The notes beneath the pieces are model-generated. The model was not told the DNA's origin. It worked only from the letters and a program-made list of their open reading frames with translations, and ran no database searches. The translations under genes were made by a program, and so were the position numbers. From Eledone cirrhosa (Eukaryota), in assembly GCA_964016885.1 (NCBI GenBank), contig OZ024741.1, positions 31,806,001-31,870,000 of the forward strand: a stretch of 64,000 nucleotides of DNA, written 5' to 3'. Shown in pieces: positions 1-64,000 of the stretch. Within the stretch, counting starts at the first letter, position 1. Every line of letters starts with the position of its first letter.

Positions 1-3000
1 TAACAACAACAACAGCAACAATAACAACAACAACAGCAACAATAACACCAACAACAGCAATAATAACTACATCAGCAACAATAACAACAACAACAGCAGC
101 AATAACAACAACAACAGCAACAATAACAACAACAACAACAACAGAAGCAATAACAACATCGACAGCAGCAATACCAACAGCAACAGCAATAACAACATCA
201 ACAGCAATAACAATAACAACAGCAACAATAACAACAACAGCAGCAATAACAACAACAATAACAACATAAACTGCAACAATAACAACAATAACAGCAACAA
301 TTACAACATCTACAGCAAACATAAAAACAATAACAGCAGCAATAACACAGCAGCAATAACAACAGCAGCAATAACAACATCAACAGCAACAATAACAACA
401 TCAACATCAACAATAACAAAAACAACAGCAACAATAACAACAACAGCAGCAACACTAACAACGTCAATAGTAACAATAACAACAACAACAGCAACAATAA
501 CAAAATCAACAGTAACAATAACAACAACAGCAACAATAACAACATCAAAAGCAACAATAACAACAACAACAGCAACAATAACAACAACAACAGCAACAAT
601 AACAACAACAACAGCAACAATAACAACAACAACAACAAGAGCAATATCAAAATCAACAGCAACAATAACAACAACAACAGCACCAATAACAACAACAACA
701 ACAAAATAACAAGAACAACAACAGCAACAATAACAACAACAACAGCAGCAATAACAACATCAGCAGCAACAATAACAACATCAACAGCAGCAATATCAAC
801 ATCAACAGCAACAATAACAACTACAACAGTAACAATAAAAACAACGATAGCAACAATAACAATAACAATAACAACAACAACAATAACAACAATAAGAGCA
901 ACAACAACAGCAACAATAACAATAAAAACAGCAACAATGACATCATCAACAGCAACAATAACAACATGAACAACAACAATATCAACAACATCAGCAGCAA
1001 TAAAAACAACACCAGCAACAATAACAAAAATAACAGCAACAATAACAACAACAACAACAACAGCAACAATAACAACAACAACCGCAATAATAACAACAAC
1101 ATCAGCAACAATAACAACATCAAAAGCAACAATAACAACAATAAATGCATCAATAACAAAAACAACAGCAACAATAACAATATCAACAGCAGCAATAACA
1201 AAAACAACATCAGCAATAATAACATCAACAGCAATAATAACAACAATAAGAACAACAATAACAACATCAACAGCAACAATAACAACAATAAGAGCAACAA
1301 TAACAACAACAACAGCAATAATAACAACAATAACAGCAACAATAACAACACGACAGCAACAATAACAACAACAACAACAGCAACAATAACAACATCAACA
1401 GCAACAATAACAACAACAACTGCAGCAATAACAACAAAAACAGCAACAAAAACAACAATAACAGCAACAATAACAACAACAACAGCAACCATAACAAAAA
1501 AACAGCAACAATAACAACAGCAACAATAACAATATCAACACCAACAATAACAACGATAACAGCAACAATAACAACATCAACAGCAGCAATAACAACAATA
1601 GCAGCAACAATAACAACGACAAAAGCAGCAATAACAACAGCAACAATAACAACAACAACAGCAACAATAACGACAACAACAATAACAATAACAACAATAG
1701 CAGCAACAATAACAACAACAACAGCAACAATAACAATAAAAACAGCAACAATAACAACATCAACAGCAACAATAACAACAATAACAGGAACAATAACAAC
1801 ATCAACAGCAGCAATCACAACAATAGCAGCAACAATAACAACAACAACAGCAGCAATAACAACAGCAACAATAACAACAACAACGGCAACAATAACAACA
1901 ATAACAGCAGCAATAACAGCAACAACAGCAACAATAACAATAACAACAACAACAATAACAACAATAACAGCAACAATAACAAAAATAACAGCAACAATAA
2001 CAACATCAACAGCAGCAATAACAACAACAACAGCAACAATAACAATAGAAACAGCAACAATAACAACAACAACAGCAACAATAACAACATCAATAGTAAC
2101 AATAACAACAACAACATCAAGAATAACAACATCAACAGCATTAACAACAACAATAAGAGCAACAATAACAACATCAACAGCAACAATAACAACAATAACA
2201 GCAACGGTAACAACAACAACAGCAACAATAACAACAATAACAGCAACAATAACAACATCAACAGCAACAATAACAACAACAACAACATCAAGAATAACAA
2301 CATCAACAGCAACAATAATAACAATAACAGCAACAATAACAACAACAACAGTAACAATAACAACATCAACAGCAACAGTAACAACGACAACAGCAACAAT
2401 AACAACAACAAGAGCAACAATAACAACATCAACAGCAACAATAACAACATTAACAGCAACAATAACAACGACAACAGCAACAATAACAACATCAACAGCA
2501 ACAATAACAACATTAACAGCAACAATAACAACAGCAAGAGCAACAATAACAACAATAAGAGCAACAATAACAACATCAACAGCAACAATAACAACATCAA
2601 CAGCAGCAATAACAACAACAACAACAACAGCAGCAATAACAATAATAGCAGCAACAATAACAACAATAACAGCAACAATAACAACAACAACAACATCAAT
2701 AACAACAGCAACAATAACAACATCAACAGCAACAATAAAAACAACAACAGCAACAATAACAACATCAACAGCAACAATAACAACACCAACACCAGCAATA
2801 ACAACAACAACCGCAACAATAACAGCAATAACCACAACAATAACAACAACAACAGCAACAATAACAAAAACAACAGCAACAATAACAACAATAACAGCAA
2901 CAATAACAACAACAACAGCAACCATAACAAAAACAACAGCAACAATAACAACAATAACAGCAACAATAACAACAATAACAGCAACAATAACAACGACAAC

Positions 3001-6000
3001 AGCAGCAATAACGACAACAACGGCAACATTAACAACATCAACAGCAACAATAACAACAATAACATCAACAATAACAACATCAACAGCAGCAATAACAACA
3101 ATAACAGCAACAATAACAACAATAACAGCAACACTAACCACATCAACAGCAACAATAACAACATCATCAGCAGCAATAACAACATGAACAGCAACAATAA
3201 CAACAATAACAGCAACAATAACAACAACAACAATAACAATAACAACAATAACAGCAACAATAACAACAGCAACAGCAACAATAACAATAAAAACAGCAAA
3301 AATAACAACATCAACAGCAACAATAACAACAATAACAGCAACAATAACAACATCAACAGAAGCAATAACAACAACAACAGCAACAATAACAATAGAAACA
3401 GCAACAATAACAACAACAACAGCAACAATAACAACATCAACAGCAGCAATAACAAAAACAACAACAGCAACAATAACAACATCAATAGTAACAATAACAA
3501 CAACAACATCAAGAATAACAACATCAACAGCATTAACAACAACAATAAGAGCAACAATAACAACATCAACAGCAACAATAACAACAATAACAGCAATAAT
3601 AACAACATCAACAGAAGCAATAACAACAACAACAGCAACAATAACAATAGAAACAGCAACAATAACAACAACAACAGCAACAATAACAACATCAACAGCA
3701 GCAATAACAAAAACAACAACAGCAACAATAACAACATCAATAGTAACAATAACAACAACAACATCAAGAATAACAACATCAACAGCATTAACAACAACAA
3801 TAAGAGCAACAATAACAACATCAACAGCAACAATAACAACAATAACAGCAACAGTAACAACAACAACAGCAACAATAACAACAATAACAGCAACAATAAC
3901 AACATCAACAGTAACAATAACAACAACGACAACATCAAGAATAACAACCTCAACAGCAACAATAATAACAATAACAGCAACAATAACAAGAACAACAGTA
4001 ACAATAACAACATCAACAGCAACAGTAACAACAACAACAGCAACAATAACAACAAGAGCAACAATAACAACATCAACAGCAACAATAACAACATTAACAG
4101 CAACAATAACAACGACAACAGCAACAATAACAACATCAACAGCAACAATAACAACATTAACAGCAACAATAACAACAGCAAGAGCAACAATAACAACAAT
4201 AAGAGCAACAATAACAATATCAACAGCAACAATAACAAGATCAACAGCAGCAATAACAACATCAACAGCAACAATAACAACAACAACAGCAGCAATAACA
4301 ATAATAGCAGCAACAATAACAACAATAACCACAACAATAACAACAAAAACAGCAAGAATAACAACAAAAACATCGACAATAATAACAACAAGAGCAACAA
4401 TAACAACATCAACAGCAACAATAACAACATCAACATCAAACATAACAACAACAATAGCAACAATAACAACAATAACAGCAACAATAAGAACAACAACAGC
4501 AGCAATAACAACAATAGCAGCAACAATAACAACAAGAGCAGCAACAATAACAACAACAACAGCAGCAATAACAACAACAACACTAACAATAACAACAATA
4601 ACAGCAGCAATATCAACAACAATAGCAACAATAACAACATCAACATCAACAATAACAACAACAACAGCAACAATAACAACATCAAAAGCAACAATAACAA
4701 CAACAACAGCAACAATAACAACATCAACATCTACAATAAGAACAACAACAGCAACAATAACAACAATAACAGCAACAATAACAACAACAACAACATCAAT
4801 AACAACAGCAACAATAAGAACATCAACAGCAACAATAAAAACAACAACAGCAACAATAACAACATCAACAGCAACAATAACAATAGAAACAGCAACAATA
4901 ACAACAACAACAGCAACAATAACAACAATAACAGCAACAATAACAACATCAACAGCAACAATAACAACAACAACAACATCAAGAATAACAACATCAACAG
5001 CAACAATAATAACAATAACAGCAACAATAACAACAACAACAGTAACAATAACAACATCAACAGCAACAGTAACAACGACAACAGCAACAATAACAACAAC
5101 AAGAGCAACAATAACAACATCAACAGCAACAATAACAACATTAACAGCAACAATAACAACGACAACAGCAACAATAACAACATCAACAGCAACAATAACA
5201 ACATTAACAGCAACAATAACAACAGCAAGAGCAACAATAACAACAATAAGAGCAACAATAACAACATCAACAGCAACAATAACAACATCAACAGCAGCAA
5301 TAACAACAACAACAACAACAGCAGCAATAACAATAATAGCAGCAACAATAACAACAATAACAGCAACAATAACAACAACAACAACATCAATAACAACAGC
5401 AACAATAACAACATCAACAGCAACAATAAAAACAACAACAGCAACAATAACAACATCAACAGCAACAATAACAACACCAACACCAGCAATAACAACAACA
5501 ACCGCAACAATAACAGCAATAACCACAACAATAACAACAACAACAGCAACAATAACAAAAACAACAGCAACAATAACAACAATAACAGCAACAATAACAA
5601 CAACAACAGCAACCATAACAAAAACAACAGCAACAATAACAACAATAACAGCAACAATAACAACAATAACAGCAACAATAACAACGACAACAGCAGCAAT
5701 AACGACAACAACGGCAACATTAACAACATCAACAGCAACAATAACAACAATAACAGCAACAATAACAACATCAACAGCAGCAATAACAACAATAACAGCA
5801 ACAATAACAACAATAACAGCAACAATAACCACATCAACAGCAACAATAACAACATCATCAGCAGCAATAACAACATGAACAGCAACAATAACAACAATAA
5901 CAGCAACAATAACAACAACAACAATAACAATAACAACAATAACAGCAACAATAACAACAGCAACAGCAACAATAACAATAAAAACAGCAAAAATAACAAC

Positions 6001-9000
6001 ATCAACAGCAACAATAACAACAATAACAGCAACAATAACAACATCAACAGAAGCAATAACAACAACAACAGCAACAATAACAATAGAAACAGCAACAATA
6101 ACAACAACAACAGCAACAATAACAACATCAACAGCAGCAATAACAAAAACAACAACAGCAACAATAACAACATCAATAGTAACAATAACAACAACAACAT
6201 CAAGAATAACAACATCAACAGCATTAACAACAACAATAAGAGCAACAATAACAACATCAACAGCAACAATAACAACAATAACAGCAATAATAACAACATC
6301 AACAGAAGCAATAACAACAACAACAGCAACAATAACAATAGAAACAGCAACAATAACAACAACAACAGCAACAATAACAACATCAACAGCAGCAATAACA
6401 AAAACAACAACAGCAACAATAACAACATCAATAGTAACAATAACAACAACAACATCAAGAATAACAACATCAACAGCATTAACAACAACAATAAGAGCAA
6501 CAATAACAACATCAACAGCAACAATAACAACAATAACAGCAACAGTAACAACAACAACAGCAACAATAACAACAATAACAGCAACAATAACAACATCAAC
6601 AGTAACAATAACAACAACGACAACATCAAGAATAACAACCTCAACAGCAACAATAATAACAATAACAGCAACAATAACAAGAACAACAGTAACAATAACA
6701 ACATCAACAGCAACAGTAACAACAACAACAGCAACAATAACAACAAGAGCAACAATAACAACATCAACAGCAACAATAACAACATTAACAGCAACAATAA
6801 CAACGACAACAGCAACAATAACAACATCAACAGCAACAATATCAACATTAACAGCAACAATAACAACAGCAAGAGCAACAATAACAACAATAAGAGTAAC
6901 AATAACAATATCAACAGCAACAATAACAAGATCAACAGCAGCAATAACAACATCAACAGCAACAATAACAACAACAACAGCAGCAATAACAATAATAGCA
7001 GCAACAATAACAACAATAACCACAACAATAACAACAAAAACAGCAAGAATAACAACAAAAACATCGACAATAATAACAACAAGAGCAACAATAACAACAT
7101 CAACAGCAACAATAACAACATCAACATCAAACATAACAACAACAATAGCAACAATAACAACAATAACAGCAACAATAAGAACAACAACAGCAGCAATAAC
7201 AACAATAGCAGCAACAATAACAACAAGAGCAGCAACAATAACAACAACAACAGCAGCAATAACAACAACAACACTAACAATAACAACAATAACAGCAGCA
7301 ATATCAACAACAATAGCAACAATAACAACATCAACATCAACAATAACAACAACAACAGCAACAATAACAACATCAAAAGCAACAATAACAACAACAACAG
7401 CAACAATAACAACATCAACATCTACAATAAGAACAACAACAGCAACAATAACAACAATAACAGCAACAATAACAACAACAACAACATCAATAACAACAGC
7501 AACAATAAGAACATCAACAGCAACAATAAAAACAACAACAGCAACAATAACAACATCAACAGCAACAATAACAACACCAACACCAGCAATAACAACAACA
7601 ACCGCAACAATAACAGCAATAACCACAACAATAACAACAACAACAGCAAAAATAACAAAAACAACAGCAACAATAACAACAATAACAGCAACAATAACAA
7701 CAACAACAGCAACCATAACAAAAACAACAGCAACAATAACAACAATAACACCAACAATAACAACAACAACAGCAGCAATAACAACATCAACAGCAACAAT
7801 AACAACAATAACAGCAACAATAACAACAACAACAGCAACAATAACAACAACAACAGCAACAATAACAACAATAACAGCAACAATAACAACAACAACAGCA
7901 GCAATAACAACAATAACAGCAACAATAACAACATCAACAGCAACAATAACAACAACAACAGCAGAAATAACAACAACAACAGTAACAATAACAACAATAA
8001 CAGCAGCAAAAACAACAACAACAACAGCAACAATAACAACATCAACAGCAACAATAACAACATCAACAGCAACAATAACAACATCAACAGCAACAATAAC
8101 AACAACAGCAGTAACAATAACAACATCAACAGCAACAATAACAACATCAACAGCAACAATAACAACAACAACAGCAGCAATAACAACATCAACAGCAACA
8201 ATAACAACAATAACAGTAACAATAACAACAACAACAGCAACAATAACAACAACAACAGCAACAATAACAACAACAACAGCAACAATAACAACATCAACAG
8301 CAACAATAACAACATTAACAGCAACAATAACAACAACAAGAGCAACAATAACAACAACAACAGCAACAATAACAACAATAACAGCAACAATAACAACATC
8401 AACAGCAACAATAACAACAACAACATCAATAATAACAACCACAACAACAGCAACAATAACAACAACAACAGCAGCAATAACAACGTCAACAGCAACAATA
8501 ACAACATCAACAGCAGCAATATCAACATCAACAGCAACAATAACAACTACAACAGCAACAATAACAAGAACATCAGCAGCAACAACAACAACAATAGCAA
8601 CAATAACAACAACAACAGCAGCAATAACAACATCAACAGCAACAATAACAACAATAACAGTAACAATAACAACAACAACAGCAACAATAACAACAACAAC
8701 AGCAACAATAACAACAACAACAACAACAATAACAACATCAACAGCAACAATAACAACAACAACAGCAGAAATAACAACAACAACAGTAACAATAACAACA
8801 ATAACAGCAGCAAAAACAACAACAACAACAGCAACAATAACAACATCAACAGCAACAATAACAACAACAACAGCAACAATAACAACATCAACATCAACAA
8901 TAACAACATCAACTGCAACAATAACAACAACAACAACAACAATAACAACAATAACAGTAACAATAACAACATCAGCAGCAGCAATAACAACAACAACCGC

Positions 9001-9800
9001 AACAATAACAACAATAACCACAACAATAACAACAACAGCAGCAATAACAAAAACAACAGCAACAATAACAACAACAACAGCAACAATAACAAAAACAACA
9101 GCAACAATAACAACAACAACAGCAACAATAACAACAACAACAGCAACAATAACAACAACAACAGCAACAATAACAACAATAACATCAACAATAACAACAA
9201 CAACAGCAACCATAACAAAAACAACAGCAACAATAACAAACATAACAGCAACAATAACAACAATAACAGCAGCAATAACAATAACAACAGCAGCAATAAC
9301 AACAGCAACAATAACAACATCAACAGCAACAATAACGACACAACAGCAACAATAACAACATCAACAGCAACAGTAACAACAATAACAGCAACAATAACAT
9401 CAACAGCAGCAATAACAACAATAGCAGCAACAATAACAACAACAGCAGCAGCAATAACAACAGCAACAATAACAACAACAACAACAACAGCAACAATAAC
9501 CACATCAACAGCAACAATAACAACATTAGCAGCAGCAATAACAACACAAAAGCAACAATAACAACAATAACAGCAACAATAACAACACAACAGTAACAAT
9601 AACAACATCAACAGCAACAATAACAACAACAACAGCAACAATTAAAACAACAACAACAATAATAACAACATCAAAAGCAACAATAACCACAACAACAGCA
9701 ACAATAACAAGAACAACAGCAACAATAACAACATTAGCAGTAACAATAACAACATCAAAAGCAATAACAACAACATCACTAACAAAACACAAGAAACAAC
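1..9800. repeat. Degenerate 21-bp AAC-rich tandem array (consensus ~ACAACAACAGCAACAATAACA)
   Basis: Continuous AAC/AAT/AGC/ATC triplets with 7-triplet periodicity; runs off the window start. Confidence 0.97.
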
Positions 9801-9879
9801 AACCTCCAGCTCAGCATCAACAACACCATCAGCATGTCCACAACACCATCACCATCATCAACATAATCAACATCATCAA

Positions 9880-12800
9880 CAACACCTTCATCACTATTAG
9901 CAACCTCCACCTCAGCATCAACAACACCCCAACACTATAAGCAACCTCCACCTCAGCATCAACAACACCCCATCACTATAAGCAACCTCCACCTCGGCAT
10001 CAACAACACCTCCATCACTATAAGCAACCTCCACCTCAGCATCAACAACACCTCCATCACTATAAGCAACCTCCACCTCAGCATCGACAACACCCCCATC
10101 ACTATAAGCAACCTCGACCTCAGCATCAACAACACCTCCATCACTATAAGCAACCTCCACCTCAGCATCGACAACACCCCCATCACTATAAGCAACCTCG
10201 ACCTCAGCATCAACAACAGCTCCATCACTATAAGCAACCTCCACCTCAGCATCAACAACACCTCCATCACTATAAGCAACCTCCACCTCAGCATCGACAA
10301 CACCCCATCTTTATAAGCAACCTCCACCTCAGCATCAACAACACCTCCATCACTATAAGCAACCTCCACCTCAGCATCAACAACACCTCCATCACTATAA
10401 GCAACCTCCACCTCAGCATCGACAACACCCCCATCACTATAAGCAACCTCCACCTCAGCATCAACAACACCCCCATCACTATAAGCAACCTCGACCTCAG
10501 CATCAATAACACCCCATCACTATTAGCAACCTCCACCTCAGCATCAATAACACCCCCATCACTATAAGCAACCTCCACCTCAGCATCAACAACACCCGCC
10601 CATCACTATAAGCAACCTCCACCTCAGCATCAACAACACCCGCCCATCACTATAAGCAACCTCCACCTCAGCATCAACAACACCCCCCCATAACTATAAG
10701 CAACCTCCACCTCAGCATCAACCCCCCCCCTCACTATAAACAACCTCCAGCTCAGCATCAACAACACCTCCATCACTATAAGCAACCTCCACCTCATCAT
10801 CAACAACACCCCATCACTATAAGCAACCTCCACCTCAGCATCAACAACACCCCCATCACTATAAGCAACCTCCACCTCAGCATCAACAACACCCCCATCA
10901 CTATAAGCAACCTCCACCTCAGCATCAACAACACCCGCCCATCACTATAAGCAACCTCGACCTCAGCATCAATAACACCCCATCACTATTAGCAACCTCG
11001 ACCTCAGCATCAACAACACCCCCATCACTATAAGCAACCTCCACCTCAGCATCAACAACACCCGCCCATCACTATAAGCAACCTCCAACTCAGCATCAAC
11101 AACACCCCCCCCATCACTATAAACAACCTCCACCTCAGCATCAACAACCCCCCATCACTATAAGCAACCTACATCCCAGCATCAACAACACCTCCATCAC
11201 TATTAGCAACCTACATCCCAGCATCAACAACACCTCCATCACTATTAGCAACCTCCACCTCAGCATCACCAACACCTCCATCACTATAAGCAACCTCCAC
11301 CTGAGCATCAACAACACCCCCATCACTATTAGCAACCTCCACCTCAGCATCAACAACACCCCTCCCATAACTATAAGCAACCTCCACCTCAGCATCAACA
11401 ACACCCCCCCATAACTATAAGCAACCTCCACCTCAGCATCAACACCCCCCCATCACTATAAACAACCTCCACCTCAGCATCAACAACACCCCCCCATAAC
11501 TATAAGCAACCTCCACCTCAGCATCAACACCCCCCCATCACTATAAGCAACCTCCACCTCAGCATCAACAACACCTCCATCACTATAAGCAACCTCCACC
11601 TCAGCATCAACAACACCCCCCATCACTATAAGCAACCTCCACCTCAGCATCAACAACAACCCCCATCACTATAAGCAACCTACATCCCAGCATCAACAAC
11701 ACCTCCATCACTATAAGCAACCTCCACCTCAGCATCAACAACACCTCCATCACTATAAGCAACCTCCACCTCAGCATCAACAACACCCCCCATCACTATA
11801 AGCAACCTCCACCTCAGCATCAACAACACCTCCATCACTATAAGCAACCTCCACCTCAGCATCAACAACACCCCCCATCACTATAAGCAACCTCCACCTC
11901 AGCATCAACAACACCCCCCATCACTATAAGCAACCTCCACCTCAGCATCAACAACACCTCCATCACTATAAGTAACCTCCACCTCAGCATCAACAACACC
12001 CCCCATCACTATAAGCAACCTCCACCTCAGCATCAACAACACCCCCCATCACTATAAGCAACCTCCACCTCAGCATCAACAACACCTCCATCACTATAAG
12101 CAACCTCCACCTCAGCATCAACAACACCCCCATCACTATAAGCAACCTCCACCTCAGCATCAACAACACCTCCATCACTATAAGCAACCTCCACCTCAGC
12201 ATCAACAACACCCCCCATCACTATAAGCAACCTCCACCTCAGCATCAACAACACCTCCATCACTATAAGCAACCTCCACCTCAGCATCAACAACACCCCC
12301 CATCACTATAAGCAACCTCCACCTCAGCATCAACAACACCTCCATCACTATAAGCAACCTCCACCTCAGCATCAACAACACCCCCCATCACTATAAGCAA
12401 CCTCCACCTCAGCATCAACAACACCCCCCATCACTATAAGCAACCTCCACCTCAGCATCAACAACACCTCCATCACTATAAGCAACCTCCACCTCAGCAT
12501 CAACAACACCTCCATGACTATAAGCAACCTCCACCTCAGCATCAACAACACCCCCCATCACTATAAGCAACCTCCACCTCAGCATCAACAACACCCCCCA
12601 TCACTATAAGCAACCTCGACCTCAGCATCAACAACACCCCCCCATAACTATAAGCAACCTCCACCTCAGCATCAACAACACCCCCATAACTATAAGCAAC
12701 CTCCACCTCAGCATCAACAACACCCCCCATCACTATAAGCAACCTCCACCTCAGCATCAACAACACCTCCATCACTATAAGCAACCTCCACCTCAGCATC

Positions 12801-14636
12801 AACAACACCCCCCATCACTATAAGCAACCTCCACCTCAGCATCAACAACACCTCCATCACTATAAGCAACCTCCACCTCAGCATCAACAACACCCCCCAT
12901 CACTATAAGCAACCTCCACCTCAGCATCAACAACACCTCCATCACTATAAGCAACCTCCACCTCAGCATCAACAACACCCCCCATCACTATAAGCAACCT
13001 CCACCTCAGCATCAACAACACCCCCCATCACTATAAGCAACCTCCACCTCAGCATCAACAACACCTCCATCACTATAAGCAACCTCCACCTCAGCATCAA
13101 CAACACCTCCATGACTATAAGCAACCTCCACCTCAGCATCAACAACACCCCCCATCACTATAAGCAACCTCCACCTCAGCATCAACAACACCCCCCATCA
13201 CTATAAGCAACCTCGACCTCAGCATCAACAACACCCCCCCATAACTATAAGCAACCTCCACCTCAGCATCAACAACACCCCCATAACTATAAGCAACCTC
13301 CACCTCAGCATCAACAACACCCCCCATCACTATAAGCAACCTCCACCTCAGCATCAACAACACCTCCATCACTATAAGCAACCTCCACCTCAGCATCAAC
13401 AACACCCCCCATCACTATAAGCAACCTCCACCTCAGCATCAACAACACCTCCATCACTATAAGCAACCTCCACCTCAGCATCAACAACACCCCCCATCAC
13501 TATAAGCAACCTCCACCTCAGCATCAACAACACCTCCATCACTATAAGCAACCTCCACCTCAGCATCAACAACACCCCCCATCACTATAAGCAACCTCCA
13601 CCTCAGCATCAACAACACCCCCCATCACTATAAGCAACCTCCACCTCAGCATCAACAACACCTCCATCACTATAAGCAACCTCCACCTCAGCATCAACAA
13701 CACCTCCATGACTATAAGCAACCTCCACCTCAGCATCAACAACACCCCCCATCACTATAAGCAACCTCCACCTCAGCATCAACAACACCCCCCATCACTA
13801 TAAGCAACCTCGACCTCAGCATCAACAACACCCCCCCATAACTATAAGCAACCTCCACCTCAGCATCAACAACACCCCCATAACTATAAGCAACCTCCAC
13901 CTCAGCATCAACAACACCCCCCATCACTATAAGCAACCTCCACCTCAGCATCAACAACACCCCCCCATAACTATAAGCAACCTCCACCTCAGCATCAACA
14001 ACACCCCCCATCACTATAAGCAACCTCCACCTCAGCATCAACAACACCTCCATCACTATAAGCAACCTCCACCTCAGCATCAACAACACCCCCCATCACT
14101 ATAAGCAACCTCCACCTCAGCATCAACAACACCTCCATCACTATAAGCAACCTCCACCTCAGCATCAACAACACCCCCCATCACTATAAGCAACCTCCAC
14201 CTCAGCATCAACAACACCCCCCATCACTATAAGCAACCTCCACCTCAGCATCAACAACACCTCCATCACTATAAGCAACCTCCACCTCAGCATCAACAAC
14301 ACCTCCATGACTATAAGCAACCTCCACCTCAGCATCAACAACACCCCCCATCACTATAAGCAACCTCCACCTCAGCATCAACAACACCCCCCATCACTAT
14401 AAGCAACCTCGACCTCAGCATCAACAACACCCCCCCATAACTATAAGCAACCTCCACCTCAGCATCAACAACACCCCCATAACTATAAGCAACCTCCACC
14501 TCAGCATCAACAACACCCCCCATCACTATAAGCAACCTCCACCTCAGCATCAACAACACCCCCCCATAACTATAAGCAACCTCCACCTCAGCATCAACAA
14601 CACCCCCCATCACTATAAGCAACCTCCACCTCAGCG
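9880..14636. repeat. 42-bp minisatellite (CATCAACAACACCTCCATCACTATAAGCAACCTCCACCTCAG), roughly 110 units
   Basis: Near-identical head-to-tail units; length varies 41-44 bp through a poly-C tract. Confidence 0.97.
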
Positions 14637-15230
14637 CCATATTTTTCCTTCCTATATTTTGTTATGATAACAAACACAATTTTAAATTAATCTTTGTTAG
14701 TTTTCCGTGTTAATCAATATTACTTGATATATTTCCATTTATGTTATATTTCTTTATAACAATCTATTTTATTCTATTGCCCTTTCATTCTATCAATGTT
14801 ATTTCTTTCAATGTCTATGTGTATAGGAGAAAAGGTTTCTTTAAAAGAAAAAAAATATTTCAAACTTTAATGTATTTTCTTTGAAGGCCATTAGGCAGGG
14901 AATCCAAATTTAAATCCTGTTGACATGTATTTTGTTCCACTATAGAGAAATGTTTACTTTCATTCTGTTTTCAAATGTATTAATTTTATCATATATAATA
15001 TTATGTGTATATTATGTGTATGTATGTGTGTGTGTATTTGTTTGTGTATATACCTCTCTCTTTGAGTGTGTCTGTGTGTGTTTGTGTGTGTGTGTGTGTG
15101 TGTGCGTGCCAAATGCAAATTGGATATTAAGGGGTGCTTACCAAGACGTGACATATATAATAGCTACTGAGAGTTTTTTTTATAATTACCTTAGAACAAA
15201 CATATGAATATTGTTAAATTCACACACTCA

Positions 15231-15295
<65 letters not shown>

Positions 15296-15554
15296 ACACA
15301 TATCCCCCCCCACAACCCCCCACACTCACACGCACACACACACCTATATATATTTCTCTTCTTAGCGTGAAACTAAAATGACTTTATGTTAATGCATACT
15401 CTTGTTAATTTTTGTTTCATTGATACATATACACACACATATATATATGTATGTATGTATATATATAAACCTGTATGTATGTATATATATAAACCTGTAT
15501 ATATATATATATATGCATACATACAGGTTTATATATATATATGCATACATACAG

Positions 15555-15637
<83 letters not shown>

Positions 15638-16025
15638 CACACACACACACATACACATACATACACACATACACACAACACACACACACACTTGTCTATA
15701 TATACGCCTATCAAATTCATCTTAGAGTGCCCTGATTATCTATATGTTGGACCGTCGCTTCCTATGAGCTATGTTTTGATTATGTAAATAAATAAAAAAA
15801 AAATTTTCTTTATCGAGTTGAATGACATTTCCCACTTTTCCCTGTAATATTAACTACATGACAACATTATGTTTGTAAACAATTTGTAGATATTACTTTT
15901 TTGCGCAACACCAGTGTCTAATTAGATATGATTCTTATAAATATATGTAAGATACGAACACGACTCAGAAATATGTTTAGTTATTTGGAAGCCCGACAAT
16001 GCGTGTTTGGTAAAGATGCCGAGGT

Positions 16026-16322
16026 AACAAGAAAGTAGAAAAATAAACAGATCACAATGAGGTAAATAAAAGAGTGAGGGCGATAGAAAATTACCGCAGA
16101 AAGTTTTAATAATCCTAGATATTTTCATATTTTTCATCTATTTTCAAGGGGTGTTCGTAGGGGAACCTGAGATATGTCGTGGCGGCTGTTCGATTTATTT
16201 CGATAATGGATGGAAATCCAAAAATATCTGGGATCATTAAAAATTGGTATGGTAAAATTCTATCGAACTCACTCTTTTAATTTAATTCACTGTGATCTTT
16301 TTATTCTTCTACCTTCTTATTG
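16026..16322. repeat. Diverged inverted repeat (arms ~16026-16140 and ~16207-16322)
   Basis: AGTAGAAAAATAAACAGATCACA...GAGTGAG...CGATAGAA is reverse-complementary to TTCTATCG...CTCACTC...TGTGATCTTTTTATTCTTCTAC. Confidence 0.75.
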
Positions 16323-16384
16323 TTCAGTGGTAGAGCATTCGATTGCAGATCGAGAGGTCACCGGTTCAATACCGGGAGCTCCCT
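16322..16384 (+). pseudogene. tRNA-Cys: 5'-truncated tRNA-Cys(GCA) pseudogene
   Basis: TCAGTGGTAGAGCA-TTCGA-TTGCAGA-TCGAG-AGGTC-ACCGG-TTCAATA-CCGGG-AGCTCCCT matches eukaryotic tRNA-Cys D, anticodon and T arms; the 5' acceptor strand is missing. Confidence 0.85.
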
Positions 16385-16762
16385 TGATAACTAGGTGTTA
16401 ATTTTAAACGAATTTTAGGGTTTTTGATCGAGTATGGTTTGCTAATTTGTTGTGGAAATAACTATACCAATAACTATAACGAATTACAGCCATCATATAT
16501 ATATATATATGATGGCTGTAATTCGTTTCGAGTAATGCCATTGCTTGATCCTTCAACACGGGCATCATGGACATGGCTTTTTACTCATGCTAGGGTCTGG
16601 CCTATGGCCAGCAATAAATTACATCGCATAAAAATGTCACATATCAAGCGATGCATGTGCTTGTAGCTTTTTTAAGAGAGGAAGGGCTTTGCACGGGGTC
16701 AATCCCACGCCCTGAACATCGAATGCATTTGCCCTAAAAGAAAACACACACACACACACACG

Positions 16763-16796
<34 letters not shown>

Positions 16797-16799
<3 letters not shown>

Positions 16800-19068
16800 T
16801 CATCATCATCATCATCATCAACGTTTAACGTCCGTGTTCCACGCTTGCATGGGTTTGGACGGGGTAGTCCCACTTGAGGCAAGAGTGATTGTCTTGCTCG
16901 CATAGGACTGTCTGGCAGGTTTTCTACAGTTGGATGCCCTTCCTAACACCAACCACATTTACAGTGTGGGTCTGGGAGGTTTTTACCGTGTTGCCTACAC
17001 GGCCACATTACAGCGTGGACTGTGTGTTTTTTTGTCGTGACACCTACACGATCTCATTTGTTTCGGCCTGGATGGTGTGGCACCAACACAACTTTACATA
17101 GAACGGGGTGGCGTGGATGGGGTGGGGGTGGTGGGACGGGGGGGGGGGGGTATTTTGTTAGAGATGCCTACTGGCTGTAGTAGGTTTTACTATGTATTTA
17201 GGTAAGGCGGGTCTTCTCTGTTACTGAGTACCGCCAGAGGTCTCGGTCCAGTGACATTGTCTTGGAGAGGTGTAAGTGTGTGAGGTCGGAGTTTATCAGC
17301 TCGTCCCAGGTTTTTCTAGGTCTGCCTATTCCGTGGCTACCGTCTATCTTTATTGCCCTGCACTTTGTTATACAGCTATCGACTTTCATGCGCATCACGT
17401 GTCCATACCAACGTAGCCTTCTCTCGAGTAAACAACATCTGATCCCTCTTATTTCTAATTTTTTCCTTAGTTCGTTTATGCTTTGCCGTTCACGTATATT
17501 ACTGTTACACATCCAGCGGAGCATGCAAGCTTCGTTCCTCTCTAGTCTGCGTATATCCTCTGCACACAATGCCCAGGTCTCACTGCCATGCAACATTGCT
17601 GTTCGTATGCAGGCATCGTACAACCTGCCTTTCATTTTTAGGGAGAACCCTTTAGCAGCTAATAGTGGTATAAGCTCTCTGAACTTTTTCCAACCAGTTC
17701 TGACTCTAGCTACTGTACTTTCAGAGCACCCTGCCCCACTGCTGATTTTATCACCCAGGTAACGGAAACTGTCCACTATTTCTATAGAACACTCTGCGCA
17801 ATTGAAAGAGCTAGTATTTTGTGGGCATTTGCTGCTACTTATTGCACCAGAGCACCGGCCACATGTAAAATCTATGTTCTTAGTTAGCTTACCTGTGATC
17901 CCACTACATCTTTTATGCACCCATACTTTGCATTTAGGACATAAAATGGAGTTTCTACCTACGCCTTTCCTACACACCGAGCACGACCATTTCCCAGAAG
18001 GGACCGCCGCCTTATTTTCTTTCCTACAAACTAGAACTTTAGTCTTAGCCAGGTTAATTTTAAGGCCTTTTGATTCTAGGCCGTGCTTCCATGTTTGGAA
18101 TTTCTTCTCTAGCTCGGCCATTGATTCCGCTATGAGTGTCAGGTCGTCTGCGTATAGGAGTTCCCATGGGCAGCCGGTCTTGAACTCCTCTGTTATAGCC
18201 TGAAGGGCAATAATAAATAGTAGGGGGCTGAGAACAGAGCCCTGATGGACGCCAACTTTTACGCTAAACTCTTCACTATATTCGTTGTTAATTCTAACCT
18301 TGCTGACTGTTTCTTTATACATGGCTTGTATAGCTCTCACAAGCCATTCGTCAACGCCTAGTTTTCTAAGAGCCCACCAGATAATGGAGCGGGGGACTCT
18401 GTCGAAGGCTTTCTCCAAGTCGACAAAAGCTAAGTAGAGGGGTTTACTTTTAGCTAGGTACTTCTCCTGTAGTTGTCGTACAATGAAAAGAGCGTCTGTG
18501 GTACTTTTGCCTGACACAAACCCGAACTGCATTTCATCTTGGTCAATTCTCTCTCTGATTAGTTGTGCTATTACTTTTTCCATGACCTTCATGACCTGGT
18601 CGATTAATTTAATGCCTCTATAGTTACTCCTATCTAGGGCGTCTCCTTTACCCTTATAACAGGTAACGATGATGCTGCTATGCCAGTCCTTCGGAACAAC
18701 CCCATTCTGTACGACTTGGTTAACTATGCGGGTGACCATGGTGTGTCCCACCGTGCCAGATGCCTTCAGCATCTCAGCAACTATTTCCGAAGGCCCAGCC
18801 GCCTTACCCGTCTTCATATCCTTGATTGCCTTACTTATTATACTTCCCTCGACTAACACTGCTGGTCCCTCTATTGGGTCGATATGGGGGAGACTGTCTT
18901 TCTCCCATTTATTCTCCTCATTTAGTAGCCTTTCATAGTGACACTTCCAAGCTACCTTCTTATCAGCGTCGGTGATGGCAAGTGTGCCATCGTCGTTTAG
19001 TACACACTTCTCCCCGACAATATCACGGTTTTCCTTGACGCATTGCCTAGCAATCCTGAACACCTCAC
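16797..19068 (-). mobile_element. 5'-truncated RTE-clade LINE with (GAT)n tail, inserted in (TA)n
   Basis: RT ORF, ~380-bp 3' UTR and (GAT)n tail at 16797-16820; CACGTATAT at both flanks. Confidence 0.9.
17198..19063 (-). CDS. RTE reverse transcriptase (partial) with an internal PHD-type zinc finger
   Basis: YKGKGD..NYRGIKL, QFGF, FVDLEKAFD, GVHQGSVLSP, YADD, FRYLG, RRLRWYGHV, GRPRKTW motifs. Confidence 0.92.
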   Translation of the reverse strand: MFRIARQCVKENRDIVGEKCVLNDDGTLAITDADKKVAWKCHYERLLNEENKWEKDSLPHIDPIEGPAVLVEGSIISKAIKDMKTGKAAGPSEIVAEMLKASGTVGHTMVTRIVNQVVQNGVVPKDWHSSIIVTCYKGKGDALDRSNYRGIKLIDQVMKVMEKVIAQLIRERIDQDEMQFGFVSGKSTTDALFIVRQLQEKYLAKSKPLYLAFVDLEKAFDRVPRSIIWWALRKLGVDEWLVRAIQAMYKETVSKVRINNEYSEEFSVKVGVHQGSVLSPLLFIIALQAITEEFKTGCPWELLYADDLTLIAESMAELEKKFQTWKHGLESKGLKINLAKTKVLVCRKENKAAVPSGKWSCSVCRKGVGRNSILCPKCKVWVHKRCSGITGKLTKNIDFTCGRCSGAISSSKCPQNTSSFNCAECSIEIVDSFRYLGDKISSGAGCSESTVARVRTGWKKFRELIPLLAAKGFSLKMKGRLYDACIRTAMLHGSETWALCAEDIRRLERNEACMLRWMCNSNIRERQSINELRKKLEIRGIRCCLLERRLRWYGHVMRMKVDSCITKCRAIKIDGSHGIGRPRKTWDELINSDLTHLHLSKTMSLDRDLWRYSVTEKTRLT

Positions 19069-19088
19069 GTATATATATATATATATAT

Positions 19089-19742
19089 TAATAAAAGGAA
19101 TTTCAAATTTGTCTGATTTACTCGTTTTATTTACAATCCTTTAACATTTATAATGGTATTATAATGAAATAGTATGATAGAATATTAAATGTTAAGTGTT
19201 AATTGAACAAGTACTTTCATACTTTCGCAATCTTCAGGTTCATAATGTGTGGTGACAGTCAAGTTAGCAATTTTCAACTGTAATGAGATGGGTAAATTTT
19301 GTACCTTATATACAGTGAAAAGTGGCCTCAGAATGCTAAATCTTGCAAACTGTATTTCGACCAATCGGTGTGTAGTTTCACTGAATTACTAAAGTTGATT
19401 GGTTTAGGCGTCACGGCTGGTTGAGCATGTCTAACGACCATTAATTGCTCCCATGCAACGCATCAATTGTTTTGCTATTTTTAGAAATGATGAAAATAGC
19501 ATTTTCTAGTAACCATCACTATCAACATCACTTTTATTATTATTATTATTGTTGTTGTTGTTCTTGTTAGTGGTCGTAGTCGACATGGTCGTAGTCATAG
19601 TTATTATTATTATTATTGTTCATTTAGCTTGCGTTTGAATTTATCATTAAAATTCTTTTCTTTCATTTTGCTCTTGATTTCACTTGGGCTGGGTAATTTG
19701 TAGAATGGGAATATTATAAATATTCCCTGACCACATGTTGCT
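19089..19742 (-). mobile_element. ORF-less PLE pLTR-like repeat (family A), copy 1
   Basis: Reverse complement of ~21973-22608; contains a hammerhead; abuts (TA)n. Confidence 0.7.
19204..19242 (-). ncRNA. Minimal type-I hammerhead ribozyme (family A)
   Basis: TGAAC-CTGAAGA-TTGCGAAAGTAT-GAAA-GTAC-TT-GTTCA; stem I TGAAC/GTTCA, palindromic stem III GTAC. Confidence 0.8.
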
Positions 19743-19760
19743 ATCTGGCAGATGGGTATA

Positions 19761-19801
19761 CGGTGTTGATGATAGCTAACAAGCTTGAAACTAGTACATC
19801 G
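19761..19801 (+). ncRNA. Hammerhead family B, C3-to-U variant
   Basis: CGGTG-TTGATGA-TAGCTAACAAGCTT-GAAA-CTAG-TA-CATCG. Confidence 0.65.
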
Positions 19802-19965
19802 ATCCTGTGTCAGTGTTGAGCAAAAAGGTGACATGGTTGCCTTAACACCGTGCGGCATAAATTCAGGCTGTTCAGTTTGTTTACAAACGAACAAAGCGGG
19901 CGCTATAATAAGCGTCCGCTAAACTGATCCGTACATATATGTATGTGTACCTGTATGTATATATG

Positions 19966-20117
<152 letters not shown>

Positions 20118-20349
20118 TGCTACGTCTGTATACATATATGTATGTACGTATACATACATACTTACATTTAAGTAAGTGCCGTACTAAGAGTGAGAAATGA
20201 AATTTCGTTTTCATTTCATTACAACTCATCGTTTTCGGTGCGCCTGACCGATTTAACTCACTCGATATGCAAATTAGTCTGCTCAGCCGTTAATTTTCAT
20301 AAGGAAAGTATATACTTTCGAACGTTCAACTATCTGGCAGATGGGTATA

Positions 20350-20390
20350 CGGTGCTGATGATAGCTAACAAGCTTGAAACTAGTACATCG
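20350..20390 (+). ncRNA. Minimal type-I hammerhead ribozyme (family B)
   Basis: CGGTG-CTGATGA-T-AGCT-AACA-AGCT-T-GAAA-CTAG-TA-CATCG. Confidence 0.87.
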
Positions 20391-20554
20391 TTCCTGTGTC
20401 AGTGTTGAGCAAAAAGGTGACGTGGTTGCCTTAACACGGTGCGGCATAAATTCAGGCTGTTCAGTTTGTTTACAAACGAACAAAGCGGGCGCTATAATAA
20501 GCGTCCGCTAAACTGATGCGTACATATATGTATGTGTACCTGTATGTATATATG

Positions 20555-20614
<60 letters not shown>

Positions 20615-20667
20615 TGCTACTGTACGTCTGTATACATATATGTATGTACGTATACATACATACTTAC

Positions 20668-20745
<78 letters not shown>

Positions 20746-20774
20746 AGATCAAAGATTGTTAAAAGAGTTCCAAG

Positions 20775-20845
20775 TATTTTATTATGCACATTTCAAAAAC
20801 AAATATAATCATGGGATGATATTTACGTTCTCATCAGATAAAATA
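20775..20845 (-). ncRNA. Hammerhead ribozyme (family C)
   Basis: Reverse complement of 20964-21034 with intact CTGATGA, GAAA and TA core. Confidence 0.82.
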
Positions 20846-20963
20846 GGGAGAGATGATATGAAGCTTAAAAAACACTTGTGAGCAGTGAAGTTTTAAATCA
20901 ACATATTTTGATTTAAAACTTCACTGCTCACAAGTGATTTTTAAGCTTCATATCATGTTTCCT

Positions 20964-21034
20964 TATTTTATCTGATGAGAACGCAAATATCATCCCATGA
21001 TGATATTTGTTTTTGAAATGTGCATAATAAAATA
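20964..21034 (+). ncRNA. Hammerhead ribozyme (family C)
   Basis: TATTTTAT-CTGATGA-[GAACGCAAATATCAT..ATGATATTTGTTTTT]-GAAA-TGTGCA-TA-ATAAAATA; 8-bp stem I. Confidence 0.87.
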
Positions 21035-21157
21035 CTTGGAACTCTTTTAACCATCTTTCGATCTTTTATTATTTATATTCCAATCCTATAAACTGTGGAG
21101 TGCTACTCATCCGATATTTGCATTGCTTTATTGTTGTTACAATAAAACTCACCTCCT

Positions 21158-21208
<51 letters not shown>

Positions 21209-21242
21209 CACGGGTGTGTATGATTGTGTATAGAAGATTATA

Positions 21243-22603
21243 TTAATAAAAGGAATTTCAACTTTGTTTAATTTATTTGTTTTATTTACAATCCTTTAAA
21301 AATTTTTAAAGGTATTAGAATGAAATAGTATGGTAGAATATTAAATGTTAAGTGTTAATTGAACAAGTACTTTGATGCTTTCGCAATCTTCAGGTTCATC
21401 TTCTGTGGTGACAGTCAAGTTTGCAATTGTCAACTGTAATGAGATGGGTAAATTTTGTGCCTTATATACAGAGAAAAGTGGCTACAGAATGCTAAATATT
21501 GCAAACTGTATTTCGACCAATCGGTGTGTAGTTTCACTGGATTACTAAAGCTGATTGGTTTAGGCGTCACGGTTGGTTGAGCGTGTCTAACGACTACTAA
21601 TTGACACTATCCACAGCATCAATTGTTTTGCTATTTTTAGAAATGAAGAAAATAGCATTTTCTAGTAATCATCACCATCAACATCACTTTTATTATTATT
21701 ATTGTTGTTGTTGTTGTTGTTAGTGGTCGTAGTCATAGTCATAGTAGGATTAATACCGCATTATTATTGTTCATTTAGCTTGGGTTGGAAAAATATTCCC
21801 AAATGCAAATATGAACTGCAAAAGCAGAAATCTAATTTACTGCATTAAATGCCCGAATTGTCAAGAACTATATGTCGGTCAAACTTGAAATGCACTATCG
21901 GAACGTGCACGGGTACACCGACAGCAAATCAGAGACCCAAATGTCCGTCAGATACCCCTGAGTAACCAGCTAGCAACATGTGGTCAGAGAATATTTATAA
22001 TATTTCCATTCTACAAATTACACAGCCAAGTGAAATCAAGAGAAAAATCAAAGAAAAGAATGTTATTAATAAATTCCAACCCAAGCTAAATGAACAATAA
22101 TAATGGGGTATTAATCCTACTATGACTATGACTACGACCACTACCAACAACAACAACAATAATAATAATAAAAGAGATGTTGATGGTGCTGATTACTAGA
22201 AAATGCTATTTTCATCATTTCTAAAAATAGCAAAACAATTGATGCTTTGGATAGGGTCAATTAGTAATCGTTAACCAACCGTGACGCCTAAACCAATCAG
22301 CTTTAGTAATCCAGTGAAGCTACACACCGATTGGTCGAAATACAGTTTGCAAGATTTAGCACGCTGTAGCCACTTTTCACTGTATATAAGGCACAACAAT
22401 TACCCATCTCATTACAGTTGAAAATTGCAAACTTGACTGTCACCACACATTATAAACATGAAGATTGCGAAAGTATGAAAGTCCTTGTTCAATTAACACT
22501 TAACATTTAATAATCTATCATACTATTTCATTATAAGACCATTATAAATTTTAAAGGATTGTAAATAAAACGAGTAAATCAGATAAAGTTGGAATTCCTT
22601 TTA

Positions 22604-22608
<5 letters not shown>
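21243..22608. mobile_element. Family A element with inverted pLTRs (arms ~21243-21790 and ~22075-22608)
   Basis: ~540-bp inverted repeat; both hammerheads carry core mutations (GAAA>CAAA at ~21374; CTGA>ATGA at 22458). Confidence 0.8.
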
Positions 22609-22695
<87 letters not shown>

Positions 22696-22988
22696 GAAAC
22701 ACACAGATACATGCGGACACACACATATATACATGAATGCATCCGCACCCAACTGTGAGTTAAGGGTGCCAACTTCACCGATGTTGCTCAATGAATGACT
22801 GGGACAGACCAATTCAGTTTGAACCAGACTGAACCAGTATCAGAGTTAAAAATACATTATGAAGAGAGAAGAAACATTTAGATATAATTAGTAATAAAAT
22901 GTATCATACCTAAACTGCTCCTAAATTCCTCGACTACGTAGTTTCGTGGCATAAACAAAAACAATATATCAAAGTTCTTTGATATATT

Positions 22989-23031
22989 GTCAAAGTTCTT
23001 TCGTCACACATTCGGTGACCTCTTCAGTGAC
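22989..23031 (-). ncRNA. Hammerhead ribozyme (family D)
   Basis: GTCA-CTGAAGA-GGTCACCGAATGTGTGAC-GAAA-GAAC-TT-TGAC; flanks (22981-23260) are homologous to 44395-44675. Confidence 0.72.
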
Positions 23032-23419
23032 TGGGGTTTCTTTTCTTCATTTTTTTGTGCCTCTCCTTTGTTCTGTCCTACGCCATATTATTTTTGTGTG
23101 TATAGTGTGCTTAGTTAGCGCATGTGTTACATCCGGGTGTCCGTGTGTTTTTATTTGTATATTTATTTGTTTATTTACATATTACTAGTTGGTTGTTTGT
23201 TCTGTGTGTGTGTTTTCATTTTGTCCTTAATTGTAAGTTGTGATGTTGCTATTGCATTCAAAATGAAAACACACACACAGCAAAAGCAACCGGTGAGTGT
23301 GTTACTTATTGGCAACATAACCCTCCCAAAGTATAACAATATATATATATATACATATATATATATAAATATATACATACACACACACATATAAATACCT
23401 GTATATGTGTGCGTATATG

Positions 23420-23486
<67 letters not shown>

Positions 23487-23629
23487 TGTTGTTCTCTATG
23501 CCAATTATACTAAAAGCAATCAATATTTTAATTTATAGTAATTATCATTAAAATTATTGATATTTACTGATTGTTTCATGGTAGTCCTGTTATTGTTAGG
23601 TTTGTACTTCTTCACCTTTTACAGGCTCA

Positions 23630-23990
23630 CCTTCTTCTTCTTCTTCTTCTTCTTCTTCTTCTTCTTCTTCTTCTTCTTCTTCTTCTTCTTCTTCTTCTTC
23701 TTCTTCTTCTTCTTCTTCTTCTTCTTCTTCTCATTCTCATTATTATTGTTATTATTATTTTCAACGTTTATGGTAGTGATGCTGATGATGATGGTGAAGA
23801 TGATGAATAAAAATAATAATCATAATGTGAGTAATAAAGAAGAAGAAGAAGAAGAAGAAGAAGAAGAAGAAGAAGAAGAAGAAGAAGAAGAAGAAGAAGA
23901 AGAAGAAGAAGAAGGAGAAGGAGAAGAAGAAGAAGAAGAAGAAGAAGAAGAAGAAGAAGAAGAAGAAGAAGAAGAAGAAGAAGAAGAAGA
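23630..23990. repeat. (CTT)n and (GAA)n microsatellites in inverted arrangement
   Basis: ~33 CTT units at 23630-23730 and ~50 GAA units at 23838-23990. Confidence 0.95.
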
Positions 23991-24359
23991 CGACGACTGT
24001 ATTTTTACAGTGGCTATTTCTCTGTGAATTTGATGATTTTAGAACGAAGTTATCACTATCCCCGCCCCAGTCATACATTAATATAAACCTCATCATAAGT
24101 CACTCTAAATGATGTAAACACACTCATATATACACCCGTATAAAGACACTCATATATACACCAGTACTAATATATATTCTGCTATTACTTTGTTTCAGTA
24201 ATCTCAATGTGACCATACTGCAGCAACTATTTAAACATACTGGTTGCTCAGATCAACCCCAGTATTATTTCTCAAATCTGGTGCTTACCTTATCTATCTA
24301 TGTAAAACTCATAAATTACGTAACATAAACGGACACATGCACAAACGGAGATGCAACCT

Positions 24360-24395
<36 letters not shown>

Positions 24396-24434
24396 GATAT
24401 TAACAAATGGAAACTATATTTATAAAACCATATC

Positions 24435-24499
24435 TATTTTATTATACATATTTCAAGGATACCATGTTAAATTATGGTATGCTTTCATCAGACAAAATA
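24435..24499 (-). ncRNA. Hammerhead ribozyme in inverted pLTR (family E)
   Basis: Reverse complement of 27754-27818, core intact. Confidence 0.83.
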
Positions 24500-24682
24500 C
24501 AATTTATACCAGTTTTATTAATAAATATTGACATACCCTTTCAAAATGTAACCGTTACTTTTGGAAGACATCAGGGATAGTGGATTTGTTTACTTATATT
24601 AAGTCGTTGTGTTACGGAGAAGGAAAAATCTGGTGCTTACCTTATCTATCTATGTAAAACTCATAAATTACGGAACATAAAC

Positions 24683-26456
24683 CTTGAAAAACTGAATACA
24701 GATGCCTCTTGTATAATGCATGAACTAGACATTGAAAATAAGACGCAACCCTTCATGCCAAGGAAACCTAAGATTAATATGAAGGATCATAAAAGAAACT
24801 TCGAAACTGATTTACCAGTCAGATTAATTGCACCATCTAAATCTGGCCTTGGCAGACTTAGCAAAAATATTCTGGACAGAATAATACCGCAAATTAAGAA
24901 TTTACCTAATTTATCTTACTTAAAATTATGGAAAGGATCTATTGAGGTTATCGATTGGTTTAAAGAAATTAAATATAACTATAATAATAAGTTTATTCAG
25001 TTGGATATTGCTAACTACTACTCATCTATCACTCCTAATCTACTGAATAAGGCACTAACTTACGCATTTAAACATACAGACCTAACTAGCAATGAAATGC
25101 ACATTATATTATCGGCACGGAAAACATTAATAGAATTTAATAACCAACTCTGGACTAGGGCAGATAGAAATAATAATTTTGACATAACTATGGGATCTTC
25201 AGACTCAGCTCAGGTAACGGACCTTGTTATAATTAATTCTCTACATAGAAAAATTCCAGGTGTAACCGGAGATTTATATCGTGACGACATGCTTTTACTT
25301 ATAGAAAATAATAGCTGTGAACTAAATAGAAAAAGAAAACAAATTATACAATTTTTTAATTACCTTAATCTAAAAGTAGAAATAGAGAATAACCATAAAA
25401 TAGCCAATTTTCTAGATGTAACACTAAATCTTAACACATGTCTTCATTACCCATTTCACAAACTAAATGAGAACTTAAATTATGTCAATTTTATCTCTAA
25501 TCACCCCAGATCCGTTAAAAATACTATAGTGAACTCTGTACAAGAACGAATTTCGAGAATTTCATCTAATAAGAATATATTTGATGAAAAAGCGCATTAT
25601 TACAACGAAGCGTTAGGTAGAGCTGGGTATAGAAATAAAATTAAATACATCGATAATAATAATAATATAAAAACTAACCAAAACAATAACAATTTTAACT
25701 ATGGTAACAATTTTAACAACTATAATAGAAAACATTACAATAATTCCGAAAGCGGAAAAAGAAATAGAACTAGGAACATAGTATGGTTCGCTCCTCCTTT
25801 CTCACTAAATATTAAAACACCTATTGCTAAACTATTCTTTAAAGCTCTTGACAAACGCTTCCCTAGAACACATAGATATTACTCAATTTTTAGTAGACAT
25901 ACTATAAAATTAACTTACTCTTCCACCAAAAATTTAGCGCAAAATATTAATAGAATTAATAATAGAAATTTAAAACCTAACCACAATACCAATAATAACC
26001 CAAGCAATATTCAATCGAATAATTGTAACTGTAGAAATAATTCCAACTGTCCGTTAAATAACAAACAATTGCTTAGCTAAAAATGTAGTTCATAATTGTA
26101 ATGTAAAAACTAATTTAAATTCATTTAATTATGTCGGTTCTACCTCCACAGAGTTTAAATCCCGCTTCAATAATCATAAAAATTATTTTACAGATCCAAA
26201 CAAAAAATCTTCAACTTCGCTATCTAGCCTATTATGGGACCTAAAACGAGATAATGTTAAATATTCGCTGATTTGGAATATTATTTCATAAGCTACTCCT
26301 TTTAATTCCTCTTCAGAAAATTTCGATCTTTGTATAGAGGAAATATTCTTTATATTAAAGACCAAAAATTCCCTGAATTTAAGGAATAATTTATTCAGTT
26401 GCTGCAGACATAGATTGAACTCAATGTTTAAATATAAATATAAATTTAAAATGTAG
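24683..26456 (+). pseudogene. PLE RT + GIY-YIG endonuclease, frameshifted at ~26065 (Hydra-clade-like)
   Basis: MKDHKRNF, QLDIANYYSSI, FDITMGS, LYRDD, NFLDVTL, SNHP, CNCRNNSNCPL; shifted frame gives NVVH..YVGSTSTEFKSRFNNH..CCRH with one in-frame stop. Confidence 0.88.
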
Positions 26457-27753
26457 TATAATTAATTAAGTAATTTGGTTAATATATAAAACCTGTCGAT
26501 AAAACATTAGATTCCTTCACCTTTTTCATTTTTCATTTTCTTTGGTTAAGTACTCAAGTATAAATAAATTTTCTTCCTAAATATAAATATAAATATAATA
26601 AACTATTCTAGAGAAATATATTGAGAGCTCTTGAAAGGAGAAAATATTTCCTATTTCTTATTTTTTAAATATTTTTTATATTTTTCATATTTTAATATTT
26701 TAATATTTTAGAATACTTTTGTTTTTAAGTTATATTGATATAATTATATTTCCAAAATATAATCCTTTTGTATTTTATGTACTCAATTATACTATGTAAT
26801 ATATTGATGTATACTTATCTATATACGAGTATTTATGTATATGTGTATATTAACATACATATACATGTGTTATATGCATTTTTATGGATATATGTCTGTC
26901 TGTATATATGCATGCGTGACGCGTGTCTACCAATTGGCTGAGGATGCACACACATGTTTATATATTTATATGTAATAATTGTGTGTGTACATGTACATAT
27001 GTATCCATACAATTTGATTGCAGATAGACATAATTAACAGCCATAAATGCATGACAGCTAACACAAAGGATGTATAACATTAATAAAAAAAATCATTTAT
27101 GCTTTGTATGTATATATTATATACGGGGTAGATATGTGTATTTTCTGAGTGTGTGTATATATATATTTATGTGTATTTTTGCGTGTGTGTACGTGTTATA
27201 TGATATGTAATTTCTTTAGCAATATATAGATTTTTTAATGTTTAAATTGCAATATTTAATATATTGATCTCAATTTTTAAACTAAATATCTAATCGTAGT
27301 TAAACAATGATTAATTTCTCATATTATATATGTATATTCCATTCATAAATATTAATATTTCTAATTTTATTTATTCATTTCATCACAATTGTTAACTTAA
27401 CTTAATATGACATGACTTAAGGTTTTCGTTCTCTCCCCCTCTCTCTATCTCTATATTTCTCTCTCTCGATGTTTTTCTGTCTGTCTGGTGTTTTTATATC
27501 TCTCTTTCGTTTTTCTCTTTTTTCTTTTTTCTTTTTTCTCTTTTCTTTTTTTTTCTTTTTCTTTCTTTATTTCTCCCTTTCTCTCTCCGCTTTTCTCTCT
27601 CTCCGTTTTTTCTCTCTCTCCGTCTTTTTCCTTCTCCGTAACACAACGACTTAATATAAGTAAACAAATCCACTATCCCTGATGTCTTCCAAAAGTAACG
27701 GTTGCATTTTGAAAGGGTATGTCAATATTTATTTATAAAACTGGTATATATTG

Positions 27754-27818
27754 TATTTTGTCTGATGAAAGCATACCATAATTTCACATGGTATCCTTGA
27801 AATATGTATAATAAAATA
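27754..27818 (+). ncRNA. Hammerhead ribozyme in 3' pLTR (family E)
   Basis: TATTTTGT-CTGATGA-[AAGCATACCAT..ATGGTATCCTT]-GAAA-TATGTA-TA-ATAAAATA; sense to the PLE ORF. Confidence 0.88.
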
Positions 27819-27945
27819 GATATGGTTTTATAAATATAGTTTCCATTTGTTAATATCGTATATTTACTCCAAATACTTGTCGAGTGCTTTATATCAGTTA
27901 TAAAAATATTTGCTTGTTGTATCCCAACAATTTAAATAGAACTTT

Positions 27946-28129
<184 letters not shown>

Positions 28130-28700
28130 GATAATAATGGAGCTGCGGCGCTGCAAATGGGTTACATATGAAAAGGATTGTCCTCATCAGTGGCCATCCA
28201 ACCGTCGTAGGCATTTCGTCGCATTAAAGGCCATATACCTCAGGTTGGTGCGAGCAACGGCTAAAAAAAGTCGTTGGGACACGTAAATAAAGGGGACGCT
28301 AGGGTAAACAAACAAAATGGTTTAAGCAGCAGAAAGTGATGAAGAAGGAAACAAGTCCCAGATTTCTATGAATATAAATTCGGTGGAATCGTGAACGAGA
28401 GAATAAAGACCGTCAAACCTGGTTGAAATGTGAGCAAGGAAGGAATTTCGCACAGGTCTAACGGGGGGAAGAAGGGGTCTAGTCTGCGAATTCGGTAAAC
28501 ATAAGTTCTGTGAAGTCGCAGACGAGAGAGAGAAAAACATTCATACCGGCTTGGCCAAGTGCCCGCGAGAAAAGGATTACGGACAGGTCAAACGGGAAGA
28601 AAGGGGAGGAGGAGAGGTAGTGACAGAGAGTGAGTGAGTGAAAGGTGAGGAAGAGGCTAACAGAGAAAGAGACTGCTAGAAAGGGTAAAGACACATATAT

Positions 28701-28743
<43 letters not shown>

Positions 28744-28745
<2 letters not shown>

Positions 28746-28817
28746 CCAGGTGGTGCTATTAAGTTACACATGGGTTGGGCCAGTATTGGCCGAAACCTAT
28801 CAAAGTTTTCAAAGTTA
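28744..28817 (+). mobile_element. ~75-bp 3'-end fragment of the CR1-like LINE, in (TA)n
   Basis: Matches 43870-43950 (GGTGGTGCTATTAAGTTA..GGCCAGTATTGGCCGAAACCTATCAAAGTT). Confidence 0.8.
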
Positions 28818-28834
28818 TATATATATATATATAA

Positions 28835-28955
<121 letters not shown>

Positions 28956-29099
28956 CACACATATATATATATATATGCATGTATGTGAGTGTATGTGTGT
29001 GTGTGTGTGTGTAAAAGAAATTTTCAAATATAAGGAAAGAAATGGCACAGTACATGGAAGATATATATTAGTTTAACACTTGAAATATCAGGAAGAGAG

Positions 29100-29135
29100 T
29101 CTCAACCTTTCGGACTCTAGTCCTTCATCAGAAGA
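29100..29135 (-). ncRNA. Minimal hammerhead motif (family F)
   Basis: TCTT-CTGATGA-A-GGAC-TAGA-GTCC-GAAA-GG-TT-GAGA; stem III probably mutated from CG. Confidence 0.7.
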
Positions 29136-29419
29136 TAGAGTTAGAAATAAAAGATAAATAGAAAATAAACAGTGATAAGAAAAAAGAACAGCGAAAATTC
29201 AGAGAAACATATTGTGGACCAAAAAAATCACACGTGCGTATTCAGTCGGCCATCTTATATATATATATATATAAAGTGTGACATGGCAAAGTTCCACTTT
29301 AAAATATTTTTGTTGTATATCGTACCTCCAGGTTTCACGATACCAATTGTTTCATGGTTAGGACTTACTGTAAACGAGTTGAAAGCAAGGTAGAGTGAAT
29401 CAGTGGTGGTGGACATTAG

Positions 29420-29660
29420 GTAGAGTGAATCTGAGGATTTGTGGAAGAATGAAACAGCAGGCCTTTTATAACATCTAACTGATAAAATGACAAGTCAGTC
29501 ACTCTTATTGTTGGCCTCCCTACAGCCCTAGCGGACAGAATGGAGAAGGCGTTTCCCAGGAGGACGGCAAGGAAGACGCGCTGGAAAATCCATTCCAGCA
29601 CGCGAGGCTCACACCTGCAGCTAGTCAGCTCAGCGGCTATGGTGGTGAGAGATCTGGGGT
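29420..29660 (-). mobile_element. 3' fragment of an RLE-type (CRE-like) non-LTR retrotransposon
   Basis: EPRVLEWIFQRVFLAVLLGNAFSILSA resembles the QRxSxAxxRGNA C-terminus of CRE-clade endonucleases. Confidence 0.6.
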
Positions 29661-29832
29661 CAATAATCTGTGAAACATATGTACCGGTCGATATATGATG
29701 AAAAATATTTTATATTGAAACTATATCACACTTAATATATATATATACTCTGCTATAGCATTGCATGGTTACATTGGTGCCTTTTCTAGTAATGAGCAAA
29801 AGTATGTGTTACCTGCACATATATATTATATA

Positions 29833-30716
29833 TAAGGGTGAGTGGAAAGTCCCTCCTTAGTTCATTTTTGATGCAAATATGACATACGTCATCAATTTTT
29901 AAATTTGTTTGGTTAGAAATATTAACCAATTATATAAATCTCTATGTGTAAATAAATAATGACTTCCTTTTTATTATTATACATGTAGTGAACTGAAGAA
30001 AATATATTGTCAACTGTTTTCTTAATAGCAGAGTACAAATGTATAACTGTTGTTCAACAGAAATGGTCAACTCAGCACAAATCACAAGCCCCTTCGCAAA
30101 AAACAATACGAGCTTGCTTTGTACAATTTAAAGAAGCATGATCAGTACATGACTCTGACAGGAGTGGAAGACCCAGTTTGGATGAAGACAAAATGAAAGA
30201 TTAAAGAAACTATCGTAAAAGCACCATCAACATCTCAAGTCAGCTTGTTAATCCTTATTCAGCTATTCGCAGAGAATTTAAAATTACATATTGGCATGAA
30301 GGCACTGGTCACTAATTGCAAAACTGTATCTGAATGAAAACTTTGGGAACCGTTGGATAGGTAATAATAGTCCAATTCATTGGACACCAAGGTCCCCAGA
30401 TCTTAACCCAACTGATTTCTATTTCTGGTGACATATTAAATCTATTGTGCAAGATTCCTCTCCGAAAATATTGAAGAACTAAAACAGGCTATATCAACTG
30501 TATTCACCAATATAAAAAAAAGAACATCTTGAAGCTGCATTCGACAATTTTGTGAAGAGACTTTCTATGGAAGGTCATTTTAAACGTTTCTTTAAATACT
30601 GTTAAAAACGTTATATCATGTTATTTTTAAAAGTTACAGAAATAGATTGCTTGGAGGTTTTTTCTTATGATTATTTTCGATGAAAACTAGTGAGCGACTT
30701 TACACCCACCCTCTAT
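29833..30716 (+). mobile_element. Internally deleted Tc1/mariner-superfamily DNA transposon
   Basis: Imperfect ~30-bp TIRs (AGGGTGAGTGGAAAGTC / GACTTTACACCCACCCT) flanked by TA; relic peptides RSGRP and WTPRSPDLNPTDFYFW. Confidence 0.8.
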
Positions 30717-30854
30717 ATTGTTAAAAAGGTAGGTAATGTTCCATATTGATCGAATATTATATTTGAAAAATACAAGAAGAAAAGCACAGGAGTATATTTA
30801 GAGATTCAGTTTTCTATAATCCGACAGAATAAATATTTTTTATATTTGTTACAT

Positions 30855-31003
30855 GGCAGCGAATTGGCAGCGTCGTTAGAACGTCGGATAAAATACTTGG
30901 CGGTATTCTTTCGACTTTCTTCTCTCTGGTGATGTCTCTTCGATGATGTCAACTTTACCTTTCATCCATTTGAGATCGATAACAACGTACCAGTTTGGAA
31001 CTG
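30855..31003 (+). mobile_element. Degenerate tRNA-derived SINE
   Basis: GGCAGCGAATTGGCAG head and CTTTCATCC..TCGATAA..GTACCAG core. Confidence 0.7.
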
Positions 31004-31353
31004 ATTTTTCCTTTGTATTTCTTTATCACTTCCTTTCTCTAACGTTCTATCCGTCTCTGGAAAAAATCTGCTTTATTCAGATGGACTCTACCAGGCTTTC
31101 AATGCCGTAGAAACGCCATTACGGCGCCCCTGTGAATCCATCAGGTGTTACGGGACTATAAAAAGAATATTTGTTACATTTAATGAATTTAAGTTTCTGC
31201 AAAAGTTACCGATTTCGATTAGTTTGTAAATCTTATGAAATATTGAAAATGTGTGTTCACATCTTCTGTGGACGGTTAGAACCTACCTGAATTTTCTCTC
31301 AAAATATCTTCGTGTAGAAACCTACCTAAACACATACACACACACACACGCAC

Positions 31354-31457
<104 letters not shown>

Positions 31458-31795
31458 CAGGAGAACAAAGTGCTACCTGGACATTTGTTCTAAATAGAAA
31501 AGGAGATTTCAATTTATATCAATATATTTTAGAATAAATGATTTTAATCTCGACGTGTTGAATTCCTCTTCCACCCTCATCAGGAATATAGGAAAGAAAA
31601 TCCATATATGTTCTAATATCCACAGAATAGGAGAAGAAAGTTTTAAAAATATATTTCATGAAATTGATATGCCAATCAAAACCTGACATATTTAATAAAA
31701 ATAAAATTGATTTCGTAAAGTAACAAATATAAAAATATTTTGTCGGCTTAAAGAACAAAACACTTTAAATATACTCCTGTGAGTTTCCAATTATA

Positions 31796-31877
<82 letters not shown>

Positions 31878-32296
31878 ATATATATATATATATATATACG
31901 AAATTCACGTACATATATGTATACAGTTATGCCGAAGCCGAATTTTAATTCTACTTTTAAGTTGAGCCAACTTATACTGCTTCATATGCAAATGAGGCTA
32001 ATCAGCCCGCCTACACATGTGAAAATACTATGAATTTTTGCTGTTTTCAAGTTCCAACAGATAGCAGAGAAGCACTATCACGATGAGAGCCATTAGCTCG
32101 AAATGCGCATAATGTCGCTGTTTCTGCTAGAATCCGCTAGACGACGCTGGCCGTCAGCCTTCCACTATTCATAGCTACGTATTCAAATTCTTTATTTATT
32201 AAACGTCCCATATATCTTTAGATATACAAAATTCACACGCAAACACAGACAGACAAAGACACACACACACAGACACAAGCACACACACACACACAC

Positions 32297-32365
<69 letters not shown>

Positions 32366-32420
32366 CACACCCACACATACACACACACACACATATACAC
32401 CCACACACCCACATACACAC

Positions 32421-32452
<32 letters not shown>

Positions 32453-32479
32453 TCGAAATTAAGGATTTTTAGTTAATGC

Positions 32480-32930
32480 AACGCAGGTAAAAATGTAGGT
32501 AAAAATATAAGAAAAATTAGTTGAAAATACAATAATTCATAACGTAACAAATACAGACAAGCAAAAACCTCTCAAGAACAGTTAAATACACACACACCAA
32601 CTAATGTCCCTCATAGGACAAAGAGAGGGTATAGAACCTGAGGGAGAGATATTTGGTACCAGTGTTTTAAAGATGTCCCAAACATTATTTATTGTACGCT
32701 TGTGCCTACAGATATGCAAAAACATGAGGGAGAGCTTCGCCCACGACGTGGGAAGAACTAGCATAAGAGCCACATGTATGCTTTTAAAGGGATTCCCAAA
32801 GGAAAGCCACCCATATATGAAATCAAACCACTTGATCTTTAACAGCACCCAGACGGTTAGTAGCCCCACACCTTTTTTTTCTCTTTATACTAACCAGCCA
32901 CTATAACAATTCTAAGTGTATAAATGTACG
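32480..32930 (-). mobile_element. Decayed L1/Tx1-like LINE fragment
   Basis: GVGLL..W..F..W-type post-RT relic peptide, disrupted frames. Confidence 0.35.
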
Positions 32931-32939
32931 TAGCCTGTA

Positions 32940-34800
32940 ATCATCCTGGGAGCATGGTCGCTTGCTCAATAACCTCAGATCACTAGATATGAATGTGACA
33001 GCCGAACGGGAAGATTCCCAGTTCTATAAATCGGGCCGTAGTGACATTGATGAGGAAAGACGTGAAAAAGTGTGACATTATACATAATTTCTAGACCATA
33101 ACTCTGCTCAACACAGAGTTTAAGATTCGGCCAAGTTTCCAGAAACGAGTTTAGCGATTGTCTAGAATCTGGTGATAAAGGCGCAAGATTGCACAATTCC
33201 GACCAAGTCCATACACGACAACCTCTACTTCAAGTGATACATCATTGAGAAAGTAAGCAGTAAACTTTGCTTCGCTAGGTCTCTGATCAATTTGGATCAA
33301 TCTAAAACATTTACTAAGGTTGATCATCGATACCTGTAGGCTGTCCTCAAGGCAGCTGACTTCGGTCCTGTATTCAGCGGCTGGATCGCTGCAATGCACA
33401 GTGGCATCTGGTTGATGGTCAAAGTAAATGGCCACGTATCATAACTATTCCATATCGCGCGTTCGGTCCATTAAGGATGCCCTCACTCTCTCTTCTATAT
33501 GTTCGTACCCTCGAACCACTACTACGGAAGCTGGAGCTATTGCATGGTTTCCAAATTAAGACGCCACATGGAAAAGCTGTATCGGCATACGCGGATGACG
33601 TCACGGTGATGGTGTCGAATACCTTGGAAATTGAAGTGGTAGGCAATTTCTTAGAAAGGTTGATGGGTGCAAAGCAGAACCCTGAAAAGTTGATGGGTTT
33701 GCTGCTCAGCACGTGGAGAGGCAAATACATGCCGTTCAAGAGCGTCACTGGGTGCTGGACGGACGGATCGGTGAAGTTGCTCGGGTTGTTGTTTGGGCGA
33801 AACCTCCAGGTGTATAATAACTCTGATGAGGTAACGAGCTATCTCTGAAAGGTAGAGCGTAGGTGTCGAGCGCGTACATTGCGTTCGTCATCTGTTACCA
33901 CATGACCATTGTGTCTTGCCTCACTCCACGCCTCGCCAAATCTGAACGCCTGCTGTTCAAAGTTTTCTAAAAGGGCCAGGGTCCATTGGTGTGTGGTCCA
34001 ACTTCTGCCAGCACCCTCTAGACAGAGGGCTGTATATGCCGTGGCCGATGCTGTGCAAACATACACTGAGGCTACGGAAACTTCAGACAATTTTAAACAG
34101 AGAAGATGTGTGATTACCGTTTGAGAGACAAGTCTGTCTGCAGGTTGTCTCGTAGACTGAGCTGCTGTTGTGTATCAAGTGAAGACCGAGACTAGGAGAC
34201 TAGCATGAGGATAGTTGTCAGGCGCTCACAGCAGTCTACAAGTCGGTAAATGCGGTCAGTGGAAATTCTACTCTAGCGTTCTATAGAAGACTAATGGTGG
34301 GCAAATGCGACGGCGTTCGCGGAGACGTTCTCAGCATTGACGAAATCGACTGGAAATTTCGAGCCAGTAACTATGGACAACTTCCAGAAATCCCTGACTT
34401 GGCTGTGCTATCGGCTCGTGACAAATTCTACATACTCAGAATTGCTATGAAACCTACTTGCCTGTTTTGCACGCACTTGTCCAGTGTCTGTGCTTTATTG
34501 ACTTGTGGAGTTCTGTTGAACAGCTTTTATCGCATGTAGTATACATCCGGCTATCGACCGAGTCCGCCGCCTTCTTTTTGCCGGTAAGAGCAGACTGGAG
34601 AATTTCGTGATGAGAGGACCACCCCACCATGGTGCTCTTGGAGATTAAGGTGGTTTAGCATTTGTGTGGGGTTCCCATGTTACACCGGAGTGCTGCTTCT
34701 CCCTACTGGGCAATGTATTTCTTATAATTGTTACTCGTTATCATTTTTACACGTTTTTATATAAAACCACACTATGCCTGGTTTTGTATTGATGTTCATA
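32940..34800 (+). mobile_element. Decayed L1/Tx1-like LINE
   Basis: INLDQSK.F.KVDH at ~33285, LYVRTLEPLLRKL, AYADDVTV, VKLLG; many frameshifts. Confidence 0.75.
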
Positions 34801-34819
34801 TTTCACCCTTCGCCACCAA

Positions 34820-35035
34820 AGGGCGGGGGATTGGCAGTATTGTTTGAGCGTCAGACACGAGGCTTTGCAGCTTAGAGTTATATCCCTTTACGTTCTGAGT
34901 TCAGAGGGTAGATTTGACTTTCATCCTTACCGGGTCGATAAAATAAAGCACCAGTAATGCACTGGGGTCGATTTAATCGACTCCGCCCTTTAAATGGCTG
35001 GCCTTCTGCCTAAATAAGAAGCCATTATTATTATT
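34820..35035 (+). mobile_element. tRNA-derived SINE (octopus OK/OR-like)
   Basis: GGCGGGGGATTGGCAG A-box region, TCTGAGTTCA B-box region, TTTCATCCTTACCGGGTCGATAAAATAAAGCACCAG core, (ATT)n tail. Confidence 0.85.
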
Positions 35036-35043
35036 GATATTGT

Positions 35044-35240
35044 TGGATTGGCAGTATCGGTAGAATGTCGCACGCCATGCTTTGCAGGAAAGAGTTACGG
35101 TCCTTTATGGTCTGAGTTCAAATCCCTTAGAGTTTAACCTTGCCTTTCATCCTGACGGGGTCGATCAAATAAAGTACCAGTAATACACTGCGATAATTGC
35201 TGGCCTTGTGCCAAAAGTAGAAACAATTATTATTATCGAT
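35044..35240 (+). mobile_element. tRNA-derived SINE, tandem second copy
   Basis: Same head, GAGTTCAAATCC B-box, core and ATT tail. Confidence 0.85.
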
Positions 35241-35299
35241 ATTGTTGTTATTGTTGTTATTTACAAGTTGGTGAATTGGCTGAATTTTTTAGATCGTCC

Positions 35300-35452
35300 C
35301 ACCACCACCACTACCGTCACTACTACCCCTATCAATAACACCACCACCACTACCATCACCACCAACACCACCACCATTACCACCACCACCACTACCATCA
35401 CTACTACCCCTATCAACAACACCACCACCACTACCACCACCACCACTACCGT
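35300..35452. repeat. (ACC)n-rich repeat with ~75-bp duplication, interrupting an old SINE
   Basis: ACTACTACCCCTATCAA occurs twice; SINE head at ~35270 and core at ~35485. Confidence 0.7.
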
Positions 35453-36221
35453 AGTGCTTACTTCCAATCTTAAAGTCAAATTTCTCTTTCGTCCTCTCGT
35501 AGACGATAAATAAAGTATCAGTCGATTTCATTAAAATTCTGTCAACTGTTTGTGTCACACTTAAATTAGAAGCCATTAATAATATTTTTTACAAGTAATT
35601 CACATAAACCATCGCTCTACTTTTCTTTCGAAGTCGTTTTAGAAAACAACTTTTCCCACTTATTTCATCATTACTATATACCTGTAAAGATGTACTATTA
35701 GCATACAAAAACAACAACAACAACAACGCCAACCACGACAACAACAACGGTAAAATCAACATCTACACAACAAAAACAGCAATGACAAAAGCAACTACAC
35801 AAAAATCAACTACACAACAAAAACAACTACACAGCAACAACAAAAACAACGAAGACAAGAACAGCTACACAACAACAACGACCTCACAACAACCAACAAC
35901 AACAAAACGAAAACAATAACAACAATTACACATCAATAACAATTACAAAACAACAAAAACAACACTTATACCAAAATCAACAACAACGAAAACAATAACA
36001 ACAATTACAAAACAACAAAAACAACACTTATACAACACAACAACAACCACTGCTGTCATACTAGGTGTCGTTGGTGTAGTTATTGCTTACTTTTATGATA
36101 CATCTATATATTTTAATTTATTTTTCTCGGAAAAAATTCAAATTGATTTCTAAATGTTTTATTGTAATATCTGATTGGCGAGAAGAAGAGAAATAGTGAA
36201 ACAATTAAAGGCATCACATAA

Positions 36222-36412
36222 ATAATTGTTTCTTCTTTTTGGGACATGGCCAGCAAATACCCAGTGCATTACTGGTACTTTATTTTATCGATCCCGTAAG
36301 GATGAAAGGCAAAGTTAACCTCGACGAGATTTGAACTCAGAATGGCAAGGGCCGTAACTCTATGCGTCAAAGCATGGCGTCCAACCCTCTACCGATACTG
36401 CCAATTCACCGC
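36222..36412 (-). mobile_element. tRNA-derived SINE
   Basis: Full-length reverse complement of the SINE consensus. Confidence 0.87.
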
Positions 36413-36436
36413 CCTCTGTGTGTGTGTGTGTGTGTG

Positions 36437-36477
<41 letters not shown>

Positions 36478-36523
36478 ACACACACACACAGAGTGAGAAA
36501 GATAGATAAGGAGTGAGCGAAAG

Positions 36524-36574
<51 letters not shown>

Positions 36575-36861
36575 AATACAGAAAGAAAGAAAGACACAGG
36601 CATCACATAAATAATGAAGATAAACTGTATTGATAATTACGTTGAGAAAAAGATTTGTATCAATATATACAAAACTATTAACTGGAAAACAATTTTAAAA
36701 CTCGCTCTTTATGGAGAAACTTAACAAAACAATTTATACGTCAGCATTAACGTGAAATATTTAGCATATACGTATGTTGTGTATGTGTCTTTCTTTCTTT
36801 CTGTATTTCTTTCTTTCTTTCTCCCTCACTCTTTCGCTCACTCCGTATCTATCTTTCTCAC

Positions 36862-36893
<32 letters not shown>

Positions 36894-37042
36894 CACACAC
36901 ACACACAGACACACAGACACACACACACATACATATATATACAAATATATATATCTATATATATACACATATATAGGCATATACACAAATGTGTGTGTCA
37001 GCTATATTTATGCATACATATACATGTATACACACATATATA

Positions 37043-37109
<67 letters not shown>

Positions 37110-38383
37110 AGAGAGAGAGAGAGAGGGAGACGTGAGATAGAGGAGGGAGTCAGAAAGAAAAAGATAGTGAGAGGGAGAATAAACTTCAGTGTGCCAAACA
37201 TCTAGGTGCCTTCAAAATCATTTCTTTTCCATTTCTGAAATTTACACCTTCACGTCTTGAATAAATAAGAAAACACATATGTATTTAAATTGTTAATACT
37301 TCCTTAAAGATCATTTTATTTCCCAAAGTGTAAAATTGATAGATAGTAACAATTAAAATCGAAAAGACATACGAAAGGAATTTGTTTCGGTTCCATAAGT
37401 ATATTTCAATTCAACATTTTTACCCTAAAATGAAAATACAACTGGACACACAATCTGACAGAAAAATTAACCCACACTCTGTTTTACAGTTACCCAAATT
37501 GGAAAGATAAAATACGTATACATGAAAATATATCAGGAATGAGAAACATGTATAACAAGGAATTCATTGCAACAAAACAAGTAACGGACATAAAAGATTT
37601 AACTTATATCGTTATTTACAGTTGTATTAATATATCATGTAAATACAATTTAATAGAAAAAGAAAAAAAAATTAGATTGAGAAGAAAGAGTGGAATGTAA
37701 AATAAGAAAATATTTTTTTTAAATCGGAAAAGGAAGGGAAGGCAAGGACGGACATGAAATATATTGAGAATTTAAACCCTGATGATTGAACCAACATATT
37801 ATAAAAACCCTACTAAATACTGACCAACAAAAACATATCAAGGACAACACAGTAAAACATATAAAAGGGAATACGGGAAGAAAGATGTAGGAAAAAGAAA
37901 TCCTAACAAAATGATTCACGACCAAAATAGGTTAAAGAAGGAAATAATCCAAGAATACCTAAAAAGATCTCTCTAGAAACAAGGGGATGCCGAATGTTTT
38001 TGCACCATCATCCTCCAGTATAATAAACATTTAAAAATATATGAATCACTAACAATCCATTACCACTTTTTTTTAACCCTTCCGAAACAATATAAATGAA
38101 CAATTTTTACATTACGAGATACGTTATTAAAACTAATGAAAATAGTAGAAACATTAAATATTTTGGCACAGAGACCATTTTTATATATCATCAATGCGAT
38201 TATATATATATATATTCATTTTATTCAGGCTAAGTAGTGAGTCTTGTTATCTGAAACATTTAAACTGTGATAAGCGGTAGAAAATCCGGAGTAATAATGA
38301 CATGAATATTAACATTCTACTTCAGTACTGAGAACTCGTTTCTCTTCATCGTGTACCACATGCATTAATATATAACTCTAAAA

Positions 38384-38570
38384 GGCGGTGGATTGGCAGT
38401 ATCGGTAGAGGGCCTGACGCCATGCTTTGCAGCAAAGAGTTACGGCTGGTCTGAGTTCAAATCCCGCCGAGGTTAACTTTGCTTTCATCCTTACGGTGTC
38501 GATAAAGTAGAACACCAGTAATACACTGGGATAATTGCTGCCCTTGTGTCAAAAGTAGAAACTACTATTA
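38384..38570 (+). mobile_element. tRNA-derived SINE
   Basis: GGCGGTGGATTGGCAG..GAGTTCAAATCCCGCC..GTCGATAAA. Confidence 0.87.
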
Positions 38571-39704
38571 CATTTGTATTATTATCTTTAATAAGCCCAC
38601 CTTGATCTGATTGTATTTTTACATTATTATTATATTAGCCATTGCCTCTATTTCTGTTTTTTTCCACTAGTATACCTTCAAGTTTTACATAATTTATTAC
38701 ATTATTAATTAATTAGTATTAATTTGTTATCTTTAGGTGATTTGTTATTTCTTTTATCCTTCCATATTATTCAGAATATGTATAAATAAATTTTAGAAGA
38801 ATTAAAAAAAAAGTTTTTGAAAATCTTCTCGATTAATGTTTTGATAAATTTTAATAATATACAACATTTTACTATACATTGATGAATTATTTTATTAATA
38901 TTTGATAATATATTATTCTAAAATTATTATTAATAATTTCCAAAATAATTCTTTAGTTCTATAATCATTAGCCCTAATATTAATTATGTTGTTATTACAC
39001 CTTAACTTACTAAATAAACATTTAATAATTTGTAACACTCAACCGTTATTTGATAAATTAAAAAACTTTATGTTAAGATGGAGTTGTTTATACTTAATAT
39101 ATGACTTTCTCCATCCTATCCTTATATGTGGTACCTTTTTCTGATAATAACAACTACTATATATTGGATCTTACTTTGCTGGTCATTTTCTCAATATTAA
39201 TCCCTTCGATTGGTTTGATTAATTATTAAAAATAACATTTTAACATTTATTTTTCTGACAACACCCAGTCGATATTATTACATTTGAAGTATAATAGAAG
39301 TATAATGAAAGATGTAGTAGAACTTTTTATTAAATATATATAAAAAAAATATATTTTGAAGATGTATTTTTCTATTCTTAAATTTATAATTGATCTATGC
39401 ACTAGCTTTTATAGACTTTTGTAATGCTTATGTTATATGTAAATTTATTATGATATTATATGACTTGCATTATCCTTAATTTCCTTATAGCAGCATATTT
39501 CTCTATACCAGCACGTTTAAAAGTTTTTAATGCTTTTAGCTGCTCTTATATACATTTATATGATCATATTTTTCATATGCTTCTTCTATCCTTGCTTTCT
39601 TCTGTCATATGAATGTTAATATTTATTATTTATGCTTCCTTCCCATATTATGTATCCTCAGAATGTTCTTTGACAAGTTTATCTGTGTTTTAACTTTTGA
39701 TTTG

Positions 39705-39751
39705 TACTCCGATAATATCTGCCTTGTGCTTGGATGAAACGATCGTTAGTA
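39705..39751 (+). ncRNA. Decayed hammerhead motif
   Basis: TACT-CCGATAA-[stem II]-GAAA-CGATCG-TT-AGTA; two core mutations. Confidence 0.5.
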
Positions 39752-39949
39752 ATTAAATGTTCTTAAACACCCTTTGATTGTTACTTATAAAGTATATATA
39801 TATCCCTTAATTTACAAATTTATAAAGGAATTGTCTTTAAATACGTAGATATCTCAATGAAAGGAGTCCACTTAGAGAAGTATTAAAAATATTAAATTTA
39901 AGCCCAGATCACACTTTAGGGAGATATAAGTGAAACTGGCTAAAAGAAG

Positions 39950-40820
39950 CTAATGATAACTTATATAATGCCCTCCTACCAGGCGCTACTTCCATATTTG
40001 TTGATTTTGCTTCGAAACAACAATGCTTTCTTCTATCACTACCAGGCCAGCAATTTGGTGTTTTACATGGGCCCTGGACAGAAATTATTCCGGAACTCAG
40101 TGGCTAGGGAATTTTCCAGGGGTAGCATCTTCTCGGTTAATTTCTGGTGACAGTAGTTGCCACCCGGTTCTACATCACTTCCTAGTTTGTCTGTCTACCT
40201 GGAAGTTACCTGGAATTCCAGATCAAAACAGGAGTCTGTCTATCCGGCGCCCGATAACGCTACAGGACGACACGGTCATGCAACTCCAGGTGTCGAGCCG
40301 CAATCACATTACATTTTACTGGTTAATTTTCGATCTTTTCACGCTCCCGTAATCCTTTCAAATGGTTCTGATTATGTTGATGTCTATGGTGTTGGCAATA
40401 CAACGGTGACACCGTCGGCCTGTGCTCACGAGGATATCCTACTTCCTGTTTCATGCGGGACGCCACTCAAAGTTCCAGTCTGTGTAGTGATGGTTGTAGA
40501 GTTTGTACCTTCAGCAGGGATGAGAGAAAACAACGTTCGGAGAACGAGTGCTTGACATTGATCTCTTCCAATAGGTTACCATTCAATCTGACAACCAAGC
40601 AGCTTTCGCTGTGATCCATTTCTAGAAAACGTGTCAAAAACCATTTAAGATAGCCGTCAAATAGTGATGTTTGACTAGATCGAAAGCTTTTGATTGATCT
40701 AAGTTGATCAGGGCTCAACCCGTTCCAGATGTTCTATAACATATCATATAAGGTGGTGGTCCTCGGGTATGAGTCTGTGTGCAATAGTTCATGTTTGCGC
40801 CGCCCAACAAGAATAACTAT
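39950..40820 (-). mobile_element. Decayed L1/Tx1-like LINE fragment
   Basis: INLDQSKAFDL and VRLNG.L...INVK RT relics in broken frames. Confidence 0.55.
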
Positions 40821-41402
40821 GGCGTCGTTAGTACACCTTATTCGATTCCTTTCTAAGCAGCTCCTGCACACCTCGGCTCATAAAATCTATACGTACACAC
40901 ACACACAAACACACACACACACACATATATATATGGATTTTGGTCAGGCTCCTTATGTTTAAGTTGCTTGAGGTTGTGTATATCCCTAGGGAACGATATT
41001 TTACCAACACGTAGTGATATGAATAAGATATTCTCTCCCCCTTCTCTGTCTCTGAATATATATATATATATATATATGAAAAGAGAAAGAGGAAAAGCAG
41101 AAAATCTGGGAGGGGATGGACAAATAAATATTCAGGATCACTTACGGAGAATAAATATATACAAATATTTATAGCGAAACAAGATACAAAGTCCTACTCT
41201 CTTATATACGTTTTGCAACTATAGAGGCATGACTTTAATATATTGACGTGGATTAGTGGTGTTTAGTCTTCAGCGTGTCTTCACCAGTTTTGTGGCATTC
41301 AATTATATATTTTCTTCTATTTACTTTTGAAAATTGCTTGTATTATTTTCTAATTTCATACTTGGATAATTTAAAATTTCGGAAATTGTTATTCTCACTA
41401 CC

Positions 41403-41521
<119 letters not shown>

Positions 41522-41531
41522 TATACATATA

Positions 41532-41609
<78 letters not shown>

Positions 41610-41619
41610 TATACATATA

Positions 41620-41676
<57 letters not shown>

Positions 41677-41707
41677 GTATATATATATGAATATTTATTC
41701 ATGTATA

Positions 41708-41781
<74 letters not shown>

Positions 41782-42132
41782 CATATATGTGTATATATAT
41801 ATATACAAAATATATATATATAAGTAACAACGGAATTGTGGTAAGGAACCAGATGGACCAGTCCAGAAATAGCCGTCGAAACGGCTTGAGCTCTGACGTC
41901 GGGGTCATACTTTTTCCTATATATATAAGTATGTATACGTACATAATATGTATACAGACGGACAGTAGTATGTATATTCATACATACATGCAGACATATA
42001 TATACATGTACCTATGGGTTTACCGAACATTTATTATAATGCTCGGTTTCTTTGTAAACAAACAGCCCGAATTATTAGCCGTACAGTGTTCGGCAACCAT
42101 CGTTTCCATTTTGTTCAACACTGACAAAGGAA

Positions 42133-42173
42133 CAATGAACTAGTTTCTAGCTTATTAGCTGTCATCAGCACCG
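42133..42173 (-). ncRNA. Hammerhead ribozyme (family B, dispersed copy)
   Basis: CGGTG-CTGATGA-C-AGCT-AATA-AGCT-A-GAAA-CTAG-TT-CATTG. Confidence 0.85.
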
Positions 42174-42347
42174 AATACCTTCCTGTCAGTTGATTGAAAG
42201 TTTGAAAGTATATACTTTCCTTATGCACATTAACGGCTGAGCAGCCTAATTTGCATATCGAGTGAGTTAGTTGGCCGGGAGTACCGACAACGATAAATGG
42301 AAAATATATATACATGTATATATATATATTCATATATATATATACGT

Positions 42348-43950
42348 ATGCAGGTGCTGCGTTGTGCAGTCCCTTCCATTACGGAACTTATGTTGGTTGG
42401 AGTTCAGCAGGCTGTTGCTTTCAAGAAAGTGGGCTATTCGTGATCTCACCACCCTCTCAAATTCCTACGGTCTGATCTCACTCACCTCTCATGTTATCAA
42501 GGTATTTGAGAGGGTGGTGAGATCACGAATAACCCACTTTCTTGAAAGCAATGGCCCGCTGAACTCCAACCAACATGGCTTCCGTAATGGAAGGGACTGC
42601 CTAACGCTGCTGCTGCATCATTTTGACCATGTTTTGAGAGCCTTGGGAGAGGGCTCCAACACTGATATTATCTACCTTGATTACAGTAAGGCCTTTGACA
42701 GCGTTTATCATAAGATTCTACTGAAAAAACTATCCAATATTGGTGTCTCTGGAAAGTTAATACAGTGGATCAAATGTTTCCTGACAGGCAGAACCCAACA
42801 TGTTGTAGTCGAAGGAGTAAAATCAAGCCCTGCCAAAGTCAGCAGTGGCGTCCCACAATTCACTGTGTTGGGACCACTTCTTTTCATCATCTACATTAAT
42901 GACATTACTGACATCATCAAGCACAGCAACATAAGAATCTTCGCAGATGATTCCAAGCTCCAAAGCTTCATGAATGAGGTGGGTGACGAACTTGACTTCA
43001 GTCAGACCAACTGGCTGTTATCCAATGGGCATAAAAGAATAATATGCTGTTGAATGAGGATAAGTTTGAATTAATCCACTTTCGAAAAATGGATGCCCTG
43101 AAACTACCACATTCTCTTCCTTCGGGTGAAACTCTAGTGGCATCCAATAATATCAGAGATCTGGGAATAATTGTGGACAACAACATAAGATGGGCCACTC
43201 ATATAAACTGCAAAGTTGACATGGCCCGCAGAATGTGTTCTTGGATTCTCAGAACTTTCCAGTCGAGAGATATCCACACTGTTATCCTTCTGTTCTCCAC
43301 TTTTGCTCGACCCCACCTTGAATACTGTTGTCCACTGGGGTCTCCCCACACGAAACAATGTATCATGAAAGTTGAAGCACTCCAAAGATCGATTACAAAA
43401 AAGATAGACGGCATGACAGGCCTTTATTATTGGAGTCGATTAGAAAAGTTCAACCTTATCCTCTCCAACGTCGCCGTGAGCGCTACATTATCTACATAAT
43501 GTGGAACATATTCCATCAGCTTTGGCCAAATGACGTTGGCATCACCTTTAATGTACACCCAAGGTTTGGGCCTCGTGCTATCTACCCACGACAAAAATCT
43601 CACTCATATCTCATAATAATACGGCACAATTATTTCACCTCAATTGGCACTGTTCTCTTTAAGATTAAATCAAAACCCATCAAAACAGAAAAAGACCCCA
43701 TCAAGTTCAAAAAGGCTTTGAACAAATTCCTTTAAGAAATCCCGGATAAGCCTCCTACACCCGGATATGCCTCCTACACCCGGATATGTCTCCTACACCC
43801 GGATATGCCTCCGTAAACAACTCTCTGCTCGGGTGGGCCATGGTGTGCAAACCCTGATTTGTAAGACTTCGCCTGGTGGTGCTATTAAGTTAGACGTGGC
43901 CTGGGCCAATACTGGCCAAAACCTATCAAAGTTATAAAATTTATCAAAAG
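42348..43950 (+). mobile_element. 5'-truncated CR1-like LINE with frameshifted RT
   Basis: NQHGFR, YLDYSKAFD, SGVPQ..LGPLLF, FADDSKL, RDLGI, RPHLEYC across three frames; 3' hairpin and ATCAAAG tail. Confidence 0.9.
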
Positions 43951-43965
43951 TATATATACGTATAA

Positions 43966-44092
<127 letters not shown>

Positions 44093-44148
44093 CATGTAGA
44101 CAAATAATTATATATCCCAGCTAACACCTAACCGGTCAGTCTCTGTCA

Positions 44149-44192
<44 letters not shown>

Positions 44193-44294
44193 TTTCTGAA
44201 TTTGTTTAGCAAGATTCTTTATCTGAAAACGTGTGTTGAAACCGATATTGTTATGCTTTGGGAGGGTCATGTTGCCAATAAGAAACACATGCAC

Positions 44295-44822
44295 CAGTTG
44301 CTTTCACTCCAATTTATTATAAATTAAATTATAAATTAGAAAAAAATTTATAAATTTCCGGTTGGTTGGTTGGTTCCACAACCGGGCGGTTGTTCATATA
44401 TTGTCAAAGTTCTTTCGTCACACATTCTGTGACCTCATCAGTGACCGGGGATTCCTTTCTTTGTTTTGTGCCTCTCCTTTGTTCTGTCCTACGCCATCTT
44501 ATTTTTGTGTGTGTTGTGTGCTTAGTTTGCGCATATATTACATCCGGGTGTCTGTGTGTGTTTTTATTTGTTTACTTATTTGTTTATTTACATGTTACTA
44601 GTTGGTTGTTTGTTCTATGTGTGTGTGTTTTCATTTTGTCCTTAATTGTACGTTGTGATGTTGCTATTCCATTCATGTTTTCTGATGAGGTCACAGAATA
44701 TGTGACGAAAGAACTGTGACAATATATGGACAACCGCCCGGTTGTGGAACCAACCAACCAACCAACCAACCGGAAATTTATAAATTTTTAAAAAAATTTA
44801 TCATAAACTGGAGTGAAAGCAA

Positions 44823-44824
<2 letters not shown>
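44295..44824. mobile_element. Family D pLTR with partial inverted duplication (44295-44441 / 44682-44824)
   Basis: Inverted arms; the right arm begins exactly at CTGATGA. Confidence 0.8.
44403..44445 (-). ncRNA. Hammerhead ribozyme (family D)
   Basis: GTCA-CTGATGA-G-GTCACA..TGTGAC-GAAA-GAAC-TT-TGAC. Confidence 0.8.
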
Positions 44825-44880
<56 letters not shown>

Positions 44881-45304
44881 AGTGTGTGTAGACATGTAGA
44901 CACAAAATTATATATCCCAACTAACACCTAACAGGTCAGTCTCTGTCAATCTACAATGGTCAGCTCTTCAGACACGGTTGGATCTGACGCACATCTCGAT
45001 GTTACTCTCTAAAATGCTCGGTTGGTACCAACACAGCTTTGTAAACCAAGCACACACACACACACACAAACGAACGCACACACACACACAAACACACACA
45101 AACACACACACACACACCACCATTACATATATAATAATATGCATACTCACACACACAGACACACATACACAGACACACACAAACACACATTAACACACAT
45201 ACAAACGAACACAGACAGACACAAACGAACACAGACAGACACAAATGAACGCACACACAAACACACAAACACACACTCACACACATACACAAACACACAC
45301 ACAG

Positions 45305-45335
<31 letters not shown>

Positions 45336-45682
45336 CACACACACATACAAACACAAACGCACATAGTCATATATTCCAACTCGGTATTTATGTTTATTCC
45401 TGTAATACACGAGTCTCGTTCTGAAACGCAATTTCCCAAAATGTCTGACTAACTACACATTTGTTTTCCTTATAAAAAAATAAACTATTTTCCGTTTCAT
45501 TTCTGTACTTACTCTCATCAATCTTGCTATTTTTTTCAATGAAGTACTAACGTCTTTTTAAAACACTTTTCCAACTATATAAACAGTCAAACTATTATAT
45601 ATCAATGGATTTTACTGTTCTGTAGTATTGACGTTCCTTATCGATCCCTTCTCTCTCTCTCTCACACATTACATATATATAA

Positions 45683-45867
45683 GGGCGGTGAATTGGCAGT
45701 ATCGGTAGAGGGTTGGACGCCATGCTTTCTAGCATAGTTACGTCCCTTTACGGTCTGAGTTCAAATCCCGCAAGGTTAACTTTGCTTTCATCCTTACGGG
45801 GTCGATAAAATAAAGTACCAGTAATGCACTGGGCATTTGCTGGCCTTGTGCCAAAAGTAGAAACAAT

Positions 45868-45870
<3 letters not shown>
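45683..45870 (+). mobile_element. tRNA-derived SINE
   Basis: Full head, B-box and core matching the other copies. Confidence 0.88.
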
Positions 45871-45900
<30 letters not shown>

Positions 45901-45912
45901 GTGTGTGTATAT

Positions 45913-45952
<40 letters not shown>

Positions 45953-46231
45953 AAGTATGTCCATAGAATCATTTGATAAAATATATACATTATTTTCTCT
46001 CCCGTCAGCATAATCAACCACACAAAAGCCAATGAAACAAGGCTATAAGATTAAAAGACACCTCTGAAGAAATAATAGATAAATAAACGACAGATAACTA
46101 TCCCCGATCAACAGCTATAGAATATTTACCCAGCATTTCTAATAGCACACGGAAATCGATTAAATATATCGTCAACCATACACAATTAGGTATAAAATCA
46201 AAGTTAGAAGAAAAAAGTATATAAGCATACC

Positions 46232-46334
<103 letters not shown>

Positions 46335-46364
46335 AAAGAATAGAGGTGTAACACACAAGTTATT

Positions 46365-49185
<2,821 letters not shown>

Positions 49186-49244
49186 TATGAAAGACGTAAA
49201 ATAAGAAAATTTTAAAAATTAAAAATTAACTTACTAAAATTTTC

Positions 49245-49326
49245 ACTCCAACTAATTAGTTTCTGTAATGGGATAAATATAGTTACACAATGTAACTATC
49301 GAGAATTCATTACGTCATCAGGGAGT
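49245..49326 (-). ncRNA. Hammerhead ribozyme (family G), copy 1
   Basis: ACTCC-CTGATGA-C-GTAATG..ATAGTTACA/TGTAACTAT..CATTAC-A-GAAA-CTAATTAG-TT-GGAGT. Confidence 0.88.
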
Positions 49327-49777
49327 CTATTCTGAGCTAAGTTCCCAGGCAATGCGCGGACACTAGGAACCCATATAAAAATAATAATTCAGTGGATGTA
49401 ATAAGCTAGCAGTGGATGTAATAAGCATAGCACTGAAAAAGTTCACTGCTTCTGGTCAGTGGTGGATTCTAAAGAATCAATCACATGACACTGAGGTTAG
49501 TCAGTTAGGAGTGGGGTGGTATTATGACAAGAGCCTACTACTACTACTATGAATTAGCAGTAGATTTGGCAAGTTTGCTCAACAAATAATTTGGAGATAA
49601 ATATAGAGAATTAATACATCTACCAACATATGCGTACAGATGTACACTAATACTAGTAAATATATAAGTTATGTCAAAGTACCTAGGTGGTTCAATGCAG
49701 GGGGATGCAGAACAATTATATGAAAGACGTAAAATAAGAAGATTTTAAAAATTAAAAATTAACTTACTAAAATTTTC

Positions 49778-49859
49778 ACTCCAACTAATTAGTTTCTGTA
49801 ATGGGATAAATATAGTTACACAATGAAACTATCGAGAATTCATTACGTCATCAGGGAGT
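49778..49859 (-). ncRNA. Hammerhead ribozyme (family G), copy 2
   Basis: Same as copy 1 with one distal stem II mismatch. Confidence 0.88.
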
Positions 49860-50173
49860 CTATTCTCAGCTAAGTTTCCAGGCAATGCGCGGACACTAGG
49901 AACTCATATAAAAATAATAATTCAGTGGATGTAATAAGCTAGCGGGGACTAAATTCCATAGCACTGAAAAAGTTCACTGCCTCTGGTCAACTAATTAGTT
50001 GGAGTGAAAATTTTAGTAAGTTAATTTTTAATTTTTAAAATTTTCTTATTTTACGTCTTTCATATACTTGTTCTGCATTCCCCTGCATTGAACCACCTAG
50101 GTACTTTGACATAACTTATATATTTACTAGTATTAGTGTACATCTGTACGCATATGTTGGTAGATGTATTAAT

Positions 50174-50268
<95 letters not shown>

Positions 50269-51570
50269 CTAGCAGTGGTACCCAGCGTTGCATGGGATAA
50301 GGTATTTTGGAACGCGGGTCGCCATTAGACCTAATCGTGGAAAAACTGCATGCCTGGACAATATGTAAAGAAAATAAACCCAATACTCTGAAGCAGGAAA
50401 AATGCAGGTTTTCACCTAATGCGGGCCCTATGGGATCAAGAAAATGAATTATTTTTATGTGCATAATATGCCTTGAAATTTCGGTAAAATCGGCTAGATG
50501 TAACGCCTAAAAAAAGCCCCCAAAAGCTGAATAAATGAGGTTTTTCACCTAATGCGGGCCCTAGGCCATAAAAAAGTTGGATTTTCTTTGCTCACGGTAT
50601 TAAGAAGAGACTGACTAATACATAGTTACAATTTCAAGGAAATCGGTCTGAGGTAACGCCTCAAAATATCCCTAAAAACTGAAATTAGTATTATGTATGC
50701 TTCTCCTTCCACGTGGAGAAAATAGGCTTGGTGCTTTTGTACTTTAATAAAGTAAAGTGGCAGGAGTCAGAGGGAAGTCTGCAATTCATGACGTGCAATC
50801 GGACAGCATGTGGAGCCTTCTCGAAGGAGTCCACCGCACCTTAGTAAGTAAGCGCAACTGAACAAACGTTTATCAAACTGTGGGTATAATTTAACAAATT
50901 TAAAGGGGAATGGTGCAATAAAATGGGCCCCGATACGTGTGCGTGTTCACTGGCAACCCTAAATGAAAGGGTCGCCATCAGTTATTTCAAGGGCCCTTAA
51001 AAGGGCCTTGTAAGCGGTTCACTGACACTCCAGTAAGGAGGGGTAATCATCAACAATTTCAAGTGGTAGCCCTAAAAAGGGCCATGTAGCGTTCACTTGT
51101 AGCCCTTAATAGTGACTTTGACTGAGTTCTCTGACATTTGAGGGTGGTACGGTTGCTTCCACTTGTAGCCATTAGAATAAATCAGAATGCGTTCGCGGTC
51201 CGTTTAACAGCCATACAAGTGCGATGCAGACAGCCACACATACAGGCTCATATTATAAGGGCGCGTTCTGGACGAAGGGGGAATTGTGGGAAGGGACGTA
51301 ATGTAGACAGTCAGACGTACAGACATATATTATAAGGGCGCGACGTTATATGTATGTATCTATTTAAAAAGAGAAAAACTAAGAATTATAGAGAGAGATC
51401 GCTAATTCGCCAATGCGGTCCCTAGGGCATTGAAATGTGCTCAGAACACTCCCTGAAACATAAGTATTACACGTGTAAAGTTTCAAAACAGTCGGTTGGG
51501 TGCTTCTCTAGTTTTAGGGATTAAAACTCACACACACACAGACAGACATCCACAGTTTTATATATATAGA
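50269..51570 (-). mobile_element. Non-autonomous Helitron
   Basis: Minus strand begins A|TCTATATATATAAAA, has a (CTGT)n/(GT)n microsatellite near the 5' end, and ends with hairpin CCCATGCAACGCTGGG then CTAG|T; no TSD. Confidence 0.82.
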
Positions 51571-51576
51571 TAATAT

Positions 51577-51832
<256 letters not shown>

Positions 51833-51841
<9 letters not shown>

Positions 51842-51888
51842 CACTTCAATGACCGGGTTCAGTATGAATCCGGTGACATCATCAGGTA
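51833..51888 (-). ncRNA. Hammerhead motif (family H), GAAG variant
   Basis: TAC-CTGATGA-[TGTCACCGGATTCA..TGAACCCGGTCATT]-GAAG-TGATCA-TA-GTA. Confidence 0.68.
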
Positions 51889-53951
51889 TTCAAAATATAA
51901 CAAGGGAATATAACAGATAAAATCCATGGGGCTGAAAATCAGAGACAAGAGGACGACCGACTATTTAGCAGCTTCTACCTCGGTCGGCCGCCCTCAAGTG
52001 TTGATTATTAAGACCACCTATGACCATCTGGTGACGAGGCGCAGGCTTGTAATGTGCTACTACCTCCCTGTCTAAGTGAAATGTCAGCGTTCAGGTCATG
52101 CCTCAATCACGCTGATCATGCGTGCTATAAATTGCCGCGAAAAATGTTTTTTCAAAGAATACATATCTTCAACAAAGACATATATAGTGGCGTCTCTATG
52201 GTATAATGTGTGGACATAATTTTCGATTACTAATTAGAAACGTGAAACTTATGTTTAGAGTTAGAAGATGAAATTAGAAAAATAATGTTTAAGGTTTGGG
52301 TTGTGAGATTTAGTTAAAGAATTTACAGAAGGAGGCTTTTATGAAAAGTTTAAGTGTATTATAGATAGTCACGATAAAGTTTCAGGGTAGGATATAGAGT
52401 AAAGATTAAGCCCTTGCTTAGCGGTCAATAACTAGCCCTGCCCTAACTACATGCCAGCCGTTCCGAGTGATATCGTCTAGCGAAAGAAATGGAAATTAAT
52501 TTTTCCAAGCACTCCAGGAATATTACTGTTTAAGGCGTCGGGTATGTTAGCGGGAAGTCTGCCACCGCCGGCTGGCCATCGTATTACCAGACGATTACTA
52601 GTAATTCACACAGGAGGGGGATTTAGTTAAATGCTAGTAGAAGGAGGCATGATACAGCTAATAGTTATGATTAAGCCTAGAATTTAGATGTACTATTTGG
52701 TGGTCAAAGCCGGTAGCGCGGCGGGTTCCAAGTCTGACACGGCCCCATATATATATATATAACGGTGATGAATTAGTTTCGCGAGGTTTTTTTATATGAA
52801 ATCGTTTGTCGAAACAAATATTGTTATTAATCCAGTCAATATTATTACACAAATATCACCCTCGCCAAGTATAACAATATATATACTAACCCTATACACA
52901 TGAATGAGTGCTCGCAACCGTGAATAGTGTGTGTATACTGGGACTGCGCGAATGTACACACTCATATGAACGCAACGTAATACTAATACCCCAGGTTGGA
53001 TTGATAAATGTTCGAGTGTATGCTTAAGAGTATATTTGTATATACTCTCTTGTATGAGTGCACAGGTGTATATAGACATACACGCGCATCCAGAAGTATA
53101 AAAGTGTGGGTGGGTATATATGTCTGTACTAAGGGATTCGCGTAAGCTCCAAAGCCCCCAACCTATTGCTGTGAAGATATATATCACACTCTACCTTTGT
53201 CTAGTCTAAACAATAACTTTTCCAAACACCCATTTTACTTTTCTTTAAAAATAACACCCACCTAGTTTTATGTCTGCATTATACTTGGATTTGGGGGCCT
53301 TTGTTGTATATATATGCATTTGTGCGTACATATATATATATACACACCTGTAGGGATTTGTGTGTGTCTGAGGGGGTAGGTGTGAGTGTATGGACAAGTC
53401 AACCATCATAAGTCTTTTTATTTCTAAATTTTCTAAACTATCTAAGTATTTGAATCTAACCATTATTTTAAGTATTACCTCCCCACATTAATTCCTCAAT
53501 TTGTATGTGTAGATGTGTGTGTGTGTGTCTGTGGAGGTGGGTGTGAGTGTATGTGCAAGCCAACCTACATAAGTCTTTTTATTTGTAAATTTTCTACTCT
53601 AACCATAATTTTCAGTAGCACCACTCCACATAAATTCCTCAATTTAAGAATGACTTGTAGTATCTATTTCATACTATTAACCTTAATTGAATATATATCT
53701 GACCAGGAATGCTTTTTGTGAAAATCAGTCATATGGAACTATTGTCATCTTGCCTGACGGTTTGAACTTTACAACACCACCGGCCTCTTTGAGGTCAAAT
53801 ACCAACCCTACTAGCATCTACAATTTGACCAATGAGAATTAAGACTATTCCTGCTGACAGCATTAAATTATTCCTAACAAGCTCATATGTCCCAAGGCTC
53901 TGATACCATCAACACTATAAACACAGAGCTGGCATATCTAAGAACTGACTA

Positions 53952-54007
53952 ACTGCCTGATGAGGTCATAGCCATTCAAGGGCTATCATCGAAATATATA
54001 TAGCAGT
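53952..54007 (+). ncRNA. Hammerhead ribozyme (family I)
   Basis: ACTGC-CTGATGA-GGTCATAGCC..GGCTATCATC-GAAA-TATATA-TA-GCAGT. Confidence 0.88.
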
Positions 54008-54048
54008 AAATAAAGGATTATGAGTTCATGCAATTGACTTATGTTTCG

Positions 54049-54094
<46 letters not shown>

Positions 54095-54135
54095 GTATGT
54101 ACACACGCTCATATTTGATATGCATATGTGTGTGA

Positions 54136-54270
54136 AGGATAGTGGTTAGAGCATTGGGCTTACAATTGGACTGATTGATGCGTCCGGTTGAGCAAGACAC
54201 TTTATTTCACGTTGCTCCAGTTACGACGTCACAGGTGCCTTGGATAACATGACCGAAGGGTGTCTTTAGC
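54136..54270 (+). mobile_element. Degenerate second-family tRNA SINE
   Basis: TAGTGGTTAGAGCA A-box and TTGAGCAAGACACTTTATTTCACGTTGCTCCAG body. Confidence 0.6.
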
Positions 54271-54274
54271 TTAC

Positions 54275-54366
<92 letters not shown>

Positions 54367-54734
54367 TATTTAAACAGAATAAAACTATACCATTTTAAGC
54401 GCAGATTCCATTCAGAATCTTAAGAAACTTCAAACATCTGCGTACGCTGATATAGATATTTCAAATTAGTGCAGGCAAATATCATGAACAAAATGCAGAG
54501 AAATTTAACGGTTCCTCGTGGGAATGTTAAAAAAATCTATGACTATGAGCTTATAGTGAGAATATATGGAATGAGATCGGCATTTACCGAGTTGAAGTGA
54601 ACAAGAAAATACATCGCTAGCGGTAATACAATCTAGGGATGAAACGAATGCCAGTAAAAATATCTGCTTCCATGCCAACACTTTTAATCATTATAATAAT
54701 TTTACTAATAACAGCTTTATTATTATTTTATATT

Positions 54735-54950
54735 GGGAGAATCGTTAGAACACCGGACAACATGTTTCGTAGCATTGAGTTACGGCCCTATACGTTCTGA
54801 GTTCAAATCCGGCCGACGTTATATTTGCCTTTCATCTTTACGGGGTCGATAAATAAAGTACCAGTAATGCACTGAGGCCGATTTAATCGACTTTGCCCTC
54901 CCCTTTAAATTGCTGCCTTGTGTTTTTAGTAGAAACGATTTTTATTATTA
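54735..54950 (+). mobile_element. tRNA-derived SINE
   Basis: TCTGAGTTCAAATCC..CTTTCATC..GGGGTCGATAAATAAAGTACCAG core and ATT tail. Confidence 0.85.
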
Positions 54951-54959
54951 CTGCTCTCT

Positions 54960-56508
54960 CACGCAGTGTAGTTGTATAATGCAACAGGATATTTCGTCGC
55001 AACAGGAACCTGAGACAGATAATGATTTTCTCAAAATGTGACGAGGCCAGTGTGATGGTGTCGTACACATTGTAAATTGAAATGGCCGGCAAATTCTTAG
55101 GAGAGTATAAAAGATTGACGGGAGCAAAGATCAACCCGAAAAGTCGCTGGGATTGAAGCTCAGCACATGGAAAAGCAAATACAAGATCGGGGTCTGGTTT
55201 AGTCAAAACTTCCAGCTGGAACAAGGTAACGAATTGGTGGGCCACTTTCACCCAGATGAACCGAGAGAGATCTATCCCTAAAAGATCGGACTGAGGTGGC
55301 GAATGCGTACATAATCCCTGTCCACGCCTCCTAAAATTAGAAACTCTGGAAGGGTTAGATTCCACTGGTGAGGCGGTCCATCTGCTGTTAACGCCCTCTA
55401 AGGGGAAGGCTGGGCATGCCATGACTGATGATACGCGCTGAGGCTTCAGCATCACCAGGTAATCCTAAACAGTGAATGCATATGTGTGGTCATTTGTGGG
55501 ACAGGTCTTTCCGCAGCTCATCTCTTTGACTGAACTGCTGTCCTGGGTCGAGCGAAGACCAAGACTGGGCATCTCACATCCGGACTTTTGTCAGGTGCTC
55601 AAAGCCTTTTGCCAGTCGCGGAATGCAGTCAGTGGAATTTTCGCTCTGGCGTTCTATAGAACACTAGTATTAGGCAAGTGCGACAATGTTCCCGGAGAAA
55701 CTCTGGACAGCGAGAAAATCGAAATACCAGGTCAGTTCCGTAGCAATTTGTGCCGAGAACTATGGACAATTTCCAGAAATCTCTGGCTTGGTGGTGCTAC
55801 CGGAGCCATGTGGGCACGAGATAAAACTGCAGTCACGAAAGTGCTGGCCAAGATGCGCCCAGAGTAACGAAACCGTTCTGCCCGACTCATCCAGTATCCT
55901 AGCATTACTAACTCGTAACATTTTGTCGAACAGCTGTTATCGTGTATAGGACGTATCAGGTTATCGACTCACTCCTTCATGAAGATCCCCTAGCTGCCTT
56001 CTTTTTCCGGGAAGTACAGTCACTATTTCTCTGTCTGATGGCTATAGCGAAAGAAGTTGTGTCGTGCATAAAGCTGACATGCCTGACAACAGACACTTTC
56101 CTCTTCGACCAATCCCTCTTCAACTTTTTCAAGATCGACTTGGAAATAAAGGTGAGAACCGAGAGGGAAATGCTGCCCCCACAATATATTTCTTAAAATG
56201 GGGGTGAATGTAACGAGGTTGGCTCATGTGAAGGAGCCTACTCTTACCCTGCGCCTGTAGGCTGGAGAGTTTAGAGAAATGAGGTGCACTTTCCGAAGAT
56301 GTTTTGGCGATGCGGGTGGTTCTGTATATGTGGAGTTCCTAAACTACCCGTAGGAGATACACCCCATATTGGGGAATTCTATTTTTATTTAATTGATTGT
56401 TTATTGTTAGCTGTTTTCTCTTGTTTACAGGCATTTATGCAAATCCGAGCTGTCTATTTTTTTTCTCTTGTCGTCTCTATTTCGGTCCCAGTGGTCAATA
56501 AAAAATAG
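54960..56508 (+). mobile_element. Decayed L1/Tx1-like LINE, related to 32940-34800
   Basis: EYKRLTGAKINPEKSLG relic, shared GGCAAxTGCGAC and CTATGGACAA segments, AATAAAAAA end. Confidence 0.65.
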
Positions 56509-58173
56509 TTATTTTAGGATATAGGATATTACCGGTGTTATTGAGGCCTCTCTCTGACTTTTAACAATTGTTTTCTCAACAAATATAAAGTTTACTTCAG
56601 TTATTTTGTCACAGTTATGTAAAGAATGGAGAGTAATTTAAAAAAATGTATAATCTCCCTTTAGGCGAGAAATATTTTCTATTTGTTTGTTTCTTTCCGC
56701 ATCCAAAATAACAGTGACGGAAAGCCTTGGAGAATGATTCCCAAAATAGTGATAACAAACTTCCTTTTCTGAGTAGAATATAACTCAAAATGCATATACA
56801 CTCACTATTGAAAACAAATTTGTCAAACTAACATTAATAACTTGAATGAAGGTCAAAGAGCAATCATGTACAATGGCTATGCGAAATGAAAAAACACACA
56901 TTATTTTAAAGAGATAATGAAAACACGTGTGAAAACGGCAATTACAGAGAGATGGCAGTATACTAACAACCAAGGAAAGACATAAAATAACATTAATGAA
57001 AATGAGGCCAGTGGGGCGATTATGTTTATAGAATGTGTGGTGTTTGACATAGAAGGCAAATTTAAAGTGATAGCCAAGAAGATAGAGCAGTAATAAAGCG
57101 ACTCAACATCCAAGGGAAATTATGTGTCGCGGAAAACTATAACATTTTAAATGTATATTTCAAAAATCAAAGTGACTTGTAATACGAATAAGACAAATAT
57201 ATATATATATATATATATATTCCCATTTGCCCTTTAAAGCATAACTTTTCGTATTTACTACGGTTACGAGGTGCGGTTTCTTATTCAGGTACAAGCTCTG
57301 ATTTTAGCCTAAGAAAATATCTATATGCGTGTGTAATTTATACACGCATATATTTATTTTTTTTATTTCAATTGAGTTGTTAACACGTTGGATTGTTAAT
57401 GTTTTCGAAAAAAACTTATTAACGTGTAGATTATTATTTTTTTTCCTCCTTTCGTGGATCGTAGTTGTCTCCCCTTCCCGCTTAGTGACTCTATGATACT
57501 TCCTCAGTCAAAAACTGCTGGAATTTCAAATTTGCCGATCATTCGATGCGGGAAGGAGCAACTTAACAGACACGATTTTTAACTCTGGTAAGAAATGGTT
57601 TTCTTATATCAAAGTTTAATGGGCTTCCACTGATGATTTATAAACGCCCACCTAAATATATTCTTACATGAATGTATATTAGGCTTCTACATAAACTGGA
57701 AATATTCTCCGAATTTGTAGAAAACTTATAATGAAACAATTGTCTGGAAAGAGAGATATATTTTAACTTTAATTATATCTCGTAAAATAATACAACTGGC
57801 TTTTCCACATAATACATATTGTTAGCACCCCAAACATTTAAATTGGATTTATATTAAAATATAAACTAATGTTTGTTGAGTGAGATGGTTACCAGTCAGA
57901 GATATGTCTAATGGTAGCTAAGATGCTTCCATAGGCGGTATGCTGTTTGAGCACGCTATGCTCCTACAGAGCAGAGTATGATAGAATGGAAAACCCAAAA
58001 TTAGTGATGCATCGAAAACTCAATTTATTGCGTATTACTATTGTTTCCTCGCCGAACATCTCGAGGTGCGATCTGCGTGTGGATCAACCTGACTCTGGAT
58101 TCACAGGTTCCTCTTTCTATGTAATACGCAATAAATTGAGTTCCGATGCATCACTGATTTTTCGTTTTCCATT

Positions 58174-58241
<68 letters not shown>

Positions 58242-58285
58242 AAGTTAAATAAAAGTCAAATGATTAAAATTTAGCTTCGTTTATT

Positions 58286-58340
58286 ACTGCTATATATATT
58301 TCAGTGACAGCCATCTTTGGCTGTGACCTCTTCAGGCAGT
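58286..58340 (-). ncRNA. Hammerhead ribozyme (family I)
   Basis: Reverse complement of 58472-58526. Confidence 0.87.
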
Positions 58341-58471
58341 TTGAATTAGTATGGTATAGACAAGTACATATGTTGTTTAGGTACATATGTTGTTTTAGTA
58401 CATATGTTGTTTAGGTAAGAGAATCAAAGCTTAGTTTAATACATGTACTTGTCTATACCATACTAATTCAA

Positions 58472-58526
58472 ACTGCCTGAAGAGGTCACAGCCAAAGATG
58501 GCTGTCACTGAAATATATATAGCAGT
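58472..58526 (+). ncRNA. Hammerhead ribozyme (family I)
   Basis: ACTGC-CTGAAGA-GGTCACAGCCA-AAGA-TGGCTGTCACT-GAAA-TATATA-TA-GCAGT. Confidence 0.88.
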
Positions 58527-59137
58527 AATAAACGAAGCTAAATTTTAATCATTTGACTTTTATTTAACTTTATTTTACACTACTCCGGAGTAACCAAACC
58601 AACCTGTGCACTTCGTCGAGTGCTCCAGCCTGCATACTAAGATGTTGGTATACAACCAACATAAACTCAAAATCTCTCTCTCTATATATATATATATATA
58701 TTTACACGTTATGCACACGTCTGGAAACACCTCTTACATAACTACAAAGCTCCTAATTGAATTACAACAACATTCTAATTTTCTTATCAACTAGAAACTT
58801 TCGGACTTTCGCAGTTATCTCCATACACCTCTCGCACGCAATTTAATATTGCCTGGGTGAAGTAATCGTTTCTGCGCATGCGCGTTCGTACGGTTGTCCT
58901 TCCCGTTCCGTATAAACAGGTCCATTACGAGCTGACGTGCCGCCAAGGTGAAACAATTGTTCTCGGTATGGTGAATTAACTGCTGTGTAACCACTTCACC
59001 TCTACATAACTCGTCCATGGGACGAGTTATGTAGAGGTGAAGTGGTTACCAGTAATACACTGGGATAATTGCTGGCCTTGTGCCAAAAGTAGAAACAATT
59101 ATTATTATTACTATATATATACATATATATATATATA

Positions 59138-59335
59138 GTAATAATAATAATTGTTTCTACTTTTGGCACAAGGCCAGCAATTATCCTAGTGTATTACTGG
59201 TACTTTATTTTATCGACCCTATAAGGATGAAAGGCAAAGTAAACCTCGTTGGGATTTGAACTCAGATCATTAAGGGGCGTAACTCTATGCTGCAAAGCAT
59301 GGCATCCGATCCTCTACCGATACTGCCAATCCACC
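59138..59335 (-). mobile_element. tRNA-derived SINE whose 3' end is duplicated in inverted form (59047-59112)
   Basis: Reverse-complement SINE consensus; palindrome centred on (TA)n. Confidence 0.87.
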
Positions 59336-59459
59336 AAATATTTATACTTATATATGATTTATATATAATTATAAATATGGAAGGTAGTACTAGGCACTAG
59401 CCAATTACCAGTAGGAGAAAAGATTCAATGTAACGTATCAAATGTATTACAGAGCCGAG

Positions 59460-59699
59460 ATACAAAATATAAGACAATCAAAGCTTAGTTTAATACATTT
59501 AATTGCTGACAATTGTTTCTTCCAGACGAATGTGACTGACAATGTCAATAGTTATGTATCTTTATCAATGTTCTGAAGACTAGGATTATAATTACCTGTT
59601 TAAATATAGTGTATGCTCCGATTATGCCAGACATTCGTCTGGAAGAAACAATTGTACGCAATTAAATGTATTAAACTAAGATTTCATTGTCTTATAGTT

Positions 59700-59703
<4 letters not shown>
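59460..59703. repeat. Diverged inverted repeat with decayed hammerhead at 59614-59660
   Basis: Arms 59460-59533 / 59630-59703; TGCT-CCGATTA-TGCCAGAC-ATTC-GTCTGGAA-GAAA-CAATTG-TA. Confidence 0.65.
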
Positions 59704-59794
<91 letters not shown>

Positions 59795-60179
59795 GTAGAA
59801 CACTGGAAGTTAATATCCGTAGAATATCACAGAACAAAGGTGATTTTAGGGAGAGGAATTTTTTCTGTATATATGTGTGTGTATCTCAAATGTGATAAAG
59901 AACTGGTCAACAGTTCATATGTGGGTGGCCAAGAGGAGAAATGTGAGCTAGAGACAATTGGTATAAGGGAGAGAGGTATATGGGATTGTAAAGAGATACT
60001 ATTTTAGGAATATGGTTTGGTTTTAGAGGGTATGATTGTGTACGCGCGCGCGCGCGCGCGCGTGTGTGTGTGTGTGTCTGCGTGTCTTATTGTAAGTGTG
60101 ACGGGATCAAAACATAGTGAAATATTTTTAGGGAAAGAAGGAAAAATGTTTTTTATGTATATATATATATATATATATA

Positions 60180-60292
60180 ATTAAATTAAGGGTATGATGT
60201 CCCAGAGACATGCACCATATCCACCGTAGAATAAGCTCAAAGATCCCAGTGAATAGATCCGAGAATTTTATATCAACTAAAAATTGATTGAC

Positions 60293-60324
<32 letters not shown>

Positions 60325-61080
60325 TTAAAATAAACATATGAAACAATCACAGGGGATAATTTGTAAAGTATGTAAGGACACACAGCTAAGTAGGTAACTA
60401 ATTAAACTTTAACTAGAACTTCAAATATAGATACCTTTTAAAATGATTAATCTTCTACACTTTACAAATTATTCCCTGTGATTATTTCATATGTATATTT
60501 TAGATATGTATATATGTCAATCAATTTCTAGTTGATATAAAATGCTCAGATCTATTTATTGGAATCTTTGTGCATATTCTACGTTGGATATGGCCCATGT
60601 CTCTAGGACATGACACCCTTAATTTAATTTTTGATATATATATACGGCGCCTTAATTGTAGAGCTAACTCAGTTGAAAGGACTCGGCTGCTATTTGTAGC
60701 TGTCGACCATCCTATTCACGCCACTGGGATGAAGCTGGTGCGATGTATGTATTTTTAAGAAAATGCAGCAGGTGGTACGAGTCATTCGCAGATTTGCATT
60801 TGCTGTGTAAACACAGATAGCTAAATCTTCTCCCTTGTTGAAAATCCGTAATTTGTCTACTCTGATTTACCGATTGATGGTGAAACATATTTCTTTAATG
60901 AAATATATACAAGGAAGATTAATCATTTTAAAAGGTATATATATTTAAAGTTCTAGTTAAACGTTAATCTGTTACCTGCCTAGCTATGTGTGCTTACACA
61001 TTTTACAAGTTATGCCCTGTTATTGTTTCATATGTATATTTTAGATATATATATATATCAATCAATTTCTAGTTGATACA
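60180..61080. repeat. Nested diverged inverted/direct repeats
   Basis: 60180-60378 is inverted relative to 60456-60630; 60325-60452 is inverted relative to 60918-61045. Confidence 0.75.
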
Positions 61081-61097
61081 TGTATATATATATATAA

Positions 61098-61130
<33 letters not shown>

Positions 61131-61279
61131 TGTATGTATGTATGTATGTATGTATGTATGTATGTACAACAGCGGCATCAAAACATAAAAAAAGGAAGGG
61201 AAAAGAAAAAAGAAAAGGGAAGGGGAAAAAAAAAAGGAGGAAAAAAAAGAAAGGAAAAAAAAAAAAAACTCAAAATAAC

Positions 61280-61332
<53 letters not shown>

Positions 61333-61417
61333 CAGAACAACAACATCAACTGCCACCACCACCACCACCGCCACTGCCGTCGCCATCACCATCACCAGCG
61401 ACCTTAAGAACAACTTT

Positions 61418-61523
61418 AATAATAATTTTTCTGCTTTTGGCACGGATCCAGCGACTGGCCAGCGCATCACTGGTACTCTCTTTTGTTGACTCCGTGGAGA
61501 GCCATAACTCTATGCTGTAAAGC
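61418..61523 (-). mobile_element. Degenerate SINE
   Basis: CTTTTGGCAC..CACTGGTACT..TAACTCTATGCTG match the SINE reverse complement. Confidence 0.6.
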
Positions 61524-61793
61524 AATTATAGTAATACTGGACTGTAATACGATCGGCTTCAACTATACAAACTCTTGAATGTCAACAGTTGACATAATCT
61601 GGTAATCTTGTATCAGTAATGACGGTAATATATATATATATATGTGTGTGTGTGCGTGTAAGTGAGTAGAGTAGCGTGTGTGTGTGTTTGTTGTGTGTGT
61701 GAGTGTTGCTGTGTGCACGCATATGTATGCGTGTGTGTGTATGTCGTACGTATAAGTGTCAATAAGTAATTTTTTTTTTTTTTTTTTTTTTTT

Positions 61794-62096
61794 GCGCGGG
61801 GACATAGAAATAATCGGGCTGGATGCCCGATCGCGCAGTTAAACCACTGGGAGTGAAGAACCCCTAGCCCATGTCAGGGTATTCTTCTAGGAGAAGGCAT
61901 CTCAGGAAACTGGGTTAACTCCGATATAAAACCTGCGGCTCAGTAGTTACCGATGATGTTGATCTTTTCTTCTTTTCGGGTTATAGCTACTGTCGCTCAG
62001 AGAGTGGGATTGGTTCAGTGCACAGTCTTTCCTCACTTTAAAAATATTCGTCACGCACAGGCATTGCACGAGTGCATTAATAATTATTAATAGTGT

Positions 62097-62131
<35 letters not shown>

Positions 62132-62149
62132 TATTATTACTTTTTTTTT

Positions 62150-62194
<45 letters not shown>

Positions 62195-64000
62195 CCAATT
62201 CAATGATGTTCCAGAACAATGTAAACGAGATAATTGCCAATTTGGGTTCTGGAACAAAAAAGATCATTGGCAATAAGGGCAGGGGCCCCAAGTTATCACA
62301 ACCTGGGCCCGCCCGTCATCGTGCCATTGTAATAGAGCCAAACAGGGCATTTAGTCTTGGCTGCTGGAACGTACGGACGCTGCTTGACAGGGATTCTTTG
62401 GAGCGTCCTGAACGAAGGACCGCTCTTGTTGCGAAGGAGCTTCGACGTTACGATCTTGACATCGTGGCTTTGTCTGAGACGAGGTTAGCTGGAGATGGTC
62501 ATCTTACGGAATTTTGTGGAGAATATACATTCTTCTGGAAAGGAAGAGATGAAGGAACCAGAAGAGAGGCTGGGGTAGGATTTGCTGTTAAGACTGTACT
62601 GGTGAATAAATTAGAAGAATTCCCAGTGGGGATTAGTGAGCGTCTTATGTCCATGAGAGTTCCGCTGGACAAGGGAAGATATGCTACCCTGGTGAGTGTG
62701 TATGCTCCAACTATGAATTCTGTCGATGAAGAAAAACTGTCCTTTTACCATGCCTTGAAAGGTGTTTTAAGAAATATCCCTCAGGCAGACAAAGTCATCG
62801 TGCTTGGTGACTTTAATGCTAGAGTGGGTAGGGATTTTAACACATGGAATGTAATCGGAAGGCATGGGGTGGGAAAGTGTAACAGCAATGGTATGCTCTT
62901 GCTGCAGATGTGTGAGGAGCTGGATCTGTGTGTTACCAACACCATGTTCCAACAAAAGAACAAATTCAAGACCACATGGATGCATCCTGCATCTAAGGAA
63001 TGGCATCTTTTGGACTACGTCCTAGTCAGGATGCGTGACAGACAGGATGTGCGGTGTGTTCGTGTTCTTCGTGGAGCTGAGTGCTGGACGGACCACCGCC
63101 TGGTACGCGCAAAAGTGAATCTAATCACCAAACGTAAAATCCGGGCTCCTGGTGTTACCCTGCCCAAAAGATTGAATGCTGCTCGTCTTAAGGATAAAAA
63201 TGTGAAGAGGACATTGGAAGAAGAGATGCAGGCTGCAGATCTTGGTGAGGATTGGCCGACCCTTAAAAAGTCGGTTTATGATGTAGGCAGACGTGTTCTG
63301 GGATTGGTGCAGAGAAAACATCAGGACTGGTTTAATGAGAAAGATGTGCATATAGATGACTTGTTGGCTGATAAGAGGCGCGCTCTGTCACGCTACTTGA
63401 CGGCAAAACCACAGGAGAGGAATACGTTGCATGAGGAGCTCAGGGATGTAAAATCACGTGTTAGGCGGAGTCTTTCTCAGATGAAGGATCAGTGGTGGAG
63501 TGAGAAGGCTGGTGAGATACAAACTGCGTCTGATTGCAATAACACAAAGCTGTTGTACAGTCTCTTGCGTGAGGTTTATGGACCGTCTTCTTCTCTGGTG
63601 ACACCGATTCGCAGCAGGGATGGCAAAGAACTTCTTCGTGACTCACAGGGAATTCTACGAAGGTGGCGAGAGCACTTTGATGATCTTTTGAATCAGCCGT
63701 CTGTCGTCAGTGAAGATTTCCTCAATCTCATTCCGGAAAGTCCTGTGAAAGTAGCTCTCGCAGAACCTCCGACACTTGTGGAGGTTGCAGTGGCTATTTC
63801 GAAGCTGAACAGTGGAAGATCTCCAGGTATGGATGGCATACATGCTGAGCTCCTACAATATGAGCTGTTGGAAGGATATGGGCTAATGAATCCGTGCCTG
63901 AGGACTGGAGACATGCAGTAATGGTGGTCTTGTACAAGGGAAAGGGTAACAGGAATGATTGTGGGAACTACAGAGGTATATCATTGCTTTCTGTCGTGGG
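61794..64000 (+). mobile_element. RTE/BovB-like LINE (5' UTR + ORF), runs off the window
   Basis: Structured 5' region followed by APE and the start of RT; poly-T/(TTA)n block at ~62090-62195. Confidence 0.85.
62203..63921 (+). CDS. RTE APE endonuclease + linker, frameshifted at ~63870 before the RT
   Basis: WNVRTLLD, RRTALVAKEL, ALSETR, GVGF, SVYAPT, LGDFNARVG, TWMHP..WHLLDY, TDH; LYKGKG..CGNYRGISLL continues in another frame; true start uncertain. Confidence 0.9.
   Translation: MMFQNNVNEIIANLGSGTKKIIGNKGRGPKLSQPGPARHRAIVIEPNRAFSLGCWNVRTLLDRDSLERPERRTALVAKELRRYDLDIVALSETRLAGDGHLTEFCGEYTFFWKGRDEGTRREAGVGFAVKTVLVNKLEEFPVGISERLMSMRVPLDKGRYATLVSVYAPTMNSVDEEKLSFYHALKGVLRNIPQADKVIVLGDFNARVGRDFNTWNVIGRHGVGKCNSNGMLLLQMCEELDLCVTNTMFQQKNKFKTTWMHPASKEWHLLDYVLVRMRDRQDVRCVRVLRGAECWTDHRLVRAKVNLITKRKIRAPGVTLPKRLNAARLKDKNVKRTLEEEMQAADLGEDWPTLKKSVYDVGRRVLGLVQRKHQDWFNEKDVHIDDLLADKRRALSRYLTAKPQERNTLHEELRDVKSRVRRSLSQMKDQWWSEKAGEIQTASDCNNTKLLYSLLREVYGPSSSLVTPIRSRDGKELLRDSQGILRRWREHFDDLLNQPSVVSEDFLNLIPESPVKVALAEPPTLVEVAVAISKLNSGRSPGMDGIHAELLQYELLEGYGLMNPCLRTGDMQ

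What the first reader, a model, noticed from the sequence alone, without database searches (positions are those of the whole stretch)
49187..50177. Tandem intact hammerheads 533 bp apart with no ORF: retrozyme/circRNA candidate
Two same-strand intact ribozymes (49245-49326, 49778-49859) have an 8-nt palindromic stem III and a long stem II. One minus-strand transcript could form the dimeric fold and release a 533-nt non-coding monomer, the layout known for retrozymes that circularise. It lies next to a Neptune-like PLE that could supply RT in trans (inference).
Basis: partly seen in the sequence, partly recalled or inferred. Interest (0 to 1): 0.75.

Follow-up and report, generated by a model that had tools for sequence, protein, structure and literature searches.

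The report
Hammerhead retrozyme copied by Hydra-Penelope enzyme
A 533-base non-coding repeat with a conserved hammerhead (self-cutting RNA) fold has spread to thousands of sites in this animal genome as back-to-back copies, and hybrid insertions indicate that it is likely copied by a Hydra-type Penelope jumping-gene enzyme rather than by the element next door; whether it cuts itself or forms RNA circles is untested.

Summary
The two type I hammerheads, the 533-bp spacing and the lack of an ORF are confirmed. It belongs to a dispersed ORF-less family (9,169 exact ribozyme 22-mers; units 522-571 nt) whose stem II covaries. Arms end at two fixed sites about 115 nt apart; 77 of 79 fully called two-armed insertions pair one of each, the Penelope 'tail at one end'. 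The adjacent Neptune-like element shares no sequence with the unit. A Hydra-clade Penelope family shares a bulged tail hairpin and forms 2 head-to-head chimeras in 169 loci, so it is the likely mobiliser. A circular template is not shown: 5' ends pile up just after the cleavage site, a six-unit array repeats a dimer, this locus's two units differ, and read-through RNA is predicted to block the upstream ribozyme. No RNA data were obtained. Verdict: new member of the non-LTR retrozymes (non-autonomous Penelope-type elements). The scan noted similar two-armed families, probably this one too, elsewhere in this genome.

The parts
49188..49989 (-). Minus arm: 5'-truncated partial unit + one full unit + 62 nt, ending at fixed 3' end B (tail-less end)
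   Evidence: L001
49989..50178 (+). Plus arm, joined head-to-head: last 12 nt of the ribozyme, cleavage site, site B and the tail, ending at fixed 3' end A
49245..49326 (-). Downstream type I hammerhead; predicted cleavage 49250/49249
49778..49859 (-). Upstream type I hammerhead; predicted cleavage 49783/49782; its stem III and 3' stem I strand are complementary to the plus arm
49250..49782 (-). 533-nt unit between the two predicted cleavage sites; no ORF; circular fold -117.2 kcal/mol, z = -4.2
49605..49720 (-). Internal copy of the ~115-nt tail between priming sites B and A (second copy at 50063-50178, +)
49690..49713 (-). Bulged tail hairpin (4 bp, 2-nt 3' bulge, 4 bp, 6-nt loop), 7 nt after site B; same architecture in the Hydra-clade family; second copy 50070-50093 (+)
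49615..49664 (-). Long tail hairpin ending just before site A
   Evidence: predicted; 1 of 29 tail pairs with a double change
49390..49426 (.). Local duplication variant in the full unit only; found genome-wide at this place and in both arms of one other insertion 1.29 Mb away
49075..49187 (.). (TA)n target tract at end B, shared with the neighbouring PLE's inverted end
50177..50264 (.). (CT)n then (TA)n tract at end A
46330..49074 (-). Neighbouring 5'-truncated, broken Neptune-like PLE (RT part 48187-48744, GIY-YIG part 47571-48077, inverted end 48745-49074); a separate insertion, not the parent

Best explanation
This is one two-armed insertion of an abundant ORF-less hammerhead repeat (a non-LTR retrozyme) that was likely copied in trans by a Hydra-clade Penelope RT-endonuclease from a multi-unit RNA that is predicted to be only partly self-cleaved. 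Shown: dispersed family, no ORF, covarying ribozyme stem, (TA)n flanks, two fixed 3' ends paired one-to-one, 5'-truncated arms joined head-to-head, one haplotype per insertion. Inferred: (1) a tandem locus is transcribed (promoter unknown); (2) the weak hammerhead (2-bp stem III, palindromic loop, extra bases at stem II) cuts some junctions, probably as a dimer, giving RNAs that start at a cleavage site but keep an uncut or re-ligated junction (about 0.7); (3) the Penelope protein binds the bulged tail hairpin, nicks both strands of a (TA)n tract, primes one strand at site A and the other at site B, and the two cDNAs are joined at their 5' ends (about 0.8); (4) the protein comes from a Hydra-clade family (about 0.6). 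A monomer circle may exist (about 0.5) but is not needed for this insertion.
For: Family size and spread. End pairing: 27 independent A+B, 0 A+A, 0 B+B, 10 with one unclassified end in a position-ordered sample; 17 A+B of 18 and, in a second subfamily, 11 A+B, 2 B+B, 4 unclassified of 17; 22 A+B of 22 called pairs in 58 further loci. This matches the PLE layout (PMC8557442) and the two RT start sites used on both strands in vitro (PMC11167929). Stem II 98.8% paired with double changes at 2 of 6 pairs; four pair types at one position across subfamilies. 5' ends within 30 nt after the cleavage site: 14 observed, 2.6 expected (88 arms); replicate 10 versus 4.6 within 60 nt, p = 0.015. One haplotype per insertion: switches at 51 subfamily-diagnostic sites 2.3-2.7% within versus 37.5% between loci. 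Hydra link: head-to-head joins without TA spacer in L063 and L115, both our B end with the Hydra tailed end; CxCx5C linker; shared 4+4 bp bulged hairpin at +7/+8 after site B, 1-2 in 10,000 shuffles, present in 191 of 220 tail copies, absent from the Neptune tail.
Against: No RNA or biochemical data; cleavage is only predicted, and the pile-up of 5' ends could reflect a transcription start or an RT stall; the 1-30 window was chosen after seeing the data and the replicate is weaker. Only 2 chimeras in 169 loci, no formal null; Hydra pieces are the commonest of the three PLE families tested in the flanks (40 loci versus 22 and 13); 0 direct joins in 45 further Hydra loci. TA-less tandem joins occur with both Hydra (L221, two tail-less ends) and Neptune-type (L282) pieces, so such joins can arise otherwise. 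The A+B rule has exceptions (2 B+B; 2 A+A of 9 in the Hydra family). The unit has no primary-sequence similarity to the Hydra family, and a looser hairpin also occurs in another PLE family of the window. The ~115-nt tail is longer than the 30-40 bp described.
Confidence: 0.62

Rival explanations
1. Same element and enzyme class, but the usual template is a ligated monomer circle that the RT copies more than once round.
For: Passes within an insertion share one haplotype; rare alleles are shared across passes 31 times (15 + 16) against 2 pass-specific cases; 27 of 41 and 22 of 33 passes read through the cleavage site; monomer folds stably as a circle, z = -4.2; circles are shown for coral, mussel and axolotl retrozymes (PMC7229834). 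Homogeneity over many subfamilies needs some monomer bottleneck (inference).
Against: Excess 5' ends at the cleavage site; most arms cross only one junction (69 of 104; 3 of 104 cross three or more); the six-unit array L061 alternates with period two at three sites; this locus's two units differ by a variant shared with L002 and at family-polymorphic sites, and L002's passes differ in register; unprocessed RNA was the main substrate for a PLE in vitro (PMC11167929).
Confidence: 0.25
2. The adjacent Neptune-like family supplies the RT and endonuclease.
For: It is young and very abundant with intact 784-aa frames, uses (TA)n, has a tail at one end, abuts the element here and in L002, and one TA-less tandem join exists (L282).
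Against: No similarity to the unit, no hammerhead by my pattern, no bulged tail hairpin, 0 head-to-head joins in 13 loci holding its pieces; adjacency is expected from a shared (TA)n target.
Confidence: 0.08
3. The copies are leftover pLTRs of an ORF-bearing PLE, or a DNA-level satellite or fold-back repeat in which the ribozyme is incidental.
For: PLE insertions are often 5'-truncated to their ends (PMC8557442); only 169 loci of several thousand were inspected.
Against: The unit runs continuously into the next unit with a 522-571-nt period and never into a shared coding body; fixed 3' ends with scattered 5' ends are a reverse-transcription signature; stem II covaries across subfamilies about 20% apart.
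Confidence: 0.05

Closest known systems
Metazoan non-LTR retrozymes (Cervera and de la Pena 2020, PMC7229834, parts 2-4 of 6 and passages read; Li, Clavereau and Pollet, bioRxiv 10.64898/2026.07.22.740005, parts 1-3 of 5 read)
   Same: ORF-less tandem unit with one type I hammerhead per unit, low GC, thousands of copies, self-paired monomer, weak palindromic stem III that favours a dimeric fold, proposed PLE mobilisation.
   Different: Unit 522-571 nt (170-400 nt for the circles in the 2020 paper, 51-972 bp consensus range in the preprint); oversized stem II with extra C and A; mostly dispersed 1-2.5-unit two-armed insertions rather than long arrays; no pLTR sequence parent found; circles and cleavage not tested; a specific candidate mobiliser is named from chimeras.
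Hydra-clade Penelope-like elements (Craig et al. 2021, PMC8557442, passages and section 11 read)
   Same: Partial tandem plus inverted 5'-truncated copy, tail at one end, (TA)n targets; the candidate partner has the CxCx5C, CxxC and CxH motifs.
   Different: This element has no ORF; tail about 115 nt (80 nt in the partner family) against 30-40 bp described; no canonical hammerhead was found by my pattern in the partner's fetched ends.
Poseidon PAc of Anolis in vitro (Frangieh et al. 2024, PMC11167929, parts 1-2 of 4 read)
   Same: Two internal RT start sites that define the tail, both DNA strands cut and extended, AT-rich targets.
   Different: That paper reports no difference in start site between strands and no RNA-seq reads ending at the cleavage site; here the two arms take different sites almost without exception and copy ends cluster at the cleavage site.
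Non-autonomous Chlamys elements such as MRC1 (PMC8557442, passage)
   Same: Non-autonomous PLE dependants with pLTR-like head-to-tail copies.
   Different: Those share 3' sequence with autonomous families, and the paper found no canonical hammerheads in most Chlamys elements; here only a structure is shared.

Membership tests
non-LTR retrozyme | Type I hammerhead in each of at least two consecutive units | tested here: met
   core intact, extra C and A at the base of stem II
non-LTR retrozyme | No protein-coding capacity | tested here: met
   longest ATG frame 27 aa
non-LTR retrozyme | Repeated family of a few hundred bp, dimers to multimers, low GC | tested here: met
   up to six full units (L061)
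non-LTR retrozyme | Self-cleavage of the transcript | not testable with these tools
   indirect only: covariation and 5'-end pile-up
non-LTR retrozyme | Expression as linear and circular monomer RNA | not tested
   no reads were laid; genomic signs are mixed
non-autonomous Penelope-type element | Partial tandem with inverted 5'-truncated copy and tail at one end | tested here: met
   77 A+B, 2 B+B, 0 A+A, 15 with an unclassified end
non-autonomous Penelope-type element | Microsatellite (TA)n targets, no discernible TSD | tested here: met
   (TA)4 within 60 bp on at least one side in 74 of 75 rows, both sides in 53 (counted; no background control)
non-autonomous Penelope-type element | Sequence similarity to the 3' end or pLTR of an autonomous family | tested here: not met
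   none to the Neptune-like or Hydra family tested; other PLE families of the genome not surveyed; a shared hairpin architecture only
pLTR of an autonomous PLE | Continues upstream into an RT-EN frame | tested here: not met
   0 of 169 element loci with a shared coding body; single odd joins in L221 and L282
plant LTR retrozyme | Type III hammerhead in LTRs with 4-bp TSD | tested here: not met
   type I topology, tandem period, microsatellite flanks

The most novel reading that the evidence does not exclude
A Hydra-clade Penelope RT-endonuclease works as a two-site machine that primes one DNA strand at the tail's far end and the other at its near end, can load a different RNA at each site, and recognises cargo by a sequence-independent bulged hairpin; this retrozyme is a parasite of that signal, and the chimeric insertions are the first genomic identification of the enzyme that mobilises an animal retrozyme.
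Probability: 0.35. Interest if true: 0.75.

Novelty: new member of a known kind. Interest (0 to 1): 0.5.

Why it matters
The papers read propose that Penelope-like elements mobilise animal retrozymes through circles but do not name an enzyme or show the step. This family gives a concrete enzyme-RNA pair, a 24-nt candidate recognition hairpin and two mapped start sites, so the question becomes a direct in vitro assay. The near-strict pairing of the two ends explains the long-noted 'tail at one end' as asymmetric priming of the two strands. The copy ends also caution against assuming a monomer circle from a two-ribozyme layout. The element class itself is known, and the scan has noted similar families many times in this genome.

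Tried and rejected
No RNA holder listed among 5 runs; no reads or contigs were laid, so expression, cleavage ends and back-junctions stay open. Rfam gave no hammerhead match in the rows shown. An apparent cluster of 5' ends at one position was an artefact of a 4-bp indel in my query. A-to-I editing scars: no strand bias (A>G 91 versus T>C 141, ratio 0.87, p = 0.32). Neptune-like neighbour as parent: rejected. L002 as a duplicate or transduction of this locus: rejected, since truncation points differ and the flanking PLE piece is only 88% identical. Flank all-versus-all found only other repeats, no shared upstream body. More Hydra chimeras: 0 of 45 further Hydra loci, 0 of 18 further element loci. 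Pfam did not recognise the Hydra fragment or the neighbour's RT part; the Hydra label rests on motifs. One extraction pattern returned nothing and was corrected. A second excess of 5' ends at the 5' side of the ribozyme (18 versus 8.1) is unexplained and weak in the replicate (14 versus 11.4 in a wider bin). Literature searches listed no paper on cephalopod retrozymes, strict end pairing or retrozyme-PLE chimeras; subscription journals and the supplements of PMC8557442, PMC7229834 and the preprint were not seen and may hold this family or its partner.

Full report
Observation. The minus strand carries two type I hammerhead motifs whose CUGAUGA boxes start at 49321 and 49854, 533 bp apart, with predicted cleavage at 49250/49249 and 49783/49782. 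Stem I has 5 bp, stem III is a 2-bp stem with a palindromic loop (10-nt palindrome including the core pair), and stem II is a 6-bp helix, an internal loop and a 9-bp hairpin. An unpaired C and an unpaired A flank the G-C base of stem II in 147 of 149 and 162 of 164 aligned segments. An extra base at the 5' side is usual in PLE hammerheads (PMC4209133, passages); whether the added A is tolerated is untested, and mispairs next to the core are usually a reason for doubt (PMC3088659, passages). The unit has no ORF (27 aa). The region is not a simple dimer: an 802-nt minus arm is joined head-to-head to a 190-nt plus arm, between (TA)n on the left and (CT)n(TA)n on the right.

Family. A DNA search of the own genome (3.0 Gb) gave 2,379 candidates, 40 scored, full-length matches 92-98% identical. 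Exact ribozyme words occur 906 times (29-mer) and 9,169 times (22-mer), controls 0. Units are 522-571 nt, and a second subfamily is about 78-80% identical. On 14 hammerheads (13 of 18 diverse copies, five truncated or damaged ones dropped, plus the window's) stem II is 98.8% paired with double changes at 2 of 6 pairs; the covariation score beats 500 of 500 shuffles, but the number of doubly changed pairs does not (3 versus 3.8), and relatedness is not controlled. In 40 further loci one stem II position shows four pair types. No inspected locus continues into a shared coding body (169 loci after removing overlaps).

Insertion anatomy. Arms have two fixed 3' ends: B, about 66 nt after the cleavage site, and A, about 115 nt further. 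In a position-ordered sample, 28 two-armed insertions (27 independent) pair A with B, none A+A or B+B, 10 have one unclassified end. Other samples give 17 of 18, 11 of 17 with 2 B+B and 4 unclassified, and 22 of 22 called pairs. This is the PLE layout of partial tandem, inverted copy and tail at one end (PMC8557442). In vitro, a PLE protein cuts and extends both strands and starts at two internal sites that define the tail (PMC11167929). I infer that one strand is primed at A and the other at B. Both arms and all passes of an insertion come from one template lineage: switches at 51 diagnostic sites are 2.3% (tandem) and 2.7% (arms), equal to background, against 37.5% between loci (L061 and L024 left out).

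Template: circle or linear multimer. For a circle or another monomer bottleneck: haplotype homogeneity, rare alleles shared across passes 31 times against 2 pass-specific and 5 mixed cases, read-through of the cleavage site in 27 of 41 and 22 of 33 passes, and a stable circular fold (z = -4.2, 0 of 100 shuffles). Against a monomer circle as the rule: 5' ends pile up within 30 nt after the cleavage site (14 versus 2.6 expected; 88 of 104 arms, leaving out 13 that never cross the site, 2 duplicates and 1 with a deletion; window chosen after inspection), with a weaker replicate (10 versus 4.6 within 60 nt, p = 0.015). The one six-unit array alternates with period two at three sites. At this locus the full unit carries a local duplication that occurs genome-wide only here and in both arms of L002, 1.29 Mb away, while the upstream partial units of both loci show the standard form (6 or more bases in L002); the window's two units also differ at two diagnostic sites. 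These two insertions were therefore probably copied from a mixed multimer (linear, or a dimer circle) or with a template jump. For this locus as a source: the minus arm alone is predicted to form the shared stem III at 0.42, but stem I of the upstream ribozyme at only 0.01; with the antisense of the plus arm in front, the upstream site is sequestered at 0.998. No RNA data were obtained.

Mobiliser. The neighbour is a broken copy of an abundant Neptune-like family with intact 784-aa RT-GIY-YIG frames. It shares no sequence with the unit, no hammerhead by my pattern and no bulged tail hairpin. In L063 a B arm of the element is joined head-to-head, through a short fold-back and without TA, to a 5'-truncated PLE frame whose other end is that family's tailed end. 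L115 shows the same join with only the tail of that family. The family has the CxCx5C linker and CxxC and CxH motifs of the Hydra clade, two ends 80 nt apart, and pairs them A+B in 7 of 9 cases. Prompted by earlier scan notes, I tested for a shared tail hairpin: both RNAs have 4 bp, a 2-nt bulge, 4 bp and a 6-nt loop starting 7-8 nt after site B, with different stem sequences; shuffles give 1-2 in 10,000; 191 of 220 tail copies (overlapping loci not removed) keep it. Limits: two chimeras only; Hydra pieces lie in the flanks of 40 of 169 loci against 22 and 13 for two other families; 45 more Hydra loci gave no join; TA-less tandem joins occur with Hydra (L221) and Neptune-type (L282) pieces. 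Another Hydra-like family could be the true partner.

Comparison and verdict. The element meets the sequence-level definition of a non-LTR retrozyme (PMC7229834; bioRxiv 10.64898/2026.07.22.740005) and behaves as a non-autonomous Penelope-type element, though no sequence parent was found; cleavage and circles are untested. The class and the PLE link are in print; the searches run listed no paper with strict end pairing or retrozyme-PLE chimeras, but supplements and subscription papers were not seen. Earlier scan notes describe similar two-armed families in this genome and one of 518-601 nt that is probably this one (a look-up by sequence found nothing); they call the host a cephalopod, which I did not test. 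New member of a known kind; interest 0.5.

Noticed in passing
window 50177-50232 and A ends of other loci: A ends often carry (CT)n tracts (six or more repeats in at least 19 cases; 8 of 40) and B ends do not; the template there reads UCUCU, suggesting reiterative copying at RT start.
   Followed up: partly
L061 (G000:C1:199.06 Mb): Six-unit array whose units alternate with period two: a dimer repeated three times.
   Followed up: partly
L157:1863-8948, L158: Full-length Neptune-like family, 4.7-kb tandem unit, with a 455-aa open stretch overlapping the 784-aa RT-EN frame in another frame, many identical copies and no hammerhead by my pattern.
   Followed up: partly
window 24387-27940: Another two-armed PLE with a hammerhead in both ends, a tail at one end and a looser bulged tail hairpin.
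   Followed up: partly
window 19237, 20355, 20837, 20972, 21393, 23027, 29131, 33823, 42168, 44441, 44682, 53957, 58335, 58477: Further hammerhead-like cores by a loose pattern, several as opposed pairs; probably ends of other PLE families.
   Followed up: no
window 46330-49074 and L101:3670-5167: This locus and L002, the only two with the duplication variant, both abut the same Neptune-like family at their B end through independent copies; unexplained, possibly chance.
   Followed up: partly
L093:3437-3560: The 5' end of an arm is joined without TA to the end of another hammerhead-bearing repeat in the same orientation.
   Followed up: no
unit position 9 after the cleavage site: One A/C site accounts for 18 of 62 within-insertion switches at diagnostic sites; unexplained hot spot.
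   Followed up: no
window 1-14500; 17198-19087; 61987-63921: A 9.6-kb AAC-rich trinucleotide-type array followed by a 4.5-kb GC-richer array, and two RTE-like LINE frames (the RTE label is recalled).
   Followed up: no
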